Shown piece after piece: positions 1 through 20,000 of a stretch of DNA of 20,000 bases. Position numbers and translations under genes: made by a program. Source of the stretch: an uncultured virus (IMG/VR IMGVR_UViG_3300001683_000027). Its lineage: Duplodnaviria; Heunggongvirae; Uroviricota; Caudoviricetes. The notes under the pieces were generated by a model that searched no databases, had not been told where the DNA came from, and saw only the letters and a list, made by a program, of their open reading frames with translations. Each line of letters opens with the position of its first letter. The first letter of the stretch is position 1. The stretch is from the IMG/VR virus record IMGVR_UViG_3300001683_000027. The stretch is one strand, 5' to 3'.

Positions 1-1203
1 TGTAAAGCACTCAATAAAGGTAACATAGATTTCTCTAATAACTCTACTATGGTCGCGCGCGCGACGTCTGGTTCATCTATACGTTCTATGTCTGTTAACT
101 TACTGTATCTTGATGAGTTTGCTTTTGTCGAAAAGGCAGATACATTCTACACATCAACCTATCCTGTAATCACCTCTGGTAAAACTACTAAGGTTATTAT
201 CACTTCGACAGCAAATGGTATAGGTAACACGTTCCATAAACTATGGGAAGGATCAGTCCAAGGTACTAACAACTACGCATCTACACGAGTCGATTGGTGG
301 GATGTGCCGGGAAGAGACGAGGCCTGGAAGAACGAAACGATTGCAAACACTTCACAATTACAGTTCGACCAAGAGTATGGGAATACTTTTTTCGGGACAG
401 GCGACACATTAATTAACGCAGAAACGCTGATGTCTTTTAGAACAGCACCGCCCCTGCGTTACATGGATCGTGGTCTTTTCTTAGTATATTCCGAGCCCTG
501 CGCAGAGCACGAGTACATCATGACCGTTGATGTCTCGAAGGGAAGAGGTCAGGACTATTCTACGTTCAACATAATTGATATTTCGACACGCCCTTTTAAA
601 CAAGTGGCGGTGTACCGGAACAATACTATTTCTCCAATACTCTTCCCTAATGTTATATATAAGTATGCAACTGTCTACAATGAGGCATACGTTGTAATAG
701 AAAACAACGATCAAGGTACGGTTGTCTGTAATGGATTATATCTTGACCTTGAATACGAAAACGTCCATGTAACCTCCGCTATAAAGTCCGATGCTATTGG
801 TATTGATATGAACCGCAAGACGAAACGTCTTGGATGTTCAGCGATCAAAGATATTCTAGAAGAAAGACAACTAGAGATATACGACGAAGAAACTATTAAA
901 GAAATATCAACATTCGAAGCAAAGCGTCAGTCATACGAAGCGTCAGATGGTAATCACGATGACCTGATGATGAATCTTGTCATGTTTGGATACTTTGCTA
1001 GTACTCAGTTCTTCTCCGATATGACTGATGTCAACCTCAAACAAATTCTATTCCAAGAAAAGGTTAGGCAGATAGAACAAGACATTGTACCGTTTGGTTT
1101 TATTGATAACGGTGACGACTACATTGAAGAACTAGAGTGGGAAAGAAAGAACAGAGAAGATCGCGAGAATTGGTTGATTAGTGACAATTACAATGTTTTC
1201 TAG
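1..1203 (+). CDS. gp17: Terminase large subunit, T4 gp17-like (5'-truncated by window edge)
   Basis: Frame open from base 1 (CKALNKGNIDFSNNSTMVARATSGSSIR...). Walker B LLYLDEFAFV, coupling motif ITSTANG, nuclease motifs VDVSKGRGQDYS, IENND and HDDLMM. Lies directly upstream of the sheath gene as in T4. Confidence 0.97.
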   Translation, partial: CKALNKGNIDFSNNSTMVARATSGSSIRSMSVNLLYLDEFAFVEKADTFYTSTYPVITSGKTTKVIITSTANGIGNTFHKLWEGSVQGTNNYASTRVDWWDVPGRDEAWKNETIANTSQLQFDQEYGNTFFGTGDTLINAETLMSFRTAPPLRYMDRGLFLVYSEPCAEHEYIMTVDVSKGRGQDYSTFNIIDISTRPFKQVAVYRNNTISPILFPNVIYKYATVYNEAYVVIENNDQGTVVCNGLYLDLEYENVHVTSAIKSDAIGIDMNRKTKRLGCSAIKDILEERQLEIYDEETIKEISTFEAKRQSYEASDGNHDDLMMNLVMFGYFASTQFFSDMTDVNLKQILFQEKVRQIEQDIVPFGFIDNGDDYIEELEWERKNREDRENWLISDNYNVF

Positions 1204-1220
1204 CGTCAACTATTGTTTTT

Positions 1221-1228
1221 TATAAATA
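1221..1228 (+). promoter_or_regulatory. T4-type late promoter (gp55-dependent) TATAAATA
   Basis: Exact consensus in the intergenic gap upstream of gp18. Confidence 0.88.
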
Positions 1229-1297
1229 ATTCATTGAGATTACGATCCGTATTATGAAACCCCTTATTATTAGCTAATAGAGAAAGGAATAACAATC

Positions 1298-3058
1298 ATG
1301 GCACTTAACACTTCATTGTCTCCTGCCATTACAATCCGAGAAGTCGACCTATCAGGTGTTGTACCTGCTACACAAACTTCAATCGGTGCGTTTGTCGGAG
1401 AGTTCAATTGGGGCCCTGTGGATGAACCAATTCTGATAGATAACGAAGGAACCTTGGTTACTAGATTTGGTACTCCCAGCGCAACAAGCGCAGATGAATT
1501 TCTGTCTGCCGCTTCATTTTTACGATATTCACAAAGTCTTCAGGTAGTTCGGACAATTGATGACGACGCAACAACTGGTGGTAAAAACGCTTACGATACT
1601 GTAGCGACTACCCTAGCAGCTGCATCACGTCCTCTTGTCAAGAACGCTGATGCCTTTGACACACAATCAGCAGCACTTAATTCTGATGGTCACACATTCA
1701 TCTCGCGATATGCTGGTGCTAGTGGTTCTAGTCTTAGTATACAAATTTGTCCTACGTCGGTTGCAGATTCTGCATACAATGCCTGGACATACAATAACGA
1801 GTTTGATGCTGCGCCTGGAACATCTACCTTTGTTTCAAGCGTAAGCGGTAGCAACGACGAGATGCACGTCGTCGTTATAGACGACAACGGTCTTATTTCT
1901 GGTACAGTTGGCGCTGTTCTTGAGAAGTTTGCCTACGTATCGGCTGCGACAGACGCAAAGACAACAGACGGAACTGCTAACCATGTCCTTGATGTTGTTA
2001 GAAATCGTTCTGAGTATGTTCATGCGGTAAGTCTTAATCAAGACTCTGATGGTGGTGCTACGTCTTTCACATTGACTGGTGCGGCGAATACTGACTTTAT
2101 TCTTACCGACGACAATGTGAAAACATATTCTCTTGGAAACGGAGAACTTGGTAGTGCTATTAGCACCGCTGATTATCTACTTGGTTTCGACCAGTTCGAG
2201 AATGTTGAAGAGATTACAGTTGATTTCTTGATTGCTCCAGGTTTGTCTCTAGAAGCAGATCAAACTACAGTTGTCAACGATTTGATTGCGACTGCTGCTA
2301 CAATCCGTAAGGACTGTGTTGTTGTCGCTTCTCCGAATCGGGCATCAGTTGTTGGTAATGCAGCAACAAGCATTGTGACTGATACTGTTACTTTCGCTGA
2401 TACGCTTACTGCTTCTTCATACCTCTTTTTAGATAACAACTATCTGAAAGTGTATGATAAGTACAACGATCAGTATGTTACAATTCCTGCTGCAGCGAGT
2501 ACTGCTGGAATCATGGCCAATACCGATAGGGTTGCTGCTTCTTGGCACTCACCTGCAGGTAATCGTCGTGGTAATTATCTTGGTATTACTTCATTGGCAT
2601 ACTCTGCTTCGAAGTCACAAAGAGATACATTGTACAAGAATGGAATTAACCCAGTGGTTAATATTCCAGGACAGGGACCGATTCTATTTGGCGATAAGAC
2701 CAAAGAATCACGTCCGTCAGCCTTTGATCGTATTAACGTTCGAAGACTGTTCCTAACAATCGAACGCGCTATTGGTGCAGCTGCCAGAAACGTTATGTTC
2801 GAATTCAATGACGAGTTCACAAGAGCAGAATTCGTTGGTATCGTCGAACCATTCCTACGTCAAGTCCAAGGACAACGTGGTATCTCGGACTTCCGAGTGG
2901 TTTGTGATGAGACCAACAATACCTCAGCGGTCGTTGATAGAAATGAGTTTGTGTTTGACGTCTTCGTTAAACCAGCACGTTCTATTAACTACGTTATTCT
3001 GAACTTTGTTGCTGTTCGTTCTGGTGTTGACTTCTCTGAAGTCGTTGGCACAGTTTAA
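1298..3058 (+). CDS. gp18: Contractile tail sheath protein, T4 gp18-like
   Basis: N-term SPAITIREVDLS and GEFNWGPVDE; C-term WHSPAGNRRG, LYKNGINPV, FGDKT, FDRINVRRLF, KPARSINYVILNFVA. AAGGA RBS. Confidence 0.97.
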   Translation: MALNTSLSPAITIREVDLSGVVPATQTSIGAFVGEFNWGPVDEPILIDNEGTLVTRFGTPSATSADEFLSAASFLRYSQSLQVVRTIDDDATTGGKNAYDTVATTLAAASRPLVKNADAFDTQSAALNSDGHTFISRYAGASGSSLSIQICPTSVADSAYNAWTYNNEFDAAPGTSTFVSSVSGSNDEMHVVVIDDNGLISGTVGAVLEKFAYVSAATDAKTTDGTANHVLDVVRNRSEYVHAVSLNQDSDGGATSFTLTGAANTDFILTDDNVKTYSLGNGELGSAISTADYLLGFDQFENVEEITVDFLIAPGLSLEADQTTVVNDLIATAATIRKDCVVVASPNRASVVGNAATSIVTDTVTFADTLTASSYLFLDNNYLKVYDKYNDQYVTIPAAASTAGIMANTDRVAASWHSPAGNRRGNYLGITSLAYSASKSQRDTLYKNGINPVVNIPGQGPILFGDKTKESRPSAFDRINVRRLFLTIERAIGAAARNVMFEFNDEFTRAEFVGIVEPFLRQVQGQRGISDFRVVCDETNNTSAVVDRNEFVFDVFVKPARSINYVILNFVAVRSGVDFSEVVGTV

Positions 3059-3073
3059 TAAAGGAGAATAAAA

Positions 3074-3613
3074 ATGGCTGTATTATCCGTAGACACATTT
3101 AAATCAAGACTAGTAGGTGGCGGAGCGCGTCCGAATCTGTTCGAGGTCAGGTTGACCTTTCCAACGGCGCTCGGCATTACCAACCCGGCCGAAGCGGAGA
3201 AAACTTCGCTTATGGTTAAAGGTGCTTCACTTCCTGCTTCTACCATCGCACCGATCCCTGTACCATTTAGGGGTCGTGTTTTGCAAATCGCTGGAGATAG
3301 AACTTTCGATCCATGGACTGTCACTATTATCAATGACACGGATTTCGAAATTAGAAATGCAATGGAACAGTGGATGGATGGGATGAATTCTCATTCTAAA
3401 AACACTGGTGAAATCAATCCAGGAAACTACCAAGCAGATTTGGAAGTCGATCAACTGGATAAAAACGAAACCGCAATTAAAGGTTACAAGTTTGTCGGTT
3501 GTTTTCCATCTGCAGTTTCTGAGATTGATCTTCAGTATGACACTAATGATACCATCGAAGAGTTTACTGTGGAGTTCCAAGTGCAATACTGGACGAGTAA
3601 TACTACATCTTAA
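3074..3613 (+). CDS. gp19: Tail tube protein, T4 gp19-like
   Basis: GGARPNLFEV, FRGRVLQIAGDRTFDPWTVTIIND, IEEFTVEFQVQYW. AAGGAG RBS; follows sheath. Confidence 0.97.
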   Translation: MAVLSVDTFKSRLVGGGARPNLFEVRLTFPTALGITNPAEAEKTSLMVKGASLPASTIAPIPVPFRGRVLQIAGDRTFDPWTVTIINDTDFEIRNAMEQWMDGMNSHSKNTGEINPGNYQADLEVDQLDKNETAIKGYKFVGCFPSAVSEIDLQYDTNDTIEEFTVEFQVQYWTSNTTS

Positions 3614-3619
3614 CTCGGT

Positions 3620-3627
3620 ACTAAATA
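3620..3627 (+). promoter_or_regulatory. Possible variant late promoter ACTAAATA upstream of portal
   Basis: Retains TAAATA core; intergenic, at the edge of the terminator 5' arm. Confidence 0.45.
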
Positions 3628-3662
3628 AAGGGGACTTCTTTCGGGGAGTCTCCTTTTATTTT
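3627..3662 (+). terminator. Intrinsic terminator after gp19 (UUCG loop)
   Basis: AAAGGGGACTTCT-TTCG-GGGAGTCTCCTTT, 13-bp stem with three G-U pairs, followed by a T-rich tract. Confidence 0.8.
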
Positions 3663-3676
3663 ATTCGGAACATATT

Positions 3677-5416
3677 ATGGCAGAAGAAGCTACTGGCGGG
3701 TTGAAGTTGTTTGGCTTCGAACTCAAGCGAGTTACCAAAAAGAAAGAGAATAAGAATCTCGAATCTATTGTGCCACCAGTCGATGACGACGGCGCAGGAT
3801 ATGTTACTGCATCAGGGTTACACTCAGGACAATTCCTGAATCTCGACGGCCAAGATGCCAAAGATAGTAAAGAATTAGTAAACAAATATCGCGCTGTATC
3901 GCTCCATCCGGATGTTGATATGGCAATCGAAGAAATTGTGAACGAATCAATTTCTGCTTCAGAACTTAGGTCCTCTGTCGAACTATCATTAGATGACGTT
4001 GATACTTCAGACAATATCAAAGAAGAAATTCAAGAAGAGTTCAGCCAAATTATATCGATGTTGAAGTTCAATGAACTTGGACATGACATCTTTCGATCAT
4101 GGTACATCGACGGGCGAATAGTTCACCACCTTGTTGTGGACGACAAAAATTTAAAACTCGGCATCCAAGAAATCAGACCAATAGATGCTGCAAAGATAAA
4201 GAAAGTAAAACAAGTAAAGTATAAGAAAAATCAAGAAACTGGCGTTGAGATTGTAGATAAGGTGGATGAGTTTTATGTCTTCGAAAAGACATCACCTAAA
4301 AATCCTGCGATTGCTGGTGTTTCTCACGGTGTGCAGTTATCTGTAGACGCTGTTAGTTATGTCACGTCAGGTATGTTAGACGAGACACGAAAGAAAGTTG
4401 TTTCTCATCTCCACAAATCACTCAAATCAATCAACCAGTTAAGATGGATGGAAGATTCGCTTGTCATCTATCGTCTCGCGCGCGCACCTGAAAGAAGAAT
4501 CTTTTATGTTGACGTTGGCAACATGGCGAAAGGCAAAGCAGAAGAGTACATGAAAGGTATCATGTCTCGATATAGAAACAAACTGGTATACGACGCGTCT
4601 ACTGGTGAGATGAAAGATGATCGGAAGCATATGTCTATGCTGGAAGACTTTTGGTTACCTCGACGTGAAGGTGGTAAAGGAACTGAGATCACTACACTTC
4701 CAGGTGGCGAGAATCTAGGCCAGATCGACGACATCCTATACTTCCAAAAGAAGTTATTCCGAGCACTGAACGTTCCTACTAGTAGATTAGAACAGGAAAC
4801 ACCGTTCTCGTTAGGACGTTCGTCAGAAATAACACGAGAAGAACTTAAGTTTCAGAAATTCATCGATAGACTTCGTCGACGATTCAGCAATGTATTCCTA
4901 GGCGTACTTAAAAAGCAACTGATCCTTAAAGGAATCATAACAGAACAAGACTGGAATGATTGGAAAAACGATATCTTTGTTGATTTCGTGAGAGACAATC
5001 AGTTCGCTGAACTGAAAGAACTTGAGATTTTCAGAGAAAGAATCGCAGCACTCAACGAGATTGCACCATACGTCGGAGAGTATTACACTAAAGAATGGGT
5101 CATGAAGAATATTCTTAGAATGTCCGACGATGAATACGACGAAATGGACAAGGACTTAGAGACAGAACCACCTCCAATGGGAATGGAAGAGGAAGAACCT
5201 GCACCGAAAGCAGAACCCAAATCTAAACCTGCACCGAAAGCAGAGCCCAAACCACCTAGTAAGAGTGGCGCTGGTTCCGATGCTGACAAACCTATACCAG
5301 ATAAACTCGCGCCAGAACTAGCATCTAAACTCGAAGTAGAACGATACATTCCTAACGGTGAAGAAGAACTCATTGAATCTATGATTGGATTCGTGAATAA
5401 AATGAATGAGGAATAA
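3677..5416 (+). CDS. gp20: Portal vertex protein, T4 gp20-like, with low-complexity C-terminal extension
   Basis: FRSWYIDGR, EDSLVIYRLARAPERRIFYVDVGN, EDFWLPRREGGKGTEITTLPGG, LFRALNVPTSRL, EITREELKF. Confidence 0.97.
   Translation: MAEEATGGLKLFGFELKRVTKKKENKNLESIVPPVDDDGAGYVTASGLHSGQFLNLDGQDAKDSKELVNKYRAVSLHPDVDMAIEEIVNESISASELRSSVELSLDDVDTSDNIKEEIQEEFSQIISMLKFNELGHDIFRSWYIDGRIVHHLVVDDKNLKLGIQEIRPIDAAKIKKVKQVKYKKNQETGVEIVDKVDEFYVFEKTSPKNPAIAGVSHGVQLSVDAVSYVTSGMLDETRKKVVSHLHKSLKSINQLRWMEDSLVIYRLARAPERRIFYVDVGNMAKGKAEEYMKGIMSRYRNKLVYDASTGEMKDDRKHMSMLEDFWLPRREGGKGTEITTLPGGENLGQIDDILYFQKKLFRALNVPTSRLEQETPFSLGRSSEITREELKFQKFIDRLRRRFSNVFLGVLKKQLILKGIITEQDWNDWKNDIFVDFVRDNQFAELKELEIFRERIAALNEIAPYVGEYYTKEWVMKNILRMSDDEYDEMDKDLETEPPPMGMEEEEPAPKAEPKSKPAPKAEPKPPSKSGAGSDADKPIPDKLAPELASKLEVERYIPNGEEELIESMIGFVNKMNEE
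5196..5251 (+). repeat. 26-bp direct repeat (30-bp period) encoding PAPKAEPK x2 in the portal tail
   Basis: AACCTGCACCGAAAGCAGAACCCAAA (5196-5221) vs AACCTGCACCGAAAGCAGAGCCCAAA (5226-5251), one mismatch. Confidence 0.9.
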
Positions 5417-5418
5417 GG

Positions 5419-6528
5419 GTGACACAACTTTCGCCTATCACCACTACTGCGTTTTCGTTAGCGTACACGAAAAAAGAATTCGACAGACTTTCTAAAACCT
5501 TAGAGCAAACTGTGTTGACTCCTGGACCGCAAGGTGAACAGGGACTTCGTGGTTACAAAGGCGATAAGGGTGTGAAGGGCGACCGTGGTCAGACTGGTTC
5601 GACTGGAATTCAGGGAGAAAAAGGTGATGCGGGTACAGACGGTAATGATGGTGAACAAGGTGTTACCGGCGAAGTCGGTGCACAAGGAGAATCGGGACAA
5701 CAAGGACCACAGGGAGAAAGTGGTCCGCAGGGGAAGAAAGGTGAAGCGGGAGAACAAGGAACAGTTGGTCCCGAAGGCACTATAGGTGCGCGCGGCGGGC
5801 GCGGTGAGAAAGGCGATGAGGGCGTTCCTGGAGTCGCAGGAGCAGCTGGTGCTATTGGACCATATGGAGATAAGGGTGACCAAGGAATTCCTGGTACGGC
5901 GGGATCCAGAGGCACCAAGGGTACGTCTGGTACTAAAGGTGGCAAAGGTGATGTCGGCGAGAAGGGTGATCGAGGCGATACTGGTTCACCCGGCGAGAAA
6001 GGCGATATCGGCGATCAAGGTACGCCAGCGCCAGACTACAGAAAAGAATTTGAGCAACTCGTAAAGGATTTCAATGTTCGAGTTGGAGAGAATCAAGAGT
6101 TAATAAATAAGAACGTGGATCAGCAGATTCGTAGATTGTCGAGTTTTGCCGGAGGTGGTGGTTCATATAAGATACTAGACAATGCAGATGTTGATAAAAC
6201 ACGTTTGTCTAGTGTAATCGGTGATAGCATTTTGGTGTTTGATCCTAATAAAAAGAAGTTTGTTGTTCAATCATTCTTAACAATATTAGACAGACTAAAG
6301 GCAGACTTAGAAGTGCAATACGATAAATTAATAGACGAAGTGTCCGAATCTGGATTTACTTATGTTGGTGAAGCAGTTCCAGGCACAGACAAGTCTGCGA
6401 CTACTTGGAGAATCAAACGAATAAAAGAATTTGCAGACGGCGATCTCGATATCCTTTGGGCTAACGGCACCGCCTCTTTCGATAAAACTTGGAATGATCG
6501 TGCAACATATACATACAGTGCAGATTAA
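5419..6528 (+). CDS. Collagen-like fibre protein (56 uninterrupted Gly-X-Y triplets, helical segment, small C-terminal Trp-rich domain)
   Basis: GTG start with GAGG RBS, 2 nt after the portal stop. G-X-Y run at 5524-6027. C-term YVGEAVPGTDKSATTWRIKRI...WANGTASFDKTWNDRATYTY. Confidence 0.9.
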   Translation: MTQLSPITTTAFSLAYTKKEFDRLSKTLEQTVLTPGPQGEQGLRGYKGDKGVKGDRGQTGSTGIQGEKGDAGTDGNDGEQGVTGEVGAQGESGQQGPQGESGPQGKKGEAGEQGTVGPEGTIGARGGRGEKGDEGVPGVAGAAGAIGPYGDKGDQGIPGTAGSRGTKGTSGTKGGKGDVGEKGDRGDTGSPGEKGDIGDQGTPAPDYRKEFEQLVKDFNVRVGENQELINKNVDQQIRRLSSFAGGGGSYKILDNADVDKTRLSSVIGDSILVFDPNKKKFVVQSFLTILDRLKADLEVQYDKLIDEVSESGFTYVGEAVPGTDKSATTWRIKRIKEFADGDLDILWANGTASFDKTWNDRATYTYSAD

Positions 6529-6532
6529 TTCT

Positions 6533-6540
6533 TATAAATA
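6533..6540 (+). promoter_or_regulatory. T4-type late promoter TATAAATA
   Basis: Exact consensus just after the collagen stop, upstream of the 672-aa gene. Confidence 0.88.
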
Positions 6541-6604
6541 AACGTAATACAAACTTAACTTTTTGTCATGCTAATTTGATCAACTTAATAGAGGAATATA
6601 TTCC

Positions 6605-8623
6605 ATGGCAACTATCGTCTCAGCAGCATTAATTAATGCTACAACTGAAACTGAGGTTAACATCGATGCGTCAACCAGAGACATCACACTAAATTTAGCG
6701 GGAAATCTGTCGGCAACTGGTGTTACACTTCAGGCTCTGTACTCATATTTAAAGAAAGCGTGGCGAGTCCAAGACTTCACCATCACAGGTGGTTCTAGTA
6801 CCGGTACTACAGTCACAGTCACTAATGTCACTAACGTGTTGCCAGGAATGGCAGTTGCAGTTACTGCTGGTACTGGTACTATTACCGCTGCTGCCACTGT
6901 CGTGTCTATTGATAGTGCGACAACGTTTACTTTGAGTGAAACACCTTCTCTTGCACTATCTGGTGCAACCGTACAATTTGTTAACCACTTGATCGAATAT
7001 CCATTCCCTCTGGTAGCAATTACTCCAGAACAGTTTGAATTTTCGTTTGATTGGTCTCCAGTTGATGATACTTCACGTAAGTTGATTCGTACTTCTGGTT
7101 GGAAAGAAATTAATACTGCTGGCACAATTCAAAAAGAATTTGTTGGTATTATCTCACTTGGTACCATCGACGGTGCTCAAGATGGTGCTGGTGGTGGTGA
7201 TCAAGACGTACCTTACTTTGCATTTAGAGCGTCCGGTACAATTCCTTACGGTACTACGGCAGCGTTTACGTATGCTGGTGAAATCAACGAAGCAATTCAG
7301 ACCTTCCAAATCGCCGGAACAGATAATAGACTTGCAGAACTTGCGCTCTTCGTTCGAGAAGAAGGTAAGACTTTCGGTAAGGCAGATACAGTCTCTATCG
7401 GTATTTCATCTGGTAGTGCAATTGGCGCACAGGCCTTCCGATTCCCGCTTGCAGAAGCGAATGATCTTAACTACACTGTTACAGATGCCATCATCGCGGC
7501 CGCCGACGCTAGTGGACAGTTTTACGATTTAACCGTAGGACAAGGTCCAACAATTGAGTACTTCGCAACCAATCAGTTGTCTACAACGTTCTTGGCAGCG
7601 AATAGTAAACCTGATTTAACAACACCTCGAAACTTTGGTGTGCTTATCGACGCTACTGCTGGTGATGCTACTACTACTAACGCGTCTGGATTCTTAACGC
7701 TTCAGGAATTATATTCTTGGACGAAATATCGTTTGCGTCAAACAACTACTATTGACGATGAAGGTGGCGTTGATGCTGCTGTTCAGATTGGTAATACTTC
7801 GGATGAACTATTAACGTTCGTTGGTTCTGAATTACAAACGTTGTTAGTGCAAAACGCTGACGGTGCAACAACGCCATCTGGTGTTGCAATTGAAAACTTC
7901 GCGTCAACTGATATTGGTAACTTAGCATTTAAATATAACGGTGCGGGCCCTGTTGATTTACAGAGATTCCCACTAGTTGCTTCAGGATCAATCAGTTTTA
8001 ACTCAAACCTTTCTGAAGATCCTACTGCTACTTACACCATGTATTATCAGTATACTCGTCAGTACAATGTTTCAAATATTATTTGGACACAAGTTTCTGG
8101 TTCAACCGGAACATTGACTAGAACCGTAGGCGATCTTTTACCTATAACAACCACTGGTGATTACATCGATGTAAGTGGATTTACAGATGTTAACCTAAAT
8201 GGTGTGTATTTGATTACTGCCGCGACAAGTACTAGTACTATTAATGTAACTCGTATTGATGACTTAACATTACCTGCTTCTGAAACACAAACCACTGGTG
8301 CTTTAAACTTTAGGTTCAATCCAGTTGATTCACCTGCTGCAATTATCGTACTCAAAGCGGATCAGACAACTCAGATTCGAGATAGTGTACCTCAAGTCAC
8401 AGGTGGTAGTTCTGTAACATTCGATTATGGATATACAAACGATTTAACGCCTGGTTCGGCAAACGTTGTGGAAAATCGTACAACAAACACCGATGTACCT
8501 ATCACAATTCGTGCTTCTGGAACTACTAAAGCACAATGGGTTAACACTTTAGGTACAATTGAAACAGGAAACGCAAACAACCTCTCGGTTGTAGCACCTC
8601 TTGAAAGAAACTATGCCGCGTAA
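6605..8623 (+). CDS. Putative virion structural protein (672 aa, Thr/Gly/Ala-rich, beta-rich), candidate major subunit of the inserted cassette
   Basis: AGAGGA RBS, own late promoter and downstream terminator, MA- start, two TLQxLYS motifs, C-terminal LERNY. Confidence 0.75.
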   Translation: MATIVSAALINATTETEVNIDASTRDITLNLAGNLSATGVTLQALYSYLKKAWRVQDFTITGGSSTGTTVTVTNVTNVLPGMAVAVTAGTGTITAAATVVSIDSATTFTLSETPSLALSGATVQFVNHLIEYPFPLVAITPEQFEFSFDWSPVDDTSRKLIRTSGWKEINTAGTIQKEFVGIISLGTIDGAQDGAGGGDQDVPYFAFRASGTIPYGTTAAFTYAGEINEAIQTFQIAGTDNRLAELALFVREEGKTFGKADTVSIGISSGSAIGAQAFRFPLAEANDLNYTVTDAIIAAADASGQFYDLTVGQGPTIEYFATNQLSTTFLAANSKPDLTTPRNFGVLIDATAGDATTTNASGFLTLQELYSWTKYRLRQTTTIDDEGGVDAAVQIGNTSDELLTFVGSELQTLLVQNADGATTPSGVAIENFASTDIGNLAFKYNGAGPVDLQRFPLVASGSISFNSNLSEDPTATYTMYYQYTRQYNVSNIIWTQVSGSTGTLTRTVGDLLPITTTGDYIDVSGFTDVNLNGVYLITAATSTSTINVTRIDDLTLPASETQTTGALNFRFNPVDSPAAIIVLKADQTTQIRDSVPQVTGGSSVTFDYGYTNDLTPGSANVVENRTTNTDVPITIRASGTTKAQWVNTLGTIETGNANNLSVVAPLERNYAA

Positions 8624-8639
8624 TAGATAGTATGTGAAC

Positions 8640-8665
8640 GGGGGAGTTTTCTCCCCCACTTTTTT
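8640..8665 (+). terminator. Intrinsic terminator after the 672-aa gene
   Basis: GGGGGAG-TTTT-CTCCCCC perfect 7-bp stem, then AC-TTTTTT. Confidence 0.82.
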
Positions 8666-8681
8666 ATTTAAAGGATTGATT

Positions 8682-8972
8682 ATGAAAATTAGTATTGAAC
8701 AAGCCGCAGAAATTATGTCAATGGAACCAGACGAACTTCTTATGGAAGTCCAATCTGTCGATACTGTAACAGCACACTTCGTTGCTCCTTCCGATATGTT
8801 ATACAATGATGATGGCACTGTTCAGTTTGTGGACGGTGATCCGAATCCCACATGGGAATTTGATATGACAGAGATTCTTGATCATAAAAAAGTATTGGAT
8901 GAGAAACGTCAAGCAGAAGGTGCCGAGAAATTGTCACAAGCAGTTAGAACTGCATTGGATTTAGAAGGATAA
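8682..8972 (+). CDS. Acidic 96-aa protein with excisionase/MerR-type HTH-like pattern
   Basis: Likely start is ATG 8682 after AAGGA; the track's 8634 start runs through the terminator. ISIEQAAEIMSMEPDELL...WEFDMTEI. Confidence 0.7.
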   Translation: MKISIEQAAEIMSMEPDELLMEVQSVDTVTAHFVAPSDMLYNDDGTVQFVDGDPNPTWEFDMTEILDHKKVLDEKRQAEGAEKLSQAVRTALDLEG

Positions 8973-9107
8973 ATGAGCGTAAAATTTCTCTATTACACTG
9001 AGTACACTTCGACGGGCGGTGCATTATCTACTGCTACGCTGGTTCCGTATTTGGATCAGATGTGTGTTATGTCTGATAGATGGCATGGAGTCAGATCATG
9101 GCTATAA
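8973..9107 (+). CDS. 44-aa hypothetical protein (not in ORF track)
   Basis: TAA-ATG abutment with the upstream gene, AAGGA just upstream, stop overlapping the next gene's start region. MSVKFLYYTEYTSTGGALSTATLVPYLDQMCVMSDRWHGVRSWL. Confidence 0.5.
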   Translation: MSVKFLYYTEYTSTGGALSTATLVPYLDQMCVMSDRWHGVRSWL

Positions 9108-11437
9108 CACTAGATGCTACCACTGATGGTAATTTTACCGTATTGAATAACGCAAACTCAAACGCATCTGTGAACAATTTCACTGCTGCCGGTGCTTGGA
9201 ATGATGTAAAGCGAGACACTACCTCGAAAGTTGAAGGTAATTCGTGCGTTAACTTAAGGGTAAATGCGGGTACAGGGACTCTGGTCTCATCACATTCTTC
9301 TCGAAGTTTAGAGAACACGCATTTAAGAATGTGGGTAAGAATCGGGCAAGCACTAAGCATCAACACTGGAGCAAACGGTGGAGCGCAACTTATTGCGGGA
9401 ACGTCCCAGAACCATGTCCGTTGGAATGTCTATGACTTGAACACACAGGTTGTTGTCTATAACGGATGGATGATGCTGGTCACTGACCCTCGTAAAGTTT
9501 ATGCTGGATCAAGTGGTTCTATTCCGAACCTTCTTTCCTTAACAAGTTCAGGCGTAAGAGTAAACTTTCTAGATGGTAACGGTAAAGATTTGGCAATTGG
9601 AGATCTTTTGTGGGTAGGTAATGAACTCTCAGTTGAAGGAGGAACTACCGGAGCAAGAGGTACTTTTGCTGAATGGAGTGCAGAAGATCGTACTCAGGGA
9701 TGGGGCATTCTGCGTAGCGTAGGTGGTGTGTATTACACAAATGCTGGATCAGTTTTTCAAGGTGTTGGTACAACAGATAGTTATTTTCAAGACACAAACC
9801 AGTTAATAGTATTTGAAAATTTACCAGTATCAGGTTCTCTCTACAACTGGAGACATGTTGGTAATGGAACGGGAACTAACTTTTTTCAACTGGGTAATTC
9901 ATCTGGAACAGGAACAACTAAAACAGGATCTGAAGGTGGTGTATTGCGAGCAGCCGGGAATGCTCCATTTAGAATAACAGCAATCGATGCTAATGCTTCT
10001 GCTGCATACTATGGCGTTCAAATGAACGGTACAACTGCGTTGTACAACGACCAAGTGCGTAATGTTAAAAGGAATGACGGAGGGTCTTTTATAGACGATA
10101 CAGTTGACTTTAATCAAGCGACTGGCACAGTATCTCCATTCCCAACGCCAGGACTCAACGATGCTTGGTATGTGGGGCACGATGAGATATTCTATGAAAT
10201 AAACTTAAACGTAACCACAGCAAACACTAGTGGAACATACACCACAGTGTTTGAGTATTGGGACGGCAGTGCGTGGTCTGCATTAACAGATGTTACAGAC
10301 GGAACAAACAGTCTAAGAACAACTGGAACAAATGCTATAACATACTCAAAACCCGATGATTGGGCAAAGACCACAGTAAATAGCGACAGCAGGTATTGGG
10401 TACGTTCAAGAATCTCTGTAGTTGGCACAGCAGGAACAGATCCTATAATCACGCAGGGCACTGTGGCTATGGCGGGTGATATAAACTTAGAAACATCAAC
10501 TGCCGAAATGATCAGTTGTAACATTTCTAAGATGGGTTGTATCAAAATTAGAAACGGTGCTTTCTTAACGAAATCGACTATTGATGGATCAGTTGTACCC
10601 GCAAAACATGCGGCAGTAGATTTTGGAGATACTAATCCTGCTACTAATACTGTAAGAGATTTAACCATTCAGAATTGTAATAAAGGAATATTGCTTAAAG
10701 GCACTAGTACTGGAGCAACTTCTTACACTCTTACGAACATATTTTTTAATAATAACACTGCGGATGTTAGAGTCGATTTTCCTGCGGGGGCTACGATTAC
10801 AATAAACATCAGTGGAGGTGATACACCTTCTATTGATAATGTTAATGGTAGTACTGTTACTATTGCTAATCCTGTTACTGTAACAATCTCTGGTCTTCTA
10901 GGCAATACAGAAATTTCAGTACTAGAAAACCCATCACCATATTCGTCTGCGGCCGCAGCGCCAGTTTCATTGTTTAATCAAGACGTTCTTTCAGCAGTCA
11001 CAGGTACAGACATCGAGTTAGACACTGGTGGCACTGCAAACATAACACGAATACTTAGCACAGGCACATCAAGTTTCGCGGCGATGGGTTTGACGGCCGG
11101 AGATAAAGTTCGAGTATCACAAAGAAGCGATCTTAAACTCTTCGATACGTATACATATACCGGCGGAAGTACAGTCTCAGCAATCAACGTTACTGCCGTT
11201 GCATCTTCGACTAGTAAATTACCTGCTATAATAGACTCTCCGGGCGAAACAGTCACGGTAGAGAAAGTAAATGCTTCATATTCTTTTCAGGTTGCATCGG
11301 GTGAAGTAGTAGACTTCTTGGCATTCAGAGAGGGTAGTTTGCCCGTTTACCAATTGACTCAAACAATCTTAGTATCAAACAATTCGTTTCCGTTGTCACA
11401 AACACTCGACAGAAACTTTGATGCGTTTGAAGTATAA
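9098..11437 (+). CDS. Large putative virion/adhesin-like protein (~779 aa; carbohydrate-binding-like and beta-helix-like segments; C-terminal LDRNF)
   Basis: GGAG at 9087-9090 favours ATG 9098 (MAITLD) over 9080. EYWDGSAWSAL...PDDWAKTTVN...YWVR module; LTIQNCNKGILL/YTLTNIFFNNN repeats. Confidence 0.7.
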   Translation: MAITLDATTDGNFTVLNNANSNASVNNFTAAGAWNDVKRDTTSKVEGNSCVNLRVNAGTGTLVSSHSSRSLENTHLRMWVRIGQALSINTGANGGAQLIAGTSQNHVRWNVYDLNTQVVVYNGWMMLVTDPRKVYAGSSGSIPNLLSLTSSGVRVNFLDGNGKDLAIGDLLWVGNELSVEGGTTGARGTFAEWSAEDRTQGWGILRSVGGVYYTNAGSVFQGVGTTDSYFQDTNQLIVFENLPVSGSLYNWRHVGNGTGTNFFQLGNSSGTGTTKTGSEGGVLRAAGNAPFRITAIDANASAAYYGVQMNGTTALYNDQVRNVKRNDGGSFIDDTVDFNQATGTVSPFPTPGLNDAWYVGHDEIFYEINLNVTTANTSGTYTTVFEYWDGSAWSALTDVTDGTNSLRTTGTNAITYSKPDDWAKTTVNSDSRYWVRSRISVVGTAGTDPIITQGTVAMAGDINLETSTAEMISCNISKMGCIKIRNGAFLTKSTIDGSVVPAKHAAVDFGDTNPATNTVRDLTIQNCNKGILLKGTSTGATSYTLTNIFFNNNTADVRVDFPAGATITINISGGDTPSIDNVNGSTVTIANPVTVTISGLLGNTEISVLENPSPYSSAAAAPVSLFNQDVLSAVTGTDIELDTGGTANITRILSTGTSSFAAMGLTAGDKVRVSQRSDLKLFDTYTYTGGSTVSAINVTAVASSTSKLPAIIDSPGETVTVEKVNASYSFQVASGEVVDFLAFREGSLPVYQLTQTILVSNNSFPLSQTLDRNFDAFEV

Positions 11438-11445
11438 TTCGGCAT

Positions 11446-11472
11446 GATAAATACTATAAATAGATATAAATT
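11446..11472 (+). promoter_or_regulatory. T4-type late promoter TATAAATA (11455-11462) flanked by two near-copies
   Basis: GATAAATA-C-TATAAATA-GA-TATAAATT upstream of the 840-aa gene. Confidence 0.85.
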
Positions 11473-11501
11473 AACTCAAGTTTTGTCGGAGATTTTATAA
11501 A

Positions 11502-14024
11502 ATGGCAGCATATATGCCTCATGATTTTATACAAATGCCCCCTAATAGCACAGGGCAGAAAATTCATATTGCGAAAAGGGTTGTACTTCATTTTGATACT
11601 ATTCAAACTGGCCAATCGTTCTCCGTAGGAGATAGCATATTAGGTGGCACTAGCGGTGCCACCGGAACAGTTACTGGTATTGAAACTGCTGGATATACCG
11701 CAGGAATAGGATTGTTGTGGATAAATGCCAGTACAGGTACTTGGTTAGATGATGAAGAGATTCGGGTATCTTCGGTTTGGATTGCCAGCGTTAATTTAAA
11801 CACGGATACTGAAGGTGGACCTGCAAATACTTTGGGTATTCAACATGTGAGTACTGTTGATAAAGAAAATCCTGCTAGGTCTCTACACATTACTGCTGAA
11901 GGCGCATCTCGCGTTGTTTTGCCTGCGGTGACTGTTGCGGAATCCGGAGCATTACTCACCCAGGATACTAGTGCATTATATACTCAAACATATGATTATA
12001 ATTACTCTGACCCTGATCTTTTCGATAATGAAATTCACCTAAAATATACAAATCCATTAAATTCAGCGGAATCTTGGGCGGCAGGAACGCATGTTAGTGG
12101 GGGAACTTCTGAAGCATCCGGTCATGTTAAATCGATTGATGCAGTTAATGATATCCTTACATTAACAGACGTTGTAGGAACATTTGTTGTTGGCGAAACA
12201 ATACACCATATACACTCTGGAGTTTCAACAATCGAAACTATGGATATTGCTGCCGGTGGAGTTCCCGATGTGACCGTCAATACTAGTACAAAAAGCATTG
12301 ATTTGTCAACTGGTGGAACTGTAGCCGGTGTTGGTGCAACTAGAACAACTAACACCTATTTTCCTTTAGGTAGAGGACGTTCTACCGAAGCAGTATTTGG
12401 AGTATCAATGACCGGAGCCACTCCTGGAGTGCTTAGACGTTTTGGAATGTATGATGAGTATAACGGATTCTTTTGGGAAATTTTAGAATCTACTGGACTT
12501 GACACCACATACGATCCTGCTGGCGCTCTAGACACCTTTGGAGAAACTGTTATTTGTGCGGTTCATAGAACTAATACAACAGGATCAGTCGTAAATCATA
12601 TCATAGCAGCAGTGAATTTTAATGTTAACACGTTAAATGGTACGGATGCAACAGGATTTGATCTTGATATAACTCGACCAAATCTTTTCTGGATCGATAT
12701 ACCGAATAGTGGGGCAGGTTCTGCTAAGTTCGGAGTATATAATGATGCTGGAGATAAATTGCTGGCACATACTTTCAGTTTCAATAATAGTGCTTTGTTT
12801 TCGGGTGCCCCCATTCCAGCATCTGCTTTACCTATTAGAGAAGAGGTTAGAAATTTCGGAGCAGGAGTTACTAGTCAAGAAACCATATTAAAGGTGGGCA
12901 AAGTTACAGTATATACGAATGAAAATGCTTCACGATATACGAACGCCCAGACGTTCCTTCATGGAAATGTTCAAAATAGACATGCTATGATGGATGACAC
13001 ACGAGGTGAAGTTCCTTTAATTGCAGTTCGTGCTGAACGGTTATTAAATAGTATTGTAAACAGAACTTATTCTAAACTACACGATATGAATGTTAATCTC
13101 CAAGACGAAAGAATAGATAGATTTTTTGGAGGCGTTATTGCTACTGATGCGATACCTATGGTTAATCATAATTTGTTGGACGGTGATAAGGTTCAGTATC
13201 AAGATGGTGTAGGGGCAACGGTAACCGGATTAGACGATCATCAATACTATTATGTCATTAAAATCGATGCTGATAATATAAAATTAGCATCTACTTATGA
13301 ACTGTCAAGAGTACCAACACCCTTAACAATATCAGGTGGAGTAGTCACTAATAAATTGGTTGAAGCACCAGGCACAGTAGTAACATTGCGGATCCGTAAA
13401 AATTCCGATATTGCAGACGCGACTTGGTCTAGACATAATACAGTCAGATCAGCATCTTCGTGGAGTCAAAACGCAACTGGTTTCAGATTGTCTGAAAACG
13501 TTGTAGTTGCGACCGGAGGAACAAATTATGTTGCTGGAGATATATTAGAACTCGATTCAGGAATAGTTAACCATAGAGAAGCGGTGTTAGAAGTAATTGA
13601 AGTATCAGCAGGAGCAATAGTTAAAGTACGTATTCTACCTTTGACGGGAGGACATCTATTAGAAACTGATGGTGTATCAAATGCTAATTATGGTTCATAT
13701 AATGGAAAAATTAGTGGTGCGATAGGACATAAGGCAAGTGGTGTTGGGTTCAGCGCATGCGCGGGTGCGGGTGCTACGTTCTCTGTATCGGTTAAATGGG
13801 GCCATGGGTTCTGGTGGACGAACTTTTATAAATCTTGGGGTGAATATAATTTCGGAGGAAGTGATATTCTATCTGCAAGGGTCAACCAAGATATAGCATT
13901 TTGTTACGGACATTCTGATAATAGTGAAGAAAACTTACAAAACTTGACTGTCACAGGCCAAGTCTACCAACCAGGATATAACGCGAAGGTTCAACTATCA
14001 TTAAATTGGCAAGAGATACAGTAG
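11502..14024 (+). CDS. Large putative virion protein (840 aa) with lectin-like core and small beta-barrel repeats
   Basis: GGAG RBS. Core RTTNTYF...RRFGMYDEYNGFFWE...LNGTDATGFDLD...WIDIPNSGAGSAKFG...LPIREE; GGTS repeats; HNLLDGDKVQY...GL...YYYVIKIDADNIKLAST; GGTNYVAGD. Confidence 0.7.
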   Translation: MAAYMPHDFIQMPPNSTGQKIHIAKRVVLHFDTIQTGQSFSVGDSILGGTSGATGTVTGIETAGYTAGIGLLWINASTGTWLDDEEIRVSSVWIASVNLNTDTEGGPANTLGIQHVSTVDKENPARSLHITAEGASRVVLPAVTVAESGALLTQDTSALYTQTYDYNYSDPDLFDNEIHLKYTNPLNSAESWAAGTHVSGGTSEASGHVKSIDAVNDILTLTDVVGTFVVGETIHHIHSGVSTIETMDIAAGGVPDVTVNTSTKSIDLSTGGTVAGVGATRTTNTYFPLGRGRSTEAVFGVSMTGATPGVLRRFGMYDEYNGFFWEILESTGLDTTYDPAGALDTFGETVICAVHRTNTTGSVVNHIIAAVNFNVNTLNGTDATGFDLDITRPNLFWIDIPNSGAGSAKFGVYNDAGDKLLAHTFSFNNSALFSGAPIPASALPIREEVRNFGAGVTSQETILKVGKVTVYTNENASRYTNAQTFLHGNVQNRHAMMDDTRGEVPLIAVRAERLLNSIVNRTYSKLHDMNVNLQDERIDRFFGGVIATDAIPMVNHNLLDGDKVQYQDGVGATVTGLDDHQYYYVIKIDADNIKLASTYELSRVPTPLTISGGVVTNKLVEAPGTVVTLRIRKNSDIADATWSRHNTVRSASSWSQNATGFRLSENVVVATGGTNYVAGDILELDSGIVNHREAVLEVIEVSAGAIVKVRILPLTGGHLLETDGVSNANYGSYNGKISGAIGHKASGVGFSACAGAGATFSVSVKWGHGFWWTNFYKSWGEYNFGGSDILSARVNQDIAFCYGHSDNSEENLQNLTVTGQVYQPGYNAKVQLSLNWQEIQ

Positions 14025-14025
14025 C

Positions 14026-14631
14026 ATGTTTGTGGGCAATTACGGGAATTATTGGCAGTGGTTACCTGCTGATGAGAGTGGTTATCCTGGCCAGAAAGTG
14101 GCATTCGACGGTGCAACAAGAACCATCTATGTAAACGAGGGTGTTTCCGAACTTGATACAAAGATTGACTTGTACTCTGCATGGAAAGAATGGGTGTTGG
14201 CATCTACGGAAGCACCATCCCCTATTGTATGGGCAAAAGCATTTACTGCTATTGGTGGGGACCCGATTACTGCTGGTCAGGATCTAGGTACTACCTACTT
14301 CTTAGAGAACGGTTGGAGAATACAACCTATTCCATATGGAACGTCATACACACTGACTATAACAGGTAACCTATATACTAGAGAAGCCGGTGAAACACCG
14401 TTTCGATTTGCGAATGGTGTTTCGGTATCATTGGTTAGATCCAACATCGTTGAATTAATTACGGTAGAAGCACTTGCGGTGGCAATTACACCAGATGATG
14501 TTACTGCGATCTCTAATGCAGCAGCAGATAAAGTTTGGGATGAACTACTTTCAGATCATACTATTGCAGGATCAGCTGGTACTAAACTGAAAGACAACTT
14601 GAAGAAAACACAATATATTGCAAGAATATAA
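14026..14631 (+). CDS. 201-aa hypothetical virion-associated protein
   Basis: Starts 1 nt after the upstream TAG. KVAFDGATRTIYV...IDLYSAWKEW...YFLENGWRI; C-terminal ADKVWDELLSDHTIAGSAGTKL. Confidence 0.7.
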   Translation: MFVGNYGNYWQWLPADESGYPGQKVAFDGATRTIYVNEGVSELDTKIDLYSAWKEWVLASTEAPSPIVWAKAFTAIGGDPITAGQDLGTTYFLENGWRIQPIPYGTSYTLTITGNLYTREAGETPFRFANGVSVSLVRSNIVELITVEALAVAITPDDVTAISNAAADKVWDELLSDHTIAGSAGTKLKDNLKKTQYIARI

Positions 14632-14644
14632 AAGGAGATCCATT

Positions 14645-14839
14645 ATGGACGACAATACTGACGTAGAAAATATCATAACAAACATCGGTGCCAAGAACTT
14701 TACCGCGGCCGAATCCAACTTTAATAGCGCATTGGACGATAGAGTCCAGATTGCTCTAGATCAAGCGAAGGTTAGAATCGCATCTAAAATTTTCGATGAC
14801 ACAGCGGTTGAGACCGAAGAAGACGAAGATCAATCTTGA
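14645..14839 (+). CDS. gp67: Prohead core protein, T4 gp67-like (64 aa)
   Basis: AAGGAG RBS favours ATG 14645. IITNIGAKNFTAAESNFNSALDDRVQIALDQAKVRIASKIF plus acidic tail matches the gp67 pattern; position before gp21. Confidence 0.75.
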   Translation: MDDNTDVENIITNIGAKNFTAAESNFNSALDDRVQIALDQAKVRIASKIFDDTAVETEEDEDQS

Positions 14840-14851
14840 GATTTAAAAAGG

Positions 14852-14859
14852 TATAAATA
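14852..14859 (+). promoter_or_regulatory. T4-type late promoter TATAAATA
   Basis: Exact consensus, 6 nt upstream of ATG 14866; heads the 68-aa gene-gp21-gp22-gp23 unit. Confidence 0.88.
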
Positions 14860-14865
14860 AACTCT

Positions 14866-15072
14866 ATGAAGAAATTTTCTACTATAAGAGAAGCGAAGAA
14901 GACTGCACCCAAGGGTGATAAAGTTTCTTCGAAAAAGGTTGGCAAAGTTTCCGTTGCGGTGTACAAGGGTAAAGGTGGATTCACTGCATACATTGATGGT
15001 GACAAACTAGACACATACCGGTCGCAGAAAGAAGCAGAAGCAATGTCTACGGAATTCGCAAAGGAAGTATAA
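14866..15072 (+). CDS. Small basic prohead core/internal protein in the gp68 position, with capsid-targeting-like N-terminus
   Basis: MKKFSTIRE|A resembles the T4 internal-protein leader MKTYQEFIAE; TAA-ATG abutment with gp21. Confidence 0.7.
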   Translation: MKKFSTIREAKKTAPKGDKVSSKKVGKVSVAVYKGKGGFTAYIDGDKLDTYRSQKEAEAMSTEFAKEV

Positions 15073-15738
15073 ATGAAACTGATTGTAGAAACCATCGAAC
15101 AAGAACTTGAGGTTATCACCGAAACGAAAAGCAACGGCGAAAAGTCTTATATGATTGAAGGTATTTTCGCACAAGCAGAAGGTAAGAATAGAAATGGACG
15201 TGTTTATAGCAAGAAGGTTTTAGAATCTGCTGTTAACAAATACGTTACAGAGCAGGTTAGCATGAAGCGGGCGGTAGGTGAGTTAAATCACCCTGCGGGT
15301 CCTACTGTTAATCTGGATAAAGTTTCCCACCTCATTACTGAACTTAGTTGGTCAGACAATGATGTGATCGGAAAGGCATCTATACTCGACACTCCTAATG
15401 GAAAGATTGTAAAAGGTCTACTAGATGGTGGCGTTCGACTGGGTGTTTCAACTCGTGGTATGGGTAGTCTTGAGAATAGAAACGGCGTCTCCTACGTAGG
15501 TAAGGACTATATTTTAAATACAGTCGATATCGTACAGGATCCATCAGCAGTCGGTGCTTTCGTTAACGGAATCATGGAAGGTGTTGATTGGATTTGGAAC
15601 AACGGCGTTCTCGAATCTCGGGTAATTGAAGAAATTGAGACAGAAATTAAGCGCGCTCCAAAGAAGGATCTATATGCGGTCCAGATTCGTGAGTATAAGA
15701 ATTTCCTCTCGTTGCTAAAAACAAACTTTAAGGAGTAA
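15073..15738 (+). CDS. gp21: Prohead protease, T4 gp21-like
   Basis: IEGIFAQAEGKNRNGRVY, GELNHP (catalytic His), GVSTRGMGS (catalytic Ser), DIVQDPSA. Confidence 0.97.
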   Translation: MKLIVETIEQELEVITETKSNGEKSYMIEGIFAQAEGKNRNGRVYSKKVLESAVNKYVTEQVSMKRAVGELNHPAGPTVNLDKVSHLITELSWSDNDVIGKASILDTPNGKIVKGLLDGGVRLGVSTRGMGSLENRNGVSYVGKDYILNTVDIVQDPSAVGAFVNGIMEGVDWIWNNGVLESRVIEEIETEIKRAPKKDLYAVQIREYKNFLSLLKTNFKE

Positions 15739-15741
15739 CAC

Positions 15742-16797
15742 ATGAACGAAGATCAAGATTTCGAAAATGTAGACCTTCCTGACGGTGATGAAAACATCGA
15801 GGAAGAGAAAGGTCACGATCCGGAAAAGGCAGAAAAGCAATCCATCGACTCTGTAGATGCTACAGACGGTGTTGTTAAGAAAGCCCCATCCAGGAAACTG
15901 GACAGCAAGAAGCAAGATCCTAAGCAGAGTCTTAAGAGCAAATCTGGCATGTTAAACGCTATGTATTCTAAAATGGCAAGCATGAACAAGGAAGCACTTA
16001 CGGCGATGTATAGCAAAGTTTCTGAAGATTTTGATGACGTTGAGATTGACGAGAAGAAAGAGGAACTTCCAGAAAGTTCTTATGACTTCTCTGAAGAATT
16101 GACTGATTTGGTTGAATCGGAAGCAACGCTCTCTGAAGAATTCAAGAGCAAAACTGCTATCATCTTTGAGACTGCGATTCGTTCTAAGATCGCGACGGAA
16201 GTCGGGAGATTGGAAGATGAATATCAAGAGAGACTTAGCGAAGAAATCGAGACTACTCGAACTGACCTCGTTGAGAACGTTGATAACTACCTCAACTATG
16301 TAGTTGAAAATTGGATGGAGGAAAACCAAGTCGCTGTTGAGACAGGTCTCCGTGCTGAAATCGCCGAAGATTTTATGAGTAACTTGAAAGAGTTGTTCGT
16401 TGAATCTTACATCGAAGTTCCTGAATCCAAGATTGACCTAGTTGACGAACTTGCTGGACAGGTGGAAGAACTTGAAGAAAAACTTAATGGACAAACAGAG
16501 TCTGTTATTACTATGTCTGAAGAACTTGAGTCATACAAACGTGCCACGGTTATCCGTGAACACAGTCGTGACCTAGCGGAAACTGAAGTTGAAAAACTGA
16601 TGTCTCTTGTTGAGTCGCTTGACTTTGAAGACGAAGACACTTTTTCTGCCAAGGTTAAGACTGTTAAAGAATCCTACTTCAAGAAAGAATCTACAGAAAT
16701 TGTAGATGAAACTCAAGATGATTTCGATGAAGAAACAGTTGCACCATCAGCAAAAATGGCACAATACGTCCAGTCCCTTCGTGGGTCTCGGAAGTAA
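15742..16797 (+). CDS. gp22: Prohead core scaffold protein, T4 gp22-like
   Basis: Acidic and helical: LSEEFKSKTAIIFE, VDNYLNYVVENWMEEN, LKELFVESYIEVP, VKESYF. AAGGAG RBS; between gp21 and gp23. Confidence 0.93.
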   Translation: MNEDQDFENVDLPDGDENIEEEKGHDPEKAEKQSIDSVDATDGVVKKAPSRKLDSKKQDPKQSLKSKSGMLNAMYSKMASMNKEALTAMYSKVSEDFDDVEIDEKKEELPESSYDFSEELTDLVESEATLSEEFKSKTAIIFETAIRSKIATEVGRLEDEYQERLSEEIETTRTDLVENVDNYLNYVVENWMEENQVAVETGLRAEIAEDFMSNLKELFVESYIEVPESKIDLVDELAGQVEELEEKLNGQTESVITMSEELESYKRATVIREHSRDLAETEVEKLMSLVESLDFEDEDTFSAKVKTVKESYFKKESTEIVDETQDDFDEETVAPSAKMAQYVQSLRGSRK

Positions 16798-16827
16798 AAT
16801 AAAAATAATCCAATAGGAGCATATTAA

Positions 16828-18168
16828 ATGCAAAATCAAATGCCTTTCAATCAGTTGATTGAAAAGTGGGCACCGGTCCTAGACGACGAATCTGCGTCTC
16901 CGATCACTGACCACTACAAACGCGCTGTAACAGCGTCCATTCTGGAAAACCAGGAACGCGTAACCGAAGAAGAAGCGGGAATGCTGAACGAAGCAGCGCC
17001 TACCTCTACTGGCGGCGTTGCTAACTGGAATCCAGTTCTAATCGCACTTGTTCGTCGTGCAATGCCTAACCTTATGGCATATGACGTATGTGGCGTTCAG
17101 CCTATGTCAGGACCTACTGGTCTTGTCTTCGCAATGCGTTCACTTTACAAGAGCAGTAAACTTGGTACAACTGCAGGGGATGAGGCGTTCTTCAACGAAG
17201 CAAACACTTCTTACTCTGGAGACTCCGCGGGTGCTGCGCACACTGCTGATCCTTCTGGTCTATCTGGTCTTACTGATTCGAATGCTGATAGTTCAATCGA
17301 TAACGAACGAACCGGGCCCACCTTTGGTACCGCGATGGCTACACCTACGGCTGAGACTCTTGGTCAAGTTGGTGCAGACTCGTTCGGCGAGATGGGTTTC
17401 ACAATCGAGAAGCAGACTGTTACTGCTAAATCTCGTGCATTGAAAGCGCACTACACGCTAGAACTTGCACAAGACTTGAAAGCAATCCACGGTCTTGACG
17501 CTGATGCTGAAATCGCTAACATTCTGCAAACAGAAGTGCTTGCTGAAATTAACCGCGAAATCATCAGAACGATTAACTCCCAGGCAGTAACTGGTTGTAC
17601 CACTTCTAACGTTGCTACTCAGGGTATCTTTGACCTGTCTACTGACGCGGATGGTCGCTGGTCAGTTGAGAAATTCAAGGGACTTCACGTACAACTCGAA
17701 AGAGAATGTCACGCGATTGCTAAGGCAACTCGTCGAGGCAAGGGTAACATCATCATCTGTTCTTCAGATGTTGCTACTGCTCTATCCTCTGCGGGCGTAC
17801 TTGATTACACTCCTGCGATGTCTACACAACTCCAGGTTGATGATACAGGCAACACGTTTGCTGGTATTATCGGTGGAAAGATTAAGGTCTATGTTGATCC
17901 TTATGCTACTGTAGATTTCGTCACTGCTGGTTATAAGGGTACTAACCCATATGACGCTGGTGTGTTCTACTGCCCATACGTGCCGTTACAGATGGTTCGT
18001 GCGGTTGGTGAGGAAGACTTTCAGCCAAGAATTGGCTTCAAGACCAGATACGGAATGGTCGCGAATCCTTTTGCACAAGGTAATGGAACAATCGTTTCTG
18101 CAGACCTAGCGCCTCCTAAGACGAACGTTTACTACCGCATAATGCGGATCGATAATATCCTTGCATAG
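16828..18168 (+). CDS. gp23: Major capsid protein, T4 gp23-like
   Basis: KWAPVL, LVRRAMPNLMAYDVCGVQPMSGPTGLVFAMR, AKSRALKA, ELAQDLKAIHGLDA, FYCPYVPL, FQPRIGFKTRYG. Probable gp21 cleavage LNE55|A. AGGAG RBS. Confidence 0.98.
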   Translation: MQNQMPFNQLIEKWAPVLDDESASPITDHYKRAVTASILENQERVTEEEAGMLNEAAPTSTGGVANWNPVLIALVRRAMPNLMAYDVCGVQPMSGPTGLVFAMRSLYKSSKLGTTAGDEAFFNEANTSYSGDSAGAAHTADPSGLSGLTDSNADSSIDNERTGPTFGTAMATPTAETLGQVGADSFGEMGFTIEKQTVTAKSRALKAHYTLELAQDLKAIHGLDADAEIANILQTEVLAEINREIIRTINSQAVTGCTTSNVATQGIFDLSTDADGRWSVEKFKGLHVQLERECHAIAKATRRGKGNIIICSSDVATALSSAGVLDYTPAMSTQLQVDDTGNTFAGIIGGKIKVYVDPYATVDFVTAGYKGTNPYDAGVFYCPYVPLQMVRAVGEEDFQPRIGFKTRYGMVANPFAQGNGTIVSADLAPPKTNVYYRIMRIDNILA

Positions 18169-18207
18169 GATAGTAGTATAAAAAGAGTTAGTTTAACTAA
18201 CCACTTT

Positions 18208-18241
18208 AGACCTCACTAGTTCGCTAGTGAGGTTTTTTTTT
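18208..18241 (+). terminator. Intrinsic terminator after gp23 (UUCG loop)
   Basis: ACCTCACTAG-TTCG-CTAGTGAGGT perfect 10-bp stem followed by a T run. Confidence 0.93.
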
Positions 18242-18242
18242 G

Positions 18243-18250
18243 TATAAATA
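18243..18250 (+). promoter_or_regulatory. T4-type late promoter TATAAATA
   Basis: Exact consensus immediately after the gp23 terminator. Confidence 0.8.
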
Positions 18251-18310
18251 GATGTGTATCGCGGTGTTAGCGCACCCATACACACTAATAACTAAGAAGT
18301 AGTTACCAGC

Positions 18311-18394
18311 ATGACTATCTATACCCACAAGCACCACATCATCCCACGTTACTCAAGATCCATAAGTTTCTGTTCTATCAGTTGCTTCTTGTAA
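18311..18394 (+). pseudogene. 5' remnant of an HNH homing endonuclease gene
   Basis: ATG 18311 gives MTIYTHKHHIIPR, a typical HNH opening (HHIIP[RK]). Similarity ends where the stop codon of the convergent minus-strand gene lies (18349). Confidence 0.7.
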
Positions 18395-18669
18395 ACCTTT
18401 CGTTTCATCTCACTTTGCAAATACTCATATCTAGATTTTTCTGCGGATATAAGAGGCGTGTTGCTCAGTTCTTTGTTCCTGTAATGAGCAATGACCTCGG
18501 CGTCCTTCTTGATATCTAACCCGATGATCTCGGCCTTTAGTTCAAACTCGGCACTTCTCGCAACGTGTCTGGCATCCAGGAACAAGAATGCCGCAAACAT
18601 CGATCCGAACAGCGTGAGTATAGTCAAAACAGTGGTGGCCAAATTAAGAAGATGTTTTTCGTCTTTCAT
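18349..18669 (-). CDS. 106-aa protein with one N-terminal transmembrane helix and a charged helical tail
   Basis: LLNLATTVLTILTLFGSMFAAFLFL hydrophobic stretch; own late promoter on the minus strand. Confidence 0.75.
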   Translation of the reverse strand: MKDEKHLLNLATTVLTILTLFGSMFAAFLFLDARHVARSAEFELKAEIIGLDIKKDAEVIAHYRNKELSNTPLISAEKSRYEYLQSEMKRKVYKKQLIEQKLMDLE

Positions 18670-18695
18670 TTTAGTATATCGATGAGTTGTTATTG

Positions 18696-18703
18696 TATTT
18701 ATA
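18696..18703 (-). promoter_or_regulatory. T4-type late promoter TATAAATA (minus strand)
   Basis: Plus strand reads TATTTATA, 26 nt upstream of the 106-aa gene start. Confidence 0.8.
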
Positions 18704-18709
18704 CTGTTA

Positions 18710-18722
18710 AATCAATGACTTA
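18710..18722 (+). promoter_or_regulatory. IHF consensus site WATCAANNNNTTR
   Basis: AATCAATGACTTA matches exactly; located in the divergent intergenic region. Confidence 0.5.
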
Positions 18723-18729
18723 GTGAGTA

Positions 18730-18758
18730 TTGTGGTTTTAGACGCAATCGACGATAAT
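18730..18758 (+). promoter_or_regulatory. Possible sigma70-like early promoter
   Basis: TTGTGG-N17-GATAAT upstream of the small-ORF cluster; imperfect match. Confidence 0.3.
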
Positions 18759-18797
18759 AGTTATATAACGAATTAGAGAAGAAAGTAAGGAAACGAC

Positions 18798-18977
18798 ATG
18801 ATGAATAAGTTGCCTAAGATCACTAGATGCACCAGACACGCATACGAGACATACTGGCAATCAAGCAACCTCTATTGTCACCAAGGAACGTCGACTCAAC
18901 ACACCCATAACCGGTGTACGAAATGCGACCAGACAGCCTACCGGAACAATGAAACAGGCAAACTCTTATATCGCTAA
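18798..18977 (+). CDS. 59-aa putative zinc-binding protein (CxxH...CxxC); not in ORF track
   Basis: TAAGGA RBS. MMNKLPKITRCTRHAYETYWQSSNLYCHQGTSTQHTHNRCTKCDQTAYRNNETGKLLYR. Confidence 0.65.
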   Translation: MMNKLPKITRCTRHAYETYWQSSNLYCHQGTSTQHTHNRCTKCDQTAYRNNETGKLLYR

Positions 18978-18990
18978 CCACTAACCAATC

Positions 18991-19218
18991 ATGATTGAAA
19001 TCAGCAAACAAGGTAAGCCGCTCAATGTCACCGTCATTACCGACGATGGGAAAAGAGTTGCCACAATAAGAAGAGAACGAGCAAAAACATTCTTGCTTGT
19101 CCTTCACACCGGAGCTCGTCCTTTCACTAGCGTGATGTTCAACACCCCGACTAACTGTACTGTTTTCACTACTCGCAACAAAGCAATCAAAGAAGCTTTA
19201 ACCCAAATTCAACAATAA
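18991..19218 (+). CDS. 75-aa hypothetical protein
   Basis: Tightly packed co-oriented ORF; no clear Shine-Dalgarno. Confidence 0.6.
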   Translation: MIEISKQGKPLNVTVITDDGKRVATIRRERAKTFLLVLHTGARPFTSVMFNTPTNCTVFTTRNKAIKEALTQIQQ

Positions 19219-19233
19219 TAGTAAATAAACAAA

Positions 19234-19362
19234 ATGAAGAAAAGTAGACTAAGAGATATTCGCCACACTTGTGGACTATCCAAAAAAATCAATGCCGCAG
19301 AGCGTAAAGCATTGCGAGCCAAAGAAAGACAACAAGGAAAAAAAGAGAAAAATCATGACTAA
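19234..19362 (+). CDS. 42-aa highly basic protein; not in ORF track
   Basis: MKKSRLRDIRHTCGLSKKINAAERKALRAKERQQGKKEKNHD; stop overlaps the next start (ATGACTAA). Confidence 0.55.
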   Translation: MKKSRLRDIRHTCGLSKKINAAERKALRAKERQQGKKEKNHD

Positions 19363-19549
19363 TAAACAACTTATCTCGTTTGCACGCGCCCACGAGTTGC
19401 AGCAGTTTTTCCTGCAGATTTCTGACGCAGAAGGCTTTGAAGACCAAGGCCCACTTCTAGCGTTTACTATCTACGACCCTTGGGAGAAGTTTGATGTAAC
19501 TGTCTACCTCACCCAGGAAAACCGAACAAAACTAAAAGCACTGTTGTAA
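19355..19549 (+). CDS. 64-aa hypothetical protein
   Basis: ATG 19355 (MTNKQLISF...) overlaps the previous stop; preferred over the track's GTG 19271. Confidence 0.6.
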   Translation: MTNKQLISFARAHELQQFFLQISDAEGFEDQGPLLAFTIYDPWEKFDVTVYLTQENRTKLKALL

Positions 19550-19565
19550 GTGCACTGTTGTAAGT
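19538..19565 (+). repeat. Perfect 14-bp tandem duplication GCACTGTTGTAAGT x2
   Basis: 19538-19551 and 19552-19565, with a further partial TGTAAG to 19570; spans the stop codon. Confidence 0.9.
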
Positions 19566-19581
19566 GTAAGAGAGAAAAATA

Positions 19582-19749
19582 ATGAAAATAGACCTATCAA
19601 ACGAAGGCATCATAAACGTCATCACATCTGCAGGGTTTGTAACCGCTGCCGACTGGGACAGATCAAGGCTAATACATGAACTGAAAATGCTCATCAATCG
19701 CGGTGACATTGACGAAATACAAATCATCATCGAAGAGTCTGGAGAATGA
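19582..19749 (+). CDS. 55-aa hypothetical protein; not in ORF track
   Basis: MKIDLSNEGIINVITSAGFVTAADWDRSRLIHELKMLINRGDIDEIQIIIEESGE; AGAG upstream; fills the gap between neighbours. Confidence 0.6.
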   Translation: MKIDLSNEGIINVITSAGFVTAADWDRSRLIHELKMLINRGDIDEIQIIIEESGE

Positions 19750-19780
19750 AATTAAAAATACTTTTACAAGGAGAACGACA

Positions 19781-20000
19781 ATGAAAAAAGTAACTAATAA
19801 ATGGCAGTGCTTTCTCTGTCACTGGTACTACTTCTTAGGTGACATGGTGTCACGCCCGATGTGCCGATGGGATTGGCCTGTGTACGATCTGTACAACGCC
19901 CTGATGATCCGCTCGTCTGATATAGATGAGAAGTATGGACAGCGTTGGATCTGGGGAGATGTTGATGAGTTCAGTAACTTAATGCAAGGAGAAGATGAAT
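19781..20000 (+). CDS. Trp/Tyr-rich hypothetical protein (>=73 aa, reaches window edge)
   Basis: AAGGAG RBS. MKKVTNKWQCFLCHWYYFLGDMVSRPMCRWDWPVYDLYNALMIRSSDIDEKYGQRWIWGD...; next RBS and ATG at 19986-19997. Confidence 0.65.
   Translation, partial: MKKVTNKWQCFLCHWYYFLGDMVSRPMCRWDWPVYDLYNALMIRSSDIDEKYGQRWIWGDVDEFSNLMQGEDE

Follow-up and report, generated by a model that had tools for sequence, protein, structure and literature searches.

What is encoded by the block of genes that separates the portal gene from the gp67-like gene in this T4-like phage? The window, meaning the whole 20,000-nucleotide stretch that was analysed (IMG/VR record IMGVR_UViG_3300001683_000027), contains seven same-strand ORFs that, according to the ORF listing, fill a block of about 9.2 kb (5419..14631) from the portal side to the gp67 side. 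PHROGs searches identified the upstream flank as the portal gene (3677-5416, phrog_213, E 1e-191) and the downstream flank as a gp67-like prohead gene (phrog_1064, E 4.6e-5) with its end at 14839, beyond which lie protease, scaffold, and major head genes. Only 2 bases separate the portal stop codon from the collagen gene, and 13 bases separate the protein D gene from the gp67 start; the block therefore abuts both neighbours, as the preliminary description had stated. The features are as follows.

5419..6528, + strand: collagen-like protein, 369 aa (PF01391, E 5.7e-27), a T4-like add-on
6533..6540, + strand: T4-type late promoter motif TATAAATA, 5' of gene A (gp53-like)
6605..8623, + strand: protein A, 672 aa, Syn5 gp53 homologue by tblastn, proposed repeating shaft subunit
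8640..8657, + strand: intrinsic-terminator-like hairpin, 3' of gene A
8682..8972, + strand: 96-aa acidic protein, start ATG behind an AAAGGA site
8973..9107, + strand: 44-aa ORF, not conserved
9104..11437, + strand: protein B, 777 aa (785 aa with the ATG at 9080 as start), with the Syn5 gp54 C-terminal domain, proposed tip
11455..11462, + strand: second copy of the late promoter motif TATAAATA, ahead of gene C
11502..14024, + strand: protein C, 840 aa, of a virion-structural family (phrog_1645, E 6e-27; phrog_5838, E 5.5e-8)
14026..14631, + strand: protein D, 201 aa, Syn5 gp55 homologue by BLASTP and profile, proposed base; its stop codon is the right edge of the swappable block

The block is related to the horn genes of cyanophage Syn5, which makes it probable that the particle of this phage bears an additional filament. 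With a probability of about 0.62, it is an accessory, exchangeable late-gene block for a Syn5-type horn, an extra virion filament predicted from the genes and placed most likely at a head vertex; the vertex location and an adhesion role are what we infer. Protein A aligns with Syn5 gp53 from the first to the last residues (tblastn E 2e-28, 33%; about 32% as a full-length homologue) through its segments 1-56, 93-520, and 591-671. Protein D, encoded downstream of A and B on the same strand, matches Syn5 gp55 by BLASTP in a small database (E 7.9e-7) and by family profile (E 6e-30). The system had been put forward as a candidate undescribed one, which is not supported: its three core genes are homologous to Syn5 genes 53-55. 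Syn5 gp53 and gp54 are annotated as structural proteins, and Raytcheva et al. reportedly identified them as the horn proteins in 2014.

The relationship of protein B to gp54 is limited to a C-terminal domain, which in B is split by an insertion and stands behind a variable body. A profile search iterated from Syn5 gp54 settled on 43 of 5,066 ORFs, with B among them. Held-out tests gave E 1.6e-6 and 1.1e-4 (Z=1e5), and the reverse test was weak (E 1.1e-4, no match in one of three rounds); the match spans only about 90 residues. The body of gp54 (residues 1-500) has no BLAST match to B, and Syn5 gp54 is absent from the 63-member N-terminal family to which B belongs (E 1.7e-32). Likewise, the gp54-type proteins of Syn5 and S-TIP28 have only their C-terminal 87 aa in common. 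A match of the B profile to HFTV1 gp30 (8qpg; E 0.044, compositional bias 6.2) is probably due to chance.

Proteins A, B, and D and the 96-aa and 44-aa ORFs match no PHROG family at E 0.01, and A, B, D, and the 96-aa protein match no Pfam family. The same is true of Syn5 gp53-55 for both collections, and the horn genes have therefore been overlooked by annotation. Searches of PDB sequences with the profiles of A, C, and D returned nothing credible, and ESM Atlas placed B and C in unnamed viral clusters only. A ConA-like lectin match for C (0.78) is a lead only, and neither solved structures nor Pfam families support the sugar-binding, lectin-like role once proposed for B or C. PHROGs and Pfam scans of the seven ORFs detected no mobility enzyme (integrase, transposase, or homing endonuclease), in agreement with the preliminary description, and no signal peptide is visible at the N-termini of the cassette proteins.

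The AlphaFold model of A (pLDDT 90.6, pTM 0.82) consists of an N-terminal core, two inserted small beta-barrels (55-132 and 484-580), and a split Ig/CnaB-like C-terminal domain that ends in ERNY. VIA-align matched the inserts to 8eci (Z 8.5, rmsd 2.4 over 72 aa) and 4hiz (Z 8.3, rmsd 2.7 over 83 aa) and the C-terminal domain to pilin, S-layer, and other Ig-like folds at Z 5.7-7.8, within the range of common arrangements. Foldseek searches with the whole model, in which the N-terminal core was not queried separately, gave PDB matches at TM 0.12 or less and BFVD matches with a query TM under 0.2 throughout. The ninth BFVD match was Syn5 A4ZRD5 (622 aa, the length of gp54; TM 0.19), which is a lead only. 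The model of D was poorer (pLDDT 65.6, best Z 3.0), and predictions of a complex of A with D(19-180), made without control runs, scored 0.00 twice.

Profile comparisons revealed domains that the large cassette proteins have in common and that are visible in no other way, the best direct BLAST comparison among them reaching only E 0.024. With trimmed deep profiles, the N-terminus of D matched that of A (80% probability, E 1.4e-5, score 37.8 vs 17.8 or less in 30 column shuffles), although shallow D-A comparisons were weak (E 0.047 and 0.0038). The C-terminus of A matched that of B (91%, E 1.2e-6, score 37.7 vs 16.7 shuffled), and 10 other domain-profile pairings scored 14.9 or less. The large proteins had been described as G/T/S/N-rich with shared motifs. 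The composition stands (37, 41, and 35% vs 29% in gp23 and 20% in gp20), and the sharing holds for profile domains but not for BLAST. Within the A family, an N-to-C coupling of positions 130-480 ranks 20 overall (z 9.9 among 24,780 N-C pairs), and further N-C couplings in patches around it are not enriched (0 vs 1.3 expected; 4 vs 2.9).

Expression of the cassette appears to be tied to the late programme. The motif TATAAATA occurs six times in the window against 0.94 expected, and at least six occurrences were seen in 0 of 200 shuffles. Of 54 distinct T4-like alleles, 50 have it at most 160 bases upstream of gene A; ahead of gene C it stands in 33 of 43, whereas the counts are 0/37 for B, 1/46 for D, 0/44 for the collagen gene, and 0/29 for the small gene. 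A hairpin with a T-run follows gene A in 25 of 33 T4-like alleles, a count made without a control run. The two internal promoter motifs (6533 and 11455) and the terminator-like hairpin (8640-8657) noticed at the outset are present.

The profile matches suggest that D, A, and B are stacked as base, shaft, and tip, a prediction from sequence. Gene A, which has a promoter to itself and is followed by a terminator, would give the high-copy subunit. D, which has only an N-terminal "socket", would anchor on the finished capsid; A, with a socket and a C-terminal Ig-like "plug", would stack head to tail; and B, with a plug and a variable body, would cap the tip of the filament. Protein C and the collagen-like protein would be extra decorations in T4-like versions. 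The filament would most likely serve for reversible attachment to surface polymers of hosts or particles, which would help adsorption in dilute water and would be dispensable for infection. Among the subunit roles proposed earlier, that of major subunit suits the 672-aa protein, that of tip the 777-aa protein, and that of adaptor the 201-aa protein, and a chaperone is at most a candidate. A collagen stalk is unlikely: the collagen gene occurs near a gp53-like gene in only 12 of 41 loci, all T4-like, and is not part of the core.

To determine the co-occurrence of these genes, loci were selected by their A gene only (107 loci with 98 distinct A sequences; 41 of the loci have enough flank). A gp55-like gene stands beside the gp53-like gene in 41/41 loci. 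B was detected by its C-terminal profile in 35, and the other six hold a B-type gene by related profiles. The Syn5 knob gene gp58 accompanies the gp53-like gene in one locus of the 41, and a search of the 12,029 distinct ORFs that the loci contain found gp58 in Syn5 only. In all 33 loci that hold gp20, gp21, and a gp53-like gene, the last is placed between the other two; this count includes some contigs more than once, and there are 17 distinct alleles in addition to that of the window. The view of a multi-subunit, late-regulated virion appendage module at a conserved place next to gp20 is upheld by the co-occurrence of the triad, the conserved promoters, and this position.

The cassette is accessory and is exchanged at the gp20-gp67 junction. 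Among 80 relatives, 20 carry it, 49 lack it, and 11 could be assigned to neither class, and a relative (L191/L192) is 97.7% identical to the window from base 14632 on, yet carries a different cassette allele. That near-identical phages differ in the presence of the cassette and in its allele suggests that a trait such as host attachment is under selection. In eight loci, triads of B, A, and D types accompany podo-, sipho-, and myovirus-type genes and often lie among head genes; this agrees with a part that does not depend on the kind of tail. In CPR-type genomes a B-A-D triad has tatA/tatC, SH3, and pilus genes as neighbours, and the scan of these neighbours showed no phage hallmark. A matches 477 representatives at 50% identity, and in one scan 388 viral stretches matched, compared with 7 of 50,697 GenBank phage records. 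Cultured carriers are PANV1, the Maribacter phage Panino, and S-TIP28.

The remaining genes are more restricted. In the collagen-like protein, residues 36-203 form a single run of 56 Gly-X-Y triplets, about 48 nm long if it is a straight triple helix. The protein also has a conserved C-terminal region (a family of 19 sequences, all from T4-like cassettes) whose last 60 aa weakly resemble Rctr197k_177 (E 0.004). Its rarity among the loci makes it an unlikely stalk. Protein C, which also matches 80 aa of phrog_460, belongs to a family found in 31 phage records, mostly as cyanophage "virion structural protein", and is a variable, optional partner of the triad (13/41 loci). The 96-aa protein has a family of 16 distinct sequences, found in T4-like cassettes only; a role as an assembly factor would be a guess. 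All seven intervening ORFs of the preliminary description are present and co-oriented, but the conserved cassette genes are six, since jackhmmer over 5,066 distinct ORFs (loci L001-L091 and the window) returned for the 44-aa ORF only itself. Its slot in relatives is empty or holds unrelated genes of 139-156 aa, and it may be a remnant or no gene. A reading of it as a frameshifted start of B was rejected, as B has its own start, as in relatives.

The additional filament might instead belong to the neck, tail, or baseplate, as a whisker or accessory fibre built by the same proteins; we regard this as unlikely. The collagen gene lies 2 bases from the portal gene without a promoter motif of its own, its Gly-X-Y runs match tail-fibre PHROGs, and in four loci the triad comes after genes for tails or fibres. 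The head fibres of Bellamy also resemble its baseplate fibres (PMC5646251, in part). Those PHROG matches, however, rest on generic Gly-X-Y only, and for A, B, and D no match to a tail or baseplate family was obtained, so that a relocation of known T4-type baseplate, tail-fibre, or Hoc/Soc genes is not indicated. The triad occurs with all three tail types, and the sole characterised system, the Syn5 horn, is on the head (PMC4238041, in part).

It is more doubtful that independent decorations are bundled here, namely a two-protein horn (A and B), a hexon knob (D), and separate capsid fibres (C and collagen), without a base-shaft-tip stack. C and collagen are indeed optional, C relatives are present in cyanophages without a gp53 match, the covariation patch test was negative, and the available part of PMC4102127 assigns gp55 to hexon knob densities I/J, not to the horn. 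That assignment, however, is based on secondary-structure prediction with no model built, the D N-terminal profile is common to A, and gp55-like genes accompany gp53-like genes in every locus across unrelated capsids, unlike gp58. Highly improbable is a cassette that is not virion-bound and acts as cargo in or on the infected cell, for example as a host-surface filament of the kind the CPR triads beside tatA/tatC might encode; the conserved late promoters, the placement inside the head operon, the lack of a visible signal peptide, and the structural annotation of Syn5 gp53 and gp54 argue against it.

On the preferred reading of a Syn5-type horn, the horn genes are an accessory module of common occurrence, and many uncultured phages may have such filaments. 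Infection by Syn5 was reportedly not blocked by antibodies against its horn proteins, and the horn, so far a curiosity of one phage, is not known to serve any purpose. As cultured carriers exist, its structure, the place of gp55, and its function are now testable outside Syn5. A wider and tentative hypothesis is that the Syn5 horn represents a widespread plug-and-socket filament system with a gp55-type base, a gp53-type polymer, and a swappable gp54-type tip, whose core fold found no match among solved structures. It would be mounted on unrelated capsids, swapped between near-identical T4-like phages at the portal-gp67 hot spot as a host-adhesion module, and adopted by CPR bacteria as a surface filament beside the Tat exporter; Syn5 gp55 would then be the horn base and not a hexon knob.

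Among the papers listed in a literature search that was thin on subscription journals, none dealt with horn homologues in T4-like phages. The turrets of HFTV1 (gp30 base) sit on hexamers. The T4-like cyanophage Bellamy carries a cluster of fibres at the head vertex facing away from the tail, but these fibres are branched and tail-fibre-like (PMC5646251, in part). Its record is absent from the 6 and 7 tblastn matches of gp53-like queries, in a collection that may lack the Bellamy genome. Panino carries the triad, and the available portion of its TEM text does not mention a horn (PMC11590407). PANV1 (Paraglaciecola Antarctic GD virus 1, MW805361) is a cultured myovirus with T4-type annotations and B-, A-, and D-type genes (gp104-gp107), and the part of its text that was available mentions neither a horn nor a proteome. 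Its allele type occurs at the window's own site in L191 and L192 (65% and 60% identity) but is distant from the window, its L191 relative being 27% identical to D; moreover, its triad lies among replication genes and has none of the collagen, C, and 96-aa genes within 16 kb. Virus Rctr197k (KX853510) has C-like, weakly collagen-C-terminus-like, A, B, and D genes in one cluster (176-180), but it is a metagenomic genome with uncharacterised genes in another order and no Gly-X-Y run flagged in the collagen-like gene.

Syn5 (Voetvirus syn5, a T7-like podovirus) remains the closest characterised comparison, and its horn is located at the vertex opposite the tail and added after the tail (PMC4238041, in part). 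The window has homologues of gp53, the gp54 C-terminal domain, and gp55, on the same strand and in the same order as 53-54-55, and its cassette contains no homologues of gp52, gp56, gp57, or gp58. Unlike Syn5, the window phage is a T4-like myovirus, its A exceeds gp53 by 226 aa and contains two inserted beta-barrels, and the body of its B has no match to the gp54 body. Its cassette adds the collagen gene, the 96-aa gene, and C, and is located between gp20 and gp67 with T4-type late promoters.

The window carries head and tail genes of a T4-like phage, in which terminase, sheath, tube and portal genes are followed by protease, scaffold and major head protein genes (PHROGs). The nearest GenBank major head protein (64%) is that of phage C48C1, which has just two small genes from portal to protease, whereas the window holds a seven-ORF cassette there. 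As in the preliminary description, the seven ORFs are co-oriented and fill 5419-14631 between the portal gene (gp20) and the gp67-like gene, leaving 2 bases between the portal stop and the cassette and 13 between the cassette and the gp67-like start.

5419-6528, + strand, collagen-like gene with 56 Gly-X-Y triplets
6605-8623, + strand, protein A, 672 aa
8682-8972, + strand, 96-aa gene
8973-9107, + strand, 44-aa ORF
9104-11437, + strand, protein B, 777 aa
11502-14024, + strand, protein C, 840 aa
14026-14631, + strand, protein D, 201 aa

The two internal promoters and the terminator described earlier were also recovered: TATAAATA occurs at 6533 and 11455 (6 matches in the whole window against 0.94 expected), and a hairpin with a T-run lies at 8640-8657. 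The portal C-terminus (5083-5416) is a Pro/Lys/Glu-rich tail past the PHROG match (residues 9-510 of 579). Among gp21 relatives, portals adjoining the cassette tend to be long, and many without it have 500-535 aa, some 551-555. Downstream of gp23 (18243-18250, 18349-19107 and 18696-18703), the usual next genes are absent. A 106-aa gene on the reverse strand encodes a hydrophobic stretch at the N-terminus and has a TATAAATA of its own at 18696 (minus strand); small unmatched ORFs come after it. Bases 18704-18783 have two further copies, in the related contigs L191 and L013, and resemble a repeated promoter element.

Among 50,697 phage records, protein A had matches in 6, the best being to gp53 of the T7-like cyanophage Syn5 (E 2e-28, 33%); the two proteins align end to end, apart from insertions. 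D is related to Syn5 gp55 (E 7.9e-7 in a small database, E 6e-30 with the family profile). B had no direct match in GenBank phages. Starting from the last 123 residues of Syn5 gp54, an iterative profile settled on 43 of 5,066 ORFs including B, each cassette contributing one or two. When Syn5 and S-TIP28 were left out of its construction, the profile built up from B retrieved their gp54 genes (E 1.6e-6 and 4.1e-6) and no other match among 227 ORFs. In the reverse test, with the window and its close relatives left out, B was the only one of 73 window ORFs picked up by the gp54 profile; three rounds gave E 0.11, no match and 1.1e-4 (Z=1e5). The system can therefore no longer be called undescribed, since A, B and D are related to Syn5 gp53, the C-terminal domain of gp54, and gp55, respectively.

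C falls in phrog_1645 (E 6e-27), a family annotated as 'virion structural protein'. Of the cassette genes, B and C vary most, at 26-56% against the window, as parts with a binding role would. The lectin-like tips once proposed were not substantiated, as profile, structure and Pfam comparisons established no lectin family for B or C. A 70-aa segment of C (residues 546-614) is also found inserted into the 887-aa tail sheath protein of contigs L009-L011 (L009:3710-6373) and occurs in some 950-aa A proteins; it is a putative mobile surface domain common to several virion proteins. In L184 (6218-6493), a stand-alone 91-aa gene directly 5' of a B-type and an A gene corresponds to the C-terminal 70-90 aa of the collagen protein. 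The 44-aa ORF has no homologue besides itself among 5,066 distinct ORFs, and its slot in relatives is empty or holds unrelated genes of 139-156 aa. Between the 96-aa gene and B, related loci hold variable small genes (L008:12702-13133, L032, L071, L088; L055:4961-5431, L058, L069). One group, which has no Pfam match, presumably resembles SPOUT-type methyltransferases by eye; the other is Cys-rich, with PF03692 under the cut-off (E 6e-4).

Relatives of A numbered 477 at E 0.001 or better among 1.84 billion representatives. In scans of viral contigs, relatives of A turned up in 388 stretches and relatives of D in 131, and 80 stretches of each kind were retrieved. To avoid circularity, co-occurrence was counted in A-selected loci only (107 loci, 98 distinct A proteins); 41 had flanks of at least 6 kb downstream and at least 3.5 kb upstream, and the other 57, with shorter flanks, were not counted. 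Within 7 kb of A, D was present in 41/41 loci and B in 35, the remaining six having a B-type gene by related profiles, so the expected co-occurrence of cassette genes is borne out for D and B-type genes. Over the same distance, C was present in 13 of the 41, the collagen C-terminus in 12 and Syn5 gp58 in one, Syn5 itself; the order collagen-A-96aa-B-C-D was found in 12. The core is therefore A-B-D, to which the T4-like version typically adds the collagen gene, the 96-aa gene and C. This triad has T7-like, siphovirus-like or T4-like surroundings, and the cultured myovirus PANV1 (Paraglaciecola Antarctic GD virus 1) also carries it (gp104, gp105 and gp107). It often adjoins terminase, portal or capsid genes (L130, L146, L150, L153, L166, L167, L168, L172).

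Cellular-looking loci (L188:7419-13829, L176-L179, L181, L186, L187) of CPR-type genomes carry the order B-A-(136-175 aa gene)-D under record titles naming Woesebacteria, Daviesbacteria, Patescibacteria or, for some, Gammaproteobacteria. In L188, an ORF judged by eye to be tatA-like and a TatC gene (PF00902, E 1e-39) come after the triad, and SH3 and dCache genes lie close by; L181 has PilB/PilC-type genes. Scanned neighbours of these triads included no phage hallmarks, apart from weak domain-level matches.

A lies between gp20 and gp21 in 33/33 loci with all three genes (redundant contigs included), in agreement with a conserved place near gp20. Among distinct T4-like alleles, the late-promoter motif was found upstream of A in 50/54 and of C in 33/43, and upstream of B in 0/37, D in 1/46, collagen in 0/44 and the 96-aa gene in 0/29. 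Of the best 80 relatives by gp21, the cassette is present in 20 and absent from this site in 49, and 11 are too short for a call; by distinct gp21 sequence (n=45), the counts are 14, 25 and 6. From base 14632, the base after the stop of D, L191 and L192 match the window at 97.7% identity; upstream of it they share nothing with the window at the DNA level. Their allele at the window's own site (L191:2-1911, L192:2-814) is PANV1-like, with 65% identity to PANV1 gp105, 60% to gp107 and 27% to window D. The A and D trees of 22 loci rejected the gp21 topology (p-AU 4e-43 and 1e-103, from 2,000 replicates, a number that the program flags as too low, and a gp21 tree with several weak nodes). PHROGs and Pfam scans found no mobility enzyme within the cassette, as the absence of integrase and transposase motifs had indicated, so exchange would most simply proceed by recombination in the conserved flanks.

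The confident AlphaFold model of A (pLDDT 90.6, pTM 0.82) has an N-terminal core without a clear structural match, a pair of small beta-barrels inserted in the chain and an Ig-like C-terminal domain that is split. Trimmed deep profiles showed the N-terminal part of A to be common to D with a probability of 80% (E 1.4e-5, score 37.8, against no more than 17.8 in 30 column shuffles). The C-terminal domain of A is common to B (91%, E 1.2e-6, score 37.7, against no more than 16.7 in shuffles), and none of ten other pairings exceeded 14.9. Among 221 A sequences, covariation analysis singled out one strong N-to-C coupling, 130-480 (rank 20; z 9.9 among 24,780 N-C pairs), and a patch test found no enrichment of further couplings around it. 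This domain sharing appears to be the pattern of a filament with a base, a repeating unit and a cap. D would form the base, A would stack as the repeating unit, and B would cap the tip. The promoter-A-terminator layout fits a shaft of A in high copy and a tip in low copy. Stacking, head location and adhesion are predictions.

A head-mounted horn is the favoured reading, with a probability of about 0.62. Placement of the filament at the neck or tail is unlikely, and it draws on carriers in which the triad lies behind tail genes (L087, L112, L134, L142). Also doubtful, and more so, is that the proteins are independent decorations instead of one stack; published work places Syn5 gp55 on hexons, assigning it to the hexon knob by secondary-structure prediction without a model (PMC4102127). 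Two reports count against a horn: the partial text on Maribacter phage Panino, a carrier, describes TEM without mention of one (PMC11590407), and the passages covered of the PANV1 main text contain nothing on mass spectrometry and name neither gp104 nor gp105 (PMC9239159). A role outside the virion is very improbable.

The Syn5 horn is reportedly made of gp53 and gp54. It occupies the vertex opposite the tail and is added after the tail (PMC4238041, PMC10575957). Head appendages are already known in T4-like phages, as in Bellamy (PMC5646251). In the literature covered, which excludes most subscription journals, neither T4-like homologues of the horn nor the present cassette were described. The cassette differs from Syn5 in that the body of gp54 is unlike that of B and gp58 is absent. 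At the level of genes, it matches the gp53-gp54-gp55 module in the sequence comparisons, and it probably works like the Syn5 horn. The cassette is real, conserved and accessory, and of the Syn5 horn type.

What the first reader, a model, noticed from the sequence alone, without database searches (positions are those of the whole stretch)
6659..14193. A recurring 'LYSxxK' helix module: twice in the 672-aa protein and once in the 201-aa protein
Seen: NIDASTRDITLN...VTLQALYSYLKKAWR (6659-6766), internal FLTLQELYSWTKYRLR (7691-7738) and AFDGATRTIYVN...KIDLYSAWKEW (to 14193). The first and third share D-x-x-T-R-x-I upstream, and later AI followed by an aromatic strand ending in W (LVAITPEQFEFSFDW vs FTAIGGDP...YFLENGW). 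Inference: a paralogous domain, possibly the acceptor for the RN[YF] tail. The 672-aa protein has both elements (could chain), the ~779-aa protein only the tail and the 201-aa protein only the LYS domain (could cap or anchor), resembling major/tip/base logic in pili.
Basis: inference. Interest (0 to 1): 0.72.

Follow-up and report, generated by a model that had tools for sequence, protein, structure and literature searches.

The report
Phage horn fibre's head-to-tail socket
These genes of an uncultured T4-like phage are relatives of those that build the unexplained "horn" on the head of cyanophage Syn5, and matched changes across related phages suggest the horn is a pilus-like chain in which each subunit's tail plugs into a socket on the next.

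Summary
The three LYSxxK motifs are real and are the only ones in six frames. The genes form a Syn5-type horn cassette between the portal and prohead genes of a T4-like phage. The 672-aa protein matches gp53 (33%, E 2e-28), the 201-aa protein matches gp55, and the 779-aa protein is gp54-type. The scan found this cassette before on other DNA.

New here is the mechanism. The N-terminal module (D1) and the gp55 domain align weakly but collinearly (62 columns, E 0.0013). The internal copy (D2) is a remote repeat; only 4 of 66 relatives keep LYSxxK there. Across 225 distinct cassettes, D1 K50, gp55 K54 and the gp53 tail glutamate E667 always change together (137 K/K/E, 88 non-K/non-K/D). That rests on only two independent events, so the sign test is not significant.

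Best reading: the gp53 tail docks into D1 of the next gp53 (shaft) and into gp55 (base), with gp54 at the tip. gp55 would then be the horn's anchor, not the capsid knob it was tentatively called.

The parts
6605..8623 (+). 672-aa gp53-like horn shaft protein (Syn5 gp53 homologue)
   Evidence: tblastn 33.4%, E 2e-28 to Syn5 gp53; AlphaFold pLDDT 91.5, pTM 0.77
6656..7114 (+). D1, N-terminal LYS module (residues ~18-170), proposed tail acceptor; K50 codon at 6752, T140 at 7022
   Evidence: HHalign with gp55 domain, 62 columns; covariation with tail; coordinates
6767..6982 (+). small beta-barrel inserted in D1 (residues 55-126), present only in some lineages
   Evidence: VIA-align Z up to 8.5, rmsd 1.8, 67 aligned; filled to at least half in 39 of 114 rows of A1
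7127..7459 (+). middle beta-strand domain (residues ~175-285)
   Evidence: DSSP of model; similarity to the C-terminal domain not significant
7550..7939 (+). D2, internal remote repeat of the LYS module (residues ~316-445); helix at 7709
   Evidence: same secondary-structure order as D1; weak profile match to D1; no covariation with tail
7973..8590 (+). C-terminal transthyretin/CnaB-like beta-sandwich (457-662) with a second inserted barrel (485-572)
   Evidence: VIA-align Z 5.7-7.8 to SlaB, Gram-positive pilins and Bacteroidales fimbrial proteins, which is middling; end homologous to gp54-type C-termini
8591..8620 (+). C-terminal tail ...PLERNYAA, proposed donor peptide; E667 at 8603
   Evidence: E667, R668, N669 invariant in A1; 109 of 110 closed gp53 ORFs matched the tail pattern, the one miss being a partial ORF below the length filter
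9098..11437 (+). 779-aa gp54-type protein: variable N-terminal part, beta-helix-like middle, shared C-terminal domain and DRNF tail (11408); proposed tip
   Evidence: BLAST to Rctr197k_179 and Panino 98/99, which match Syn5 gp54; gp54 C-terminal profile hit; no direct BLAST hit to Syn5 gp54
14026..14631 (+). 201-aa gp55-like protein: LYS module (20-140; K54 at 14185) plus helical C-terminal part with a VWDE motif; proposed base/anchor
   Evidence: 31.5% over 92 aa to Syn5 gp55; profile A2 hits Syn5 gp55 at E 9.9e-14; AlphaFold pLDDT 76
5419..6528 (+). 369-aa collagen-repeat protein, accessory cassette gene
   Evidence: PF01391; C-terminal domain found in 24 of 27 T4-like cassette loci
8682..8972 (+). 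96-aa acidic protein, accessory
   Evidence: in 13 of 27 T4-like cassette loci; no family hit
11502..14024 (+). 840-aa virion structural protein, accessory
   Evidence: phrog_1645, E 6e-27; relative beside the Rctr197k cassette
6533..6540 (+). T4-type late promoter TATAAATA before the 672-aa gene
   Evidence: exact match, intergenic; motif recalled
11455..11462 (+). T4-type late promoter TATAAATA before the 840-aa and 201-aa genes
   Evidence: exact match, intergenic; motif recalled

Best explanation
The module is the socket of a head-to-tail virion fibre of the Syn5-horn type. Shown: the three genes are gp53-, gp54- and gp55-type. Inferred: the short C-terminal [E/D]RN[Y/F] peptide that follows the last beta-sandwich of gp53 binds the helix-and-hairpin face of a LYS module, with a salt bridge from tail E667 to the motif lysine. 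Docking into D1 of the next gp53 extends a non-covalent shaft. Docking into the 201-aa protein, which has a socket but no tail, ends the chain, and its variable helical C-terminus ties the fibre to the particle, by analogy with Syn5 at a capsid vertex. The 779-aa protein has a tail but no detectable socket, so it caps the far end and presents a variable adhesin for host or surface contact. D2 is an older internal repeat that stiffens and lengthens the subunit and does not take the tail.
For: Homology to Syn5 gp53/gp55 and, through intermediates, gp54. gp54- and gp55-type genes accompany gp53 in 34 of 34 distinct gp53-selected loci with at least 7.5 kb downstream (12 T4-like, 10 other viral, 12 in cellular assemblies; 73 of 107 loci dropped as short, incomplete or duplicate). 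D1 and the gp55 domain align collinearly, and cross-HMM scores are shifted (gp55 on D1 median 3.3 bits, reversed -1.5). K50/K54/E667 agree in 225 of 225 triples, 267 of 267 D1-tail pairs and 258 of 258 gp55-tail pairs. These come from two events; an AU test on a 31-row subset rejects one clade (p 9e-42). In the second event (L247 lineage) only 4 of 21 strongly conserved gp53 columns and 1 of 7 gp55 columns changed, and they include K50, E667 and K54. In the large variant clade a basic residue appears two positions earlier in D1 (66 of 67) and usually in gp55 (55 of 67). 0 of 149 gp55 representatives carry the tail. T4 late promoters lie before the 672-aa and 840/201-aa genes. Gipson 2014 assigned gp55 to knobs only from secondary-structure prediction (PMC4102127, passages), and S-TIP28 keeps gp55 (95.5%) without a gp58 hit.
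Against: Only two independent events, so the sign test cannot reach significance (p 0.5), and the covarying positions were found after looking. D1-gp55 similarity is weak (probability 18.6%), and less diverse profiles did not find it. Covariation cannot tell an intermolecular from an intramolecular K50-E667 contact. The gp54 tail has D at the matching position in 143 of 146 K-type cassettes and loses its N in 46 of 146 with an unchanged D1, so its acceptor is poorly fixed. One very divergent locus with an unaligned tail (L462) keeps gp55 K while D1 has lost it. [quoted passage not shown] Nothing here shows where the fibre sits on a myovirus.
Confidence: 0.6

Rival explanations
1. Same socket chemistry but no long polymer: the gp53 tail folds back onto its own D1 (closed monomer or small ring) and is handed to gp55 on assembly, giving a short gp54-gp53-gp55 spike present in a few parallel copies.
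For: Covariation fits an intramolecular K50-E667 pair equally well. The monomer model gives residues 661-670 a mean pLDDT of 81 and pTM 0.77, which could mean the tail is already packed.
Against: About four domains lie between D1 and the tail. The 672-aa gene has its own late promoter, as expected for an abundant subunit. The Syn5 horn is long and slender, with gp53 along the shaft (recalled).
Confidence: 0.2
2. The tail-and-socket fibre is real, but in this myovirus it is mounted on the neck, tail or many capsid sites rather than on one vertex opposite the tail; the collagen and 840-aa proteins form that mount.
For: The cassette occurs with unrelated capsids (T7-like, T4-like, sipho-annotated). 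The gp55 C-terminus is highly variable. The accessory genes travel mostly with the T4-like loci.
Against: The insertion point is inside the head-gene block in the T4-like loci examined. The only studied member sits on the head (PMC4238041, PMC10575957 passages).
Confidence: 0.12
3. gp55 is an independent capsid decoration (the hexon knob of Gipson 2014) that descends from a gp53 domain; the covariation only reflects shared descent of a linked cassette, and the tail binds something else.
For: Published assignment of gp55 to densities I/J (PMC4102127). Only two independent events. The profile similarity is weak.
Against: The assignment rested on prediction and tied gp55 binding to gp58, which was not found in 34 of 34 loci (single-sequence search) or in S-TIP28. 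In both events the equivalent lysine changed in two different genes while most conserved columns stayed. The Syn5 record labels gp53, gp54 and gp58 structural but not gp55.
Confidence: 0.08

Closest known systems
Cyanophage Syn5 horn genes gp53, gp54 and neighbouring gp55 (NC_009531, Voetvirus; Pope 2007 and Raytcheva 2014 seen as titles only, content recalled; Gipson 2014 PMC4102127 passages)
   Same: Homologous gp53 and gp55, a gp54-type protein, the same gene order, and conserved R[NQ]Y tails on gp53 and gp54.
   Different: T4-like myovirus rather than T7-like podovirus; gp53 is 672 against 446 aa because of two inserted barrels; three accessory genes (collagen, 96 aa, 840 aa); no gp58 in the window. 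gp55 is read here as the horn base, not a hexon knob.
Bacterial pili with major/tip/anchor subunits: Bacteroidales type V pili, chaperone-usher pili, sortase pili (mechanisms recalled)
   Same: The proposed logic of tip, shaft and base joined head to tail by a terminal peptide; a CnaB/transthyretin-like sandwich at middling Z 5.7-6.7 to BcpA, FimA, SpaA, Mfa3 and BT2657.
   Different: No sorting motif at the C-terminus, which ends ERNYAA. The acceptor is a separate alpha/beta module with no PDB match above Z 2.4, not a groove in the Ig-like fold. No sequence homology. It works like a pilus at most; it is not one.
Homologous cassettes in S-TIP28, Maribacter phage Panino, Virus Rctr197k and Siphoviridae sp. 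ctPCi537
   Same: gp53, gp54-type and gp55 genes adjacent.
   Different: Annotated only as hypothetical or structural proteins. Panino has two gp54-type genes. ctPCi537 belongs to the variant type (non-K, non-K, D).

Membership tests
Syn5-type horn cassette | gp53 homologue | tested here: met
   33.4% identity, 67% cover, E 2e-28
Syn5-type horn cassette | gp54-type protein with shared C-terminal domain and tail | tested here: met
   indirect: BLAST via Rctr197k_179 and Panino 98/99 and a C-terminal profile hit; no direct BLAST hit to Syn5 gp54
Syn5-type horn cassette | gp55 homologue downstream | tested here: met
   31.5% over 92 aa; profile E 9.9e-14
Syn5-type horn cassette | late, virion-gene context | tested here: met
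   between portal (PF07230) and protease (PF03420) genes; TATAAATA at 6533 and 11455
Syn5-type horn cassette | single fibre on the capsid vertex opposite the tail | not testable with these tools
   needs microscopy of a virion; no isolate
Syn5 knob system (gp55 + gp58 on hexons) | gp58 partner | tested here: inconclusive
   no gp58 hit in the window or in 34 loci by single-sequence search; the rest of the genome is not held
One paralogous LYS domain family | D1 and the 201-aa domain homologous | tested here: met
   weak: 62 collinear columns, 0 of 40 shuffles, E 0.0013, probability 18.6%; parallel substitutions
One paralogous LYS domain family | D2 homologous to D1 and to gp55 | tested here: inconclusive
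   D1-D2 20-40 columns above all shuffles; D2-gp55 none; coordinates not available for superposition
Sortase-assembled pili | C-terminal LPXTG sorting signal | tested here: not met
   C-termini read directly
Donor-strand pili (type V, chaperone-usher) | terminal strand completes the neighbour's incomplete fold | tested here: inconclusive
   the model puts the last strand (658-662) before the tail; no complex could be folded

The most novel reading that the evidence does not exclude
Tailed phages of unrelated lineages carry a pilus-like appendage that polymerises without chaperone, sortase or protease. A ten-residue C-terminal plug docks into an alpha/beta socket with no solved relative; gp53 is the shaft, gp54 the exchangeable adhesin tip and gp55 the capsid adaptor. 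The E-to-D variant clade is a second plug-and-socket type that may not cross-assemble with the first. The published identification of Syn5 gp55 as a hexon knob would be wrong.
Probability: 0.5. Interest if true: 0.8.

Novelty: new variant of a known kind. Interest (0 to 1): 0.62.

Why it matters
The Syn5 horn has lacked a molecular architecture since it was described. I found no paper on how its subunits join (searches; subscription journals are mostly not held), and no solved relative. The gp55 family alone has 2,809 clusters at 50% identity, so such appendages may be common on environmental phages while almost absent from isolates (6 records among 50,697). The residue trio K50/K54/E667 and its natural variant give a direct mutational test of the assembly rule and of gp55's role in a culturable phage.

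Tried and rejected

A LYS-like cap in the 779-aa protein (GTFAEW...WG, about residues 190-240) looked similar by eye but gave no profile match to D1, D2 or gp55 (3, 18 and 2 of 30 shuffles reach it).

A perfect two-unit repeat in gp53 (LYS + sandwich, twice) was suggested by the secondary structure, but the two sandwiches do not match significantly (1 of 30).

First HHalign round with less diverse profiles found no D1-gp55 alignment.

Pfam, PHROGs and NCBIfam: no family for the three proteins, except a sub-threshold FeoA hit on the 779-aa protein. PDB by sequence: none. Foldseek PDB for the 672-aa model: best TM 0.12. BFVD: best TM 0.20, to Syn5 gp54. The 201-aa model found three uncharacterised phage proteins of similar length in BFVD and nothing above Z 2.4 in the PDB representatives; this does not show a new fold. 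ESM Atlas: scores 0.78-0.81, uninformative.

Whole-protein contact inference was not attempted: effective depth was 45-121. No RNA holder was listed. No own genome is held.

Papers: Raytcheva 2014 is not held. Passages of PMC2784036, PMC5099504, PMC8776855, PMC6052677 and PMC8814770 held nothing on horn composition. No supplements were read; those of Gipson 2014 may bear on gp55.

Full report
Setting. The window is the head and tail module of a T4-like phage: terminase, sheath and tube (named from sequence and position, recalled), portal (PF07230, 3677-5416), then six genes (5419-14631), then prohead protease (PF03420), scaffold and major capsid protein. The nearest isolate by capsid protein, C48C1 (64%), has only two short genes between portal and protease, so the six genes are an insertion. 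Exact TATAAATA late-promoter motifs lie in the gaps before the sheath, the 672-aa gene, the 840-aa gene and the prohead genes.

Observation. In relatives the motif is conserved at D1 (57 of 66) and, in relaxed form, in the 201-aa family (156 of 174), but not at the internal site (4 of 66), where the family reads IYExVQYxLR.

Identity. The 672-aa protein matches Syn5 gp53 (33.4%, E 2e-28) and four other phages, 6 records among 50,697. The 201-aa protein matches Syn5 gp55. The 779-aa protein links to Syn5 gp54 through Rctr197k_179 and Panino 98/99 and through a C-terminal profile, not by direct BLAST. That gp53 and gp54 form the horn, with gp53 in the shaft and gp54 at the tip, is recalled from Raytcheva 2014; I saw only its title in a reference list (not held). 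The horn sits opposite the tail and is added after it (PMC4238041, passages). Of 107 gp53-selected loci, 34 were distinct, complete and had at least 7.5 kb downstream; all 34 carry gp54- and gp55-type genes and none gave a gp58 hit. Earlier notes of this scan report the same cassette in T4-like, T5-like, P22-like and crAss-like phages and in CPR chromosomes. I had reached the Syn5 link before seeing them; a search for the chaining mechanism among them returned nothing.

Anatomy. The AlphaFold model of the 672-aa protein (pLDDT 91.5) has D1 (strand pair, helix 42-52, hairpin 136-146, W150, short helix) with a barrel inserted at 55-126, a beta-strand domain at about 175-285, D2 with the same order of elements, and a transthyretin/CnaB-like sandwich at 457-662 with a second barrel, followed by the tail. 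The sandwich matches pilins and SlaB only at middling Z (5.7-7.8). The 201-aa model repeats the D1 order over 20-140 and ends in helices; it has no PDB match above Z 2.4. Coordinates were not returned, so the domains could not be superposed.

Paralogy. With diverse profiles (66 gp53, 173 gp55) D1 and the gp55 domain align over 62 collinear columns covering the strand pair, the helix, the hairpin and the W (score 23.0; shuffles 12.4 +/- 2.6, 0 of 40; E 0.0013; probability 18.6%). D1-D2 covers 20-40 columns; D2-gp55 is at background. An earlier round with narrower profiles found no D1-gp55 match. The C-termini of gp53 and gp54-type proteins are homologous over 43 columns (88.5%, E 2.7e-6). The 779-aa protein has no detectable LYS module, and 0 of 149 gp55 representatives have a tail.

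Is the module the acceptor? One annotated cassette (ctPCi537) had lost the motif lysine in both D1 and gp55 and had changed its tails. I then fetched relatives of it, of Panino and of a second variant. Of 473 sources, 414 carry gp53. Among distinct rows with all scored columns filled, D1 K50, gp55 K54 and tail E667 agree in 225 of 225 triples (137 K/K/E; 88 non-K/non-K/D), 267 of 267 D1-tail pairs and 258 of 258 gp55-tail pairs. Fifteen closed gp53 ORFs had no aligned tail column and were dropped: four end in PEKNY (E; the three with D1 present keep K), most others look truncated or frameshifted, and one divergent locus (L462) may be discordant. On trees built without the motif columns the states change twice, and an AU test rejects a single origin (p 9e-42). 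Two pairs cannot pass a sign test (p 0.5). The specificity is what counts: of 21 gp53 columns conserved at 95% or more, the large clade lost K50, G225, G639 and E667, and the L247 lineage changed K50, G186, P281 and E667; of 7 gp55 columns they lost Y50 and K54, and K54 alone. My rough, after-the-fact estimate for both events hitting the tail column and the equivalent gp55 lysine is a few in a thousand. D2's matching position stays Q. For the gp54 tail the signal is weak: it keeps D regardless of K50 (143 of 146), and although it lacks N in 24 of 24 cassettes whose D1 reads WA instead of YS, it also lacks N in 46 of 146 ordinary ones.

Mechanism. Shown: homology, synteny, late context, domain pattern and covariation. 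Inferred: the gp53 tail binds both D1 and gp55 at equivalent sites; gp53 therefore chains head to tail, gp55 ends the chain at the particle, and gp54 caps the tip with a variable adhesin (one of the gp54-type proteins scanned has a ConA-like lectin domain above threshold). An intramolecular K50-E667 contact, a short spike, or a mount elsewhere on a myovirus are not excluded. The complex job could not be run, so no interface is modelled.

gp55. Gipson 2014 assigned gp55 to hexon knobs from sequence-based and density-based secondary-structure prediction, built no model, and tied its binding to gp58 (passages). gp55 travels with gp53 and gp54 across unrelated capsids and is 95.5% identical in S-TIP28, which gives no gp58 hit. 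The Syn5 record does not label gp55 structural. Together with the covariation this favours a horn-base role. Against a visible horn in every member, the Panino paper describes a plain podovirus and does not mention one (passages).

Verdict. Observation confirmed; interpretation partly supported. The cassette belongs to a known kind and has been met before in this scan. The plug-and-socket rule and the re-reading of gp55 were not found in the papers I could search and are directly testable in Syn5. Interest 0.62.

Noticed in passing
window 5419-6528: Collagen-repeat protein whose C-terminal domain resembles the small gene just upstream of gp53 in Rctr197k (35% over 57 aa); present in 24 of 27 T4-like cassette loci.
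   Followed up: partly
window 11502-14024: 840-aa phrog_1645 virion protein between the gp54- and gp55-type genes; a protein of 450-930 aa holds this slot in most T4-like loci and has no RNY tail.
   Followed up: partly
window 8057-8320 and about 11090-11212: The barrel inserted in the C-terminal domain of the 672-aa protein resembles an insert in the 779-aa protein (pairwise E 8e-5), suggesting exchange between the two genes.
   Followed up: partly
window about 14645-14839 and 14866-15072: Two short ORFs (one acidic, one basic) before the protease, in the position of T4 prohead core genes (names recalled, not tested).
   Followed up: no
L102, L125, L130-L132, L146-L148: In many T4-like relatives the gp54-type gene lies before gp53 instead of after it; some phages carry two gp54-type genes (L003, L033, L068).
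   Followed up: no
P0243, P0262, P0289, P0376: gp55-family proteins keep the domain at the N-terminus and add tails up to about 1,100 aa, some with many VWDE repeats.
   Followed up: partly
L183, L186, L192: The three-gene core lies in assemblies titled Daviesbacteria and Woesebacteria; earlier notes of the scan describe such CPR copies.
   Followed up: no
L385, L388: Both the gp53- and gp54-type proteins end in long threonine runs.
   Followed up: no
L004 (S-TIP28): Close Syn5 relative with gp53-gp55 but no gp58 hit: a natural test of the knob assignment.
   Followed up: partly
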